Below, piece after piece: positions 1 to 64,000 of a DNA stretch of 64,000 bases. The position numbers and the translations under genes were made by a program. The notes beneath the pieces are model-generated. The model made no database searches and was not told where the DNA came from. It saw nothing but the letters and a program-made list of their open reading frames with translations. The stretch is from an uncultured bacterium (GTDB lineage Bacteria; Krumholzibacteriota; Krumholzibacteriia; LZORAL124-64-63): NCBI GenBank assembly GCA_963732385.1, contig CAVSZB010000007.1:1440001-1504000 (forward strand). Reading direction: 5' to 3'. Within the stretch, counting starts at the first letter, position 1, and each line of letters opens with the position of its first letter.

Positions 1-1575
1 ACGACCCACCTGCCGAGCCGGCAGTACACGTTCCCCGACCGCGGGGGGCTGGAGATGGCGCTGCTGGGCGCCACGCTGCTCGTGGCGGACGGCCCGGCCG
101 GCGGCCACGGCTTCGAGCCGGGCGACGCGCCGCCGGCCTCGCTGCTGTCCGCCTGCGGACCGGTGCTGGAGATCGTGGACTTCGCGTTCTGCGGCGACCT
201 GGCCGTCGTCGCCCCGAGCGCTTTCGGACCGGTCAGGCTGTTCGACATTTCCGACCCGACGACGCCCGTGGGCCGGGGGTCGATCCCGCCGGTCGGCTGG
301 TTCGTCGCCGCGCGCGATCCGTACGTGTACCTCGTGTCGAGCAGCGCGGTCACCGTCTACGACGTGACCGACCCCGACGTGCCGGTGCTGACCGGGAGCT
401 GTGACCTGGGCCTGGCTCCCCCGGCCAGTTGCACGCTGTCCGGCAACTACCTGTACATCGCCGCGGCCGAACTGGGCGTGATCCCGGTCGATGTGAGCGA
501 TCCGGCGCATCCCGTCGCGCTGCCGGCGTTCTTCCTCGCGCAGGGCGCCGAGCATCTGGCGTTCATCGCCCAGACCGCCTTCGTGATCGCCGGGACCTCG
601 CTCTCGTCCGTCGACTTCCATGACCCGGCCAACCCGGTCGTGCTCGACACCGTGGCCTGCCCCGACGTGACGCGCGGCGTGACCGCCTTCAACGGGCTCG
701 TGTACGTGGCCGCCGGCGCGGCCGGGGTGACGGTCTTCGACGCGGGCGATCCGGCGGACCTGAGCCTCCGCATGACCCTGCCGGTCGCCACGTCCGCCAC
801 CGGCATCGCCTCGGCGGGCGGCTGGCTCTATATCCTCGATGAGCAGGCCGGTCTGCTGGTGGCGGACGGGCGCTGGAACGACAACTTCGGCATCCGGGGC
901 CAGGTCTTCGACACCGCCGCCAACGCCTTGTGCGTGCGCACCGGTTCCGACCTCGTCGGCGTGCTGTCGCTGACTCATCTGCAGTTGGCCGCGCCGGGCT
1001 GCGACGGGATCACGCCGACCTTCCTGGCCGCGTTCACGGCGGTGGCCAACCCCGCCGGGACGACGCTGAACTGGCGGGCGAGCCTCGGCGCGGGCGGCGA
1101 GTTCCGCCTGTCGGCGCGGCTCGGCGCGCGCAGCTGGGACGTGCCGTGGCAGTCGCTGGGCGGCGAGGAGTTCGGCGCGACCGACGTCTCGCCGGAACTC
1201 GCGGCGGGCGGAACCGCCGTCTACACGCTCTGGTACCGCGAGCCGGGCGACATCGCCTGGCAGGTGCTGGCCGTCAACTCGGTCGCGCTGCCGGCGCCGC
1301 GCACGGTCCTGCTGGCGCCATACCCGAACCCCTTCAACCCCCGCACGACAGTCGTCTTCACGCTCGCGCGCGCCGGCGCCGCGCGAGTGACTGTGCACGA
1401 CGCCGCCGGTCGCCGCGTGGCGACCCTCGTGGACGGCGCCTGCGCGGCCGGCCGCACCGAGCTGGTCTGGAACGGGCGCGACGTCCGCGGACAGCAGGTC
1501 GCGTCGGGGACCTACTTCGTGCGCCTCGAGACGGACGACGTGCACTCCGCGCAGCGGCTGACGCTCGTGCGCTGA
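1..1575 (+). CDS. LVIVD-repeat beta-propeller protein with C-terminal FlgD-Ig/T9SS-like domain (5' end outside window)
   Basis: Frame is open from base 1. Repeated 'L/V..DVSDP..P' units (DISDPTTP, DVTDPDVP, DVSDPAHP, DFHDPANP). C-terminal PYPNPFNP...WNGRD..G..VASGTYF...RLTLVR. Confidence 0.85.
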   Translation, partial: TTHLPSRQYTFPDRGGLEMALLGATLLVADGPAGGHGFEPGDAPPASLLSACGPVLEIVDFAFCGDLAVVAPSAFGPVRLFDISDPTTPVGRGSIPPVGWFVAARDPYVYLVSSSAVTVYDVTDPDVPVLTGSCDLGLAPPASCTLSGNYLYIAAAELGVIPVDVSDPAHPVALPAFFLAQGAEHLAFIAQTAFVIAGTSLSSVDFHDPANPVVLDTVACPDVTRGVTAFNGLVYVAAGAAGVTVFDAGDPADLSLRMTLPVATSATGIASAGGWLYILDEQAGLLVADGRWNDNFGIRGQVFDTAANALCVRTGSDLVGVLSLTHLQLAAPGCDGITPTFLAAFTAVANPAGTTLNWRASLGAGGEFRLSARLGARSWDVPWQSLGGEEFGATDVSPELAAGGTAVYTLWYREPGDIAWQVLAVNSVALPAPRTVLLAPYPNPFNPRTTVVFTLARAGAARVTVHDAAGRRVATLVDGACAAGRTELVWNGRDVRGQQVASGTYFVRLETDDVHSAQRLTLVR

Positions 1576-1596
1576 GCCCGCCCGTACCGTTCACGG

Positions 1597-1632
1597 AAGA
1601 GGCCGGCGGGCTCCTGCCCGCCGGCCTCTTTT
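1597..1632. terminator. Intrinsic terminator, probably bidirectional
   Basis: 14-bp stem AAGAGGCCGGCGGG/CCCGCCGGCCTCTT with a 6-nt loop and TTTT tail, between convergent genes. Confidence 0.8.
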
Positions 1633-1675
1633 CACGACATTCCCTGACCCGGGGCGCCGTCGCGTCGGCGTCCGG

Positions 1676-1807
1676 TCAGTGTTCCTCGGCCTCTTCGTCG
1701 ATGCGCTGGAAATCGTCCGCTGTCGCGCCGCAGATCGGGCACTCCTCGGGCGGCTGCTTGCCAGTGTGGACGTAGCCGCAGATCTCGCATTCCCAACGCT
1801 TGGACAT
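1676..1807 (-). CDS. Small rubredoxin-like protein (43 aa), not in the ORF track
   Basis: Manual translation MSKRWECEICGYVHTGKQPPEECPICGATADDFQRIDEEAEEH*. CxxCGY...CPxCG motif; RBS GAGGGGAG upstream. Confidence 0.9.
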   Translation of the reverse strand: MSKRWECEICGYVHTGKQPPEECPICGATADDFQRIDEEAEEH

Positions 1808-1890
1808 GGCCTTCTCCCCTCGTAGAGGACTGACGGGCCGCGCCCGTCACCCATGCACACCATGAGCGTAAGCAATCGCGCGCGCCAGCG

Positions 1891-3288
1891 CTAGCCCAAC
1901 ATCACCTTCTCGATGCTGACACCGTCCCGGCGACGCGAATCGGCGATCTTCACCAGCAGGGCGAAGATGAACCCGACGGCCGCCACCCCGGCAAACATGA
2001 GCATCATGCCCGTGTAATCGACCTGCAGGACCTCTTTGCCATCGACCAGCGTGCGGGTGGTCCCGGCGTCGGCCAGCCGGCCGGCCACGATCGGGAAGAG
2101 CCAGAGACCGAAGTTCTGCACCCAGCCGACCACGCCGAAGGCCGTGCCCAGGTTGCGCTGCGGCACGAGCATCGGGATGGCCGCCCAGAGCGCCGCGGGC
2201 ACCAGCGAGAGCGCCACGCCGATGCAGAAGATCGGCAACACCGGCCAGACACGCGTCAGGCCGAGCGCGAGATGGCACGGAATCAGCAGCAGCGCGCCGA
2301 CGATCATCATCGTGGCGCGTCTGCCCTTCCGGTCCACCCACCAGCCGAGGATCGGCGTGAAGATCATCGTGCCCAGGATCAGGGCCGAGGTGAAGCTGCC
2401 GGCCGTGGTAGGGCTGTAGCCGAAGCGGCGTTCGAGCAGGGCCGGCGCGAACGACATGAACGGAAAGACGGCGGAGTAGAAGGTCACGCACAGCAGAGCG
2501 ATATACCAGAAGGCGGAGTTGAAGCTGAACGCCTCGCGGAAGACGAAGCGGTCCTCCGGGGCGCTGATGGTGTCCATCTCGGCGGGAGCGCCCACCCGCC
2601 CGCGCGAGGCACGCTCGAGCGCGAGGTAGCCGAAGAACGTGAGGAAGCCGACCCCCATGATCGTGGCGGCCAGGCCAAGCGCCCCCTGCAGACTCATCCA
2701 GCCGACGGCCCGCGCCTGGAGATTCAGCGCGAGGAACGTGCCCAGGCGCATGATCGTCAGGTTCACGCCATAGGCGAACGCCAGTTCCTTGCCCTTGAAC
2801 CAGCGTGCGAGCACCTTGTTGTTCACGAGCAGGATCGCCTCGGCGCCGATGCCGTAGATCGTCCGTCCGAGCAGCATTATCTTCAGCTCGGGGCTCCACT
2901 CCGGCTTGATGAAGCCGTGCAGCCAGTCGTAGCCGGGGCCGAGCAGGCCGGGCAGCCCCTTCCACGCCCCCAGCGCCGTCAGGAAGGCGCCGAGGAAGCA
3001 GAAGAACCCGTAGAGGATGCCCGAGGTCCGCATGCCGAGCTTGTCCACGAGAACGCCCGCCAGCAGCACCATGCCCAGGAAAACATTGGCGAACGCGTAG
3101 GCCGAGAAGAGCAGGCCGTAGTTTTCGCTGCTCAACCCCAGCTCCTGCTGCAGCGTGGTGCCAAGCGGCGTGATGGAATCGTAGATGTAATACTGCGCGA
3201 AGCAGATCAGGCTCATCGCCGCCAGCACGAGCCAGCGGTAATGGCCCGGAAGCGGACGTTTGGCGGATGCCGGCACGTACTGTGTCAT
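1891..3288 (-). CDS. MFS transporter, MFSD1-like
   Basis: About 12 hydrophobic segments; motif A (GVLVDKLGMR; GWWVDRKGRR); N-terminal YYIYD. Start moved to the ATG after AAGGAGG. Confidence 0.88.
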   Translation of the reverse strand: MTQYVPASAKRPLPGHYRWLVLAAMSLICFAQYYIYDSITPLGTTLQQELGLSSENYGLLFSAYAFANVFLGMVLLAGVLVDKLGMRTSGILYGFFCFLGAFLTALGAWKGLPGLLGPGYDWLHGFIKPEWSPELKIMLLGRTIYGIGAEAILLVNNKVLARWFKGKELAFAYGVNLTIMRLGTFLALNLQARAVGWMSLQGALGLAATIMGVGFLTFFGYLALERASRGRVGAPAEMDTISAPEDRFVFREAFSFNSAFWYIALLCVTFYSAVFPFMSFAPALLERRFGYSPTTAGSFTSALILGTMIFTPILGWWVDRKGRRATMMIVGALLLIPCHLALGLTRVWPVLPIFCIGVALSLVPAALWAAIPMLVPQRNLGTAFGVVGWVQNFGLWLFPIVAGRLADAGTTRTLVDGKEVLQVDYTGMMLMFAGVAAVGFIFALLVKIADSRRRDGVSIEKVMLG

Positions 3289-3447
3289 GGCGCCTCCTTG
3301 AAAGGGGCCGCAGTCTACCATTGGCCCGCCCGGCGCCGCAAGCACGCGTGACGGCGGGAGATTCGTTTACTTGCCGCGACCGCTGGCGGTAGAATCGCCG
3401 CCCATCCTCGCCGCGCTCCGTCACCCGATTCCGAGGGGGTCCCCCGG

Positions 3448-6400
3448 ATGGAACGCCAACTTCGATTCCGCTATCTCACCGCACTGCTGACATTCGTGCT
3501 TTTACTCCCGCTGTTAGGCGCGGCGCGCCCGGCCAGCGCGTCCGAGCAACCGCGGGCTTTCGCCCCGGTGCAGGGAGGCTTCGACCCCGTCGGCGAAACC
3601 GTTTCGCCGTACGCGCCGGGCCGCCTGCTGGTCAAGTTCACGCCTGTCGCCCTGCGCGCCTCTACGCTGAACGTCGCGGCGCAGAAGGGGGCTGCCCAGG
3701 CAGGCGTCATGACCGGGATCGCCGCGGTTGACGTCCTCGGCCGCGATGCCGGTCTCAAGCGCATTTCGCGCCCCTACGATCCGGCCGCCAACACCGCGCT
3801 CGCCGCCCGCATCGGCCTCGACCGCTGGTACCTGCTGGAGGTGTCCGGCACGGTCGACATCCCGGCGCTCGCCGCCCGCTACGCGGCCGATCCCGCCGTG
3901 GAGGCGGCCAGTCCCGACTGGCGCGCGTTCCCGGCGGCCATCCCCGCCGACCCGCTCTACGCTATGCACTGGGGGCATAACAACACCGCCCAGCTCCTCT
4001 CCTACAACTGGACCACAAACACGCATGAGGCCGGCACCCCGGTCGGCACCATCGGCTTCGACGCCAACGCCCAGGCGGCCTGGGACGGCACGCAGGCCTA
4101 CGGCGATCCGGCCGTGGTCGTGGCGATCATCGACTCCGGCGTGGACATCGACCACCCCGACCTGCGGATCGTCACCGGCTACGATTTCGGAGACAACGAC
4201 ACCAATCCCGACGACAACAGCGCCGCGCCGGGCCACGGCACCTGCTGCGCGGGCGTCGTCGCCTCGAAGGTCAACAACGGCCTGGGCGCGGCCGGCATCG
4301 CCGCCGCCTGCGGCATCATGCCGCTGAAGGTGGCCAACAGCGCCGGCTCGATGTACTTCACCGCCATCCAGAACGCGCTGCGCTACGCGGCCGACAACGG
4401 CGCGGAAGTGATCAGCATGAGTCTGGGCGCCGCCATCAGCAGCGATGCCGCCACGGACGACGCTATCCTCTACGCCCACAACGCCGGCGTGGTCATCCTC
4501 GCGGCGACCGGCAACGAGAACGCCAGCACCATCAGCTATCCCGCGATCAACGCCAACGTCATCGGCGTGGGCGCCGCCTCGCCCTGCGGCGAACGCAAGC
4601 GCAGCAGCAGCCTCTCGACGGAGGTCAACTCCGGTGTCTACACCGATCCCAACGGCTACACCTGCGACGGCGAGCGCTGGTGGGGGTCCAACTACGGCTC
4701 CACCACGAAGGACGCGGCGGGCGCGGTCGATGTCATCGCCCCGACCATCCTGCCGACCACCGACATCGCCGGCAGCGGCGGCTACGTGTCGGGCGATTAC
4801 GAGCTGTGGTTCAACGGCACGTCGTGCGCCACGCCGTACGCGGCCGGCGTCTGCGCGCTGATCAAATCGAAGAATCCGACCTGGACCCCGGCGCAGATCC
4901 GCGCCCAGCTGGTCGGCACGGCCCAGGACGTGGTGAGCGTGGAATCTGTCTCCGGCTGGGACCGCTACGCCGGGTACGGCATGGTCGATGCCGCCGCGGC
5001 CGTCGGCGCCGGCGTCACGCCCACCAACTCGGTGACCGTGGTCGCCCCCAACGGCGGAGAAGTGCTGGCCGCCGGCGCGAGCACGAACATCACCTGGACG
5101 ACCACCGGCACGATCGCCAACGTGAAGATCGACTACTCGGCCGACGGCGGCAGCACCTGGAGCGCCGTCATCGCCTCCACGGCGAACGACGGCACCCACC
5201 CCTGGACCGTCCCCGCCACGGCGACCACTCAGGGCCGGATCCGCGTCGCCGACGCGGCGGTCTCGACAACCTACGACATCAGCAACGCCAACTTCACCAT
5301 CCAGGCCGCCGCGACCTACGCCACCCTGCCGTACAGCACCGGCTTCGAAACCGGCGCGCTCGACCAGTACTGGACGAAGAAGTCGTCCGGAACCACCGGC
5401 CGAATCCTGATCACCACGGCCAACGCGCCGCACGCCGGCAGCTACCACATGACGATGGACGTCTCCACCAGCGGCACCTACGTCCAGAACGAAGCGTGGC
5501 TGAATCTGAACCTGACCGGCCAGTCCCAGGTGGCCCTGACCTTCTGGTGGAAGGACTTCGGCGACGAGACCCACACCCAGGACGGCGTCTACTTCTCCAG
5601 CAACGGCGGCACATCGTTCGTCAAGGTGCTCAACCTCGACGGCGGCAGCACCACCAACAACGTCTGGTACCAGAAGAGCCTCGACCTCGACGCCCTCGCC
5701 GCCGCGGCCGGCCTGTCGCTGACCAGCACGTTCGTGGTCAAATTCCAGCAGTACGACAACTACCCGATCACCAGCGACGGCATGGCGTTCGACGACATCT
5801 CCGTCACCGCGGTCACGCCCAACACGCTCACGGTGACCGCTCCCAACGGCGGCGAGTCTCTGGCCGCCGGCACGAGCACGAACATCACCTGGACGTCGAC
5901 CGGAACGGTCGCCAACGTCAAGCTGGACTGCTCCATCGATGCCGGATCGACCTGGACCACGATCATCGCCTCCACGCCGAACGACGGCACGCAGGCGTGG
6001 ACGGTTCCGTCCACCGCCACGACGCAGGGACGCGTCCGCGTCTCGGACGCCGCCGACGCCACGACCCTGGACACGAGCAATGCCAACTTCACCATCACGG
6101 TGCCGGCCGGAACGTACGCCACCCTGCCGTACAGCACCGGCTTCGAGACCGGCGCGCTCGACCAGTACTGGACGAAGAAGTCGTCCGGGACCACCGGCCG
6201 CATCCTGATCACCACGGCCAACGCGCCGCACGCCGGCAGCTACCACATGACGATGGACGTCTCCACCAGCGGCACCTACGTCCAGAACGAGGCGTGGCTG
6301 AAGTTGGACCTGACCGGCCAGTCGCAGGTGGCCCTGACCTTCTGGTGGAAGGACTTCGGCGACGAAACCCACACCCAGGACGGCGTCTACTTCTCCAGCA

Positions 6401-7278
6401 ACGGCGGCACATCGTTCGTCAAGGTGCTCAACCTCGACGGCGGCAGCACCACCAACAACGTCTGGTACCAGAAGAACCTCGACCTCGACGCCCTCGCCGC
6501 CGCGGCCGGCCTGTCGCTGACCAGCACGTTCGTGGTCAAGTTCCAGCAGTACGACAACTACCCGATCACCAGCGACGGCATGGCGTTCGACGACATCTCC
6601 GTCAGCGCCGTGTCGGCGCCGGTCTACATCACCACCGAGACCGAGCCGAACGCCTCCTCGACCGCGGCGAACGGCCCGGTCGGCACCGGCATCACGGTGA
6701 CCGGAGCGATCTCCTCCAGCACCGACGACGACTGGTTCTGGTTCGACGTCGCCACCGCCGGCGTCGTCAACATCTCGCTGCAGATCGGCAGCAGCGCGGA
6801 CCTCGACTGGTTCCTCTATAATTCCAGCCTCACCGAGGTCGCGCGCGGCTACACGACCAGCAATCCGGAGGTCGGCAGCTACACGGCGGCCGCCGGGCGC
6901 TACTATCTGTTCGTGGACGGTTACAGCGGCGCCACGGCCTCCTACACCCTGAGCATCACCGGCGGCCTGGCCAAGTTCGCCTCGACGCCACCATCGCCGA
7001 AGGAGTTCGCGCTGCATCAGAACCGGCCGAACCCCTTCAACCCGGTCACCATGATCGATTTCGACCAGCCGAGGACCGCCTTCGTGAGCCTGCGGATCTT
7101 CGATCAGCGTGGCCGCCTCGTGACCACCCTGGTGAACGAGGAACTCCCGGCGGGCTATCATCACGTGAAGTGGGACGGGCGGGATGCCGTCGGACAGCGC
7201 CTCGCTTCCGGCGTTTACATCTACCGCCTGGATACGGCTGATCGTGTGTTGACTCGCAAGTTGCTGCTGGCTAAATAG
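3448..7278 (+). CDS. Secreted S8 subtilisin-family protease with 2x(Ig-like + jelly-roll) repeats, PPC-like domain and FlgD-Ig CTD
   Basis: Signal peptide; catalytic motifs IIDSG, GHGTCCAG, NGTSCATP; ETEPN/DDDWF PPC-like module; PNPFNP CTD. Confidence 0.92.
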   Translation: MERQLRFRYLTALLTFVLLLPLLGAARPASASEQPRAFAPVQGGFDPVGETVSPYAPGRLLVKFTPVALRASTLNVAAQKGAAQAGVMTGIAAVDVLGRDAGLKRISRPYDPAANTALAARIGLDRWYLLEVSGTVDIPALAARYAADPAVEAASPDWRAFPAAIPADPLYAMHWGHNNTAQLLSYNWTTNTHEAGTPVGTIGFDANAQAAWDGTQAYGDPAVVVAIIDSGVDIDHPDLRIVTGYDFGDNDTNPDDNSAAPGHGTCCAGVVASKVNNGLGAAGIAAACGIMPLKVANSAGSMYFTAIQNALRYAADNGAEVISMSLGAAISSDAATDDAILYAHNAGVVILAATGNENASTISYPAINANVIGVGAASPCGERKRSSSLSTEVNSGVYTDPNGYTCDGERWWGSNYGSTTKDAAGAVDVIAPTILPTTDIAGSGGYVSGDYELWFNGTSCATPYAAGVCALIKSKNPTWTPAQIRAQLVGTAQDVVSVESVSGWDRYAGYGMVDAAAAVGAGVTPTNSVTVVAPNGGEVLAAGASTNITWTTTGTIANVKIDYSADGGSTWSAVIASTANDGTHPWTVPATATTQGRIRVADAAVSTTYDISNANFTIQAAATYATLPYSTGFETGALDQYWTKKSSGTTGRILITTANAPHAGSYHMTMDVSTSGTYVQNEAWLNLNLTGQSQVALTFWWKDFGDETHTQDGVYFSSNGGTSFVKVLNLDGGSTTNNVWYQKSLDLDALAAAAGLSLTSTFVVKFQQYDNYPITSDGMAFDDISVTAVTPNTLTVTAPNGGESLAAGTSTNITWTSTGTVANVKLDCSIDAGSTWTTIIASTPNDGTQAWTVPSTATTQGRVRVSDAADATTLDTSNANFTITVPAGTYATLPYSTGFETGALDQYWTKKSSGTTGRILITTANAPHAGSYHMTMDVSTSGTYVQNEAWLKLDLTGQSQVALTFWWKDFGDETHTQDGVYFSSNGGTSFVKVLNLDGGSTTNNVWYQKNLDLDALAAAAGLSLTSTFVVKFQQYDNYPITSDGMAFDDISVSAVSAPVYITTETEPNASSTAANGPVGTGITVTGAISSSTDDDWFWFDVATAGVVNISLQIGSSADLDWFLYNSSLTEVARGYTTSNPEVGSYTAAAGRYYLFVDGYSGATASYTLSITGGLAKFASTPPSPKEFALHQNRPNPFNPVTMIDFDQPRTAFVSLRIFDQRGRLVTTLVNEELPAGYHHVKWDGRDAVGQRLASGVYIYRLDTADRVLTRKLLLAK
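5026..6604 (+). repeat. Intragenic tandem duplication, period about 795-798 bp
   Basis: 5317-5806 matches 6115-6604 (offset 798) with about 11 mismatches by eye. The preceding 'APNGGE' Ig halves are clearly more diverged. Confidence 0.95.
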
Positions 7279-7403
7279 GTCTAGGTCTCCGCCCGTGCCG
7301 GCGGGCCCGTAGCGGCCGGGCGTCCCTCCCCCCGGGAGCGGACGCCCGGCCCGATGACCCGGCAACCGGCCGCCTGAACCGCCTTTCGCCCTGGAGGAGT
7401 CCG

Positions 7404-7877
7404 ATGCCCGATTCCGTGAACGACCGCCAGCTCATCCGCGACTGCAAGATCGGCGAAGGCACGAAGATCTGGAACTTCGTCAACATCTACGGCTGCGAGA
7501 TCGGCCGCGACAGCATGGTCGGCTGCTTCGTCGAGATCCAGGCCGGCGTGAAGATCGGCGACCGCACGCGCGTGCAGAGCCACACCTTCATCTGCGACAT
7601 GGTGGAGATCGGCAACGACGTCTTCGTCGGACACGGCGTGATGTTCATCAACGACGTCTACCCGCCGCAGCCGGACAAGTCGGTCTGGAAGGGCACGGTC
7701 ATCGAGGATCGCGCGAGCCTCGGCTCGAACTGCACCGTGCTGCCGGTGCGGGTCGGCCACGACGCAATCGTCGGCGCCGGTTCGGTCCTGACGAAGGACG
7801 TGCCGCCGGGCGCGGTGGTGGCGGGCAATCCGGCGCGGCTTTTGCGCTGGCGCGAAGGGTTCGGACCGCAAAAGTAA
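7404..7877 (+). CDS. Hexapeptide-repeat acyltransferase (WbpD/WxcM-like sugar N-acetyltransferase family)
   Basis: IGxG/IGxD hexapeptide repeats, FINDVYP, C-terminal VVAGNPAR; RBS GGAGGAG. Confidence 0.88.
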   Translation: MPDSVNDRQLIRDCKIGEGTKIWNFVNIYGCEIGRDSMVGCFVEIQAGVKIGDRTRVQSHTFICDMVEIGNDVFVGHGVMFINDVYPPQPDKSVWKGTVIEDRASLGSNCTVLPVRVGHDAIVGAGSVLTKDVPPGAVVAGNPARLLRWREGFGPQK

Positions 7878-7993
7878 TATCCACCTGGCCGGGGGCTGGC
7901 TGCCCCGGTCCGATCGGATTAACATGACCGTGCGGACGGCTGTTTCCCCGCCGCCCGCGCGGTCTTTTCATTTCCCAAAGGAGGCGATCCCGC

Positions 7994-8704
7994 ATGAGCG
8001 ACAAGCCCCAGGGGTGCGTGTCACCCGCGAAGGGCGTCCTGACGCCCGCGGCCTCCGCCGCGGCGCCGCGCGAGGGATCCACTCAGGAGGTGCCCCGCAT
8101 GCAGATCATGGTCGGCAGACCCGCCCCCGATTTCGAGGCGAGCGCCTACATCGACGGCGGCTTCGCGAACGTGAAACTGTCGGACTACCGGGGGAAGTGG
8201 GTGACGCTCTGCTTCTACCCCGGAGATTTCACCTTCGTCTGACCCACCGAACTGGCGGCGGTCGCCGCCAATCATGACCAGCTGGTCAAGCTGGGCGTCC
8301 AGGTGCTCGCCATGAGCACCGACAGTCGCTTCACGCACAAGATCTGGCAGGAGGAGGAGCTGTCGAAGATGGTGCCCGGCGGGGTGCCGTTCCCGATGCT
8401 CTCCGACGCCGGCGGGCGCGTCGGCGCGGCCTATGGCGTGTACGACGAAGCGGCCGGCGTGAACATGCGCGGGCGCTTCCTGATCGACCCCGACGGCGTG
8501 ATCCAGGCGATGGAAGTGCTCACCCCTCCGGTCGGCCGCAACTTCGCCGAACTCACCCGTCAGATCCAGGCTTTCCAGCTCGTGGCCGCGACGAAGGGCG
8601 CCGAGGCCACGCCGGCCGGCTGGCGTCCGGGCGACCCCACGCTCAAGCCGGGGCCTGACCTGGTCGGCAAGGTCTGGAAGGTGTGGAAGCCGAAGCAGGA
8701 GTAA
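7994..8704 (+). CDS. prxU: Selenocysteine-containing peroxiredoxin (236 aa, Sec at codon 83, TGA 8240-8242)
   Basis: ORFs 7994-8242 and 8303-8704 are in the same frame. Read-through gives [13 protein letters not shown], with TGA at the peroxidatic Cys of the AhpC motif. SECIS hairpin follows. Confidence 0.95.
8253..8270 (+). promoter_or_regulatory. Bacterial SECIS element
   Basis: Stem TGGCGGC/GCCGCCA with GGTC loop, starting 10 nt after the in-frame TGA. Loop and spacing resemble the E. coli fdhF SECIS. Confidence 0.85.
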
Positions 8705-8739
8705 CCGCCGCGCGAGGCGGCCGGTGTGTTCCCACCCGC

Positions 8740-8778
8740 AAAAACGCCCGCCGCCCCCCGCTGCGGGGACGGCGGGCG
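8740..8778 (-). terminator. Intrinsic terminator for the minus-strand M16 genes
   Basis: GC stem CGCCCGCCG.../...CGGCGGGCG preceded by AAAAA on + (U-tract on -). Confidence 0.7.
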
Positions 8779-8795
8779 CTGCCGAAAATCGCCGG

Positions 8796-10394
8796 TCAGT
8801 CGGCCAGCGGCTTCATCGTCAGCGGATCGCGCAGCGGCAGGCGGTGCGGCTCGCCGCCGGCGAGGCCGACGAGGCTCACGTCGTGCTTGCCATCGCCGAG
8901 CAGCATCTCGTCCACCTTGCCGACCAGCAGGAACGTCATCTGCGTCGGATCGAGCAGGCGCTGCGCCACCCGCTGCACATCGGCAGCCGTGACCGCCGCG
9001 ATGCGCTCGCGGAACTCGGCGAAGTAGCGCGGATCCCTCTGATAGCGTCCGGTCAGCTCCTCCGTGGCCAGGGCGCCGGCGATGGCGCCTGCCGTTTCGA
9101 ACTGTGTCGGGAAGGTCTCGATGAACTTGTTCTGCGCGGTCTGCAGCTCGGCGTCAGACACCGGCTGCTCGCGGATGCGCCGCACCTCGGCCAGGCCGAC
9201 ATCGACCGCGAACGCCGCGGAACGCACCTTCGTCTGGAAGGTGACGCGCCACGCGTCGGGCCAGTAGACGCCCCCCTCCTGCCGCGAGCGCACCGAGTAG
9301 GCCAACCCCTCGTCGGAGCGGATGCGGTTGACGAGCCGCGCGCTGAACCCGCCCCCGCCGAGAATGTCGTTCAGCACGAGCGCCGCGAACCAGTCCGGAT
9401 CGGAGCGGTCGAGCGTGCGCAGGCCGAACGACACGCGGGCCTGGCTGACATCCTTGTCCACGACGTACCAGCCGGGGGCGGCCGGGGCGTTCGGGGCCGG
9501 CGGCGGACCGGGTCGCTCGCCGGAAACGGGCCAGTTCGCGAACGCCCGCTCGAGCGCGCGGATCATGGCCGCGCGGTCGAAGTCGCCCGAGACGGCGAGC
9601 AGGAAGTTGCGGGGGCCTACGTAGCGGCGCGTGAACGTCTCCAGGTCGGACCGCGTGAGCCCCTCGATCGAGGCCTGCGTCGGGTAGCGATTGCCCCAGA
9701 ACTCCTCGCCGCGCGCGAGGAAGCCCCATTCCCGCCCCTCGATCTGCGCGGTCTCGTCATTGCGCTCCTTCATCTGCTGGACGAGCTGGTCCTTGGCGAG
9801 CTGCAGACGGTCGTCGGCGAATGCCGGTTCGCGCAGACACTCCACCAGCAGCGCCAGACCGGCGTCGAGATCCTTGCTGAGCAGGTTGAGCGAGGCGCGC
9901 GCCTCGGCCGGCCCGATCGGCACGCCGCCCAGGCCCATGAAACCACCGCCGCGCCCGCCGACTGAGGCATCGAGCATCGCGCCGAGCGCGCTGACGGCAT
10001 CCTCCACCGCGGTGGCGGAACGCCGCGCCGTGCCGCCGCGCGTGAGTTGGTCCACCGCCAGGGCGGCCAGCCCCTCGCGGCCGACGGGGTCGAGATCGGC
10101 GCCGATCCTCATCAGCACGTGCACGCTCACCAGCGGCAGCGCGCGGTCGGGGACCAGATAGACGACGATGCCGTTCTTCAGCTGGACCCGGGCGTCCTTC
10201 GCCACGGGCGGGTCGTAGCTCAGGGGCGGGAAGGTGAGCTGCTCCGGGCGGTCCGGGATGGCGGATCCGCCGGCCGGAGCCGCCGCGGGCAGCGCACAGA
10301 GCAGGGCGCAGGTCGCCAGAGCGGCCGCCGCCGGAAACGCGCGGCCGGGCCGGGAGGCCGCGGCGCGCGTGAGCGTGTTCGCACGGGTCTTCAT
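8796..10394 (-). CDS. M16B peptidase, non-catalytic subunit
   Basis: Signal peptide; M16 fold without HxxEH; retains R/Y motif (NRIRSDEGLAYSV); RBS GGAGG. Confidence 0.88.
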   Translation of the reverse strand: MKTRANTLTRAAASRPGRAFPAAAALATCALLCALPAAAPAGGSAIPDRPEQLTFPPLSYDPPVAKDARVQLKNGIVVYLVPDRALPLVSVHVLMRIGADLDPVGREGLAALAVDQLTRGGTARRSATAVEDAVSALGAMLDASVGGRGGGFMGLGGVPIGPAEARASLNLLSKDLDAGLALLVECLREPAFADDRLQLAKDQLVQQMKERNDETAQIEGREWGFLARGEEFWGNRYPTQASIEGLTRSDLETFTRRYVGPRNFLLAVSGDFDRAAMIRALERAFANWPVSGERPGPPPAPNAPAAPGWYVVDKDVSQARVSFGLRTLDRSDPDWFAALVLNDILGGGGFSARLVNRIRSDEGLAYSVRSRQEGGVYWPDAWRVTFQTKVRSAAFAVDVGLAEVRRIREQPVSDAELQTAQNKFIETFPTQFETAGAIAGALATEELTGRYQRDPRYFAEFRERIAAVTAADVQRVAQRLLDPTQMTFLLVGKVDEMLLGDGKHDVSLVGLAGGEPHRLPLRDPLTMKPLAD

Positions 10395-10408
10395 GTCGCG
10401 TTCCTCCC

Positions 10409-12205
10409 TCACTTGTTGCCGGACTGGAGTTCGGTGAGGCGCGCCTGCGCCTTCGTCCGCAGAAAGTCCATCGCGCCCTTCAGTTCGGGCGGCATCTGGC
10501 CCGCCCGCTCCTCAAGACGCCCGATGTACGCCTGCACCTGAGCCGCGTCGGCCATCCCCTGCAGACGGGCGAGGCTGCCCATGATCATCGGTTTCGCCTC
10601 GGCCGGCAGCGCCGCGAGCGCGGGATCCTCCGCCGCCCCGCCCGTCTTGCGGGTCCAGACGGCGACGGCGCGGTTCTCCTTCGCGAAATAGGTTTTCGCC
10701 ACGCGTTGCACATCCTCCGCCGTGACCTGCTGGACGGCGCGGTCGGCGGCGTCGGCGTCGCGCCACGAGCTCGTCGCCTCGGCCCGACCGTAGCGGATCA
10801 TGAGGAAGAAGTTGCTGTCGAGGCGACGGTAGCTCGAGGCAAGGTAGCGGTTCTTCACCCCCTGCAGTTCGTCCGCCGGGACCGGCTCCCGCTGCAGCTT
10901 CTCGAGCTCGGTGTAGATCGCCGCCTCGACCTGCTCGGGCGTCCGCCCATCCTTGGCCTCGGCTTCGATTTCGAACATGCCCTCGTACTTCTGGGCGTCC
11001 TGGGACGCGCGGGCGCTCGTGGCGGGGCCATCGCCCAGGACGAGGGCGCGGCGCAGCCGGCCGGCTGTTCCGTCAAGGATCCCGGACAGCACCTCGAGGG
11101 CCGGAACGTCGCGGTGCACCGCCGCGACCGTGTGCCAGCGTACCGTCACGGCGGGATTCGTCTCCGCCTCGCCATAGAACCGCTTCTCGGCCAGCTGCCG
11201 CGGCTCCATGGTGATCATTTCCGGCGCCGGCTGCGGGCCGGTCGGTATGCGGCCGAGGTATTTTTCGGCCAGCGCCAGCGCCTGCGGCGCGTCGAAGTCG
11301 CCCACCAGCACCGCACAGAGGTTCTGCGGCGCATAGTAGAGCGCGTAGTAGGCCCGCGCCTGCTCGTAGGTCAGACTCGCCACGTCGCTCGCCCAGCCGA
11401 TCACCGGCCAGCTGTAGGGACTCGCCTCCCAGAAGACCGCGTCGAATGCCTCCTGATACTTGCCGGTCGGCGTGGATTCGACGCCGAGACGACGCTCCTC
11501 GTTGACGACATCGCGCTCGGAGTAGAATTCGCGGAAGACCGAGTTCGCGATCCGGTCCGACTCCAGCCAGAACCACAGCTCCAGCTTGTTGGCCGGCAGG
11601 TTCTCGATATAGAACGTCATGTCATTGCCGGTGAAGGCGTTGATGCGACTGCCGCCGTTGCGCTGCAGGATGTTGTCGAATTCGTTCTTCACCATGTTGG
11701 CGCGCTGCATCGCGACCAGCGAGTCGAAGCGGGCCTCGAGCTCGCGATAGCGCGGCGTCTTCGCCTCGGGCTTCATCATGTCGTCGATTTCGCCCCGGCG
11801 CTGGGCGGCCCGCAGCAGCGACAACTCCGCCCGCATCCCGGCCTGGACGCGCTCCTGCTCGTCCATGAGCTGCCGGTCGAGCGCGGCGTCTTTCGTGCCG
11901 ATCGTGGTCGTCCCCTTGAACATCATGTGCTCGAAGAGGTGCGAGAGGCCGGTAATGCCGGCGCGCTCGTTGGCTGAGCCGACCTTCGCCACCCAGCCGG
12001 CCGCCACGCTCGGCGTGATGTGCCGCGGCACGAGCAGCAGCTTCATGCCGTTGGCGAGGATATGTTCCTGGACCTCGGGGCCGGGCGCCGGCGGCGCACC
12101 GGCCGGCCTGGCGCCGGCGGCCGTCGCCGCGAGCGCCACGAGAAGCAGCGCGAGCGCCGACGCCCGTGGGGCGACGACACCTGCCGGGTGCGAAGATCTG
12201 GCCAT
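10409..12205 (-). CDS. M16B zinc peptidase, catalytic subunit
   Basis: Signal peptide; inverted zinc motif HLFEH; NAFT; EREVV-type EERR. Confidence 0.9.
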   Translation of the reverse strand: MARSSHPAGVVAPRASALALLLVALAATAAGARPAGAPPAPGPEVQEHILANGMKLLLVPRHITPSVAAGWVAKVGSANERAGITGLSHLFEHMMFKGTTTIGTKDAALDRQLMDEQERVQAGMRAELSLLRAAQRRGEIDDMMKPEAKTPRYRELEARFDSLVAMQRANMVKNEFDNILQRNGGSRINAFTGNDMTFYIENLPANKLELWFWLESDRIANSVFREFYSERDVVNEERRLGVESTPTGKYQEAFDAVFWEASPYSWPVIGWASDVASLTYEQARAYYALYYAPQNLCAVLVGDFDAPQALALAEKYLGRIPTGPQPAPEMITMEPRQLAEKRFYGEAETNPAVTVRWHTVAAVHRDVPALEVLSGILDGTAGRLRRALVLGDGPATSARASQDAQKYEGMFEIEAEAKDGRTPEQVEAAIYTELEKLQREPVPADELQGVKNRYLASSYRRLDSNFFLMIRYGRAEATSSWRDADAADRAVQQVTAEDVQRVAKTYFAKENRAVAVWTRKTGGAAEDPALAALPAEAKPMIMGSLARLQGMADAAQVQAYIGRLEERAGQMPPELKGAMDFLRTKAQARLTELQSGNK

Positions 12206-12388
12206 GGGCTTCTTCTTTCCTGTGACGAGGAACTCCGTGACGCGCGGGAAAACGCCCGCCATCCTAGCAAACGGGGGGCGCGGCGGCAACCGCCCCACCG
12301 GCTCCTGGCGCGCCATCGTCGGGCCCGTCTTGCAGCCGCTTCAGCATCCCGCGGATGTCGCGCAGGTCGGACGCGGACCGACCCATCG

Positions 12389-13297
12389 TCAGCCCCGGAG
12401 CCGTGGCGGGTAGTCGCCGCGGGCGACCAGGGTGCGCAGGCGGGCCGCCACCGTGTCGCGGTCCTCGCGGTAGGTCATGCCAAACCAGGGATCGGGCGAG
12501 TCGAGCAGCTGCACTGTGGCCGTCCCCTCGTCCATCAACTCCTTCACGACCGCCGGGATGTACAGTTCCGAGCCGGACTCGCCGCCACGCGTGCGCAGGA
12601 ACCGGTCGAAGCGCTCCGCGAGGCAGGGGAAAATGGCCGGCGTGAAACCCCAGAAGTTCATGGAGACGGGAGTGTCGCCGGGGTAGCGACGGTCATCGCC
12701 ATCGGGACCGGTTTCGCGCGCGCCGCCGTCGCACGGCGCCAGCGCCGTCCGCTCGACGATGTCGCGCAGCAGCCCGTCCGGCCCCGCCGCGCAGATGCCG
12801 CGCGACACGGTCCCGTGCTCGGACAGCGTGTTCGCCAGGCGGTAGCCGACCATCGCCCAGCGCGCAGGGGGCATCACGGCCGGTTCACGCAGGAAGCGGA
12901 CCATCTGCGCGTAGCCGGCCGCGCCGTAGAAATCGTCGGCGTTGATCACCATGAAGGGGGCGCTTACCGCCTCGCGCGCCGCGAAAATGGCGTGCGCCGT
13001 GCCCCACGGCTTGATGCGTCCCGCCGGAACTGTGAACCAGGACGGCACGTCGGCCAGCTCCTGGTGCGCGTAGACAACCTCGACGCGCCCGGCGAACCGC
13101 GAACCGATCTGGGCGTGGAAGTCCGTCTCCATATCGCGACGGATCACGAAGACGACCCGTTCCACCCCGGCGCGCAGCGCGTCGAAAATGGAATAGTCGA
13201 GCAGCTTCTCGCCACCCGGGCCGACCGGCTCAAGCTGCTTGAGACCGCCGAAGCGCGAGCCGACGCCCGCCGCCATGACCAGCAGTTCCGGTTGCAT
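12389..13297 (-). CDS. Sugar-phosphate nucleotidyltransferase
   Basis: MAAGVGSRFGGLKQ, KPWGTAHA, VINADDFYG, SMNFWGF motifs. Confidence 0.88.
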   Translation of the reverse strand: MQPELLVMAAGVGSRFGGLKQLEPVGPGGEKLLDYSIFDALRAGVERVVFVIRRDMETDFHAQIGSRFAGRVEVVYAHQELADVPSWFTVPAGRIKPWGTAHAIFAAREAVSAPFMVINADDFYGAAGYAQMVRFLREPAVMPPARWAMVGYRLANTLSEHGTVSRGICAAGPDGLLRDIVERTALAPCDGGARETGPDGDDRRYPGDTPVSMNFWGFTPAIFPCLAERFDRFLRTRGGESGSELYIPAVVKELMDEGTATVQLLDSPDPWFGMTYREDRDTVAARLRTLVARGDYPPRLRG

Positions 13298-13419
13298 GAA
13301 TGACCGTCATCCTCGCGTGAGGGGGGAACGTGGCGCGCGAAGCACGCGGTATGAGGCGATTCATACCCCACGCAGGGGCCGGAAGCAACCGGCGATGCGG
13401 CGGACGCCGGGCGAAGGAT

Positions 13420-16400
13420 CTAGCTGGAAATCGGGGCGTGAAGCAGTTCCTGGATCGCCGCGAACAGCCGGCGGGGCTCGACCGGCTTGGTCACGTATCC
13501 GTCCATGCCGGAGTCCAGACAACGCGCGCGGTCATCGGCCATGGCGTGGGCCGTGAGCGCGATCACCGGGACATGCCGTCCGGTGCCGCCCTCGCGGCGG
13601 CGCAGTTCGGCGGTCGCCTGGAGACCGTCCATCACCGGCATCTGCACGTCCATGAGCACGATGTCGAAGACCTCCCGCGCGCAGGCAGCCAGGGCCGCCT
13701 CGCCGTTGTCGGCCATGACGACAACGTGGCCCGCCTTCTCGAGCAGCCGCCGCATCAGCAGCTGGTTTACGGCGTTGTCCTCCGCCACCAGCACCCGCAG
13801 TCCGTCGCCGGAGATGCGGGGCGTCTCCGGAAGGGACGCCGCGGGCACCTCCTCTTTCTGCGCTACCGCCGACTCGTCGGCCACCGGGAACACGCAGGAG
13901 AAGAAGAACGTGGTGCCCCGACCCGGCTCACTCTCCACGCGCAGATCGCCCCCCATGGCGGCCACGAGGCGGGTCGAGATCGACAGTCCCAGACCGGTGC
14001 CTCCGGGCCGTTGATGCGCCTTGCCGGCCACCTGTCTGAACGCTTCGAAGACCTGCGGCAGTTGATCCGCCGGAATGCCGATGCCGGTGTCCCGGACGGC
14101 GAAACGGAGCTCCACACCGTCCGGACCGGCCGGCGCCGGGCCCGGCGCCGCGCTCACCACGATTTCGCCGACGTCGGTGAACTTCACCGCGTTGCCGACC
14201 AGATTGATGAGAACCTGCCGCAGGCGCACCTCGTCGCCGACGATCGCCGCCGGAACGCCAGGCTCCGTCTCGCAGCGCAGCGTGATCCCCTTCTCCCGCG
14301 CGCCCAGGGCGACCGGCCGTAGCGCCTCCTGCATACAGCGGCGCGGAGCGAACGGCTCCCGGACCAGTTCGAACCGTCCGGCATCGATCTTGGAGAGGTC
14401 GAGAATGTCGTTGATGAGATCGAGCAGCGAGTGAGCCGAACTGTCCACGATGCCCAGGTACTCCTGCCGCTCCTCCTCGCGCGCGGTTTCTACGGCCAGC
14501 CGCGTCATGCCGATGATGCCGTTCATCGGCGTGCGGATCTCGTGGCTCATCTGGGCCAGGAACTCGCCCCGCGTCCGCGTCGCCTGCTCCGCCTCGTCCT
14601 TGGCCGCCTGCAGTTCCCAGGTGCGCTCCTGCACGAGGCTGGCCAGCTCGTCGGCGCGGCGGCGGACCTGGCGCACTCGCCAGCGGAACAGCGCCACCAC
14701 GCCCAGAAGCGCGATGGCCGCGACGGCGCCACGGAATAACGGCGACTGGTGCAGGTGCGGCTGGAGGGAGAACGCGTAGGATTTCTCCTCGCCGCCGAAC
14801 TCGCCCCGGATGTTGCTCGCCTGGACGGTGAAGGTGTAGCGGCCCGGCGGAATATTGGTGTAGTAGGCCTCGCGACGACCGCCCGCCATATGCCACTCAT
14901 CTTCATAACCATCGAGTCGGAAGCGGAAACAGATGCGGTTCGCATAGCGTGCGCTGGCGGCGCTGTATTGGAAATGGAGGTCGCCGCTGCCGGGCGGCGC
15001 TCTCAGGGGACTCGAGAGATCCGCGCGCCGGCCCGAGACGAGGGCCCGGTCGATGACCAGTTGCGGGAACGGCGGGGGCGCGACGGCGATCCGCGGATCG
15101 ACGACCGTCACGCCGTCATTCGTGGCGAACCAGAGGCGACCGTCACGATCCCGCACGGCCGGCGGATGCGTGGCGCCGTTGCACTCCGCGGTCTTCATGC
15201 CGTCGTCACGACCGTAGACGTCGCAGGTCAGCGTGTCGAGGAGACCTTCGGCGAAGGCGTCGAGAGCGACGTGGCGGACGCGGAACACGCCCCGGTTGCA
15301 TCCGAACCAGAACGAACCGCAATCATCTTCCAGGATGGCCAGCACGAGACTGTCGAACAGGCCGTTTTCAGCGCTGTAGGTGAAGAAACGACCATTGTGA
15401 TGGCGCACGAGGCCGTCCATGGTGCCAATCCAGACGTCGCCGTCAGCGTCCAGGTGCATCGCCAGCACGACCTTCGTCGGCAGGCCCCTGATCGCGCCAG
15501 GTTCCTCCAGGCGTCCGGCGCGCAGGCGATTGACACCGCCCTCGGTGCCTACCCAGATCACCCCTTCGCGGTCCTCGACGATGCCGCCCCACACCACGTC
15601 GCTCCGCAGACCGTCGGCGGCGGTGTAGCGGTTCAGGCGCCCGGCGTGCAGTCGGCAGAGACCGTCCCGCCGGGTGCCGAACCAGAAATCGCCGGCGCGA
15701 TCCTGGAGCATGCAGCGCACCTGTTCGATCGTCGCTCCGTCCGCGTCGCGAAAGAGCCGGAAACGCCCGTCCTCGTAGCGGTAGAGCGAGCTGTTGGTGC
15801 CTGCCCAGAGCGTGCCATCCCGGTCCTCGTAGAGGCTCGACACGAAATCGTTCGGCAGACCGTCGGCGCGCCCCAGCACCTCGACTCTGCCGTCGCGCAG
15901 GCGGCTGAGCCCCGGCGCGCTCCCGCCCACCCACAGCGTGCCGTCGCGGGTCTGCAGGACGGCCCGCACCGAATCGTCGCCCAGCCCCTCCGAGGTGGAG
16001 ACCGTGGTGAACAGCCCCCCCCGCAGACGATGCACGCCGTCACCGAAAGTCCCGATCCAGAGATCCCCGTCCGGAGACAGGAACAGCGCCTGGATCGCCG
16101 CGGTGTCGAGCGGACCGTCGATCCGGGCGGACGTGGGGCGGCCGCGGCGGATCAGGCCGAGCCCCGCCCCCTCCGTGCCGACCCAGATGTTGCCGTCGGG
16201 ATCGGCCGCGAGCGCGGAAATCACCTCGCCCGGCAGTCCATCGGCCCGGTCGTAGACACGCAGGGCGCCCTGCCGGCGGCAGACCAGCCCGCGTTGCGTG
16301 CCGATCCACACCGCGCCGTCGGGGGCGATGACCAGGGCACGGACGGTCGCATCGGGCAGCCCGTCTGCCAGGCCGAAGCGTTGCACGGTCTGCCCTTCGC

Positions 16401-16998
16401 GACGCAGCAGACCGTCGTTCGTCCCGATCCAGACCGTGCCGGAAGGCTCCACCGCCAGCGCCGTGACGAAGACCGACGCGGCATCCGCCGTGAGCGGGAT
16501 CGCCTCGACCCGCTCCCTGACCACGCGCATCAGTCCGTGGGACGTCCCGACGAGCAGCGCCCCGGAGCGGTCGAAGGCCAGAGCGTTGACGGCCATATCC
16601 CGCAGCGCGGCATCCCGGTCCAGCGTCGTGAAGGCGCCCGCCCGCAGACAGACCAGCCCCTGGAAGGTGCCGATCCAGAGCTCGCCGTCCCCGCCGGGCA
16701 ACAGGCACTGGATGCGCAGCGAGTTCAGGGGGGGATCGCTGCGCCGGTCGAAAAGGGTGAAGGAGAGTCCGTCGTAACGGGCCAGCCCCTCCTGGGAACC
16801 GATCCAGAGATTGCCGTCTGCGGTCTGCGCGAACGACGACGCCATGTCCGTCGTCAGACCCTCGCGCACACCCCAGGAGTCGTGCACGTACTGCGTGACG
16901 GCGAGATCGGGCGACAGGGCCACGGCGGGCACAACGGGCCACAGCAACGCGCCCATCGTCAGCATGGCTGTCCGCCATAGCCGGGAACTGCTCGACAT
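13420..16998 (-). CDS. Hybrid sensor histidine kinase (periplasmic beta-propellers + Y_Y_Y, TM, HisKA, HATPase, REC)
   Basis: Repeated 'D..G.LWIGT..GL'; YTNIPPGRYTF; MSHEIRTPMN; GTGLGL; VLMDVQMPVMDG. RBS AGGAGG. Confidence 0.93.
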   Translation of the reverse strand: MSSSSRLWRTAMLTMGALLWPVVPAVALSPDLAVTQYVHDSWGVREGLTTDMASSFAQTADGNLWIGSQEGLARYDGLSFTLFDRRSDPPLNSLRIQCLLPGGDGELWIGTFQGLVCLRAGAFTTLDRDAALRDMAVNALAFDRSGALLVGTSHGLMRVVRERVEAIPLTADAASVFVTALAVEPSGTVWIGTNDGLLRREGQTVQRFGLADGLPDATVRALVIAPDGAVWIGTQRGLVCRRQGALRVYDRADGLPGEVISALAADPDGNIWVGTEGAGLGLIRRGRPTSARIDGPLDTAAIQALFLSPDGDLWIGTFGDGVHRLRGGLFTTVSTSEGLGDDSVRAVLQTRDGTLWVGGSAPGLSRLRDGRVEVLGRADGLPNDFVSSLYEDRDGTLWAGTNSSLYRYEDGRFRLFRDADGATIEQVRCMLQDRAGDFWFGTRRDGLCRLHAGRLNRYTAADGLRSDVVWGGIVEDREGVIWVGTEGGVNRLRAGRLEEPGAIRGLPTKVVLAMHLDADGDVWIGTMDGLVRHHNGRFFTYSAENGLFDSLVLAILEDDCGSFWFGCNRGVFRVRHVALDAFAEGLLDTLTCDVYGRDDGMKTAECNGATHPPAVRDRDGRLWFATNDGVTVVDPRIAVAPPPFPQLVIDRALVSGRRADLSSPLRAPPGSGDLHFQYSAASARYANRICFRFRLDGYEDEWHMAGGRREAYYTNIPPGRYTFTVQASNIRGEFGGEEKSYAFSLQPHLHQSPLFRGAVAAIALLGVVALFRWRVRQVRRRADELASLVQERTWELQAAKDEAEQATRTRGEFLAQMSHEIRTPMNGIIGMTRLAVETAREEERQEYLGIVDSSAHSLLDLINDILDLSKIDAGRFELVREPFAPRRCMQEALRPVALGAREKGITLRCETEPGVPAAIVGDEVRLRQVLINLVGNAVKFTDVGEIVVSAAPGPAPAGPDGVELRFAVRDTGIGIPADQLPQVFEAFRQVAGKAHQRPGGTGLGLSISTRLVAAMGGDLRVESEPGRGTTFFFSCVFPVADESAVAQKEEVPAASLPETPRISGDGLRVLVAEDNAVNQLLMRRLLEKAGHVVVMADNGEAALAACAREVFDIVLMDVQMPVMDGLQATAELRRREGGTGRHVPVIALTAHAMADDRARCLDSGMDGYVTKPVEPRRLFAAIQELLHAPISS

Positions 16999-17106
16999 GG
17001 GACGATATTCCTCCTGCGATCCACCCACCGGGAGGACCGCGGGCAGCCGCCGGTTCAGTCCGGCGGCGCCCGCTTCAGGAGGGTATCGACAAGCAGCGCA
17101 GCGGCT

Positions 17107-19380
17107 TTAGCCGCGGACCTGACGGATCCGATTGAGGGCCGAACCGGCCCGGAACCAGGCGATCTGCTCGACTGTGAGGGTGTGTCGGACCGGGCAGGCG
17201 TCCCGCGTCCCGTCGGCGTGATGCAACACCGCCGTCAGCGGTTCGCCCGGAGCGAGTCCGGCCAGGCCGGTGATCGCGATCCGGTCGTCCTCGCGCACCT
17301 TTTCGTAGTCGGCCGGATCAGCGAAGGTAAGCGGCAGGACCCCCTGCTTCTTGAGGTTGGTCTCATGGATCCGCGCGAAACTCCGGGTGATCACCGCGGC
17401 GGCGCCGAGGTGCCGCGGCGACATGGCCGCATGCTCGCGGCTCGAGCCTTCACCGTAGTTTTCGTCACCCACGACCACCCAGCGCAGTCCGGCCGCCTTG
17501 TAGGCGCGCGCCACCTGCGGCACCGGCAGCCCGGTCTCCCCCGTGAGCAGATTGCGGGTCCGGCCGGACTCGCCGGTGAAGGCGTTCGCGGCGCCCAGGA
17601 ACATGTTGTCGCTGATCCGGTCGAGATGTCCGCGGTACTTCAGCCACGGCCCGGCCGCGGAGATGTGGTCGGTGGTGCACTTGCCCTTCGCCTTGAGCAG
17701 CAGCGGCAGGTCGATGAGGTCGCCGCCATCCCAGGCCGCAAACGGATCCAGCAGCGCCAGCCGGTCGCTGTCGGGTTTCACGCTCACCGCCACCCCCGCG
17801 CCGTCGGCCGGGGGCGCCACGTAGCCGCCCATCCCCGGCGCGAAGCCGCGGCGCGGCAGCTCGTCGGCCTGGGCCGGGATGTCGAGTTTCACCGCTTCGC
17901 CGCGCGCGTTCTCCAGCGTGTCGGTGAGCGGGTTGAAGTCCAGCCGTCCCGCCAGCGCACAGGCCACCACCACTTCCGGGCTGCCGATGAAGGCGAACGT
18001 GTCCGCGCTGCCGTCGTTGCGGCGCGGAAAATTGCGGTTGAAAGAGGTGAGGATGCTGTTGCGCTCCCCTTTCTTCACGTCGTCGCGCTGCCACTGCCCG
18101 ATGCACGGACCGCAGGCGTTCGCCAGCACGATCGCCCCCACCGCCTCGAGATCGGCGAGCTGACCGTCCCGCCTGATGGTCTCGTAGATCAGGTCGGAGC
18201 CGGGCGTGACCATGAGCGGGGCGCGCATGCGCAGACCCTTCGCCAGGGCCTGCCGCGCCACGTCCGCGGCCCGCCCGATATCCTCGTACGACGAGTTGGT
18301 GCAGGACCCGATCAGCGCGAAGCGCAGTTCGACCGGCCACCCTTCGCGCCGCACGTCCTCGCCCAACCGGCTCACCGGCCGCGCCAGGTCGGGGGTGTGC
18401 GGCCCGACGACGTGCGGCTCGAGCGTCGTCAGGTCGATCTCGACCACGCGGTCGTAGAACTTCGCCGGGTCCCGCTCCACCTCGGGGTCGGCGACGAGCA
18501 GGTCGCGGCTGGCCTCCGCCAGGTCGGCCAGCGCGGCGCGGCCCGTGGCGCGGAGGTAGGCGCCCATGCGCTCGTCGTACGGGAAGAGGCTGGTCGTGGC
18601 GCCGTGCTCGGCCCCCATGTTGGTCACGGTCGCCTTGCCGGTACAGGAGATCGCGCGCGTGCCGGGCCCGAAGTACTCCACGATGGCGTTGGTGCCCCCC
18701 TTGGTGGTCAGGATCTCGCAGACCTTCAGGATGACATCCTTGGGCGACGTCCAGCCGTTCAACTCCCCGGTCAGCTTCACGCCGATCATTTTCGGGTGCT
18801 TGACCTCCCACGGCATGCCGACCATCACGTCCACCGCGTCGGCCCCGCCCACGCCGCAGGCCACCATGCCGAGCCCGCCGGCGTTGGGCGTGTGGCTGTC
18901 GGTGCCGATGATCAGGCCGCCGGGGAAGGCGTAGTTCTCGAGCACGACCTGATGGATGATGCCGGAACCGGGCTTCCAGAAGCCCATGCCGTACCGGCCC
19001 GCGGCGGTGCGCAGGAAATCGTACACCTCGCGGTTCTCGTCCTCCGCGACCTGCTGATCGGCGGCCGCCCCCGCGTGGGCGCGGATCAGGTGGTCGCAAT
19101 GGATGGTGGTCGGCACCGCGGTCCGCGGGATCCGCGCCGACATGAACTGCAGGATCGCCATCTGCGCGGTGGCGTCCTGCATGGCGACGCGGTCGGGCCG
19201 CAAAGCGAGCGTGGCCTCGCCGCGCGCCAGCGGCTGCCCCGCCGGGTCGTCGAGGTGTCCGAGCAGCACCTTCTCCCCGAGCGTCAGCGGCCGGCCGAGC
19301 CGCCCGCGCACGATCTCCAGCCGCGAGCGCATCTGCGCGTAAACGTCCTGCACCATCTCGGGGGTGGTCTCGATCCGCAT
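17107..19380 (-). CDS. acn: Aconitate hydratase (mitochondrial-like type)
   Basis: [55 protein letters not shown]. Confidence 0.95.
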
Positions 19381-19701
19381 GGTCCGACTCCTTGCTGGCT
19401 GGTCGTCTCGTCCGGGACCGGCGCCGTCGCCTGTCGCGCTGGTTGCGCAGCACTTCCGGGAAGGCCTATGCCGGGATCATCATTACCAGAGTCGTCACTG
19501 CCGCGCCAGCGAAGCGTGCGCCGCCGCGCGCGTCCGCCGCCACGAACCGGCACGCTCAAAGACCCGGATCGGCCCGGAAATGGGAACGGAAAGCATGATG
19601 CTGTTCCAGAATATCGGGCCGGCAGGGGTTGACCGGAGCGGGACAGTCTTACATCCTAGTGACGGGGAACCAACGCGGAAGTCGCGCGCACCGCGCGTCC
19701 C

Positions 19702-19735
19702 GCGCCCAGCGCCCAGCGCCCAGCGCCCAGCGCCC
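19702..19735 (+). repeat. Heptanucleotide simple repeat (GCGCCCA)4 + GCGCCC
   Basis: Read directly from the intergenic region just upstream of the PLP-enzyme RBS. Confidence 0.85.
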
Positions 19736-19768
19736 CGCGCGCGATCGCCTTCCGAGGAGCGTGAGCCC

Positions 19769-21226
19769 GTGTCGTCCCAGCCGAACGCCGCCGCCGAATC
19801 CGTGCTCGCCCGCACCGCCGCCCGCTGCCGCGAGCGGGGGGTCGTCATCCCCACGCTGGCCGAGATGCGCGATCCCGCGCGGATCCCCGCAAAGATCCGC
19901 CAGCGCCTCGGCAAAGTCCATCTTTGGGATGTCGATCCGGTCAACCTCTTCCGCATCACCTGGAAGAACGACCCAAAGACCGGCCTGTTCAACGACGGCA
20001 ACTGGCTGGAATTCCCGCCCGAGCTGACCGGCATCGACGCCCGCATCGTCGGCGTGGTCGGCAAGTGGTTCCCGACCGGGTCGCACAAGGTCGGCGCCGG
20101 TTTCGGCTGTCTGGCGCCACGGCTGGTGACGGGACAGTTCGACCCCACGACGCAGGTGGCGGTGTGGCCGAGCACCGGCAACTACTGCCGCGGCGGCGCC
20201 TTCGACTGCGCGCTGCTGGGCTGCCGTTCGCTCGCGATTCTGCCCGAGGAGATGAGCCGGGAGCGCTTCGAATGGCTCCGCTCGATCGGCGCGGAGATCA
20301 TCGCCACGCCCGGCTGCGAGTCGAACGTGAAGGAGATCTACGACGAGTGCTGGAACATCCGCAAGACGCGGCCCGAGTGCGTGATCTTCAATCAGTTCGA
20401 GGAGTTCGGCAACCCGATCTGGCACTACCACGTCACCGGCGCGATCGTCGACGAACTGTTCACGCGACTTGCCGGACCCCGCGACCGCCTGGCCGGCTTC
20501 ACCTCCGCCACCGGCTCCGCCGGCACGATCGGCGCCGCCGACTTCCTGCGCACCCGCCATCCATCGCTGCGGGTGGCGGCCGTGGAGGCGCTGCAGTGCC
20601 CCACGCTCCTGCAGAACGGCTTCGGCGCGCATCGCATCGAGGGGATCGGCGACAAGCACGTGCCCTGGATCCACAACGTGCGCAACACCGATTTCGTGGC
20701 CGCCATCGACGACGCGCAGTGCCTCGACATCATGCGCCTGTTCAACGAGCCGGAGGGGCAGACCGAGCTGGAACGTGCCGGTGTCCCGCTCGCGCTCGTG
20801 GAGCAGCTGCCGCTGCTGGGCATCTCCGGCATCTGCAATCTGGTCGCGGCGATCAAGCTGGCGCGGTACTACGAAATGGACCGTCAGGACTTCATCTTCG
20901 TGCCGCTGACCGACTCGATGGAGCTTTACCAGTCGCGGCTGCAGGAGCATCGCCAGGAGCGCGGCCGCTACGACCGCGAACAGGCCGTGGCCGCCCACCA
21001 GCGCTGGCTCCTGGGCGCCCTCCCCGACCATGTGCGAGAGCTCGGCTACCGGGACCGCAAGGCGCTGCATAACCTGAAGTACTTCACATGGGTCGAGCAG
21101 CAGGGCCGCACGGTGGAGGACCTGCGCCGCCTCTGGGATCCCGACTTCTGGGTCGAGACCTACGCCGTGGCCGACGAGTGGGACCGCCGGATCGACGCCT
21201 TCAACGCGCGGGTGGCGGCGGGCTGA
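19769..21226 (+). CDS. PLP-dependent enzyme, fold-type II (cysteine synthase/threonine synthase/DAP ammonia-lyase superfamily)
   Basis: FPTGSHK (Schiff-base Lys), PSTGNY, ATGSAGT, IEGIG. GTG start after GAGGAG. Confidence 0.85.
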   Translation: MSSQPNAAAESVLARTAARCRERGVVIPTLAEMRDPARIPAKIRQRLGKVHLWDVDPVNLFRITWKNDPKTGLFNDGNWLEFPPELTGIDARIVGVVGKWFPTGSHKVGAGFGCLAPRLVTGQFDPTTQVAVWPSTGNYCRGGAFDCALLGCRSLAILPEEMSRERFEWLRSIGAEIIATPGCESNVKEIYDECWNIRKTRPECVIFNQFEEFGNPIWHYHVTGAIVDELFTRLAGPRDRLAGFTSATGSAGTIGAADFLRTRHPSLRVAAVEALQCPTLLQNGFGAHRIEGIGDKHVPWIHNVRNTDFVAAIDDAQCLDIMRLFNEPEGQTELERAGVPLALVEQLPLLGISGICNLVAAIKLARYYEMDRQDFIFVPLTDSMELYQSRLQEHRQERGRYDREQAVAAHQRWLLGALPDHVRELGYRDRKALHNLKYFTWVEQQGRTVEDLRRLWDPDFWVETYAVADEWDRRIDAFNARVAAG

Positions 21227-21749
21227 CCACGCCCGTCAACTCCAGCGCCCGGCCGCGCAGCCGGTAGGAACGCGCCTCCCGCCGCGTCGGGCAGCACATC
21301 GGGTCATCCGGGCCCTGCGTGACCAGGTCCACTACAACCTGACCATCCTCGATGCGCAGCCGCTCGATCTTCACCCGGTCGCCGAGGAATGTCGTGCCGG
21401 GGTTGAGCGGCCGTCCCTGCCGGTTGAACACCGGCGCGAGCTGCACGAACACCCCGCTGCCGCCGGTTTCGCAGGCGAGCAGCACCGCCGCGTCGATGGC
21501 GCCGTCGCCGTCAAGATCGCCGAACGCCGTCCGGTCGAGCAGCGTGATCCGCACCGGGGTCTCCCCGTCGTTCTCGTACCGCCCGTCGTGCAGCGAAACC
21601 CGCCCCTGCTCCACGTACTCCGCGTGGTAGGACGCGTTGCGCAGCGCCTCGGCGGTCAGCGGCGGTGAGGCGCCCCGCTCGCACCCCGCCGCCCCCGCGC
21701 CCAGCAGCGCCACCGCCGCGGCCAGGACCTGCAGGCGTTGTCGATTCAC
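21201..21749 (-). CDS. Putative lipoprotein (LppP/LprE-like)
   Basis: Lipobox GAAGC; GDLDGDG..DA; GGSG; PDDPMCCPT. GTG start after GGAGG. Confidence 0.7.
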   Translation of the reverse strand: MNRQRLQVLAAAVALLGAGAAGCERGASPPLTAEALRNASYHAEYVEQGRVSLHDGRYENDGETPVRITLLDRTAFGDLDGDGAIDAAVLLACETGGSGVFVQLAPVFNRQGRPLNPGTTFLGDRVKIERLRIEDGQVVVDLVTQGPDDPMCCPTRREARSYRLRGRALELTGVVSPPPPAR

Positions 21750-21865
21750 CCGCCGACCCCCTCCACGAGTGGACCCGCCAGCGGCGATGAATCCTGCGGC
21801 GGCATCCCCATGGCCGTCCACCCCTCGCGCAACGGCCTGCAGACGCCGACGACCCTCCGTCCGCA

Positions 21866-23065
21866 TCAGCCCACCCGTCGCAGCCACAGCCCCTTCAGGT
21901 ATTCCCCTTCGCGGTGGCAGGCATTGAACGGATGATCGGCGCCGGCGCCGAGTCGGCCGAGCACCTGCAGTTCCTGCCTCGCCTCCTTCGCCGCCTCGAA
22001 CACGATCTGCTGGAACAGGATCAGGTTGACCGCCTGGCTGCAGGAGAAGGTCAGCAATTGTCCGCCGGGGGCGAGTCGCTCGAGCGCCAGTCGATTGATG
22101 TCGTGGTAGCCACGGGCGGCGTCGGTCACCTCCCCCTCGCGGCGGGCGAATTTCGGCGGATCGAGCACGATCAGGCCGTAGCGGGACCGGTCGGCGCGCA
22201 GGTGGTGGAAGACGTCGGCGCGCACACAGCGCGCCGCGGCGTCGGCAAAACCGTTGCGCTCGAGGTTCGCGCGGGCGAGTTCCACCGCGTCGCGGGAAAG
22301 GTCCACCGAGACGACCGGCGCGCCTCCCCCCGCCGCCGCGTGCACCGAGAAACCCCCGGTGTAGCAGAAGCAGTTGAGCACCGGCACGCCACGCGACAGC
22401 TGTCCGGCCAGCCGACGATTGTCGCGCTGGTCAAGGTAGAAACCGGTCTTGTGCCCCCGGGCCGGATCGGTGGCGAACTCCAGCCCCCCCTCGCGGATCA
22501 CCAGCGGCGACGGCAGCGCTCCCGACAGCAGGCCCACCGCCGACGCCAGCCCCTCCTCGCCCCGCAGCGGCGAGTCGCTGCGCTCGTAGATGAAGGCGGG
22601 GGCGATCCGTTCGCGCAACATTTCCAGCAGATTGCTCCGTGAGCGCTCCATGCCGGCGGTGAGAAACTGCACGCACAGCCCCGAGCCATAGCGGTCGACG
22701 ATCAGGCCCGGCAGGAAATCGCCCTCGCTGTTGACGAGACGCCAGGCATCGGTGCCGTCATCCCCGGACGCGAGACGCGCCCGGAGCGCGAGCGCCGCGT
22801 CGAGACGCGCCGCCCAGAGCCGGGGACCGGGAGGCTCGTCGCGCGAAACCACCCGGCAGACGATCTGGGAATTGGCGTTGAGGTAGCCGAAACCGAGCCG
22901 CTCGCCGGCGGCCGAGAGAATCGCGCAGGGATCGCCGGGGAACCGATACCCCTCCAGCCGCTCGATCGAGCCGGAGAAGATCCAGGGGTGACCGCCCAGC
23001 ACCGGCTTTTCGCGACCGGGGCGCAGGATCGCCTGCGCGAGGCGCGCGTTCCGCCCGGTGGTCAC
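21866..23065 (-). CDS. rlmI: 23S rRNA m5C1962-type SAM methyltransferase
   Basis: PUA domain GHPWIF, SEGDFLPGL.VD, KTGFYLDQRDNR, FCYTGGF, LDPPKF, EGEYLK. Confidence 0.92.
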   Translation of the reverse strand: MTTGRNARLAQAILRPGREKPVLGGHPWIFSGSIERLEGYRFPGDPCAILSAAGERLGFGYLNANSQIVCRVVSRDEPPGPRLWAARLDAALALRARLASGDDGTDAWRLVNSEGDFLPGLIVDRYGSGLCVQFLTAGMERSRSNLLEMLRERIAPAFIYERSDSPLRGEEGLASAVGLLSGALPSPLVIREGGLEFATDPARGHKTGFYLDQRDNRRLAGQLSRGVPVLNCFCYTGGFSVHAAAGGGAPVVSVDLSRDAVELARANLERNGFADAAARCVRADVFHHLRADRSRYGLIVLDPPKFARREGEVTDAARGYHDINRLALERLAPGGQLLTFSCSQAVNLILFQQIVFEAAKEARQELQVLGRLGAGADHPFNACHREGEYLKGLWLRRVG

Positions 23066-24000
23066 GGAGCGCCGCCCTTGCGACCGCCTTTGCCGCCGCC
23101 CGGCCCGCCGCCGTGGGACGGCGTGCCCCGCCCGCCACGCACTCCGGACGACTGGCCCGTGGATTTCTGCCGCGGCGACGCCCGACGCGCCTTCGGCCGC
23201 CCGCGACGGATCGTCTCGATCTCACCCACCGTGAGTGGCCGCACCTCGCCCGGGGCGAGCTCGCCGAGGCTGACCGGGCCGATGCGGACCCGGTGCAGGA
23301 CCAGGATCTCGTGGCGCAGGACGCTGAACAGGCGCCGGATCTGGCGGATCTTGCCCTCGGGCATGACCAGTCGCAACAGAGTCTCCGTGTCGTCGGCCTC
23401 TTCGATCTTCGCGGTCAGCGGCTTCACAAAACCGATTTTCGGGATCGTGATGCCGGTCATCAACAGATCGAACTCCAGTTCGGCAAACACGCCGGCGATA
23501 CGCACCAGGTACTCCTTGTCGAACCCGGCGCCTCCGGCCGCGTTGACGTTCCAGGCCGCATCGTTGGACAGGAGAACCAGGCCGGTGGTATCGGCGTCGA
23601 GACGGTCGGCCGGGCGCAGCCCGCGGATGCCGGACGGGAACAACCCGGCCGTGGCCCGTCGCTTGTCACGCTCGCCAGGACCGATCGCCAGGTGTTGCGG
23701 CTTGTGGAAGGCGAAATAGCGCCGCGGCACTTCGCTGATGCGCTGGCCGTCGATCCGGATCTCGGCGTCCGCGGCCACGCCGGTCTGCGGCTCGCGCACG
23801 ATGACGCCGTCAACCCGCACGCGCCCCGTGCGCACGATCGTTTCGGCCTGCGGACGGGTGCCATAGCCGGCCCTGGCGATGATCCGGGCCAGGCCGCACA
23901 GCTTGGTCGACGGCTCGTCCGGAGTGGCGTCCGGGACCGACCCCGGCGCGCGATCGGAGGCGGCTGCGCTGGCGCCGGCGGCGGGGATATCGTCGTCCAT
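23062..24000 (-). CDS. RsuA/RluB-family pseudouridine synthase (S4 + catalytic domain), divergent
   Basis: S4-like 'GRVRVDG'; RLDADTTGL; KEYLV; EGK.RQIRR; LHRVRIG. RBS AGGAG. Confidence 0.85.
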   Translation of the reverse strand: MDDDIPAAGASAAASDRAPGSVPDATPDEPSTKLCGLARIIARAGYGTRPQAETIVRTGRVRVDGVIVREPQTGVAADAEIRIDGQRISEVPRRYFAFHKPQHLAIGPGERDKRRATAGLFPSGIRGLRPADRLDADTTGLVLLSNDAAWNVNAAGGAGFDKEYLVRIAGVFAELEFDLLMTGITIPKIGFVKPLTAKIEEADDTETLLRLVMPEGKIRQIRRLFSVLRHEILVLHRVRIGPVSLGELAPGEVRPLTVGEIETIRRGRPKARRASPRQKSTGQSSGVRGGRGTPSHGGGPGGGKGGRKGGAP

Positions 24001-24113
24001 GCACCCTCTCCTGCGGAAGTCGGGCGGGCGGGCCGCGCCGGCCCGGCGAAGGATCGCGCATACCCACAGGCATTGCAACCCGCGGGGTCGCCGCCACCGC
24101 GGGCCGGTCCACC

Positions 24114-24731
24114 TCAGATCAGCGCCACCGCCCGCACGGGTGACGCCTCGGTGCCCTCGAGCTTGAGCGGCAGCACCAGGAAATCGAACCGCCCGGCCGG
24201 CAGCGCCGCCAGGTTGGCCAGGTTCTCGACGTTGATCAGGCCGGCGGCCGCGAACAGGTCGTGGCAGAACCGTCCGCCGAGGGGATCGAGACTCGGCGAA
24301 TCGAGACCGACCCCCTTGAGCCCCGCCCCCGCCAGTGCGCGGGCCAGCGCCGGCGACAGCCATGGCCAGTCGCGATAGTAGCGCGGCGTACCCCAGTATC
24401 GCTCCCACCCCGTGCGCAGGATCAGGTAGTCGACCGGGTCAAGATCGAGACCCGCCACGATTTCCGGCGGGATCTCCCCCGTCGGCGCGTCGACCACGAT
24501 GCCCCGGCCGTGAAACCGCTCGATCGGCATCGCCTCGAGTCCCGGCTGACCGTCGAGGAAATGCAGGGGGGTGTCGAGGTGCGTGCCGAGGTGGCAGGTG
24601 AAATCGAGCGCCGACACCAGGTGTCCCCCCTCGGCGAACGTCATGCGGCGGATGACACGCGGCGGCGGCGCATCGCCCGGATACTGGGCCATGCCATCGC
24701 GAATCGTGTGACTGAGGTCGATGATCGGCAT
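24114..24731 (-). CDS. Cyclase family protein (kynurenine formamidase-like metal hydrolase)
   Basis: IIDLSH, HLGTHLDTPLH (HxGTHxDxPxH), VENLANL, EASPVRAVA. Confidence 0.9.
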   Translation of the reverse strand: MPIIDLSHTIRDGMAQYPGDAPPPRVIRRMTFAEGGHLVSALDFTCHLGTHLDTPLHFLDGQPGLEAMPIERFHGRGIVVDAPTGEIPPEIVAGLDLDPVDYLILRTGWERYWGTPRYYRDWPWLSPALARALAGAGLKGVGLDSPSLDPLGGRFCHDLFAAAGLINVENLANLAALPAGRFDFLVLPLKLEGTEASPVRAVALI

Positions 24732-24775
24732 CGCGTTCCTTTCCGCGCCGGCGGCACCTTCCGTCGCGTGGCGCG

Positions 24776-25090
24776 TCACCCGCCCGAATGCTCCGACCAG
24801 GTGGCCACGTCCCGGTGCAGCGCGGCCACTTCGAATTCCGACGCGTAGATCAGCCGCTCGGCAACGGCCAGCCGCGTTTCGAGTTGCGCCACGCTGCCCG
24901 ACACGTCCGTGATCGCCAGGAACAGACGCTGTCTCAGATCGGCCGGCCCGACCTGGGCAACCGCGAAATCGAGGCTGTGCAGCTTCTGGACGAGCGGACG
25001 CACCGCACCGCGCCGTTCCTTGAGCGAAGCGGCGTGCGGCAGTACGAGGTCGGCCACCAGCGTGCCGGTGTGGACGCGCACATCATCCAT
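24776..25090 (-). CDS. DUF503 (YlxP-like) protein
   Basis: 'G.L...L.LP.A.SLKE.R..V..LV' and AVAQVG..DL.Q pattern; about 100 aa. Confidence 0.8.
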   Translation of the reverse strand: MDDVRVHTGTLVADLVLPHAASLKERRGAVRPLVQKLHSLDFAVAQVGPADLRQRLFLAITDVSGSVAQLETRLAVAERLIYASEFEVAALHRDVATWSEHSGG

Positions 25091-25159
25091 GGCGTAAGCG
25101 CGGCGGGACAGAAACCGCGTCCCCGTCCCGCCGCACGCCCGAGGCTGCCGACCCGATCT

Positions 25160-27991
25160 TCACTTTGTCAACATCATCTTGCGGGTGGCGACCTGCCCGC
25201 CGCTGGCCAGCCGCGCCAGATAGGCCCCCGACGGCACCGCCCGACCTGCGTCATCGAGGCCATCCCACTCGTACGTTGCCGTTCCGGCCGGCAGATCGTC
25301 CCGCACCAGGGCCCGCACGCGACGTCCCTGCAGATCGAGGATCTCCACCGTCGTCAGGCCGGGAACCGCCAGCGTGAAACTGATCTGAGTGAACGGGTTG
25401 AAGGGGTTCGGATGGTTGCCGGCCAGCCGGAACGCCGGCGGCGGGCCGCCCGAGGCGTCGACGATCAGTTCCACCGGCAAGACAGCGGGGCTGCCGGCGG
25501 CGTCGTGCACGATGACGAGCACTGCGGCGTACGTCCCTTCCGCCAGGACGGCGGCGTCGAAGTCGAGGGTCAGCATCTGCTCGATCCCCTGCGCGACGGA
25601 GCCCGCAAACGGCTCGACCGTCAGCCACGGCACGGGGTCGTAGACCAGGACATCGCCATCGCTCACATCGACCACCGATCCGTCGGGAACCCCCACCCGC
25701 AGGCGCAGGTTCGCGGTCGCGGGGCCGGTCACCGGCCAGTCAAAGACGCCGTCGTTCGGGATCGCGGCAACGAGCGTCTCCCACGTGGATCCCCCGTCGC
25801 GACTCCCGTCCAGGGTCACGTCAGGCACCAGACCGGTGTGGTTCCAGGTGATGGTCGCGGTCTCCCCGACCGGCCACAACTCGCCGCCGGCTGGCGAGGT
25901 CACCGTGAGAGTCGGACCGGAAGGTGGCGCCAGCGTGAACAGCCCGCTCACGACGTGGGGGGCATCGCCATTGATGTCGCCGGCAAGGGTGAAGGGAATA
26001 CTCAGGGCGCCTTCCAGACCGGCGGCAAAAGTCACGTTCACGGTGGCGGTGGCCGTCTGACCCTCGCCCCAGACATTTCCGTAGTCCCCGTTCCGGTCGG
26101 TCCAGGTGACGAAGGCGCCGTCTCCGATCGAGCCGTCGGTCACGAGGGGGCCGTCCGTGCCGCCGACGAAGTCGGTCGAACCGGTCACCGTCACGCCGGC
26201 CGGGAAGTCGATCGCCGCGCTCACCAGCCACTCATCGTCGGGACTCGGATTCGTCACGGTCAGCGCCAGCGTGGCGCCCGCGCCCGGCAGATAGGCGGCC
26301 GGGCTGCTGACGACCATCGCTCCGGCGATGCTCTTGCCCCCCCCCGCCGTCGGCAGCGCCAGCATGGTCGCGGCCGTGTAGTGGATGAGGGAGCCGATTT
26401 CGCCTGAGTTCGCGAGCCTGACCTCCGCGCTGCCGGTCTCGCCCGGACCGAGCGTCCGGCTGACCGACTCCTGAGACACCGTCAGCAACGGATCTGCCGG
26501 ACCGGGCGTGACGGTGAGGGTATAGCCCTGCGGCGCCCCACCGATCGCCCCGTTGCCCACCACGAACCCGAGCGCCGCGATTTCGGACAGCGGCACGGGG
26601 AGGCTGGCGTCGCCGTCATTCGCAGCGTCGAGGATGATCGGATGGAACAGGGCCGTGCCGTCGGTCCGGGTGATGACCGCCGTCAGGCGCAACTGCGAAC
26701 CGTCGGCGCCGGCGAACTGCACGCGCACGCGGCCCGTCACGGTCGGCAGCGATATGCAGCGCACGAAACCGGCGGCCAGGTAGGACACCGACCCGCCGAC
26801 CGCCGCCGGGTAGGCGGCCAGCGTGGCGGCCGGACCGGTGGGATACGCCGCGGCCTCGCCATACCCGGCCCCGGCCACGGCGCGCGTGCCGGTGAGAAAA
26901 TTCCAGGCGGCGAAGGTCGGCCAGCCCAGCGCCACCGACGACCCGCGGTCAGTGAGCATATGATTGTAGGAGACCATCACGGGCTCGCCCTGATGCGTCT
27001 TCCGCCGGTTCCAGAAGTCGATGATGATCTGGTTGCCCCAGGTCTCGGTCAGCCAGTGCTGGAAGACGCAGTCCTCGTAGGAACCGCCGGCGCCCCCGTT
27101 GTCCAGCGAGGTCGCGGGGGCGCTGATAGGACTGCCAATGGGCAGGTAATTGTAGTAATCATTCACAAAGTCGTACGCGACGTCCTCCATCCAGGTCGCG
27201 TCGAGCTCCACCCAGCCCCCCTCCGACCAGAGCGACCCCGCCCGCTGCGAGGCGTGCTTGAATTCGTGCGCCACCGTCACTTTGGCCGCGCCCCACTGAT
27301 TCCCCTCGGGATCGGTGTTGGGCGGAAAATCGAGATACGTGTTGTGCAGGGTGATCCGCGTGGCACCGGTCGGGAAAGTGAGAGGCGTGGTATAGCCGTA
27401 GAAGCCCATGGCCTCGAAATTGATCTGATAGCGTCCGGAGCCGAGCGGGGGCGGGGTGAAACCGAGCGTCTCGATCTCGTAGATCCAGCACTCGTCGCAA
27501 TAGGACGCCACCTTCTCGACAAAGTCCGGAATGCCGTTGGCAGGCGTGGTGTCGGTCGCCGGGACGGCGTTCGTGCCGATCGTGTCGTAGGTCAGCGTGA
27601 AGTGACCGCCGGGACTGTTGTAGATCGCCTTGTCGGCCCCCTCCGGCGCGGGCGCCAGCCAGGCATCGATCCGCGTGACCTCCGCCGGCGCCAGCCGGCC
27701 GCGCATCCGCTCGAACTCGGCGATCAGCGCCGTGCCGCACTTGAGCGGCACCCGCCTCTCCACCTGGAAGCGGGCCGGCAGCGTTTCCGGCGCGAAGCCG
27801 TAGGCGAATTTGCAGACCAGCGCCTCCCCCTCCGAGATCTCCCCCGCGGCGACCGCGGCCTCCACGCCGGCCAGAAAACGCACGCCGGCGTTCGGGAGCA
27901 CGGCAGAGTCGCGAGCGAAGGCGGAACCAGGCGAAAGCCCGCCACCCGGAGCCGGGAAGGCCAACAGGATGAGCAAAAGGCGACGGTTCAT
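25160..27991 (-). CDS. Secreted HExxH metalloprotease (MXAN_6640-like) with Ig domains and FlgD-Ig CTD
   Basis: Signal peptide; LKCGT cysteine-switch-like motif; AHEFKHA; W..E..ATWMED; SPAGGE Ig domain; NHPNPFNP CTD. Confidence 0.82.
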   Translation of the reverse strand: MNRRLLLILLAFPAPGGGLSPGSAFARDSAVLPNAGVRFLAGVEAAVAAGEISEGEALVCKFAYGFAPETLPARFQVERRVPLKCGTALIAEFERMRGRLAPAEVTRIDAWLAPAPEGADKAIYNSPGGHFTLTYDTIGTNAVPATDTTPANGIPDFVEKVASYCDECWIYEIETLGFTPPPLGSGRYQINFEAMGFYGYTTPLTFPTGATRITLHNTYLDFPPNTDPEGNQWGAAKVTVAHEFKHASQRAGSLWSEGGWVELDATWMEDVAYDFVNDYYNYLPIGSPISAPATSLDNGGAGGSYEDCVFQHWLTETWGNQIIIDFWNRRKTHQGEPVMVSYNHMLTDRGSSVALGWPTFAAWNFLTGTRAVAGAGYGEAAAYPTGPAATLAAYPAAVGGSVSYLAAGFVRCISLPTVTGRVRVQFAGADGSQLRLTAVITRTDGTALFHPIILDAANDGDASLPVPLSEIAALGFVVGNGAIGGAPQGYTLTVTPGPADPLLTVSQESVSRTLGPGETGSAEVRLANSGEIGSLIHYTAATMLALPTAGGGKSIAGAMVVSSPAAYLPGAGATLALTVTNPSPDDEWLVSAAIDFPAGVTVTGSTDFVGGTDGPLVTDGSIGDGAFVTWTDRNGDYGNVWGEGQTATATVNVTFAAGLEGALSIPFTLAGDINGDAPHVVSGLFTLAPPSGPTLTVTSPAGGELWPVGETATITWNHTGLVPDVTLDGSRDGGSTWETLVAAIPNDGVFDWPVTGPATANLRLRVGVPDGSVVDVSDGDVLVYDPVPWLTVEPFAGSVAQGIEQMLTLDFDAAVLAEGTYAAVLVIVHDAAGSPAVLPVELIVDASGGPPPAFRLAGNHPNPFNPFTQISFTLAVPGLTTVEILDLQGRRVRALVRDDLPAGTATYEWDGLDDAGRAVPSGAYLARLASGGQVATRKMMLTK

Positions 27992-28285
27992 ATCCTGCCC
28001 CTGAAAGAGGATGCAACATCGCAGCCGGCATATCGACAAATTCTGGCGAGGAGCCGCGGGCGGGCCGGAAAGCGAACCCCCTAAAATGCACCCAACCCAA
28101 TAGTAACATATGGAGATAAGCCTTGTGCCGCCGAAATTGTTTTCTCCGCCCAGGTGCTCTCATTGGTCTTTTCGTCCGGCGCGAACCGGCCAATTCCGGC
28201 TGGTTGTCGGCTGGGAATCCGGCCGGAAACAACTTCGGCTGCGCCATATTTTGAACATCTGAAATCATTACGGAGCGTGGTGAGG

Positions 28286-28313
28286 TTGACATCCGACCCT
28301 ATTCCGGTACCTT
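28286..28313 (+). promoter_or_regulatory. Putative sigma70 promoter (TTGACA-16-TACCTT)
   Basis: Perfect -35 and a TAnnnT -10 ending 7 nt before ATG 28321. Confidence 0.6.
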
Positions 28314-28320
28314 TCTCCAC

Positions 28321-30009
28321 ATGTCCATCTCACAGCCGCGCCTGACTCCGGCGACCCGAGGTCGACCAACGCGGCGGGTGACGCGATCCCTGCGGGTGCT
28401 CGCTCTGCTCGTCCTCTCCGGAGTCCTGGCCCTCCCCAGACTGCTGCTCTTCCCGGCTCTGCCGGTCCTGCCCGGGTGGTTCTCCATCCCCGGTCTGGCC
28501 ACCATTTCGGCTTTGGCCGGAGGCTGCACGGCGGTCGGGGAGTTGCGGCATGAACTGGCGGCGGCGGGTCCGGCGGTGCCGCGGCCCCAGGTGATGCGTG
28601 ACTTCGACCGGATCCGGCTCGGCGGCACCCTGCGGATGGTCACCCGGGCGAGCGCCAGCAGCTACTTCGTCCACAAGGGGGACGACGCCGGCTTCGAGTT
28701 CGAACTCCTGCGCGACTTCGCGCGGTCGTGGAATCTGAAACTCGAGGTGCTGGTCGTCGACCCGCGGGCCGATCTGATCTCGATTCTTAACAGCGGACAG
28801 GCGGACGTGGCGGCATCGGACCTCGATGTCGATCCCGAGGAGGCCCGGTTCGCCGCCTTCACGAGCCCCTGCAGCCTGGTGCGGCAGGTCCTCGTGCTCA
28901 GGGGCATCGATCCCCGGCCCCGCAACCTCGAGGCGCTCAACGACCTGGCGATCCACGCTCCCGCCGGTTCGGCCGCCTGGCGCGCGGTGGCCGAACTGCG
29001 CGATGCGCTCGGCTATCGCTGCACGCTGGTGCCCTCCGCCCCGGAGCTGTCCGTCGAGGCGTTGATTCAGCGGGTCGCCAGGGGGGAAATCGCGGCCACG
29101 GTGGCGCCGGAGAATCTGGCTCGCGCCGTCCTGCCGCAACTGCCGGGCGCCAGTCTGGGACCGCCGCTCAGCCAGGAGCAGCCGGTCGCCTGGCTGGTGC
29201 GCGACAACAGCCCCGACCTGCTTTCAGCCCTCGACCTCTTCCTGCAGGGGCAGTTCCAGGTCACGGAAGAGGGGGAGCGGCACAGCCTGGCCTACGGATC
29301 GCTTTACGACCGCTATTTCGCCTATCCGGACCGGAGAGGGGTGCAGACCGCCACCGACCGGCCCGACCTGGGCGGCCGACTCTGCCAATATGACGACCTC
29401 ATCCGTGCCGTGGCGGACAGCGCCGGCGTCGACTGGCGGCTGGTGGCGGCGATCATCCACGCGGAGTCGCGTTTCGATCCCCGGGCGGTCAGCCCGGCTG
29501 GCGCGGTCGGCCTGATGCAGGTCCTGCCCTGGAGCGGACGCCCGCCCGCGTGGCAGCTGCGTGACCCCGCCGTCAACGTCCGCGCCGGAGTCCGCCATCT
29601 GATGGCGGTCTACCAGAGTTTTGCCAATCTCGACTCGCTCGACCGCTGGCGTCTGACCCTGGCCACCTATCACGCCGGCATCGGCAACGTCCTGGAGGCG
29701 CGCGACCGGGCCCGGGCCGCGGGGCGCGATCCCCATCGCTGGGATAACGGCGTGGCGTACGGCATGCTGCTGCTGACGAAGGAGAGCCAGGCGGGAACCG
29801 GCCCGGCGTTCCATGGGATGGGCACCATCGAGTATGTCAGGCGGGTGACCGAGCGGTATCGGCGCTACTGCGGCGTGACTCCGCGCAACTCCCCCTCCGG
29901 CTGGCGATCTCCCGCCCTGCCGGTGGACCAGGCAACGACCGGTCCGTTCCGCCCCGCCGGCGATCCGCGCGGCGGAACGTTGGCGCTGGCGACCCGGCTG
30001 GCGCCGTAG
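28321..30009 (+). CDS. mltF: MltF-like lytic transglycosylase (SBP_bac_3 + SLT domains)
   Basis: GFEFELL...A; DWRLVAAIIHAESRFDP.A.S..GA.GLMQV; LATYHAG. Confidence 0.85.
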   Translation: MSISQPRLTPATRGRPTRRVTRSLRVLALLVLSGVLALPRLLLFPALPVLPGWFSIPGLATISALAGGCTAVGELRHELAAAGPAVPRPQVMRDFDRIRLGGTLRMVTRASASSYFVHKGDDAGFEFELLRDFARSWNLKLEVLVVDPRADLISILNSGQADVAASDLDVDPEEARFAAFTSPCSLVRQVLVLRGIDPRPRNLEALNDLAIHAPAGSAAWRAVAELRDALGYRCTLVPSAPELSVEALIQRVARGEIAATVAPENLARAVLPQLPGASLGPPLSQEQPVAWLVRDNSPDLLSALDLFLQGQFQVTEEGERHSLAYGSLYDRYFAYPDRRGVQTATDRPDLGGRLCQYDDLIRAVADSAGVDWRLVAAIIHAESRFDPRAVSPAGAVGLMQVLPWSGRPPAWQLRDPAVNVRAGVRHLMAVYQSFANLDSLDRWRLTLATYHAGIGNVLEARDRARAAGRDPHRWDNGVAYGMLLLTKESQAGTGPAFHGMGTIEYVRRVTERYRRYCGVTPRNSPSGWRSPALPVDQATTGPFRPAGDPRGGTLALATRLAP

Positions 30010-30043
30010 CCGCGCGCGATCCACGCCTCACCGCAACTCGCCC

Positions 30044-30412
30044 CTACGGCCCGGGCGCCGGCGCCGGGCCGTCGGTCGCGAGCTCCTCCAACAGCGCGTG
30101 CGCCCGCCTCAGGTGCGGGATCACGATCGACCCGCCAACGATCAGCCCCACGTCGAAGACCTCCATCAGTTCCGCCTCCGTGACCCCCTCCTCGAGGCAG
30201 CGAATCACGTGGTAACTGATGCAGTCGTCGCAGCGCAGGACCATCGAGGCGGCCAGGCCGAGCATCTCCTTGGTGCGGGCCGGCAGGGCGCCGTCCTCGT
30301 AGCAACGACCATCGAGATTGAAAAACCGCTTCGTGATCAGGGTGCCGCGCTCGTGGATGCGGGCGTTCATCCGCTCGCGGAAGACGCGGAACTCCTCCTG
30401 ACGCTTGCTCAC
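30044..30412 (-). CDS. Carboxymuconolactone decarboxylase/AhpD-family protein
   Basis: DGAL..RTKEMLGL.AS..LRCDDCI.YH. GTG start overlaps the upstream stop (GTGA). Confidence 0.88.
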   Translation of the reverse strand: MSKRQEEFRVFRERMNARIHERGTLITKRFFNLDGRCYEDGALPARTKEMLGLAASMVLRCDDCISYHVIRCLEEGVTEAELMEVFDVGLIVGGSIVIPHLRRAHALLEELATDGPAPAPGP

Positions 30413-31749
30413 GAAACACCTCCCGGTCGACGACGGATCCGGCGCCAGAGCGCCAGCGACGAGAACGACGCCGCCATGAACAGGCCGAAGGCGAGCCAGA
30501 AGACGGCCCGCAACCCGAACAGCTCGTAGACGACGAAACCGGCGAGCGGCCCGAGCGTGCCGCGGATGCCGACCATCGCCACGTGGATCCCCTGATAGTA
30601 CCCCCCCTGCCCCGGCGGCGCGAACGCCATCGAGCCCACGTTCCAGGCGATGTTCACGCCGGCCATCCCGACCGAGTAGAACGCGAACGCCAGGTAGACC
30701 AGCCGCACCGGCGCCGCCAGGGGCAGCGCTCCGGCGAGGTCGAGCACGACAGGATAGAGCGCCAGGATCGCGAAAGCGACGGCGCAGAGCCGCACGGGAT
30801 GGTAGCGGTCCATCAGCCGGCCCACGGCCGGGCCAAGCAGCGCGACGGCGATCTGCCCGATCAGCACCCGCGCCGTGGAGATCTCGTGGTAGCTCAGCCG
30901 CAGTTGCTCGGTCAGGAAGATCGGCACGATCGGGCTGAGACACATGAAGGCGGCGCCGTAGGTCATGAAGTTGACCTCGAACCAGTTGAAATCGCGATCC
31001 TCGCGGTAGATGCGCATGGCGTCAGCGAACGGTCGCCCCAGGCCGCGCCAGATCCGCCCCGGCGTGAACGGCCCGACCGCCCGCGGCGGCAGCGACAGCA
31101 TGCCGAACAGGCGCGCGCCGCGCGGCTCCGGCGGCGTCCCCTCCGGTTCCGGCGCCCGCGATAACAGATAGAGAAAGACGAAGCCGCACACCCCGAGCAC
31201 CGCGTAGATGATCCGGAACAGATCGGGGTCGCGGTCGAGCATCCGGCCGATCACCAGACTCGCCACCACCGCCACGCCGTTCTGGATCGCCGTGCCGATG
31301 CCGAAGTAGCGCCCCTGCAGCGTCGGCCGGAAGTTGCGCTGGAAGATCGCGTTCTGGGCCGGGTAGACCATCGCCGAGAAGAAATACACCACGGCCAGCA
31401 GGCACGACATCTGCACCGCATCGTGCACGAACAACGCCAGCACCATCACCAGCCGCCCGAGCACCCCGGCCCAGACCAGGTAGGCGCGCCGATGCCCCCG
31501 CGTCGCCAGCAGATGTCCCCAGTACAGCGCCAGGAACATCCCCACGTTGTCGAGCATCACCGAGAGCGTGATCAGACTGCCCGGCGCCCGCAGACTCTTG
31601 GCCAGGACGTACGGGATCAGCAGATAGCCGGCCCACCACAGCCCCTGGAATGCCATGCCGACCAGGAAACGACGCAGCGTGGCGCGCTCCAGCGGGGTGG
31701 GATCGACGCGTCCGGCGAAACTGTCGCGCAGCGGGGCCCACAGATCCAT
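30409..31749 (-). CDS. MFS transporter
   Basis: About 12 TM segments; GRLMDRY motif A-like. Confidence 0.82.
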   Translation of the reverse strand: MDLWAPLRDSFAGRVDPTPLERATLRRFLVGMAFQGLWWAGYLLIPYVLAKSLRAPGSLITLSVMLDNVGMFLALYWGHLLATRGHRRAYLVWAGVLGRLVMVLALFVHDAVQMSCLLAVVYFFSAMVYPAQNAIFQRNFRPTLQGRYFGIGTAIQNGVAVVASLVIGRMLDRDPDLFRIIYAVLGVCGFVFLYLLSRAPEPEGTPPEPRGARLFGMLSLPPRAVGPFTPGRIWRGLGRPFADAMRIYREDRDFNWFEVNFMTYGAAFMCLSPIVPIFLTEQLRLSYHEISTARVLIGQIAVALLGPAVGRLMDRYHPVRLCAVAFAILALYPVVLDLAGALPLAAPVRLVYLAFAFYSVGMAGVNIAWNVGSMAFAPPGQGGYYQGIHVAMVGIRGTLGPLAGFVVYELFGLRAVFWLAFGLFMAASFSSLALWRRIRRRPGGVS

Positions 31750-31889
31750 GTCATCACCCGGCGGGAAGATCAGCGTTCCCGTCACCGGTTGCCAGCGAAA
31801 AGCCGGGCGGGTACCATTGCCGCGCATCAGCCGAATGCGCGCGCGGTCCCAGCCGTGACCGCATCCGCCACATCAGCCCGGGAGTCATT

Positions 31890-32660
31890 GTGCCCCCGTT
31901 CCCAACGCCTGTCGTAACCATCTTCGGCACCTGGGCCGTCTACGCTCTCGTCTGCCTCGTGCTCGCCTGCGCCCAGGCCGTCTACGTGCTGTTCGGCTTC
32001 GGGGCGGGGCTGATCGCGCTCGGGCTGCTGGCGCTCGTGATTCCGTCGGTGCAGGACATCGTCGTCGTGATCCTGGTGACGGCGCTGCCGGCCGAAATCT
32101 TCGTCGCGTGGACGTCGCGGCGGGAAATCGCGTGGCGGCAGGTGGCGCTGATCGGGGCGGGGGTCGTGGCCGGGGTGCCGATCGGGACCTGGATCCTGCA
32201 GGCGGGGCAGGCAAACTTCCTGATCGTGCTGCTCGGGACGTTCCTGATCGCGACCGGCGCGACGTTCCTCGCCCTGCCGACGCACTGGCGGGTGCGCTGG
32301 CCGCGCTGGACGGCGCCGCCAGTCGGACTGCTCGGCGGGGCGCTGTCGGGCATGTTCGGCACGGGCGGCCCCCCCGTGATCATCTGGTATCGTCTGGCCG
32401 GCGTCGAAAAAGCCGCCTTCCGCGGCAACCTGATGGCGATCTGGATGCTGGTCAGCCTGACCCGGCTGCCGTCCTACGGCGTGGCCGGCCTGCTCACCGC
32501 GCCGCGCCTCTGGTCGGGACTCGCCGTGCTGCCGGCGGTGCTGCTGGGCGGCTGGCTCGGGCACCGCATCCACCTCGAGATCTCCGAGCGGACTTTCCAG
32601 CGGGCGGTGGCGGTGGCGCTGGCGATCATCGGGGCGCTGCTGCTGGTGCGCCACGGCTGA
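31890..32660 (+). CDS. TauE/SafE (TSUP) sulfite exporter family
   Basis: FGFGAGL, G.P.G, GMFGTGGPP, FRGNL. Start approximate (GTG after GGGAG). Confidence 0.85.
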   Translation: MPPFPTPVVTIFGTWAVYALVCLVLACAQAVYVLFGFGAGLIALGLLALVIPSVQDIVVVILVTALPAEIFVAWTSRREIAWRQVALIGAGVVAGVPIGTWILQAGQANFLIVLLGTFLIATGATFLALPTHWRVRWPRWTAPPVGLLGGALSGMFGTGGPPVIIWYRLAGVEKAAFRGNLMAIWMLVSLTRLPSYGVAGLLTAPRLWSGLAVLPAVLLGGWLGHRIHLEISERTFQRAVAVALAIIGALLLVRHG

Positions 32661-32758
32661 GCCGTGGTATTGTCCATCGTCGCACGCACTGCCGCGGGGG
32701 GCCGGTGCGCGCCGCGCGAGACGGGCGCCCCCACGCGGCTTCCGGGAAAGGACAATCC

Positions 32759-33349
32759 ATGAAGCGTTCCCGCATCACCCTGCTCGCCTGCGTCGTTGCC
32801 GTGATCGCCCTGCCCGCCGTCGGTGCCGCCGCCTGGCCGCACGAGCGGCAGGGGGTCATGCTCGGATTCAACGCCGGCGCAGGAAGCGCCGAGCTTCAGT
32901 TCGAGAGCAGCGACGGCACCACCGTCAGCGGCGATCGCGAGGCAGGCGGCGCCTTCGGCCTGCGCGCCGGCTATGCGTTCAACGACCGCCTGGCGCTCGG
33001 GCTGGAGGGCACGGGCTGGAGCCGCACCTTCGAGAACGGCTCCGGCCTCGACGCCACCTGGACCTTCACCGTCTCCACTATCGCCCTCACCTGGTACCCC
33101 GGCGGCGGCGGCTTTTTGCTGCGCGGCGGGCTCGGCTGGGGACGGGCCGAGGTGAAGACGGACCTGGGCGACGTGGAGATCACCAACCACGACACCGGCG
33201 GCGCCGCGCTGATCGGCCTCGGCTACGAGTGGCGCCTCGGCCGTCGTTTCGCGCTCGGCCCCGCCGTCGACTTCGGCGGCATGGATCTGGGCGAGGGGTG
33301 GAAGGCGAACATCGCCAACGTGACCGTCGGCCTGACCTGGTACCTGTAG
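32759..33349 (+). CDS. Outer-membrane beta-barrel protein (8-strand OmpA/W-like)
   Basis: Signal peptide; alternating Gly/aromatic strands (GLRAGY, GLGYEW); ends VGLTWYL; RBS AAAGGA. Confidence 0.78.
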   Translation: MKRSRITLLACVVAVIALPAVGAAAWPHERQGVMLGFNAGAGSAELQFESSDGTTVSGDREAGGAFGLRAGYAFNDRLALGLEGTGWSRTFENGSGLDATWTFTVSTIALTWYPGGGGFLLRGGLGWGRAEVKTDLGDVEITNHDTGGAALIGLGYEWRLGRRFALGPAVDFGGMDLGEGWKANIANVTVGLTWYL

Positions 33350-33410
33350 ACGCGGCACTGCTCCGGAAACCGTACTGCCGGGCCGTGAGACTCGGGGAAG
33401 AGGGAAGATC

Positions 33411-34520
33411 ATGATGATGCGGCGGCTGTCTCCGCTGGCGCTGGTCGCCCTGCTGTCACTGTGGACCGCCGCGGCGGCTCAATCGCCTTCCGCCGCCCCG
33501 GCCGATCCGGCGACCCTCGCCGCGCGGGTGGAAAAACTTGACGGGGCGATGCAGGCGCTCAACCACCGGCTCGACGAGCTGATGAAGAGCGTCGACGACA
33601 ACCTCTGGTTCGACCGCGTCGGCGACGTGGCGATCGTCGAGAAGGCGCGCATCACCGGGCCACCGCCGTGGAAGGAGGAGAACCCCACGGCGATCGGCGC
33701 CGGCAATCCGGTCAAGTTCTACACCTATGTCTTCCTGCCGCGGACCCTGCCCAAAAGCGGCAGGTGCCCGCTCATCGTCCTGCCGCACGGCGGCGTGCAC
33801 GCCGACTTCACCACCTACCACACGCACATCGTGCGGGAGCTGGTGGCGCAGGGGTACGTGGTGGTGGCGCCGGAGTACCGGGGCAGCACCGGCTACGGGC
33901 AGGGCTTCTACGAGCGGATCGACTACGGCGGCCTCGAGGCCGAAGACTGCCACGCGGCACGGCAGTGGGCGATCGACACCTACCCCTGCGTGGACGGCTC
34001 GCGCACGGCGATCGTCGGCTGGAGCCATGGCGGCCTGATCGCCCTGATGACCGTCTTCGCCCACCCCGACGACTACCGCTGCGCGTTCGCCGGCGTGCCG
34101 GTGAGCGACCTCGTGCAGCGCCTCGGCTACTGGGGCGAGGAGTACGCCGCCGACTTCTCGGCGCCGTACCACATCGGCCAGACCGTCGCCGAAAACCTGC
34201 CGGAGTACAAGCGGCGTTCCCCGGTCTGGAATGTCGACAAGCTGAAGACTCCGCTGCTGATCCACGGCAACACCAACGACGAGGACGTCAACGTGATCGA
34301 GGTGGAGCACCTCATCCAGGCGCTGAAGGCGGCCGGCAAGGAATTCGAATCCGAGATCTACCAGGACGTCCCGGGCGGGCACAGCTTCGACCGGCTCGAC
34401 ACGCCCCGGGCGCTGGAAATCCGCGTGAAGATCTACGGCTTCCTGGCGCGCCACCTCGACCCGCCGTCGCCATTGCGCTCCGTGGCGGAGGTGCGCCGCG
34501 CGGCGTTCCGGCAGCCATGA
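33411..34520 (+). CDS. S9 prolyl-oligopeptidase-family serine hydrolase (secreted, no propeller)
   Basis: PHGG, YRGSTGYG, GWSHGG nucleophile elbow, D/H (NDEDV, GGHSF). Confidence 0.88.
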   Translation: MMMRRLSPLALVALLSLWTAAAAQSPSAAPADPATLAARVEKLDGAMQALNHRLDELMKSVDDNLWFDRVGDVAIVEKARITGPPPWKEENPTAIGAGNPVKFYTYVFLPRTLPKSGRCPLIVLPHGGVHADFTTYHTHIVRELVAQGYVVVAPEYRGSTGYGQGFYERIDYGGLEAEDCHAARQWAIDTYPCVDGSRTAIVGWSHGGLIALMTVFAHPDDYRCAFAGVPVSDLVQRLGYWGEEYAADFSAPYHIGQTVAENLPEYKRRSPVWNVDKLKTPLLIHGNTNDEDVNVIEVEHLIQALKAAGKEFESEIYQDVPGGHSFDRLDTPRALEIRVKIYGFLARHLDPPSPLRSVAEVRRAAFRQP

Positions 34521-35623
34521 GCGCGCGCACGGACAGCGCGCGGCGGGCCGTCCCGCTCCTGCTGCTGCTGGGACTGCTGGCCGGTTGTGACGCCGCGCCA
34601 CGCGACCGCTCCGCAGTGGCCGGAGACAGCCCGTACCAGCCCGCCACCTGGATCGGCGGCGAGGCGGCCGCCGGGCCCCTCGCGGTCACGCACGGCGGCG
34701 TCGGTTCGCCTCCGGAGTGGTCGGTCGACTGCCAGCGCGCCGCCGGTCTGGCCCTGGACGCCCTCACGCAGGGCGGCAGCGCCCTCGACGCCGCCGTCGT
34801 CGGCACGCTGATCCTCGAGGAGAACCCCCGCTTCAACGCCGGCACCGGCGCCAACATCCGGCTCGACGGCCGCTCCATCCAGATGGACGCCGCCGTCATG
34901 ACGAGCGAGGGACTTTTCGGCGCGGTGGCGGTGATCGAACGGGTGCGCAACCCGGTGCTGGTCGCGCGGGCCCTGCTCGACACGCCGCACCTGCTGCTGG
35001 CGGGCGAGGGAGCCACGCGCTTCGCCCACGCCGCCGGTTTCGCCGACGAACTGCCGAACTGCCCCGAGGCCGAGGCGAAGTACCGGCAGCGCATCGCCAC
35101 GCTGCTCGGCGGCAGGGCGGGCGAAGGCTTCGCGGACTTCGACTGGCGCCGCTACTGGAACTACCCCGATCCGCTCCCTCCGGAGCTGGCGGCGCCGGCC
35201 GCCGGCGAAAGCCCCCGTCCTGCCGATCCGGGGCCACACGACACCGTCGGCACCGTCGCGCGCGACGCCGACGGCCGCTTCGCCGCCACCCTCTCCACCG
35301 GCGGCACCTCGCTGACGCTCTACGGCCGGGTCGGAGACGTGCCGATCTACGGCGCCGGCTGCTACGCCGGCCCGGCAGGCGCGGTGGCCTGCACCGGTTT
35401 CGGCGAGGAGATCATCCGCCAGGCGATGGCCCGCACCGTCTACGACCTGCTGGCGGCCGGCGTGCCGGCGCGCGAGGCGGTCCGCCGCGGCTGCGCCCGC
35501 TTCCCCGCCGACGCCGCGCTCGGCCTCATCGCCGTCAACGCCCGCGGCTGGGGCGTCGCGGCCAACCGGTCGATGGCGTGCGGGCAGGCAGCAGCGACTG
35601 CGTCCTCCAATTCCGCGCGCTGA
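34517..35623 (+). CDS. Isoaspartyl peptidase/L-asparaginase (Ntn hydrolase), lipoprotein
   Basis: ATGA overlap with the upstream gene; lipobox LLAGC; HGG.G, FNAG.G, MDAA, D|TVG autocleavage site, GRVGD, TG.GE. Confidence 0.9.
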   Translation: MSARTDSARRAVPLLLLLGLLAGCDAAPRDRSAVAGDSPYQPATWIGGEAAAGPLAVTHGGVGSPPEWSVDCQRAAGLALDALTQGGSALDAAVVGTLILEENPRFNAGTGANIRLDGRSIQMDAAVMTSEGLFGAVAVIERVRNPVLVARALLDTPHLLLAGEGATRFAHAAGFADELPNCPEAEAKYRQRIATLLGGRAGEGFADFDWRRYWNYPDPLPPELAAPAAGESPRPADPGPHDTVGTVARDADGRFAATLSTGGTSLTLYGRVGDVPIYGAGCYAGPAGAVACTGFGEEIIRQAMARTVYDLLAAGVPAREAVRRGCARFPADAALGLIAVNARGWGVAANRSMACGQAAATASSNSAR

Positions 35624-35723
35624 AACCCCCGCAACGCAGCCACGCCCGTGGGTGGGGACGCGTCCCCCTTTGCCCGTGAGTCCACCTCGTTTTCTGGCCT
35701 CGAATTTGTAGGGTATACTCTTG

Positions 35724-35745
35724 CGGATAATTAAGATATTATCTG
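35724..35745. promoter_or_regulatory. AT-rich palindromic operator GATAAT-N6-ATTATC
   Basis: Inverted repeat just downstream of TATACT (35714-35719), in an AT-rich intergenic patch. Confidence 0.5.
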
Positions 35746-35773
35746 TCGCCATTACGCCGCAAGGGGTCGACAC

Positions 35774-37054
35774 GTGTCCAATAGACACAACGTATTGCTG
35801 GCAAACATCATAACTCTGCTCGCCCTGGCCGGATGCGGCGCGGGCGACGATCCCACGGCCCTCGCTCCTCCGGGCCATACGCCGCAGGATGCAATGCAGT
35901 CGCCCCGGATGGCCATCGTCGACTTCCGGACCGGGAATCTCGACACCCCGGAGGCGGCCGAACGCTATGCGCGCGCGGATCTCGTCGTGCTCGAGAGCAC
36001 CTACCTCTGGGCGCGGCCGCAGAACGCCGGCTTCGTGGCCAGCGTCAAGGCGCTCAGCCCCGATACCAGGGTGCTCGGTTATGTGCTGGGCAAAAGCTCC
36101 TGGACGACCTGGGGCGACGAGCCCGACAGCGATCCGACCGCCAACCCCTACGGCTGGGACTGGTACCAGGCCACGCGACCCTACTGGTGCTGGACCACGA
36201 CCGGCGACACGCTGATGGACTGGCCGCTGCAGGTGGTGCTCGACATCACCAACCCGGCCTGCCGGCGGGCGATGATCGGAGTGCTCCTGAAGTGGCGCCG
36301 CGAGGGGGAGAATCCGGTGGATGGCTTCTTCTGGGACTACTTCTCCACTTCACTCTGGATCGCCCCCGCCGTCGACGCGACCATGGACGGCGAGCCTGAC
36401 CTCGACGGCGACGGGATCGGGCACTTCGAAGACGCCGATGAGCGGCAGGCCTTTCGCGACGCGCAGACGGCGCTGGTCCTGGAAACCCGCGCCGCGTTCG
36501 GCAACGATTTCATCCAGATCTTCAACGGCGGGCGCGCGGCCGGGGATTCGAGCTTCGCGGCGCTCGGCGACGGCATGTTCTACGAACTGTTCCCCACCGT
36601 CGGCTTCTGGGGCGGGCCGAGGATGGCGCTGGCGCTCGACCCCGCGCGCCCCAACAACCTCTACGCCGCGCGCGGCTGGCCGCGCACGCGTAACGGCGGA
36701 CCGTGGCTGATCCTCTCCAACCCGACGCCGGTGAGCTGGTGGGGTCCGGACGGGCAACTGGTCGTGTTCAACCTGGGCGATCTCAACCGCGTCGTGGCGC
36801 TGCTGACCGGAGCCACCGCCTGCTTCCACGAACCGCCCTCTGTGCGGTACGGCTGGCCCGCGTACGAACCGGCCCTGGGCGCTTCGCTCGGCGGGGTCGT
36901 CTGCAGCGGCGACACGCTCACCCGCGATTTCGCGGGCGGACGGGTGAAGCTCATCATGCGCAGCGGGGACGGCGCGCTGCCGTTCGATTACGAGATCACC
37001 GAGGGTGACTCCGTGGTGCAGGCGTTGCGCTTTCCGGAGTACCTCTCCCGCTGA
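35774..37054 (+). CDS. Lipoprotein, putative TIM-barrel glycoside hydrolase (GHL15-like)
   Basis: Lipobox LALAGC; 'VKALSPD.RVLGY', 'DITNP.CR', 'DGFFWD', 'IFNG', 'GMFYE', 'RDF.GG.V'. Confidence 0.65.
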   Translation: MSNRHNVLLANIITLLALAGCGAGDDPTALAPPGHTPQDAMQSPRMAIVDFRTGNLDTPEAAERYARADLVVLESTYLWARPQNAGFVASVKALSPDTRVLGYVLGKSSWTTWGDEPDSDPTANPYGWDWYQATRPYWCWTTTGDTLMDWPLQVVLDITNPACRRAMIGVLLKWRREGENPVDGFFWDYFSTSLWIAPAVDATMDGEPDLDGDGIGHFEDADERQAFRDAQTALVLETRAAFGNDFIQIFNGGRAAGDSSFAALGDGMFYELFPTVGFWGGPRMALALDPARPNNLYAARGWPRTRNGGPWLILSNPTPVSWWGPDGQLVVFNLGDLNRVVALLTGATACFHEPPSVRYGWPAYEPALGASLGGVVCSGDTLTRDFAGGRVKLIMRSGDGALPFDYEITEGDSVVQALRFPEYLSR

Positions 37055-37057
37055 TGA

Positions 37058-37702
37058 TCAGTGCCCCTCAACCCGGAACAGCTTCTCCCCCACGCGCACC
37101 GGCAGCGGCAGGCGGTTCTCCTTGGGCGGCAGGGTGCAGTTGTACCGATCGGGGTTGTAGTCGCAGAGCGGGTTGTAGGCGTAGTTGAAATCCAGGACGA
37201 GGGACTTGCCGTCCGCCTCCGGCTTCAGATCGAGGTAGCGTCCGCCGGCGTAGGTCTCCTGGCCGCTCGTTTCATCGAAGAACGGCAGCCAGTACCCCTC
37301 GTCCGGCCCCGCGCCGGGTGACGAGTAGACCCCCAGGGTGATCGTCCGCCCACCGGTCCGGAACGACACCTTTCCCGCCTTCACATACGGCAGCTGGTTG
37401 CCCTTGCGCTTGACCAGCATGACCGTGTCGGGCCGGGCCTCGCGCACGAACGGCACGCGGAAGCGGTACGCGGGATCCGGGTCGTAGTAGTTCAGCCCCT
37501 CGAAACCGGCGCGATCGTCCGGCCGCAGCGGCGTCTGGGTCGAGTCCATGAAGGCCTCGTTCTTGTCGATGCGCATCTCGACCAGCGCGATCTGCCAGTT
37601 CTCCAGCTCGAGATCGTTCATCGTGACGGGGCCGGGCGCCTCGTTCGCCGTGCCGCAGCCCGCCGCCAGACAGAGGAGCATCAGGGCCAGTCTCGTTTTC
37701 AT
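37058..37702 (-). CDS. DUF1684 family lipoprotein
   Basis: Lipobox AAGC; F.D.TSG.ETY.GGRYL; LDFNYAYNP.C.YN...CT.PP.EN.L...V..GEK. Confidence 0.9.
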   Translation of the reverse strand: MKTRLALMLLCLAAGCGTANEAPGPVTMNDLELENWQIALVEMRIDKNEAFMDSTQTPLRPDDRAGFEGLNYYDPDPAYRFRVPFVREARPDTVMLVKRKGNQLPYVKAGKVSFRTGGRTITLGVYSSPGAGPDEGYWLPFFDETSGQETYAGGRYLDLKPEADGKSLVLDFNYAYNPLCDYNPDRYNCTLPPKENRLPLPVRVGEKLFRVEGH

Positions 37703-37805
37703 CGTATCCCGGTCCTCGCTGTCGTTCCGATGCCTGTCGCCGACTCCCGCCGCACCGCGGGGCCGCCCCGGGGGGGACGGCGCCCGCGGCGATGCGGCGG
37801 CACTA

Positions 37806-39593
37806 CTAGATGGGCCGCGTCGCGGACTTCAGCCACGCGCGGTGCTCGGGGTCAAGATGCGACCGCAGTTCACGATACACGCGGGCGTGGTAGGCGTTCA
37901 GCCAGGCGCGCTCGCGCGGTATGAGCAGCTTGCGATCGACCAGCCGCCGGTCGATCGGACAGAGCGTGACCACGTCCCAGCGGTACCAGTCCCCCTCGGA
38001 GCCGCTCAGCTTCTCGTCGCGCGCCACGAAGGCCAGATTCTCGATGCGGATGCCCCAGCCGCCAGCCTTGTAGTAGCCCGGCTCGATCGACAGCAGCTGG
38101 CCGGGGCGCAGCGGCACGTTCCGCACGTCCTTGGGCGTGAGGCCCATCGGCCCCTCGTGCACGCTCAGGTAGTGCCCGACGCCATGGCCGGTGCCGTGCC
38201 CGTAGTTGAGTCCCGCCTCCCAGAGCGGCTGCCGCGCCAGCACTTCGAGGCGCTGGCCGGAGGTGCCGGCCGGGAACTTCGCCGCGGCGACCGCGATGTG
38301 CCCGCGCAGCACGCGGGTGAAGGCGTCCTTCTGGCGCGGGGTCGGAGCGCCCAGGGTGAGGGTGCGCGTGATGTCCGTGGTGCCGTCGAGGTAGAGACCG
38401 CCGGAGTCGATCAGGTAGATCCCCCGCGGACGCAGCCGCGCATTGCTCTTGCGGTCCGCGGCATAGTGGACGATGGCGCCGTGCGCCCCGTAGGCGCTGA
38501 TGGTGTTGAAGCTCAGCCCCTGGAAATAGCGACCCTCGGCGCGGAACGCCTCGAGACGGTCGGCGGCCGACAGCTCGGTCACGTCGCCGCCACGCACGGC
38601 CGGTTCGAGCCACTTCAGGAACTTCACCATCGCCACGCCGTCGCGCACGTGGGCCGCCGCGACGCCGCGGATCTGGACCGGGTTCTTGACCGCCTTGAGC
38701 GCGGTCACCGGAGAGGGGCCGCGCACGATCTGCTCCGCGCGGAGCTGGTCCGCCACCCAGGCGTTGGTGGTGGCGGGGTCGAGCAGGACCGGTACCCGCG
38801 CGGCCCGCAGCTCGCGCAACGTGGCGGGCAGTTTCGTGTACGGCAGGATCTTCACGTCGCGCCGCAGCGACTTCGCCAGCTCCGGCGTGATCTTGAGGGG
38901 GTCGATGAAGAGGCGCGCCTCACGTTCCATGACGACGGCGTACGCGATCACCACCGGATTGAAGTCGACGTCCGCGCCGCGCACGTTGAACAGCCAGGCG
39001 ATCGTGTCGAGGGCCGCCAGCACGTGAGCGCGCGCGCCGGCCGCCCGCGTGGCCTCGCGCACCTGGCGCAATTTTTCGCGCGCCGTCGCGCCGGCGTGGC
39101 GCGGACTGTGCAGCCGCACCGGATCGAGTCGCGCCGCCGGCCGGTCGGGCCAGATTTCGTCCACGAGGTTGGCTGCGAGCGGACGCACGGTGAGGCCCGC
39201 CTCGGCCAGTTCCGCCACGAAGGTCTCCGCCTCCTGCACCGACAGCAGCTGCGGATCGACCCCCAGGGTCTGACCCGGTTTCAACTGCCGGGCGATCCAC
39301 CCGGGGATGGACGGCGTGCCGGGCATGGCGAGCTTCATCAGCGTGATGCCCGAGCCCCGCAACTGCAGTTCGGCCTGCAGGAAGTAGCGCGAGTCGGTCC
39401 AAAGCGCGGCCTGGCGCGCGGTCACCACCACGTCGCCGGCCGAGCCGGTGAATCCGCTCAGCCACCCGCGACGCTGCCACAGGGCCGGCACATATTCGCT
39501 CTGGTGAGGATCCGTGCCGGGGACGAAGAAGGCGTCGACTTTGTTGTTGCGCATCAACGCGCGCAGCGCCGCAAGCTTCTGCCGGGTATCCAT
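37806..39593 (-). CDS. Xaa-Pro aminopeptidase (M24B)
   Basis: DPHQSEY, FTGSAG, DSG..Y.DGTTD.TRT, HGTGHGVG.YL.VHEGP, EPGYY, GIRIEN. Confidence 0.93.
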   Translation of the reverse strand: MDTRQKLAALRALMRNNKVDAFFVPGTDPHQSEYVPALWQRRGWLSGFTGSAGDVVVTARQAALWTDSRYFLQAELQLRGSGITLMKLAMPGTPSIPGWIARQLKPGQTLGVDPQLLSVQEAETFVAELAEAGLTVRPLAANLVDEIWPDRPAARLDPVRLHSPRHAGATAREKLRQVREATRAAGARAHVLAALDTIAWLFNVRGADVDFNPVVIAYAVVMEREARLFIDPLKITPELAKSLRRDVKILPYTKLPATLRELRAARVPVLLDPATTNAWVADQLRAEQIVRGPSPVTALKAVKNPVQIRGVAAAHVRDGVAMVKFLKWLEPAVRGGDVTELSAADRLEAFRAEGRYFQGLSFNTISAYGAHGAIVHYAADRKSNARLRPRGIYLIDSGGLYLDGTTDITRTLTLGAPTPRQKDAFTRVLRGHIAVAAAKFPAGTSGQRLEVLARQPLWEAGLNYGHGTGHGVGHYLSVHEGPMGLTPKDVRNVPLRPGQLLSIEPGYYKAGGWGIRIENLAFVARDEKLSGSEGDWYRWDVVTLCPIDRRLVDRKLLIPRERAWLNAYHARVYRELRSHLDPEHRAWLKSATRPI

Positions 39594-39613
39594 GCCTCTC
39601 CTTTCGGGGGAAT

Positions 39614-40282
39614 TCAATGCCAGTCGCCCTGCCCGGGCGCGCCTGGTTCGCCGAGATCCGCGTCGGCGGGCGTCACGATGTCAGCGGCGTCGCCCTCGAG
39701 CGTGCCGACGGGGGTTTCGATGATGCGCCCGAGCTCCTCGCCGTCGGCGCGGAAGATGAACGTCGGCACGAGCGTCACGCCCCAGACGGCCCGGATGTCG
39801 CGCGGGGCGCCGACCGCCTCCGACTTCGCCAGCGCCGCCGCATCGTCCTTGCGACCGACGGCGAACATGCGCAGCCGCAGGTTCGGGTTGGCGGCGCTCG
39901 CCAATAGTTTCCAGAAACGGGGCACCTCGCGGCGCGAATCCCCGCACCAGGTGCCCAGCACGCAGACCACGTCCACGGGACGCGACACTGCGGCCAGCCG
40001 CGCCACCGCCCCCGGTTCCGGCACATAGGCCGCGGCAGAGTCGTTCCAGGCGGGGAAACCGGCGACAATATCCTCGCGGGCGACCTCGCCGACCAGATAC
40101 GGACCCTTCTCCCCCTCCACGACTCCGAAGGTCGGCGCGGCCGCGACAGCCACGGGGGCCGGGACGGCCGGCGCGCCGGCAGGATCCGCGGCGTCGGCGC
40201 GGGTTGTCGCGAACATGCCGACGCCGGCGATCCACACCACCGCCGTAACGGCGCGCAAACCTGAAAGGTGACGCTGGAACAT
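39614..40282 (-). CDS. Exported thioredoxin-family protein (CxxS)
   Basis: Signal peptide; GTWCGDS; VPTFI; ELGRIIE.P. Confidence 0.85.
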   Translation of the reverse strand: MFQRHLSGLRAVTAVVWIAGVGMFATTRADAADPAGAPAVPAPVAVAAAPTFGVVEGEKGPYLVGEVAREDIVAGFPAWNDSAAAYVPEPGAVARLAAVSRPVDVVCVLGTWCGDSRREVPRFWKLLASAANPNLRLRMFAVGRKDDAAALAKSEAVGAPRDIRAVWGVTLVPTFIFRADGEELGRIIETPVGTLEGDAADIVTPADADLGEPGAPGQGDWH

Positions 40283-40419
40283 CCCGATCTCCTCGTTTCC
40301 GTCGCCGGGCGAAGTGTGGTGTTTGCCTCTCGACAGGCCTACTATTAATAGCAGACGTCGCGGTCCCCGCGCATCGCAAAGGGGGACCGCCCGCGAAATC
40401 GCCGCCCCGGAAGGACGTC

Positions 40420-43374
40420 ATGACCCGATTCCTGCGATTCCCCGTTCTGCGTATGCCCAGGCTGGTGCCCCGGCTTCGGCCGGCCGCCATCCGCGTTGTC
40501 GTCGTCTGCGGGGCCTGCATTGCCTGTCTCCTTGCCGCCGTCCCGCTGTCGGCGGGACCCTCGGGCGACCGCGCCCTGCCACCCGCCACCGTGATCGCCC
40601 TGCAGACCGCCGCCCCGACCGGACGCCTCGTGCTGAAGCTGCGCGCCGATTCCGGCCTGATCTCGGGCGACGCTGGACCGGTGGCGCGGACCGCCACCTT
40701 GCCTGCCCCGGGTGCCGCCGCCCCGCTCAACGGGGCACTCGACCGGCTCGGGGCGCTGGTGGCGCGGACCTGTCCCGGCGCGCGCTGGCAGCGGCATTTC
40801 TCCCTGCCGCCCGCAGCCCTCGACGCGCTGCGCGCCCGCGCGCAGAGCCGGGCAACCCTGCCCGACCTGAACCTCTGGGCGCGGCTCGACCCTCCGCAGC
40901 CGACCCCCGACCGTGCGGCCCTGCTGGCGATGGTGAAAGCGCTGCTGGCCGACCCCGCCGTGGAAACGGCATTTCTCGAGCCGGCCGTGGTGCCGGCGGC
41001 GCTCGGCTTCGACGCCTTCACCGGCCGGTTCACGCCACCCACGCCCGCGCCCGCGCCCGGCTTTGCCGAGTCCGGCCCGACGACGGCCGCGCGCGCGCCG
41101 GCCGACACGCCCGACCTCACCAACGGCCAGGGGTACCTTGCCGACGCGCCGCTCGGCGTCGGCGCCCTCGCGGTAGCCGGACTGCCCGCCGCGCGCGGCG
41201 CCGGCGTGACCCTGATCGACATCGAGGGAGCGTGGCTCTGGACTCATGAGGATCTTACGGCGCCAATAGCCACGTTCGGCACGCCGTTCGACGAGCTGTC
41301 GTGGCGCAACCACGGCACGGCGGTGCTCGGCGAGCTGCGCGGGTCGGACAACGGTTTCGGCGTGCGCGGCATCGCGCCAGACTGCGCGATCGGCGCCGCC
41401 TCGGTGCGCGATCTCTCCGTGCCCGATGCCCTCGCGCAGGCGGCCGGGCAACTCGCCCCCGGCGATATCATCCTCATCGAGTTGCAGGCCCCCGGTCCGT
41501 TCTCCAACGGCGCCGGCCAGTACGGCTACCTCCCGCTCGAATTCTGGCAGGACATCTTCGAGGCGATCCGACTTGTGACCGCCACCGGCATCATCGTCTG
41601 CGAAGCGGCCGGCAACGGGCAGCAGGATCTCGACGACCCGCGCTACGCCGGCCTGTTCGACCGTACACGGCGCGATTCCGGCGCCATCATGTGCGGCGCC
41701 GGCGACGGCAGCACCGCCTGGCCTGCGTGGTTCTCGAACAGCGGGAGCCGCCTCGACCTGCGCGGCTGGGGCTCGGCCGTGATCACCTGCGGCTACGGCG
41801 CCCTGCAGGGGGGGCCGCTGCCGGAAACCGCCTGGTACACGAACGACTTCAACGGCACTTCGAGCGCCACCCCGATGGTGGCCGGCGCGGTGGCGGCACT
41901 GCAGGGCATGGCGCGGGCAGCCTGGGGCTTTTCCCTCGACGCCCCGCTGGCGCGCCACCTCCTGAGCACAACCGGCACGCCGCAACTGGAGGGGAAGCGG
42001 ATCGGCGTCCTGCCAGACCTCGTCGCCGCCCGCGCCGCGGCGCTCGCCGGGCTGGGCCGCGTGGCAGGAACCGTCACCGACGCCGACTCCGGCGCCCCGC
42101 TCGAAACGGTCGAAGTGCGGGTGTTGGAGACAGGTGGGTCCTATCTCTCCGACGCCACGGGCGGCTACGCCTTTCCGCTCACCGTCGGCAGCTACACGCT
42201 CAGCTTCGCCGACTTCTTCCACGCCACGACCACGCGCACGATCGCGATCACCACCGGTGACCCGCTCGCGGCGCACTTCGCGCTCCCGCGCCTGCCGACC
42301 GTCACGCTCTTTGGGCGGATCTACGGCGCCTCCGGCGAATCGCTCGGCGGCGCCCGGGTCACGCCGCTGTCCGTGCCGCTCGCCTCCGGCACCGCCGGTG
42401 ACGACGGCCGCTTCGCGCTGCCCGGCGTCCCCGTGGACCGTTCGTACACGCTGCTGTTCGACGGCCATCCGGGGCACGGCGCCGCGGTGCGCGAGCTGAC
42501 CCTCCTGCCCGGCGCCTCCGGATCGGTGGGGCTCTTCGCGGAGTTGCCGCCAGCCGACATCACCTTCGACGCCGACGACGGCGGCTTCGTCCCGCTGTCC
42601 CCGCTCTGGAGCTGGGGCGAGCCGGCCCGCGAGATCGGTCCCCGGGGCGGCTTCGACGGCGGGCACTGCTGGGGGATCGGCATGCTGGCCGACTACCCGG
42701 ACTTGCAGTGGTCGACCCTGACCAGTCCGCCCCGCAATTTTTCCACCGCCCCCGCCCTGCTGCTGAGCCTGCACTACTGGAGCGAGACCGAGACCGGATT
42801 CGACGGGGTGAAACTGCAGGCCACGCGCGACTCGCTCTGGTCCAACGTTTCGCCGCTCAACCCCTACACCGACCGGACGCTGGCCGGCCTCGCCTACCGT
42901 CCCGGCTGGTCGGGTCACAGCGACGGCTGGCGCGGCGCCGTCTTCGACCTGACCGCATTCCGCAGCCCGACCTTCCGTTTCCGGCTCGCCTTCGGCTCGG
43001 ACGCCAGCATCACCGGCGGCGGCTTCTGGATCGACGATGTCACTTTCGACCTCGGGACCGCCACCCCCGACCCGTACTCCGGCTGGCCGCCGCCGCGGCC
43101 CGGACCGCAGTTGCGCGCCTGGCCCAGCCCGTTCAACCCGGCCGCGACCATCGCGTGGCGGAGCGCCGTCCCCGGACCGCTGCGCGTCACGGTCTACGAT
43201 CTGCGGGGCCGTGCCGTCCGCACGCTGTGGGACGGGCCGGCCGCCGCGGCGGGGACGCTCACCTGGGACGGAACGGACGACGCCGCCCGCCAGGCGGCGA
43301 GCGGCGTCTATCTGGTCCGGCTGCGCGACGTGCGGGGCGACGGCGCCATCGTGCGCCTCGTCCTGGCGCGCTAG
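40420..43374 (+). CDS. Secreted S8 protease with carboxypeptidase-regulatory-like Ig domains, jelly-roll and FlgD-Ig CTD
   Basis: DIEG.W...HEDL, HGTAVLG, AAGNG, NGTSSATP; GTVTD..SGAPL; WPSPFNP CTD. Confidence 0.88.
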   Translation: MTRFLRFPVLRMPRLVPRLRPAAIRVVVVCGACIACLLAAVPLSAGPSGDRALPPATVIALQTAAPTGRLVLKLRADSGLISGDAGPVARTATLPAPGAAAPLNGALDRLGALVARTCPGARWQRHFSLPPAALDALRARAQSRATLPDLNLWARLDPPQPTPDRAALLAMVKALLADPAVETAFLEPAVVPAALGFDAFTGRFTPPTPAPAPGFAESGPTTAARAPADTPDLTNGQGYLADAPLGVGALAVAGLPAARGAGVTLIDIEGAWLWTHEDLTAPIATFGTPFDELSWRNHGTAVLGELRGSDNGFGVRGIAPDCAIGAASVRDLSVPDALAQAAGQLAPGDIILIELQAPGPFSNGAGQYGYLPLEFWQDIFEAIRLVTATGIIVCEAAGNGQQDLDDPRYAGLFDRTRRDSGAIMCGAGDGSTAWPAWFSNSGSRLDLRGWGSAVITCGYGALQGGPLPETAWYTNDFNGTSSATPMVAGAVAALQGMARAAWGFSLDAPLARHLLSTTGTPQLEGKRIGVLPDLVAARAAALAGLGRVAGTVTDADSGAPLETVEVRVLETGGSYLSDATGGYAFPLTVGSYTLSFADFFHATTTRTIAITTGDPLAAHFALPRLPTVTLFGRIYGASGESLGGARVTPLSVPLASGTAGDDGRFALPGVPVDRSYTLLFDGHPGHGAAVRELTLLPGASGSVGLFAELPPADITFDADDGGFVPLSPLWSWGEPAREIGPRGGFDGGHCWGIGMLADYPDLQWSTLTSPPRNFSTAPALLLSLHYWSETETGFDGVKLQATRDSLWSNVSPLNPYTDRTLAGLAYRPGWSGHSDGWRGAVFDLTAFRSPTFRFRLAFGSDASITGGGFWIDDVTFDLGTATPDPYSGWPPPRPGPQLRAWPSPFNPAATIAWRSAVPGPLRVTVYDLRGRAVRTLWDGPAAAAGTLTWDGTDDAARQAASGVYLVRLRDVRGDGAIVRLVLAR

Positions 43375-43375
43375 G

Positions 43376-44734
43376 TCAATCCTCGCCCGCAGCCAGCGGC
43401 CGCAGCACGTACGACCGGACCTGCCCGTCGGGCGTGTGCAGCACCAGCGGGATTGGCAGCGACCCGCCCAGCGCCGCCCGGATCGGCCGCAGGTCGAACA
43501 TCAGATCCTGCGTGAACCAGGCCTGGCACATCTCACCCAGTCCGTCGTGCTTCAGGATCAGGTGCGCGACCGGCAGCGGGGACATCTCCGGCCCCTGCTG
43601 CCAGTAGAGCTGGAACGGGTGGTCCGCCTGGCAGCCGCTGAATCCGACCGCAAGACGCATGACGATGCCGGTCACCCCCGACTCCCCGAGCATATAAGGA
43701 TCACCGGGCAGCGAGTCGAATGGCGCCGTCGTGTGCAGGACCGGCGGGAGACTGTCGTCTTCGGCAACCAGGAAGACGCCGAAATGCGCGTCGCGGAAGC
43801 TGATCGGACGTCCGTCCGGCCCCGGCGTCAGCAACACCGTGAGCGGATTGGGCGTCGTGAAAATCGGCTCCGGCCGGTCCTCCGGATCGTCGGTCCCGTC
43901 GTCGCCATCATCACAGTCTTCATGATCCTCGAGCACCGGATCTGTGGTCGGCCGGCCGAACGGCCAATACTGCAGCGTGTAGAGCCCGGCCTGCCAGACC
44001 GGCAGCGTGTAGCGCCCCTCATGGTCCGGCCGGACCGCCAGCGCAAAGCCGTCCGGACCGGTCGCGCCGATGATCCCGTGGGGAATCGGCAACTCGTCGG
44101 GCTGGAGCAGGCCGTCCTGGTTCGCGTCCAGGAAACAGCGGCCCGCGACGACCGGCAGGCCCGGCACCAGGCCGAACTCGGCGCGCGCGCCGAACGCGAA
44201 GCCGGTCAGACCGGGCACGTGGAAGCGCCAGGTCCGCGAATCCGAAGTCTCGCCCGCCGCCAGCACCGGATCGCCCCCGAGGAGTTGTGTGTAGTCGAAA
44301 CCGTACCGCTCGCGCGGCGGCGGCGGCAGGGTGGCGCTGGTATCGGGCAGGCCCGGCACGACATCGGCGTTGAGCACCGTCACGCCGTCCGGACGCAGGC
44401 CGTACAGCCAGACCATCGCCGGGGCGAAGAGCGGCTGCTCGCCGGCGTTGCGGATCGCCACGTCGAGGGAGACCACCTCGGCGGCCACGTCCACCTGCAG
44501 GTTGCTGCCGATCAGTTCCAAGCGGATCGGCGCCCGGTCGGGCAGCGTCTGGTCGAGCTCCTGGAGCACGAACGTGCCCTCTCCAGGGTCCAGGTCGCCC
44601 GAGAGCAGTGCAACGCCCTGATCATCGGCCGGGGCGCCCGGTCCCGCGTTGTCGGAGCAGCCGGCCAGCGCCAGGGCAAACAGCCCCAGACCGAGCGCGA
44701 GCCCGCGCCGCGTGGGCAGAGGAAGCGACGACAT
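43376..44734 (-). CDS. Lipoprotein with SdrD-B/Cna-B-like domain
   Basis: RBS AGGAGG; lipobox LALAGC; G..FLDANQDG..QPDE.PI; acidic linker. Confidence 0.7.
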   Translation of the reverse strand: MSSLPLPTRRGLALGLGLFALALAGCSDNAGPGAPADDQGVALLSGDLDPGEGTFVLQELDQTLPDRAPIRLELIGSNLQVDVAAEVVSLDVAIRNAGEQPLFAPAMVWLYGLRPDGVTVLNADVVPGLPDTSATLPPPPRERYGFDYTQLLGGDPVLAAGETSDSRTWRFHVPGLTGFAFGARAEFGLVPGLPVVAGRCFLDANQDGLLQPDELPIPHGIIGATGPDGFALAVRPDHEGRYTLPVWQAGLYTLQYWPFGRPTTDPVLEDHEDCDDGDDGTDDPEDRPEPIFTTPNPLTVLLTPGPDGRPISFRDAHFGVFLVAEDDSLPPVLHTTAPFDSLPGDPYMLGESGVTGIVMRLAVGFSGCQADHPFQLYWQQGPEMSPLPVAHLILKHDGLGEMCQAWFTQDLMFDLRPIRAALGGSLPIPLVLHTPDGQVRSYVLRPLAAGED

Positions 44735-44993
44735 GACAAGAACCTCCTGTGCAGGAGCCAGCCGGAAGGGGCCATTCTCAGGGGGTAACGGACATCGCCC
44801 GGCCGTGGGGTCCCCGTGTGATCGAAAATACCACAATTCGGGTCCTGGCGGCGGAATATCCTCACCCCGCCACGCCACCGCGGCCACCCCGACCGACCGT
44901 TTGCGCCTGCACCCTCGCACCGTCGCGCGAGATGCCCTATCTTTCAGCCCGATCCTGGGCTGCTCCTATCTCCCCCGTCCGGAGGTGTGCTCC

Positions 44994-47075
<2,082 letters not shown>

Positions 47076-47122
47076 CGCTTCGTTCCACGCCTTACCGCAA
47101 GTCTGCCAGAAGGAGAACGTTC

Positions 47123-49972
47123 ATGACGAACCCAACCAACCGCAGGCCGGGCCCCACGCCGCGTTTCGCCACCCTGGCGACGCCGGCGCTGCTGGCCGTT
47201 CTGCTCGCCGCCGCGTGGGCGCTGCCCGCCACCGCGGCGAAGGAGGCCCAGGCTCCCGTGGTCGATCTGAAATTCGAGAAATACACCCTCCCCAACGGGC
47301 TCGACGTCATCCTGCGCCGCGATACGCGGCTGCCGCTGGTGGCCGTGAACATCTGGTATCACGTCGGACCCGCCAACGAGGAGGCCGGCCGCACCGGCTT
47401 CGCGCACCTCTTCGAGCACATGATGTTCCAGGCCTCCGGTCACGTGCCGGAGGATCACTACTTTTCCATCCTCGAAGGAGCCGGCTCCTCGTTCATCAAC
47501 GGCTCGACCGACTTCGACCGCACGAACTACCTCGAAGACGTGCCTTCGAACCAGCTCGAGACCGCCCTGTGGCTCGAGAGCGACCGCATGGGCTTCCTGC
47601 TCGACCGGCTCGACGCGCAGATGCTGGCGCGCCAGCAGGAGGTCGTGCGCAACGAACGGCGCCAGGGGGTGGAGAACCAGCCGTACGGCCTGGTCGATGA
47701 GGCGCTGTACCACCTCCTCTTCCCCGCGGGTCACCCGTACTATGCGAACGTGATCGGCTCGCACGACGACATCCAGGCGGCCACGCCCGAGGACGTGCGC
47801 GAGTTCTTCCGCCGCTACTACGCCCCGAACAACGCCAGCCTCGTCATCGTCGGCGACATCGATGTGGCGCAAACGAAAGCGCTGGTGGAGAAGTATTTCG
47901 CCACGATCGCGCGCGGCCGGCCGGTGCCGCCGATCACGGCGGTCACCCCGCCCATCACGAGCGAGCGCCGACAGATCGTCACCGACAAGGTCGAGCTGCC
48001 GCGCGTCTACCTGGCCTGGCTGACGGCGCCCTTCTACAAGCCGGGCGACGCCGAGGCCGACGTCGCCTCGCGCATCCTCGCCGGCGGCAAGGCAAGCCGT
48101 CTCTACAAGAGCCTCGTCTACGAACAGAAGATCGCGCAAAGCGTGAGCGCGCGGCAGCAGTCGCTGGCGCTCGGCTCCATCTTCCAGATCACCGCCACCG
48201 CCAAGCCGGGCCACACCGCCGAGGAGATCGAGCGCGCCATCGACGTGGAGCTGGCGAAGCTGGCTGCCGAAGGACCGACCGCGGCCGAGATCACCGCGGC
48301 GCGCAACATGATCTGGACCGCCGCCGTCACCTCGCTCGAGAACTTCGGCGCCTTCAGCGGCGTGGCCGACCGTCTCAACCAGTACAACCACTACCTCGGC
48401 GATCCGGATCGGCTGAACTGGGACCTCGCCCGCTACGAAACCATCACCCCGGACGCGATCCGGGCGTTCGCCGCCAACGAGTTGCGGCGCGACCGGCGCG
48501 TCGTCGTTTACGGCGTGCCGGGCGAGCAGGTCGTGCCGCCCGGTCCGCCCGCCCCCGCCTCCCCGCCGCCGCCCACCGAGCCGGTCGTCTCGGCCGAGCC
48601 GTGGCGCGACACCCAGCCGGTGCCGGGACCGGCGTCGCTGGCCCCGCTGCCGGCGGCGAAGCGCTTCACGCTCGCCAACGGCCTGCCGGTCTACCTGGTC
48701 GAGGCCCACGACCTGCCGGTCGTGGCGGCGCACCTGGTCGTGCGCGCCGGCAGCGCCGCCGACCCTGCCGGACGCAGCGGGCTGGCCGGCTTCGCCGCCG
48801 CCATGCTTGACGAGGGGGCCGGCGGGCGCGATGCGCTCGGCATCTCCCGCGAACTCGAGGCCAACGGCGCCAGCCTCTTCACGAACGGCGCCGCCGACGG
48901 CAGCTACGTCTCGGGCGTCTCCCTGCAGCAGAACGCCGGCGCGTTGATGGATATCATGTCCGACGTCGTGCTGCGCCCCACCTTCCCGGTCGGCGAGGTC
49001 GATCGCGTGCGCAACGACCGCCTGACCACGCTGCTGCAGCAGCGCGACAACCCGTTCCAGATCGCCATCCGCGTCCTGCCGCTGTTGGCCTACGGAGAAA
49101 AACATCCGTACGGCCACTCCTCGCTGGGCGACGAGACTTCGATCAAGGCGATCTCCCGCGATGATCTCGAGTCGTTCTACCGCGGCACCTTTGCCCCGGC
49201 CAACGCCGCGCTCGTCTTCGCGGGCGATCTTACAGTGGTTCAGGCTCGCGCGCTGGCGGAGAAAGCGTTCGGCGCCTGGAGCGGCCGGGCCGCCGCCGTC
49301 GTGCGTCCGGGGGCGCCTTCGCCGCTGCCGCAGCGGCTCGCGCTCGTGGACAAGCCGGGCGCCACGCAGACGGCCGTCCTCTTCGGCCAGGTCACGATCC
49401 CACGCGACGATCCCGACTTCGAATCGATCTACGTCATGAACATGGTCCTCGGCTCGCTCTTCTCGAGCCGTCTCAACATGAACCTGCGCGAGGACAAGGG
49501 GATCACCTACGGCGCGTTCTCGACGCAGCTGGAGCGGCGCGGCGCGGCCCCCCTGTTCGGCGGCGCCATGGTTCAGGCCGACAAGACCGGCCTCGCCGTA
49601 AGCGAATCTTTCAAAGAGCTGCGCGGCATGCTCGCCGCGGAGATGACCCCGCAGGAGCTGACCCTCGCGCGCGACGCCATCGTCCGCGCCCTGCCGGCCT
49701 CCTTCGAGACGACGGCCAGCACGGTCGGTTCGATCGGCAACCTGTTCCTGTACGACCAGCCGCCCGACTATTTCCAGACGCTGCCGGCGCGACTGGCGAA
49801 GCTGAGCGCCGCCGAGATCCTGGCAGCCACGCGACGCCACCTCGATCCGGCACTGATGCGCGTGGTGCTGGTGGGCGACCGCAGTGTCATCGAGCCGCAG
49901 CTCGGCGACCTCGATCTCGGCGCGCCGGCGGTGTTCGACGCCGACGGCAAGCCGCTCGACGGCGGGCGTTGA
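47123..49972 (+). CDS. Fused single-chain M16B zinc peptidase (PqqL-like)
   Basis: RBS AAGGAG; signal peptide; AHLFEHMMF; second half with LREDKGITYG. Confidence 0.92.
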   Translation: MTNPTNRRPGPTPRFATLATPALLAVLLAAAWALPATAAKEAQAPVVDLKFEKYTLPNGLDVILRRDTRLPLVAVNIWYHVGPANEEAGRTGFAHLFEHMMFQASGHVPEDHYFSILEGAGSSFINGSTDFDRTNYLEDVPSNQLETALWLESDRMGFLLDRLDAQMLARQQEVVRNERRQGVENQPYGLVDEALYHLLFPAGHPYYANVIGSHDDIQAATPEDVREFFRRYYAPNNASLVIVGDIDVAQTKALVEKYFATIARGRPVPPITAVTPPITSERRQIVTDKVELPRVYLAWLTAPFYKPGDAEADVASRILAGGKASRLYKSLVYEQKIAQSVSARQQSLALGSIFQITATAKPGHTAEEIERAIDVELAKLAAEGPTAAEITAARNMIWTAAVTSLENFGAFSGVADRLNQYNHYLGDPDRLNWDLARYETITPDAIRAFAANELRRDRRVVVYGVPGEQVVPPGPPAPASPPPPTEPVVSAEPWRDTQPVPGPASLAPLPAAKRFTLANGLPVYLVEAHDLPVVAAHLVVRAGSAADPAGRSGLAGFAAAMLDEGAGGRDALGISRELEANGASLFTNGAADGSYVSGVSLQQNAGALMDIMSDVVLRPTFPVGEVDRVRNDRLTTLLQQRDNPFQIAIRVLPLLAYGEKHPYGHSSLGDETSIKAISRDDLESFYRGTFAPANAALVFAGDLTVVQARALAEKAFGAWSGRAAAVVRPGAPSPLPQRLALVDKPGATQTAVLFGQVTIPRDDPDFESIYVMNMVLGSLFSSRLNMNLREDKGITYGAFSTQLERRGAAPLFGGAMVQADKTGLAVSESFKELRGMLAAEMTPQELTLARDAIVRALPASFETTASTVGSIGNLFLYDQPPDYFQTLPARLAKLSAAEILAATRRHLDPALMRVVLVGDRSVIEPQLGDLDLGAPAVFDADGKPLDGGR

Positions 49973-49992
49973 CGCCCATCACGACGGTGCAC

Positions 49993-50030
49993 GGGCGCCC
50001 GGGGGCTCGGCCTCCGGGCGCCCCCGTTTT
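49993..50030 (+). terminator. Intrinsic terminator
   Basis: GGGCGCCCGG.../...CCGGGCGCCC stem followed by CCGTTTT. Confidence 0.7.
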
Positions 50031-50097
50031 CGTGCGCAGGGGAACTGTTCCCCGCGCGTTGGGTTAGAATCATCTTCCCCCCCATGGAAGGAGCACC

Positions 50098-50934
50098 ATG
50101 CTAATCCGCGCTACATCGCGGGCCGCGGACCCACGCGCCGTTTGTATCGTTATGGTAGCAACCCTGCTGATCGGCGGCGTGGCCTGCGCCCAGCCCCCCC
50201 GCCCCGCGCCCCCACCCGTGGTCCGGATCAGCCCCCCCCCGCCCCCGGACCCCGGCGCCACCGACTCTCTCTCCCAACCCGACTTCTCCGGAGTCTGGGT
50301 CCTGAACGCGAAGGAGAGCGATGACCCCCGGCCGATCTTCGAGACTTTGATGCCGACCAAGAAGCCTGACGCCGGCAAGGGGCGGAGACCGGGCGCTCGC
50401 CCCGGCGTCGGCGTCCGCGGCAGCAGCAGCGGCGGCCCCGGCATGGGCGGTGGCGGCATGGGTGGTGGCGGCATGGGCGGCGGCGCCGGCCTCGGCGACG
50501 ATCTGAGCGACGGCGACGAGGGAAACACCCGCGAGCGCCCAAACGCCGAAGCCAGGTTCGGCGGCGACGGCCCCGACCCGGCCGCCGCGAGGGCGCGCCA
50601 GGCTTTCGCCACCCGGATGGTCGCCGCATGGCAGCGGCTCCTCATCGCGCAGTCGGGCCCGGAGGTCGAAATCATTGACGGGAGCGAACAGCGGCTCATC
50701 CACGTCCTGGACGGCCAGCGACGCGATCGTCGTTCCACCCGCGCCAACCTGCTCGAAACCGCGCGCTGGGAAGGCGAAACGATGGTGATCACTCTGGAGC
50801 AGGAAGGCCGTCCCGGCATGACCCAGGTCTACCGGCTCGTGCCGGAAGAGAAGCGGCTATACGTGACGCTGCGCATCCCGACGCGCGGCCCGGGCGGCGA
50901 GAAGGTGATCAGGCTGGTTTACGAGTCGGCGTGA
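50098..50934 (+). CDS. Secreted hypothetical protein with Pro-rich and Gly-Met low-complexity segments
   Basis: RBS AAGGAG; signal-like N-terminus; PDFSGVW.LN..ESDD; (GMGGG)3. Confidence 0.7.
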   Translation: MLIRATSRAADPRAVCIVMVATLLIGGVACAQPPRPAPPPVVRISPPPPPDPGATDSLSQPDFSGVWVLNAKESDDPRPIFETLMPTKKPDAGKGRRPGARPGVGVRGSSSGGPGMGGGGMGGGGMGGGAGLGDDLSDGDEGNTRERPNAEARFGGDGPDPAAARARQAFATRMVAAWQRLLIAQSGPEVEIIDGSEQRLIHVLDGQRRDRRSTRANLLETARWEGETMVITLEQEGRPGMTQVYRLVPEEKRLYVTLRIPTRGPGGEKVIRLVYESA

Positions 50935-51003
50935 GGGTATGAGGAGGAGGAGGCAGAAGACGCGCGGGACCGGACGCCAGCGGTCAATCTGGATCGATCC
51001 GTT

Positions 51004-51243
51004 TCATTTCTTTACGTGCCCGCGAGTCACCCGGAAGAACGCCAGAATGGTCATTCCCATCGCCACGAGGAACGGCCAATGCCTGGCGAACACAAAGGCT
51101 TCCCTGCCCCAGTTGCCGGTCAGTCTCAGGATCAGCAACATCGCGCCCACGAAAACGACGATCGTGACCCACCCCTCCCATGAGATGGGCAGCCACGAGT
51201 TGTAGCTCAACCTTCGGAACCAGTATTTCATCTCTTTTTCCAC
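51004..51243 (-). CDS. Small two-TM membrane protein
   Basis: YWF....Y..W.PISWEGW followed by two hydrophobic helices; start may instead be ATG 51231. Confidence 0.6.
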   Translation of the reverse strand: MEKEMKYWFRRLSYNSWLPISWEGWVTIVVFVGAMLLILRLTGNWGREAFVFARHWPFLVAMGMTILAFFRVTRGHVKK

Positions 51244-51258
51244 AAGGCCTTCCCGATC

Positions 51259-51836
51259 CTAGAAGCGCAGGGTCGCGCAGAGCCTGCTCTCGCCGCCCGG
51301 GCCATGGTCGAGACCGAGTTGGATCCGGTCGGACGGGATCGACTGCCACTTCGTCCCCGGCGCAACCAGCGCGCCGACGAGCGCTCCCACGGGGACCAGC
51401 GCCACGGTCAGGATGATGACTGCAGCCCGGTCAGAGAAGAACTGCCATTCATCCGTGTCATCGCTGAAGTCGTCATCGAAAGCCAGCGAGATCAGAAGAC
51501 CGGTCGCCAGCACCGCGCCGCCACCGATCAGCGCTCCCGGTTGCGGCGACCCTGCTGAACATTCAACTCCAGGCCGGAAACGTTCTGCAGCGGCAGCACC
51601 ACCGGAGGCCGGTGGGCCGAAGTTTCCAGCGTGATGTCCGTCGCGGTGAGGTCGAGGAACTTCCCGGTGATCGATTTCGAGATGGTCAGGCCGTTGAATT
51701 CCGGCTCGCCGAGCGTGACGCGGACGCGCGCCCCCCGCTGCAGGATCGGCGCCTCTTGAGCTGACGCTCCCACGGTAGCGAACGTGAGCGCCAGAGACAC
51801 CGTGAGGATCGTCAGGAACGCACCGCCCCTGGGCAT
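51259..51836 (-). pseudogene. Secreted/membrane hypothetical protein interrupted by a 1-bp frameshift at 51536-51538
   Basis: RBS and signal peptide frame stop at RNRER*. One extra G joins it to GALIGGGAVLATG...VGALVGALV..G.KW in the next frame. Confidence 0.7.
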
Positions 51837-51898
51837 GTCGTACTCCCCTCGGCCTGACGACGCCGCGGGCCGCGGTGGCGATCCCTTCGCCCCGGATC

Positions 51899-52204
51899 CT
51901 ACGGGCAACCGTCCACGACATGCAAGCGCGTCATCTGCTGGAGTTGCACGAGCGCCTCTTCCTTCGTGGCCCCCTTGCCCTCCTCATAGACGTCGCCGCG
52001 CCTGGCCTGGGCGATCCAGGTGAGACCCCAGGTCACGGCCCAGCCTTCGTCGCGCATCGACTGCAGCGCCTGGTGGTAGCTGCCGCCGCATTCGCGGGCG
52101 AGGGTGACAATGGTCTGGAACGTGGTGCGCAGGACTTCGAGGTCCTCGGCAGTGGCAGGCATGCCGGCGGGCAGGCGGACCTGGATGGTGTTGTCGTCGG
52201 GCAT
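51899..52204 (-). CDS. Hypothetical protein (101 aa)
   Basis: RBS GGAGG; normal globular composition; C-terminal G.TKEEAL. Confidence 0.7.
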   Translation of the reverse strand: MPDDNTIQVRLPAGMPATAEDLEVLRTTFQTIVTLARECGGSYHQALQSMRDEGWAVTWGLTWIAQARRGDVYEEGKGATKEEALVQLQQMTRLHVVDGCP

Positions 52205-52250
52205 CGGGGAGAGCCTCCGCGCTGGGGGTTGCGGGGGGACCGGGCGGGGG

Positions 52251-52284
52251 CGGGCCGCCGCGCGATCGGGCGCGCGGCGGCCCG
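52251..52284. terminator. 14-bp GC hairpin after kbl (possible terminator or stabiliser)
   Basis: CGGGCCGCCGCGCG/CGCGCGGCGGCCCG; no U-tract on the downstream (minus-strand) side. Confidence 0.5.
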
Positions 52285-52300
52285 GAAAACGGCCCGGGGC

Positions 52301-53548
52301 TTACATGCCGTACTTCTCGATGATCTCCTTCTTGCCCAGACCGAGAATGCCGTACTTGGCGCCGACCTTCTTGAAGGCGGCGAGGCCCTTGTCGAGGTGG
52401 CTCTGGTCGTGCGCGGCCGAGAGCTGGGTGCGGATGCGGGCCTGAGCCTTCGCCACGACCGGGAAGAAGAAGCCGACCACGTAGATGCCCTCCTGGAACA
52501 TGTCGCGGGCCACGTCCTGGGCGAGCTTGGCGTTGTAGAGCATCACGGGGACGATCGGGCTGTCGCCGGCCTTGATATCGAGGCCGATCTCCTGCAGGCC
52601 CTTGCGCCAGTACGCGGTGTTCCATTCGAGCTTGTCGCGGCGCGCGGTGCTGGCGGAGATCAGGTCCAGGACCTTCAACGCGCCCGACACGATGACCGGC
52701 GCCACCGTGTTCGAGAACAGGTAGGGACGCGCGCGCTGACGGCACATCTCGACCAGCTCCGCGCGGCCGCTCACGCACCCGCCCGAGGCGCCGCCGAGCG
52801 CCTTGCCGAGCGTCGTTGTGATAATATCGATCTTCCCGTAGACACCGCAGTGCTCGTGCGTGCCGCGGCCGGTCTTGCCGATGAAGCCCGAGGAGTGCGA
52901 GTCGTCCACGAACACCATGGCGTCGTACTTCTCGGCCAAAGAGACGATCTCGTCGAGCTTCGCGATGTCGCCGTCCATGGAGAAGACGCCGTCGGTGATG
53001 ATCAGGCGGAAGCGCTTGTCCTGGTGCTCCTGCAGCTTCTCTTCGAGGTGCGCCATGTCGGAATGCTTGTAGGTGTCCTGCATCGCCTTGCACAGGCGCA
53101 TGCCGTCCACGATGGAGGCGTGCACGAGGCGGTCGGCGATCATGATATCCTGCTCCGACAACAGAGCCTCGAAGACGCCGGCGTTGGCGTCCATGCAGGA
53201 GGGGAACAGGAGCGTGTCCTCGGTGCCGAGGAACTTCGTCAGGCTGTTCTCGAGCTGGCGATGGATGTCCTGCGTGCCGCAGATGAAGCGGACCGACGAC
53301 ATGCCGTAGCCGCGGTCATCGAGGCCGCGGCGCGCCGCCTCCACCACGTCGGGGTGGCTGGAAAGGCCGAGGTAGTTGTTGGCGCAGAGGTTGATGACCC
53401 TGCGCCCCGGCGCGCCGGCCGGGAATTCGACCTCGATGTCCGCGCCCTGCGGACTGCAGATGTAGCGCTCCTCCTTGAACAGGCCCGCGTCGCGCAGACC
53501 GGCCAGTTCCTTGCGGTACCACTCTCGTGCCTTGGCGGCGTATGCCAT
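52301..53548 (-). CDS. kbl: Glycine C-acetyltransferase-like alpha-oxoamine synthase (2-amino-3-ketobutyrate ligase)
   Basis: CANNYLGL, SVRFICGT, DGVFSMDG, TLGKALGGASGG, RPYLFSN, ARIRTQ.SAAH. RBS AGGAGG. Confidence 0.9.
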   Translation of the reverse strand: MAYAAKAREWYRKELAGLRDAGLFKEERYICSPQGADIEVEFPAGAPGRRVINLCANNYLGLSSHPDVVEAARRGLDDRGYGMSSVRFICGTQDIHRQLENSLTKFLGTEDTLLFPSCMDANAGVFEALLSEQDIMIADRLVHASIVDGMRLCKAMQDTYKHSDMAHLEEKLQEHQDKRFRLIITDGVFSMDGDIAKLDEIVSLAEKYDAMVFVDDSHSSGFIGKTGRGTHEHCGVYGKIDIITTTLGKALGGASGGCVSGRAELVEMCRQRARPYLFSNTVAPVIVSGALKVLDLISASTARRDKLEWNTAYWRKGLQEIGLDIKAGDSPIVPVMLYNAKLAQDVARDMFQEGIYVVGFFFPVVAKAQARIRTQLSAAHDQSHLDKGLAAFKKVGAKYGILGLGKKEIIEKYGM

Positions 53549-53558
53549 GACGCGCCTC

Positions 53559-53807
53559 CTACTTCTTGAAGCGCTCAACGAGCGCGGCGATGCTGTTGAT
53601 GGTGTCGAAAGCCTCGGGGCTGGCGTCGGCGTCGGGGATCTGGATGCCGAACTTCTTCTCGAGGAAACGCTTCAGCGACACCATCGAGAACGAATCCACG
53701 ATGCCGCCCGAGATCAGGGCCGTGTCGTACCCGACCACACGGTCGTCGCCGTCCTCGAGGTACTCGCGGATCACATAGTCGAGGACCGTCTTCTTCAGAT
53801 CATCCAT
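53559..53807 (-). CDS. Acyl carrier protein
   Basis: 82 aa, acidic; LISGGIVDSFSMV phosphopantetheine Ser motif; F.I.IPD.D..PE.FDT. Confidence 0.92.
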   Translation of the reverse strand: MDDLKKTVLDYVIREYLEDGDDRVVGYDTALISGGIVDSFSMVSLKRFLEKKFGIQIPDADASPEAFDTINSIAALVERFKK

Positions 53808-53821
53808 CGTTCACTCCCGGG

Positions 53822-55522
53822 TTAGTCGTCCATCAGCGTCGAAACGTCGCCGACCGGCTCGCCGAATTCCTGCGCCCGCAGGATGCGACGCACGATCTTG
53901 CCGCTGCGCGTCTTGGGCAGCGCCTGCACGAACTCGATCTCCTGCGGCATGGCCAGGGGCGACAGCCGCTTGCGGATGAAGTTCATGATCTCCAGTTCGA
54001 GGTCGTCGTTCGGCTCGTGGCCCGGCTTGAGGGTCACGAACGCCTTGACGACTTCCATGTTGACCGGATCGGGCTTGGCCACCGCGGCCGACTCGGCCAC
54101 GGCCGGGTGCTCGATCAACGCCGACTCGATCTCGAACGGCCCGACCAGATGTCCGCCGGTGTTGATCACGTCGTCGTCGCGCCCGACGAACCAGAAGTAG
54201 CCGTCCTGGTCGATGCTGGCGCGATCGCCGCAGATGTACCAGCCGTTGCGGAACTTCGACTGGTAGCCCGCCTCGTTGCGCCAGTAGCCGCGGATCTGCG
54301 ACGGCCAGCCCGGCTTGAGCGCGATCAGCCCCACGCGTCCTGGCTCCGGGTACGGCTCGTGCGTGGCCGGATTGAGCACGGTGGCGGTTATGCCGGGGAA
54401 CGGCCGTCCCATCGAGCCCGGCTTGACCTTCATGCCCGGGAAATTGGTGATCACCATGCAACCGGTCTCGGTCTGCCAGTAGGTGTCGTGGAACGGCTGG
54501 CCGAACGCCTCCTGGCCCCACACCACGGCCTCGGCGTTGAGCGGTTCGCCAACGCTGGCGAGATGGCGCAGCGAAGAGAGATCGAATTTGCGGGCGGTCG
54601 GCGTGCCTTCGCGCATAAGCAGACGAATGGCGGTCGGGGCGGAGTACCAGACCGTGATGCGATGTTTCTGGATGAAGGCATACCACTTGTCGGTGTTGAA
54701 GCCGGCATCGAGCACACACTGCGTGACGCCGTTGGCCCACGGCCCGATAATGCCGTACGAAGTGCCGGTAACCCAGCCGGGATCGGCGTTGCACCAGTAG
54801 ATGTCGTCCGGACGCAGGTCGAGCACCCACTTCGCCGTGAGGTACTGCGAGATCAGCGAGTAGTGGACGTGCTGCGCCCCCTTCGGCTGGCCCGTGGTGC
54901 CGGAGGTGTAATGCAGCACCGACGGCGTTTCCGCCCGCGACGGGAAGGCGTCGAACTTCTCCACGCGCGGCAGCTGCGCCAGATCCAGCGCGGTCTCCCG
55001 CGCCTTCAGCGGCGCGTCGCCCTGGTCCACCACGATCACATGGCGCAGACCCGGCAGACGGTCGAGAATCTTGCGCACCTTGGGCGCGTGCTTCCTCTGC
55101 GTGATGATGGCCGCGGTCTGGGCGTTGTCGAGGCGCGTCAGCAGCGATTCGTCGCCGAAGGCGGAGAACAGCGGCTGCACGATGCCGCCCATTTTCAGGA
55201 CGGCCAGGAACCCGAGGTACAGCTCCGGTACGCGATCCATGAACAGGCAGACCCGCTCGCCCGGCTGGAGCCCGAGCCCCTGCAGGTGGACCGCCAGGGT
55301 GTTCGTGAGCAGGCGCAGGTCGTCGAACGTGTAGGTGCGCGATTCGCCCCGGTGATCCTCCCAGATCAGCGCCTGCTTCGCGCCGAGGCCGAGCTCACAG
55401 ATACGGTCGCTGCAGTGCCAGCCGATGTTGAGAGGCTCGCCCTTGCGATACCCCAGCTCCTTTTCGGCCTGTGACCAGTCGAAATCCCGCAGACGTTCCT
55501 CGTAGCTCGGGCTGTTGCTCAT
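53822..55522 (-). CDS. acsA: Acetate--CoA/ACP ligase (AMP-forming, short AcsA type)
   Basis: HYTSGTTGQPKG, ADPGWVTG, SVGEPLN, DTYWQTETG, GR.DDVI, LPKTRSGKI.RR. Confidence 0.9.
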   Translation of the reverse strand: MSNSPSYEERLRDFDWSQAEKELGYRKGEPLNIGWHCSDRICELGLGAKQALIWEDHRGESRTYTFDDLRLLTNTLAVHLQGLGLQPGERVCLFMDRVPELYLGFLAVLKMGGIVQPLFSAFGDESLLTRLDNAQTAAIITQRKHAPKVRKILDRLPGLRHVIVVDQGDAPLKARETALDLAQLPRVEKFDAFPSRAETPSVLHYTSGTTGQPKGAQHVHYSLISQYLTAKWVLDLRPDDIYWCNADPGWVTGTSYGIIGPWANGVTQCVLDAGFNTDKWYAFIQKHRITVWYSAPTAIRLLMREGTPTARKFDLSSLRHLASVGEPLNAEAVVWGQEAFGQPFHDTYWQTETGCMVITNFPGMKVKPGSMGRPFPGITATVLNPATHEPYPEPGRVGLIALKPGWPSQIRGYWRNEAGYQSKFRNGWYICGDRASIDQDGYFWFVGRDDDVINTGGHLVGPFEIESALIEHPAVAESAAVAKPDPVNMEVVKAFVTLKPGHEPNDDLELEIMNFIRKRLSPLAMPQEIEFVQALPKTRSGKIVRRILRAQEFGEPVGDVSTLMDD

Positions 55523-55551
55523 CCGATTCGACTCCCGGGTTCGGGTTGACG

Positions 55552-55926
55552 TTAGTCTTCGAGCACCACGCTGGCGGTGGCAAGTTCATGCGTATGGGAC
55601 AGGGTCACGTGCGCGCGCCGCACGCCACGCGCCGCCGCCAGCTCACCGAGGCGGCCGACCAGGACGAGGCGCGGTACCCCCGCGTCGCTCGCCACCTCGA
55701 CGTCGCGCCACGCCGCGCCAAAGTCCGCGGCCACGGCCAGCGCCTTGAAGACCGCCTCCTTGGCCGCGAAGCGGGCGGCGAAGTGCTGGGCAGGAAAGTG
55801 CTTGCGGTCGCAGTAGGCGATCTCGGCGGGGGTAAAGACCGTGTCGCGGAACCCCGCACCGTCGGCGGCGAGTTGCCGCGCGACCCGGGCGACCTCGATC
55901 AGATCGATGCCAATGCCGAGAATCAT
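55552..55926 (-). CDS. acpS: Holo-ACP synthase (phosphopantetheinyl transferase)
   Basis: MILGIGIDL.EV.R, FT..E..YC, AARFAAKEA..KAL, TLSH. Confidence 0.93.
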   Translation of the reverse strand: MILGIGIDLIEVARVARQLAADGAGFRDTVFTPAEIAYCDRKHFPAQHFAARFAAKEAVFKALAVAADFGAAWRDVEVASDAGVPRLVLVGRLGELAAARGVRRAHVTLSHTHELATASVVLED

Positions 55927-55998
55927 GCGCCCGTGGCGCCACCTTGCCTGGAGCGGGAAAGCCGCGCGTCGCGGACTCCCGACCCGCGACACGACGCA

Positions 55999-56027
55999 AA
56001 CATGAGGCCCGGCCGGCACGATGGCAA
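55999..56027 (-). promoter_or_regulatory. Putative sigma70 promoter of the acpS-acsA-acp-kbl operon (TTGCCA-17-CATGTT)
   Basis: Near-consensus -35 with a 17-nt spacer, about 70 nt upstream of acpS. Confidence 0.4.
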
Positions 56028-56203
56028 GGCCGCGCCGTCGATCCCGGCAGGCCTATCCGGACCTCGTCTGTCCAAATCGAGATCGCGGCGAACCAGACCG
56101 GCTTCGCGGCGCAACTTCAAGGACGGATCTGGCCGCGGGTCGCGGAGCCGGCTAGAATGACGGCGCGCCGCGTGCGCGGCGGAGCCCACGGAAGGAGAGC
56201 GCG

Positions 56204-56974
56204 ATGCTGAAGGGACAGACGGCCCTGGTGACCGGGGCCAGTTCGGGAATCGGCCGGGCCTGCGCCGAGGCGTTTGCCCACGCGGGGTGCCGGCTCATCC
56301 TCGCCGCGAGGCGGCGTGATCGCCTGGACAAGTTCGCGGCGGCCCTGCGCACCGCGCACGGCGTGGCAACGCTCACGCTGGAGCTGGACGTGCGCGACCG
56401 CGCCGCCGTTGACGCGGCGTTGCGCCACCTGCCGGCCGACTGGGCGGAGGTCGATCTGCTCGTCAACAACGCGGGGCTCTCGCGCGGACTCGACAAGCTG
56501 CCCGCCGCCGATCCCGTGGATTACGAGGAAATGATCGACACCAACGTAAAGGGACTGCTCTGGGTGAGCCAGGCGATCCTGCCCGGCATGGTGACGCGCG
56601 ACCGCGGGCACGTAGTGAACATCGGGTCGATCGCGGGGCACCAGGTCTACGCGGGGGGCAGCGTCTATTGCGCCACCAAGCACGCGGTGGCGGCAATCAC
56701 GCAGGGGCTCCGCCTCGATCTGCTCGGCACGCTGGTGCGGGTGTCGACGGTCGATCCGGGCATGGTCGAAACCGAATTCAGCCTCGTGCGCTTCCACGGC
56801 GACGCTCCGCGCGCGAACCAGGTCTATACCCAGTTTCCCCCGCTGAGCGCGGAGGATGTGGCCGAGGCAGTGTTGTGGTGCGTGACCCGCCCGTGGCACG
56901 TCAACGTGGCGGAGATCATCCTGATGCCGACCGACCAGGCCGCGGTCTACGGGAGCCATCCGCGCGGGCGCTGA
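56204..56974 (+). CDS. ydfG: NADP-dependent SDR, YdfG/serine-allo-threonine dehydrogenase-like
   Basis: TGASSGIG, ARR, LDVRD, LVNNAGL.RG, MIDTN.KGL, Y.GG.VYCATK, PGMVETEFS.VRF.GD; symbol tentative. Confidence 0.8.
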   Translation: MLKGQTALVTGASSGIGRACAEAFAHAGCRLILAARRRDRLDKFAAALRTAHGVATLTLELDVRDRAAVDAALRHLPADWAEVDLLVNNAGLSRGLDKLPAADPVDYEEMIDTNVKGLLWVSQAILPGMVTRDRGHVVNIGSIAGHQVYAGGSVYCATKHAVAAITQGLRLDLLGTLVRVSTVDPGMVETEFSLVRFHGDAPRANQVYTQFPPLSAEDVAEAVLWCVTRPWHVNVAEIILMPTDQAAVYGSHPRGR

Positions 56975-56991
56975 GCCCCGCGCGGCGCCGG

Positions 56992-59208
56992 TCACCAGGC
57001 CGATTCGACCGCCAGCACCGTGAACCGCCGCCGCTCCGGAGGATCGCCGAACACGACTGTCTCGCCGGGGCGCCGCCCCATGAACGCCAGCGCCAGCGGC
57101 GCATTGTAGTTGAGCACCTGGTTCTCGGGATCGGCGTCCCAGGGCCCCAGGAAGATGAAAGTGGTGTCGTCCGTCTGACCCTCCTCCCGCGCCCGCACGC
57201 GCGTGCCGATGTTCACGAACGGGCTGGTCGGCAGATCGGCGGGAATCAGGCGGGCGGTGGCCAGCTCTTTTTCGATGTGGGTCGCACGGCTCGTGATCAG
57301 ATCGCGCTTCTCGAGCGCCGCCTTGTACTCCGCGTTCTCGCTCAGGTCGCCATGCGCCGCGGCCTCGCCGATCTGCCTGGCCACCTCGGGCAGGTCCACC
57401 TTGATGAGATCGTCGAATTCCTGGCGCCGGCGCTCCAGTCCGGCCGGGGTCGTGTAGATGACGTCTTCATCCCAGGGCCGTTCGGTTTCGGCAAACACCT
57501 CGGGGTGCGTCGCGCGGACGTAGCTGAGCAGCTCCTGGCGGCCGGGGGCGGTCAGCCCGCCGTTTTCCGTGATCAGGATCTTCATCCGGCGCGCGGCATC
57601 GGGATCAAGTCCGGTCATCAATTCGCGCGCCGGCAGCCCGCTGGCGCCCGAGAGCGCCTGTTGCGCCTGTGCCAGCACCCTGTGGTGGCGCTCGTCATCC
57701 GAGACGCCGCACAGGCGTCCGGTGGCGTCGGCGAGCTGCAGCAGGGCCAGGAACACGTCCAACTCCGGCAACAGCGCCATGGAGGCCAGCATCGGCGACA
57801 GTCGTGACGCCCGCCGCGCCCGCCACAGCCACACCAGCATGTCGGGGGCGGTGGTCGGACGGTCGACGACCTCGCGCAGGGCTGCCTCCAGCGCCGCGAC
57901 ATGGCCACCGTCGGCAAGCTCACGCACCATCATCTCGCCGAGCCGACGGCCGGCACGCGGCAGGATCTTGGCCCACACCGGGGCCCAGCGGTCCGGCAGC
58001 GACGCGCGCAGGAAGTCGAGCGTCACGCGCAGCAGACGTTCGTCGAGCCGGCGCGCAAGCTGCGCCAGATCCTCTATGCGTCCGAGCACCTGCGCCACGG
58101 CGTTGGGGCCGGGGCGCGGCACGGCGGCGCCGCGCGCGGCGATCTCGGCGTGGACCGCCAGACAGGCGAGCGCCAGCGGCGGATCGGCCGGCAGAAGTAC
58201 CATCGCCTGACGCGCCACAGCCTGGCCGAACCAGGCGAGCAGGTCGGGGTCGGACGGATGCTCGGTCGTGGCTTCGTCGAGATAGCCGAGCGTCAGACGC
58301 AGACGCTCCTCCGGCGTGGTCAGAGCAGTGAATTCGTCGCGCAGGCGATCCGCGCGCGTGCGGTCGGCAGCCAGGAGCCGGTAGACCGGCTGCGTGCCTC
58401 CCGTAGCCTCGATCCGCGCGTCGCGCCTGATGGCCGCCCGCGCCCCGGTCCACCACGCCGCCCAGCCCTTCTCGCCCAGCAACGTGATCACCTGCACCTT
58501 CAGATCGCGATAGCCAAGGGCGCCGTCCTTGCTCGCCTCGACGGCACGGCGGACGAATACGGCCGGTTCGGCCAGCGCGATCTCGCTCAGTAATTCGGGG
58601 CTGTAGAGCAGCAGCGCGCGGAAGTGATCCGCAGGCAGCGCAATCACGCCCGGCACCTCTTCCCGCGTGAGCGCCTGCCGGTGCTTGCCGAAACGGACCG
58701 TGATCCCCCCTCCGGCATCGAGCGTCTCCACCACGCCCGGCTCGTAGTGGCGCGACTCCTTGACGAACGCGCCCGGACGCAGACGTGTGTAGGCATCGGC
58801 CAGGTTGACGGCGTCGGCCAACGATCCGTCACCCTTGAACACCGAGCGCAGCAGGGCGGCGAGTGGCGCGTCATCGCCATGCGCCGCGGCATAGTAGCGC
58901 GGCAGCTCGCGGCGCAGCAGCCGCGATTCCGGCAGCTCCGCCGCCGCCTGGCGCGCAGCGGCCAGCGCCGTGGCCTCTCCGGCGCGCTCCGTGAGTGACG
59001 CCAGCAGCACCTCGAGCAGCGCGTCCGCCCGCTCCGCCTCACCCAGCCTGCCCACCTGTCCGACGATCGGGACCAGTTCGGCGGCCCCGATCCCCCCCTC
59101 GGCCAGCGCCTCCATCCAGGCCGTGTCCAGTTCTTCGAACTTCTGCGCGTTGGCAAGCCGGTGCAGTTTGGCCAGGCTGGGACCTTGGTGGTCTGTCGTT
59201 TCCGACAT
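56992..59208 (-). CDS. greA: GreA/GreB elongation factor with about 580-aa N-terminal extension
   Basis: C-terminal I.EA..HGDLSENAEY.AA, GPWDAD, N...PLA.A; RBS GAGGAG. Confidence 0.88.
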   Translation of the reverse strand: MSETTDHQGPSLAKLHRLANAQKFEELDTAWMEALAEGGIGAAELVPIVGQVGRLGEAERADALLEVLLASLTERAGEATALAAARQAAAELPESRLLRRELPRYYAAAHGDDAPLAALLRSVFKGDGSLADAVNLADAYTRLRPGAFVKESRHYEPGVVETLDAGGGITVRFGKHRQALTREEVPGVIALPADHFRALLLYSPELLSEIALAEPAVFVRRAVEASKDGALGYRDLKVQVITLLGEKGWAAWWTGARAAIRRDARIEATGGTQPVYRLLAADRTRADRLRDEFTALTTPEERLRLTLGYLDEATTEHPSDPDLLAWFGQAVARQAMVLLPADPPLALACLAVHAEIAARGAAVPRPGPNAVAQVLGRIEDLAQLARRLDERLLRVTLDFLRASLPDRWAPVWAKILPRAGRRLGEMMVRELADGGHVAALEAALREVVDRPTTAPDMLVWLWRARRASRLSPMLASMALLPELDVFLALLQLADATGRLCGVSDDERHHRVLAQAQQALSGASGLPARELMTGLDPDAARRMKILITENGGLTAPGRQELLSYVRATHPEVFAETERPWDEDVIYTTPAGLERRRQEFDDLIKVDLPEVARQIGEAAAHGDLSENAEYKAALEKRDLITSRATHIEKELATARLIPADLPTSPFVNIGTRVRAREEGQTDDTTFIFLGPWDADPENQVLNYNAPLALAFMGRRPGETVVFGDPPERRRFTVLAVESAW

Positions 59209-59294
59209 CAGCGACTCCTCGGGGGAATCCAGGCTCAGGGCAAGGCTCAGGTCAGTGAAGTTAGCAGGGCAACGCCGTCAGGGAAAGACACGGA

Positions 59295-59327
59295 CGGGCC
59301 GCCGGACGAAATCGCCCCGGCGGCCCG
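59295..59327 (-). terminator. Hairpin terminator after the FN3-FlgD gene
   Basis: 11-bp stem CGGGCCGCCGG/CCGGCGGCCCG; weak pyrimidine tail. Confidence 0.5.
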
Positions 59328-59353
59328 CCGATCACGGCACGCGATGCGAACAA

Positions 59354-59995
59354 CTACTTGAGCATGGTCATCTTCCAGGTACTGACCGCTCCGCCGCAGC
59401 GGAAGCGGACCACATACTGACCCGACCCGCGCACGGAACCGTTGTCATCCGCCCCGTTCCACAACGCTCCATGCCAGCCCGGCGAGCTCTCCACCGGCAG
59501 CCGGCGCACAAGATGCCCACGCAGGTCGTACACTTCGAGGCTGAGCGGCGCGCCGAGGTCGGCGTTTTCAGGCACGCCGTAGGTGATCGTGGTCTGCGGA
59601 TTGAATGGGTTCGGGAAGTTCGGCATCAGCAGGGCCGCGGAGGGTAGTTCGTCCCCGGTCTGGGGGATTTCGGGCTCGAAAAAGACCACGTCCGACGGCA
59701 GGCTGAGGGCCCCCTCGCGACCGTCAAACGCCACCCCGCTCACCTGGATCCGATGATGCACCCCACGAACCGCAGCGAATACGTACGTCGTATCCGCCGC
59801 AGTGCCATCGAGGGCTGGCGACCCGCCGTCATTGATCTTGTAGACGTTGTAGTGCGCGACGGCTGCGCCAGTGTGCGGAGCGCTCCAGCGGAACCGGACG
59901 GGCACGGTCTGCGCACCGACCACAGCCGGCACCAGCAGCGTCAGCAGCAGAGCAAAGCCAAGGATTCGTGTCGGTTTCAAGTCGACCATCTCCAT
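59354..59995 (-). CDS. Small secreted FN3-like + FlgD-Ig CTD protein
   Basis: Signal peptide ending VGA-Q; WSAP..G..V.HY.VY FN3 pattern; NFPNPFNP CTD. Start may be 59989. Confidence 0.82.
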   Translation of the reverse strand: MEMVDLKPTRILGFALLLTLLVPAVVGAQTVPVRFRWSAPHTGAAVAHYNVYKINDGGSPALDGTAADTTYVFAAVRGVHHRIQVSGVAFDGREGALSLPSDVVFFEPEIPQTGDELPSAALLMPNFPNPFNPQTTITYGVPENADLGAPLSLEVYDLRGHLVRRLPVESSPGWHGALWNGADDNGSVRGSGQYVVRFRCGGAVSTWKMTMLK

Positions 59996-60051
59996 GCCTC
60001 GTTCGATCCTTCGTGACGTTCGGCTAAGATGCTGGATGTATCGACTGAAAC

Positions 60052-60067
60052 TGCAACTCCGGTGCCA
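60052..60067 (-). promoter_or_regulatory. Sigma54 (-24/-12) promoter
   Basis: Minus strand reads TGGCAC-CGGAG-TTGCA, 56 nt upstream of the ATG. Confidence 0.75.
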
Positions 60068-60376
60068 CGGTCTCCATACACTCGGCCTGCGCTCTCGCAA
60101 CCGGCTTTTCCTTAACGAGTTGAGCGCCCTCCACAGTTCGCGATCTTCATCGTTCCCCACCGCGCATCTGGCCGCGCTCTCCTTATTTGCCACGGCCTGC
60201 GGCTCCCCCAGAGAAACAAAAGGGATTCCCGAGCGGCCTGTCAAGAGTGATTTCCTCCGAGACGATCGTGCCGTCTTGTTCCCCGGACTATCCCTCCGCG
60301 CCGCCTTGTCCGTCGGCAGCGCGCGTGCTAGCCTGTATCGACCGGCTGCCGGTGCCTGTTTACAGGAAGGTGCAGG

Positions 60377-60736
60377 ATGCAAGCGAATCGTCGCCGCGAA
60401 ATCGCGCTGCTGGCAGGCGTATCGATATTGATGATCGCGATCGGAGCAGCCAATCTGCGCGCCTCAAGGCGCGATACGGCCACGCTCGTCTGTCTCTCGA
60501 ACATGCGCACGCTGCTGCGCGGCGCCGACGTCTTCGCCGCCAGCCACACCCTGTCCGGTCCTTCGCTGGACCTGGCGCAGCTCGCGCAGACCGGGCTCGT
60601 TACCGAGAAGGTCGGTCGCTGCCCCCTCGGGACCGGCCCCGGCCCCGACTATCTGGTCACCCTGCGCGACGGCCGCCCGCTGCGGATCGTCTGTCTCGTC
60701 GATTCCACGCGACACCGCTGGAACGCCGAACCGTGA
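60377..60736 (+). CDS. Pilin/pseudopilin-like small protein
   Basis: N-terminal TM helix, C..N.R.L helix, L...G.....CP...Y...C..H; RBS GGAAGG. Confidence 0.6.
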   Translation: MQANRRREIALLAGVSILMIAIGAANLRASRRDTATLVCLSNMRTLLRGADVFAASHTLSGPSLDLAQLAQTGLVTEKVGRCPLGTGPGPDYLVTLRDGRPLRIVCLVDSTRHRWNAEP

Positions 60737-61641
60737 CCGCGCGTCCCCCCGACGACCTGCTCGGGGCTCACGTCTCCACGGCGGGCGGCGTGGCGACCGC
60801 TCCGGCGCGGGCGGCCGCGCTGCCGGCGCACGCCTTCCAGATCTTCACCCGCAATCAGAACCAGTGGGTCGGCCGACCGCTCACCGACGAGACCGTGGCT
60901 GCCTGGCAGGCCGAGCTTGCCGCGCACGGCCTCCATTCGCGTCGGGTCTGCGCCCACGACTCGTATCTCATCAACCTGGCCGCCGTGGATTCCGAAGTGC
61001 GACGCAGATCGCGGGTGGCGTTCGTGGATGAGATCGTCCGCTGCGCGCGACTGGACATCCCTTTCCTCGTGTTCCACCCCGGCAGCCATCTCGGCGCCGG
61101 CGAGGCGGCCGGCCTCGCGGCGGTCGCGCGGGAGCTCGACATCTGCCTCGAGGAGGCGGATGGCCCCGGAGTCACCCTCTGCATCGAGACCACGGCGGGC
61201 CAGGGCACGAACCTCGGCTGGCGAGCGGAGCACCTGCGGGACATCATCGCGGCGAGCCGCCACCCGGACCGGCTGGGGGTCTGCCTCGACACCTGCCACG
61301 TCGTGGCATCCGGCTACGGGCTGGGCACCGCGCGGGAGTGGGCGGAAACCGCCGCCGTGTTCGCGAATGCGGTCGGGCTGGATCGGATCCGCGTACTGCA
61401 CCTGAACGATTCGAAGAAGCCGCGCGGCAGCCGTGTGGACCGGCATGAGCGCATCGGGCGCGGCGAGCTGGGCGAGGCGTCGTTCCGCCACATCCTGCGC
61501 GAGGCGCGCCTGGCGCACGCGCTGGGGATTCTCGAGGTTCCAGGCGGCGACGAGGCCTTCGCGGAGGACCTCGCGCTGTTGCGCCGGCTGCGGGGCCGCC
61601 GGGCAAAGCCGCCTGGCACGGAAGCGGCGGATCGTGACTGA
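60733..61641 (+). CDS. nfo: Endonuclease IV
   Basis: GAHVS.AGG, FQIF, H.SYLINL, FHPG, IETTAGQG, CLDTCH, HLNDSK, DRH..IG.G. GTG start. Confidence 0.93.
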   Translation: MTARPPDDLLGAHVSTAGGVATAPARAAALPAHAFQIFTRNQNQWVGRPLTDETVAAWQAELAAHGLHSRRVCAHDSYLINLAAVDSEVRRRSRVAFVDEIVRCARLDIPFLVFHPGSHLGAGEAAGLAAVARELDICLEEADGPGVTLCIETTAGQGTNLGWRAEHLRDIIAASRHPDRLGVCLDTCHVVASGYGLGTAREWAETAAVFANAVGLDRIRVLHLNDSKKPRGSRVDRHERIGRGELGEASFRHILREARLAHALGILEVPGGDEAFAEDLALLRRLRGRRAKPPGTEAADRD

Positions 61642-62374
61642 CGACGTGCGTACGGCGCTCGCCGGGATCAGGGCCCGGCTCTCCACTACCACCCGCGTGG
61701 CGGCCCTCACCGGCGCCGGCATCTCGGCGGCCAGCGGCGTGCCGACCTTCCGCGGCGCGACCAGCCACCGCTGGGAAGACTACGAACCGGCGCAACTCGC
61801 CACACCGGAGGCGTTCGCCCGCGATCCCTTGCTGGTCTGGCGATGGTACGATTGGCGTCGCGGCCTGATCGCCAACGCCGCGCCCAATCCCGCCCATGAG
61901 GCGCTGGTGCGTCTGGAGACGTGGGTGCGCTCCGTGACCGTCATCACCCAGAACGTGGACGGCCTGCACACGCGCGCCGGCAGCTCGACCGTCATCGAGT
62001 TCCACGGCTCGATCTGGCGCACGCGCTGCCTGGACTGCGGCGACGAGCGCGAGGACCGCCGCGCACCGCTGCCGCAACTGCCGCCGTCCTGCCGCGCCTG
62101 CGGCGGGCGCCTGCGGCCCGGTGTAGTCTGGTTCGGGGAGACGATCCCCACGGGCGCGACCGCGGACGCGGAGGCGGCCACGCGTGCAAGCGATCTGTTC
62201 CTGGTGGTGGGGACGTCGGGCGCGGTGTGGCCTGCGGCCGGTTTGGCGCGCCTGGCGCGGGAATCAGACGCGCAGGTGATCGAGTTCAACCTCGAGCGGG
62301 GAGGCGTGAGCGACGAGGCCCAGCTCTTCATCGCGGGCGACGCCGCCGCGACCCTGCCCATGCTCGTCCCCTGA
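61634..62374 (+). CDS. cobB: NAD-dependent protein deacylase (class III sirtuin)
   Basis: GAGISA.SGVPTFRG, W.WY.WRR, TQNVDGLH, HG, CxxC..CxxC, RP.VVWFGE, GTS. Confidence 0.93.
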   Translation: MTDDVRTALAGIRARLSTTTRVAALTGAGISAASGVPTFRGATSHRWEDYEPAQLATPEAFARDPLLVWRWYDWRRGLIANAAPNPAHEALVRLETWVRSVTVITQNVDGLHTRAGSSTVIEFHGSIWRTRCLDCGDEREDRRAPLPQLPPSCRACGGRLRPGVVWFGETIPTGATADAEAATRASDLFLVVGTSGAVWPAAGLARLARESDAQVIEFNLERGGVSDEAQLFIAGDAAATLPMLVP

Positions 62375-64000
62375 TCCGCGCCCGATATCCACGGCCGGCA
62401 CGATGAGGTAGAAGAAGTTGCCCTCGCCCGCCACGCTTTCCACGTGGATCCGGCCGCCGTGGTTCTCCACGATGGCCTGCACGATCGGCAGGCTGAGGCC
62501 CGAGCCCTTCTGGTGGTGCTCGATGCGACCCACCAGTTCGAACTTCGTGAACAGCGCCTCGCGCTTGTCGAGGGGAATGTGCGAGCCGGTGTTGAAAATC
62601 TCCACGGCCCGCCAGGTCACGCTCTGATCGCACCTGGACACCAGCGCCGGCTGGTCGCGGAATTCCTGACGCGCCCGTTCGTCCAGCACCTCGGCGACCG
62701 GGCCGAACCCGGGAATCACCGTCACCTCGCGGATGCGCACGCGCCCACCGTCCACGTTGTGCTGCACCGCGTTGCGCAGCAGCTTCTCGACCGCCACGAC
62801 GAGCATCTCGCGATCGCACAACGGCCCCCAGGAGAACGTGTCTGCCAGCTCGTTCTCCACCGTCAGCGACCTGGCCGCGATCCTCTCCTGCAGACTGCTC
62901 AGGACCATGCCGCAGATTTCGGCGATGGCGACCGGCTCGAGGTGGACGCGCATGTCAGCCGATTGGAGCGACGCCATCAGGATGGCGTCGTTCATGAACT
63001 CGCTGAGGCGTCGCCCGCTGCTCTCGACGATCTCGACGATCTCTGTCACGCCCAGCTTCGCGAGTTCCTGGCCCTGCTCCGTCTCCTCGCCCGGCAGCAC
63101 AACGCGAAGATAGTCGATGCCGCCGATGATCGAGGTCAGCGGCGTGCGCACCTCGTGCGAGATCAGGGCCAGGAAATCATCCTTGGCCTTGTCCAGCCGC
63201 TGCATCTTGTCGAGGGCGACGCGCAGGTTCCGCGTCTTGTCGTTCACCAGCCGATGCGCGTCGGCGAGGTCGCCGGTCATCTGATTGAAGTAGCTGATGA
63301 GCCGCCCCATCTCGTCCTCCGTGCCGACCCCCATGCGCCGCGCGAAGTCGCCTTTGGCCACCTCCTCCATGTTGATGGACATCGCCTGAAGCCGGATCGA
63401 GAGGCGCTCGCCGACCGCGGTGATGGCAAGGATCGAGCCGAGCAGGGCGATCATCACCATCAGGGCGATGATGGCCGTGTAGAGAGCGAAACCGCCGTTG
63501 ATGTTCGATGTCTCGAGGGCCGAGAGCAGGCCGAACGGCAGCTCCGGCCGCCGCGCCAGCAGGAAAGTATGCGGGTTGAGCCGTGAGCCCATGGCGGCCT
63601 GGACAATTCCGTCGGTGACCTCGCGGTGGAGCAGGGCCGTGAGATCCTCGCCTCTGACGCGGCGGAAAATGCCCGGTCCGGGAGCCGTGAGGTCGAGTCC
63701 GGCGGCCAGCGTATCGACGTTGGCGCAAAGCAGGCGGCCCCGTTCGTCGACCGCGGCCTGGAACTCTCCCGGCTGCAGTTCCCCGGAGGGCCCTTCGGCA
63801 AACCAGTCGCCCAGCAGCGAGGGGATGTCCAGCATCAGCACGACGTGCATGCGGGCCCGTCCGGCGTGCGAGGCTTCGCCCCAGTCGTCCGGCACGAGCG
63901 CCCCCTCGAACACGACGGTCGGCAACACCATGTCGGCGCCTTCGGCGCCGTCGGCGCCGCGGGCAAGCAGCAGCGGATCGAAGATCCAAAGGCTGTGCGC
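62264..64000 (-). CDS. HAMP-domain sensor histidine kinase (5' end outside window)
   Basis: Frame open to base 64000; TM, HAMP (DEMGRL...FN.M), ISHEVRTPLT, NA..HN, G.GL.L.IV..IV..HGG.I. Confidence 0.88.
   Translation of the reverse strand, partial: AHSLWIFDPLLLARGADGAEGADMVLPTVVFEGALVPDDWGEASHAGRARMHVVLMLDIPSLLGDWFAEGPSGELQPGEFQAAVDERGRLLCANVDTLAAGLDLTAPGPGIFRRVRGEDLTALLHREVTDGIVQAAMGSRLNPHTFLLARRPELPFGLLSALETSNINGGFALYTAIIALMVMIALLGSILAITAVGERLSIRLQAMSINMEEVAKGDFARRMGVGTEDEMGRLISYFNQMTGDLADAHRLVNDKTRNLRVALDKMQRLDKAKDDFLALISHEVRTPLTSIIGGIDYLRVVLPGEETEQGQELAKLGVTEIVEIVESSGRRLSEFMNDAILMASLQSADMRVHLEPVAIAEICGMVLSSLQERIAARSLTVENELADTFSWGPLCDREMLVVAVEKLLRNAVQHNVDGGRVRIREVTVIPGFGPVAEVLDERARQEFRDQPALVSRCDQSVTWRAVEIFNTGSHIPLDKREALFTKFELVGRIEHHQKGSGLSLPIVQAIVENHGGRIHVESVAGEGNFFYLIVPAVDIGRGSGDEHGQGRGGVARDEELGLVAHASPLEVELDHLRV

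Follow-up and report, generated by a model that had tools for sequence, protein, structure and literature searches.

A conserved four-gene cassette of uncultured bacteria suggests a carrier-protein-bound acetyl route connecting acetate, glycine and threonine

Four packed genes on the reverse strand of the window (the whole stretch of 64,000 nucleotides analysed) suggest that genes labelled in databases as ordinary acetate and glycine enzymes, which occur together across many uncultured phyla, likely act on an acetyl group held by a private carrier protein rather than by CoA. The features are as follows.

55552..55926, reverse strand: acpS, encoding an AcpS-type phosphopantetheinyl transferase (PPTase) of 124 aa.
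53822..55522, reverse strand: a Bacillus-AcsA-like, AMP-forming ligase of 566 aa, predicted to be an acetate:carrier-protein ligase.
53559..53807, reverse strand: a stand-alone carrier protein of 82 aa, apparently distinct from the fatty-acid AcpP.
52301..53548, reverse strand: a variant Kbl (Kbl*) of 415 aa with a glycine C-acetyltransferase fold.
51899..52204, reverse strand: an optional fifth ORF of 101 aa, without family assignment.

The first-pass annotation of this DNA had described four co-oriented genes separated by gaps of 29, 14 and 10 nt, and the gene calls bore this out. Conservation of the four-gene synteny elsewhere, on which that annotation had made its proposal depend, was found in at least 15 named phyla; the cassette is real and widespread, and more than a chance arrangement. 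When 151 genomes of another phylum were drawn evenly and Kbl* was called at an identity of at least 72%, Kbl* was found in 13, with the carrier directly adjoining it in the same 13 and the clade ligase present in 12 (adjacent in nine), and carrier or Kbl* occurred in none of the remaining 138. With the centre genome and one other previously known genome left out, 11 of 149 carried the module. Among 41 relatives, 18 encoded the carrier and the same 18 encoded Kbl*. Kbl* followed the carrier in 78/78 of the loci with room among 80 GTDB loci found via the carrier, and the carrier preceded Kbl in 64/64 of those with room among 80 metagenome loci found via Kbl. Over all fetched loci with room, the carrier lay upstream of Kbl* in 147/147 and upstream of the LNHAS-type Kbl in 0/28. 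Linkage of acpS upstream of the ligase was seen in 62/70 GTDB and 22/34 metagenome loci with room, and no clade ligase was found in two of the module-bearing relatives, whose genomes are 100% and 97% complete, nor in one genome of the phylum draw. The plasmid collection contained no Kbl* variant, all matches falling below 60%. A larger biosynthetic cluster was ruled out, since no other neighbour recurred beyond lineage synteny; a YdfG-like divergent SDR (56204-56974) was rejected as a member, a close copy recurring in one same-genus locus only, and the remaining SDR hits were unrelated in place or type.

The carrier matched PF00550 at 22.9 bits (cut-off 20.8) and has a DSF motif, with Ser39 lying inside DSFSMVSL and invariant among 62 homologues. 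The solved sequences nearest to it are type II peptidyl and D-alanyl carriers. It scored 20.2 bits against TIGR00517 (AcpP; cut-off 70.45), no fab gene recurred as a neighbour, and PF00550 is matched more strongly by a stand-alone protein at C7:284234, in another part of the genome; judged from these comparisons, the carrier is not the fatty-acid AcpP. AcpS matched TIGR00516 (77.8 bits, cut-off 59.8) as well as PF01648 and is one of three PPTases in the host genome, and it likely primes the carrier.

The ligase scored 746 bits against NF003313 (acetate-CoA ligase; cut-off 729), and its nearest solved sequence is 9g79. The first-pass annotation had suggested that the ligase and Kbl of this layout might each form a clade of their own, and phylogenetic analysis recovered both clades, each with an SH-aLRT value of 100. 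Clade ligases resemble B. subtilis-type AcsA in short architecture, adenylation motifs, catalytic Lys and Trp pocket (PMC11255334). They differ in an invariant C-terminal surface of their own (PVNMEVV, IMNF[IV]RK[RK]LSPLAMP), with the clade-specific residues N488/M489 and I512-M513-N514...M525, whereas Bacillus-type AcsA relatives (52-53% identity) lack both this surface and a carrier neighbour. Lys542, which corresponds to the catalytic lysine (K549 of B. subtilis is required for adenylation; PMC11255334), was present in 116/117 clade ligases; the lone exception, an orphan, sits on a long branch and comes from a genome (94% complete) with neither carrier nor Kbl*. In ligases of this kind, a Trp in the acyl pocket limits chain length and gives way to Gly among medium-chain enzymes (PMC10455477). 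The pocket-closing Trp pointed out in the first pass recurred as Trp349 in 117/117 clade ligases, suggesting that the ligase does not take long-chain fatty acids.

On the CoA side of the ligase, Arg584 of the Salmonella enzyme binds the CoA 3'-phosphate (PMC10455477), and its equivalent was retained in 117/117 clade ligases. The Arg526 equivalent is Leu (GGHL) in clade ligases and carrier-less AcsA relatives alike, so GGHL was rejected as evidence that CoA use has been lost. The ligase may thus still use CoA. The Arg191 loop is missing throughout the short AcsA family, and clade-specific changes flank the CoA site, but no clear loss-of-CoA signature was found at that site among the 117 clade ligases.

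Kbl* exceeded the cut-off of TIGR01822 (glycine C-acetyltransferase; 584 bits, cut-off 493), and serine palmitoyltransferase (SPT) models gave 317, 272 and 229 bits against cut-offs of 640, 500 and 670, none over cut-off. Its structural model best matched solved Kbl structures (PDB 1fc4, 7bxp, 3tqx, 7v58; TM 0.91-0.92), to which it is 52-54% identical, and its C-terminus bears a 13-residue tail. H143, S190, D215, H218, K249 and R373, which we take to be the catalytic His, Ser, Asp and His, the PLP lysine and the catalytic Arg, showed no variation across 62 homologues, and the outgroup alignment has the same residues. The glycine-pocket stretch SSVRFICG is likewise the same as in solved Kbl. 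Kbl* thus resembles the Kbl of the Kbl/Tdh pathway in fold, PLP lysine, catalytic His/Asp/Arg, glycine pocket and occasional linkage to threonine dehydrogenase (Tdh), and differs in its separate clade, its always adjacent carrier and its acyl-donor side. The motifs DTYWQTETG, LVHAS, SCMDAN and DSHSSG read in the first pass were all present in the translations; as marks of a specialised Kbl clade LVHAS and SCMDAN held, and DSHSSG was discarded because most homologues read DSHASG or ESHASG.

On the acyl-donor side, 155 variant rows were compared with 25 canonical Kbl rows. R140 was found in 100% of variants and 12% of canonical rows, position 142 was V/I in 100% of variants versus N in 100% of canonical rows, and position 157 was Q/T in 80% of variants (R in 8%) versus R in 100%; that Arg157 was also present in 4/4 proteobacterial or actinobacterial Kbl. 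The acidic D158 occurred in 98% of the 155 variants. The canonical Arg157 is mostly replaced by Gln or Thr, and canonical DxLNHAS becomes DRL[VI]HAS. Further pocket-side differences were F115, P116, M119, C269 and A273. Position 157 aligns to Lys156 of Rhodobacter ALAS, a residue of the pocket wall around the adenosyl part of succinyl-CoA, and the equivalent change in mouse ALAS2, K221V, raised the Km 23-fold (PMC4615937). By these residues, the CoA-nucleotide pocket of Kbl* is rebuilt, with the catalytic residues kept.

Within the alpha-oxoamine synthase family, the acyl donor shifts between CoA and ACP: E. coli BioF was reported to prefer pimeloyl-ACP and B. subtilis BioF to use CoA only (PMC12704756), and SulA of Alistipes uses acyl-ACP (PMC9304779). 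E. coli BioF reads ADRLSHAS with Leu at the position-157 equivalent, and so shares with Kbl* the DRLxHAS pattern and the lack of a basic residue at His+14; the bioC-linked Acinetobacter BioF reads ADKLVHAS. ThAOS and ALAS read DxLNHAS with Arg or Lys at that position. BioF and SulA, which are about 30% identical to Kbl*, differ from the cassette in working with housekeeping AcpP and long acyl chains and in having no dedicated ligase and carrier. A sister Kbl (64% identical), encoded beside an SDR-type Tdh without a carrier, has the tail and keeps the canonical residues, suggesting that the changes in Kbl* go with the carrier rather than with the tail. Arg157 is kept in 8% of variants and Sphingobacterium SPT lacks a basic residue there, and the site is therefore not diagnostic across the family. 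Taken together, the chemistry of Kbl* is probably carrier-dependent, with acetyl-ACP as the predicted donor.

The opposite explanation, that ordinary CoA-using Acs and Kbl paralogues share an operon whose carrier is regulatory, structural or meant for an unrelated partner, is decidedly improbable. It would accommodate the scores of the ligase and Kbl* above the curated cut-offs of CoA-using families, the retained Arg584 equivalent and the genomes G003 and G030, which keep carrier and Kbl* without the clade ligase. However, it needs separate explanations for the dedicated AcpS, the invariant DSFS, the strict pairing of carrier and Kbl*, the remodelled nucleotide pocket and the orphan ligase's decay, and the host already has a long-type Acs and a canonical Kbl.

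A carrier-bound reading also has a precedent in the AasR/AcpR/SPT modules of Caulobacter crescentus, E. coli B and Sphingomonas wittichii, which similarly encode an adenylating ligase, a specialised carrier and an alpha-oxoamine synthase together, and in which AasR, annotated as an acyl-CoA synthetase, was reported to load only its carrier (PMC9386255). Those modules join a long-chain fatty acid with serine for sphingolipids (PMC9386255), whereas the present cassette has an AcsA-type ligase with a small-pocket Trp, a Kbl in place of SPT, a carrier like type II peptidyl carriers and its own AcpS. In the literature searched (subscription journals and supplements lay outside its scope), no description of a carrier-bound route from acetate and glycine was found; what turned up on the subject was confined to SPT, SulA and unrelated work.

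From the gene order, co-occurrence, separate clades, kept catalytic residues and acyl-donor-entrance substitutions observed here, we infer each chemical step of the following scheme. On the carrier primed by AcpS, the AcsA-like ligase would likely load acetate, spending ATP; Kbl* is predicted to condense the acetyl group on the carrier with glycine, and the resulting 2-amino-3-ketobutyrate would pass to a Tdh encoded elsewhere. A private carrier would likely serve to hold this acetyl group separate from the pool of acetyl-CoA. The condensation could then be driven by ATP, even as the cell's canonical, CoA-using Kbl works degradatively. MadH, an acetate:ACP ligase, is a precedent. The co-occurrence, the rebuilt pocket, the likeness to ACP-type BioF, the Lys loss in the orphan ligase, the SPT precedent and the Tdh linkage count for the scheme, and the kept Arg584 equivalent, Arg157 in some variants and the module genomes without the ligase count against it. 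The full forward scheme, from acetate and glycine through 2-amino-3-ketobutyrate to Tdh, is the direction we favour, though tentatively, with a chance somewhat short of even.

The evidence on direction comes from Tdh, threonine synthesis and pyrophosphatases. The absence of fab and tdh genes noted in the first pass stood for the surroundings of the cluster in the window, according to the gene calls, and failed elsewhere, as Tdh is linked to some copies. It lay directly upstream and co-oriented in 4/80 loci with a gene upstream of acpS (Zn-type in L072, L110 and L144, SDR-type in L134) and adjacent to the cassette in 6/160 loci overall; L072 has a single run tdh-acpS-ligase-carrier-kbl*-kbl. 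Tdh-like genes were found in 16/18 module-bearing versus 10/23 other relatives; that all these matches scored below the curated cut-off counts against the forward direction. So does ThrC over cut-off in the host, whose threonine synthesis then does not need the Kbl* route, and so does the host genome in showing no soluble pyrophosphatase of family I or II. A membrane pyrophosphatase was present there. Furthermore, Kbl* was the sole Kbl found in four relatives of 92% completeness or more (G012, G021, G023, G030), each with a Tdh-like gene, which suits a degradative role; three of the four had ThrC over cut-off.

A rival reading is the same carrier-bound chemistry run in reverse for energy, in which Tdh would oxidise threonine, Kbl* would split 2-amino-3-ketobutyrate, giving glycine plus acetyl-carrier, and the ligase would run backwards, turning AMP and pyrophosphate into ATP with release of acetate. 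The host's pyrophosphatases, the four relatives with Kbl* as their sole Kbl and the L072 run fit this explanation, and Syntrophus aciditrophicus, described as having membrane pyrophosphatases only, makes ATP with the AMP-forming Acs1 (PMC4992975; PMC13404658), a precedent in a host without soluble pyrophosphatase. However, Acs1 is an acetyl-CoA user of the long type, the term 'carrier protein' is absent from the mBio text on it (PMC4992975), and its bias residues sit in a loop absent from the short AcsA family (PMC13404658). Family I soluble pyrophosphatase occurred in 7/18 module-bearing relatives versus 7/23 without the module and lay within ~4 kb of the cassette in four loci; for want of association it was dropped as a direction marker. 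ThrC was dropped too, being over cut-off in 4/18 versus 10/23 relatives with no clean exclusion. AMP-forming ligases usually run forward, which counts against the reversed route. We regard reversal as unlikely, though with a substantial share of the probability.

Alternatively, carrier-dependent chemistry may yield a product not meant for Tdh, such as aminoacetone by decarboxylation, or one made with propionyl or another small amino acid, serving as an aminoketone metabolite or signal. The rarity of adjacent Tdh, the room for C2-C3 groups in the ligase pocket (PMC10455477), the pocket-side changes F115 to A273 listed above and the two unrelated small proteins that follow Kbl* in different lineages are consistent with this. 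Nevertheless, tailoring, export or resistance genes never recurred beside the cassette, the catalytic and glycine-side residues match Kbl, and two non-homologous Tdh types were recruited beside it, making such a product improbable.

Taken in either direction, as an ATP-driven path from acetate and glycine to threonine or as a threonine fermentation that yields ATP, we assign a probability of roughly 70% to a CoA-independent core amino-acid route, present in hundreds of uncultured species, in which a protein-bound acetyl group would link acetate, glycine, ATP and threonine and Kbl* would have converged on the docking signature of ACP-using BioF. If so, amino-acid and acetate metabolism would have acetyl-ACP as a dedicated intermediate, a role beyond the making of lipids and natural products, and many uncultured bacteria of sediment, peat and digesters would carry wrongly called acsA and kbl genes, changing metabolic reconstructions. 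Kbl* often shares a genome with canonical Kbl, and the two of the present host (52% identical) form a natural pair for studying the choice between CoA and carrier in alpha-oxoamine synthases, with positions 140, 142, 157 and 158 as the residues named.

Rfam matches were absent from 50000-58000, and promoter and terminator scans around the cassette gave results near chance level. In four sediment RNA runs from two studies (share of words 0.03-0.14), contigs cover the cassette genes, some spanning acpS-ligase, ligase-carrier or kbl-orf101; such contigs also cover flanking genes and DNA carry-over is possible, so nothing was concluded on expression. The protein of the fifth ORF gave no Pfam or NCBIfam match at E 0.001, none significant at E 1, and no Atlas hit, and in a fold search nothing clear, the best Z of 4.9 over 40 residues reflecting a common beta-beta-alpha arrangement. 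It has a helix pair plus beta-beta-alpha and a GxP end; its gene is co-oriented, 96 nt downstream of Kbl*, and the protein was encoded directly downstream of Kbl* in 55/138 loci with a downstream gene call.

The cassette lies on contig C7 of a host genome of 3.8 Mb (96% complete) and consists of four packed, co-oriented ORFs separated by gaps of 29, 14 and 10 nt, as the first-pass annotation had described, followed by a small companion ORF:

55926-55552, minus strand: AcpS (family match)
55522-53822, minus strand: AcsA-type acetate-CoA ligase (family match)
53807-53559, minus strand: carrier protein with DSF Ser39 (weak phosphopantetheine-site match)
53548-52301, minus strand: glycine C-acetyltransferase, the variant Kbl (family match)
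51899-52204, minus strand: 101-aa ORF, 96 nt downstream of the variant Kbl ORF

The names of the best hits suggest that the host belongs to Candidatus Krumholzibacteriia. The GC content of the cassette is 0.65-0.67 vs about 0.70 in the flanks. All the motifs originally listed are present, though DSHSSG, put forward as a typical mark, is limited to the window copy, homologues mostly having DSHASG or ESHASG. The closest matches of the carrier protein are type II carriers of the peptidyl and D-alanyl kinds, not AcpP.

The cassette is real and widespread. Searched with the carrier alignment, GTDB gave 597 matching stretches, at least 567 of them confirmed, and the 80 loci used cover 15 named phyla (44 Acidobacteriota, 8 unassigned). 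Excluding loci that end too early on the side in question, the variant Kbl lay 3' of the carrier in 78/78, the ligase 5' in 73/78 and acpS upstream in 62/70; the complete four-gene set was kept in 61/70. The proposed synteny holds across these phyla. Three GTDB genomes with a ligase-less locus have the ligase elsewhere (71-73% identity). In 80 metagenome loci found with variant Kbl patterns, the carrier was upstream of this enzyme in 64/64 with room, the ligase in 51/55 and acpS in 22/34. Across the two sets, a few loci represent one genome reached twice. Because both sets were selected through one cassette member, genomes were drawn in addition. Among 41 relatives, the clade carrier occurred in 18, the variant Kbl in the identical 18 and the ligase of the cassette's own clade (clade ligase) in 16 of these. 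Among 151 genomes evenly drawn from another phylum, 13 (two already known before the draw) had the variant Kbl, all with the carrier adjoining and 12 with the clade ligase (9 adjacent, 3 elsewhere), and neither carrier nor variant Kbl was detected in the other 138 at the thresholds used. Since kin are not independent, these counts are descriptions, not statistics.

The cassette genes are additional to the housekeeping ones. The host genome also encodes a canonical Kbl that adjoins fba and fusA (C7:884405; LNHAS, 52-53% identical), an Acs of the long type (39-41% identity), three PPTases and, at another place, a stronger stand-alone carrier match. A host Tdh-like gene scores under the curated cut-off; elsewhere in the class its counterparts are immediate neighbours of canonical kbl in three genomes and lie within about 3.5 kb of it in two further ones. 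Judged from translations only, a second carrier cassette in the host (G000:C8 about 325000-328800; L230:2981-6832) comprises an asparagine-synthetase-like gene, a type II carrier and a stand-alone adenylation enzyme.

The suggestion that the variant Kbl forms its own clade was borne out in a quick tree with SH-aLRT support only and a limited outgroup sample: 56 sequences, thinned from 155, lay on one side of a branch (SH-aLRT 100) vs 35 other oxoamine synthases. Its sister is a 64%-identical, LNHAS-retaining Kbl that shares the variant's N-terminal insertion and C-terminal tail; it adjoins an SDR-type Tdh and lacks a carrier. The structure model best matches a solved Kbl (TM 0.92), and the catalytic residues are invariant. 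When 155 variant rows are set against 25 canonical ones, the sharpest differences cluster at 135-159: Arg140 (100% vs 12%), Val/Ile at position 142 (vs Asn, 100%) and Gln/Thr (80%) or Arg (8%) at position 157 (vs Arg, 100%), with Asp158 in 98% of variant rows. A Sinorhizobium HemA aligned to PDB 2bwn gives His142 and Lys156 of Rhodobacter ALAS as the equivalents of His143 and Gln157. According to PMC4615937, Lys156 belongs to the pocket for the adenosyl part of succinyl-CoA, which strand 134-138 and helix 143-150 flank; these are also the segments altered in the variant Kbl. Arg at position 157 is retained in four proteobacterial or actinobacterial Kbl, and ThAOS has SDELNHAS with Arg. Escherichia coli BioF, for which pimeloyl-ACP is the preferred donor according to PMC12704756, has ADRLSHAS with Leu at His+14, and a bioC-linked Acinetobacter BioF has ADKLVHAS. 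Although few reference enzymes stand behind the comparison, and the basic residue at His+14 is absent from Sphingobacterium SPT too, the pocket changes are the best sequence evidence for a putative carrier-bound donor.

Clade ligases (33 rows, thinned from 117) likewise lay on one side of a branch (SH-aLRT 100) vs a limited outgroup sample of 38 AcsA-like and long Acs rows. The pocket-closing Trp recognized earlier, Trp349, is retained in 117/117; as its equivalent is the chain-limiting Trp414/416 of PMC10455477, C2-C3 acids are the likely substrates. The Arg584 equivalent is also retained in 117/117, and Arg526-to-Leu, considered as a mark of lost CoA use, is common to carrier-less relatives; the ligase may thus still use CoA. 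That these are ordinary CoA enzymes, a reading compatible with the retained Arg584, is hardly probable alongside the altered pocket of the variant Kbl. A clade-invariant C-terminal patch (N488, M489, I512, M513, N514, M525), absent from Bacillus-type relatives at 52-53% identity, may dock the carrier. In G007, a 94% complete genome, a clade ligase occurs although carrier and variant Kbl were both not found; this orphan (L196:8898-10595) has a long branch and alone (1/117) has Arg for catalytic Lys542, the counterpart of Bacillus subtilis K549, which adenylation requires according to PMC11255334. It is a natural control, as a single case. Three genomes with carrier and variant Kbl in which no clade ligase was found (G003, G030, G105) count against strict dependence on that ligase.

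The layout parallels AasR/AcpR/SPT of sphingolipid synthesis, in which, according to PMC9386255, a supposed acyl-CoA synthetase loads its own carrier only and the synthase prefers that donor. The cassette falls outside that system, because the variant Kbl fails SPT models and the ligase, unlike that of AasR/AcpR/SPT, has a small acyl pocket. No paper on the gene set, or on acetyl-ACP with 2-amino-3-ketobutyrate, was found in a search that left most subscription journals and supplements outside. The cassette is an uncharacterised variant form of the ligase-carrier-oxoamine-synthase design, which here would have been carried over into the central metabolism of acetate and amino acids.

We consider carrier-bound acyl chemistry by the cassette probable (about 0.8). 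A link to threonine is suggested, because two non-homologous Tdh types are placed at the cassette, directly upstream in L072, L110 and L144 (one type) and L134 (the other) and convergently in L038 and L039, though in total these are 6/160 loci; another small product seems improbable. AMP-forming ligases usually run forward, and condensation with a CoA donor is unfavourable. Both points fit the direction preferred here, at somewhat under even odds, in which acetate and glycine would be condensed to 2-amino-3-ketobutyrate, in turn giving threonine, and the private carrier would serve to drive the reaction. The same chemistry in reverse is rather unlikely; it would fit ThrC in the host, a membrane pyrophosphatase with no soluble one detected there, four relatives with the variant as the only Kbl found and a Syntrophus precedent. 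Neither ThrC nor soluble pyrophosphatase sorted with the module across relatives. By eye, a 485-aa ORF (window 19769-21226, plus strand) resembles a PLP-dependent enzyme of the threonine-synthase kind, with no NCBIfam match at E 1e-40.

Beyond lineage synteny, the only recurring neighbours found were two small genes downstream of the variant Kbl. The 101-aa ORF directly follows it in 55/138 loci with a downstream gene call and, among fetched loci, was seen only there; W55, E74 and the terminal Pro are invariant, the ending is often GCP/HCP, and family and fold searches gave no match. An unrelated 60-aa protein (MLCEELE...DHQxxGHxGxPCFEE; L069:11772-11954 and 31 further loci, the named ones Acidobacteriota) takes this place in 32/138; its conserved Cys, His, His and Cys could be metal ligands. 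Divergent from acpS lies a YdfG-like SDR (window 56204-56974, plus strand; NF007829, 251 bits, below the cut-off of 411), a linkage not kept outside the genus; YdfG can act on allo-threonine. Canonical Kbl occurs in one run with carrier and variant Kbl at L194:8184-11400 (G003, without clade ligase), L072:6675-13034, L239:4738-7633 and L086:6430-12822 (two ligase copies), where the pair would shuttle acetyl groups between CoA and carrier. At L147:2466-4712, a MetX-homoserine dehydrogenase fusion sits between variant Kbl and ligase. An acylating aldehyde dehydrogenase is close to the cassette in L139, L162, L177, L179, L180 and L195, some with a CoA-transferase-like gene and three without an adjacent ligase. 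Another, distant alpha-oxoamine synthase (34-36% to the variant Kbl, under every NCBIfam cut-off where scanned) adjoins the cassette at L040:6637-7863, L056:6425-7669 and L112:5701-6927.
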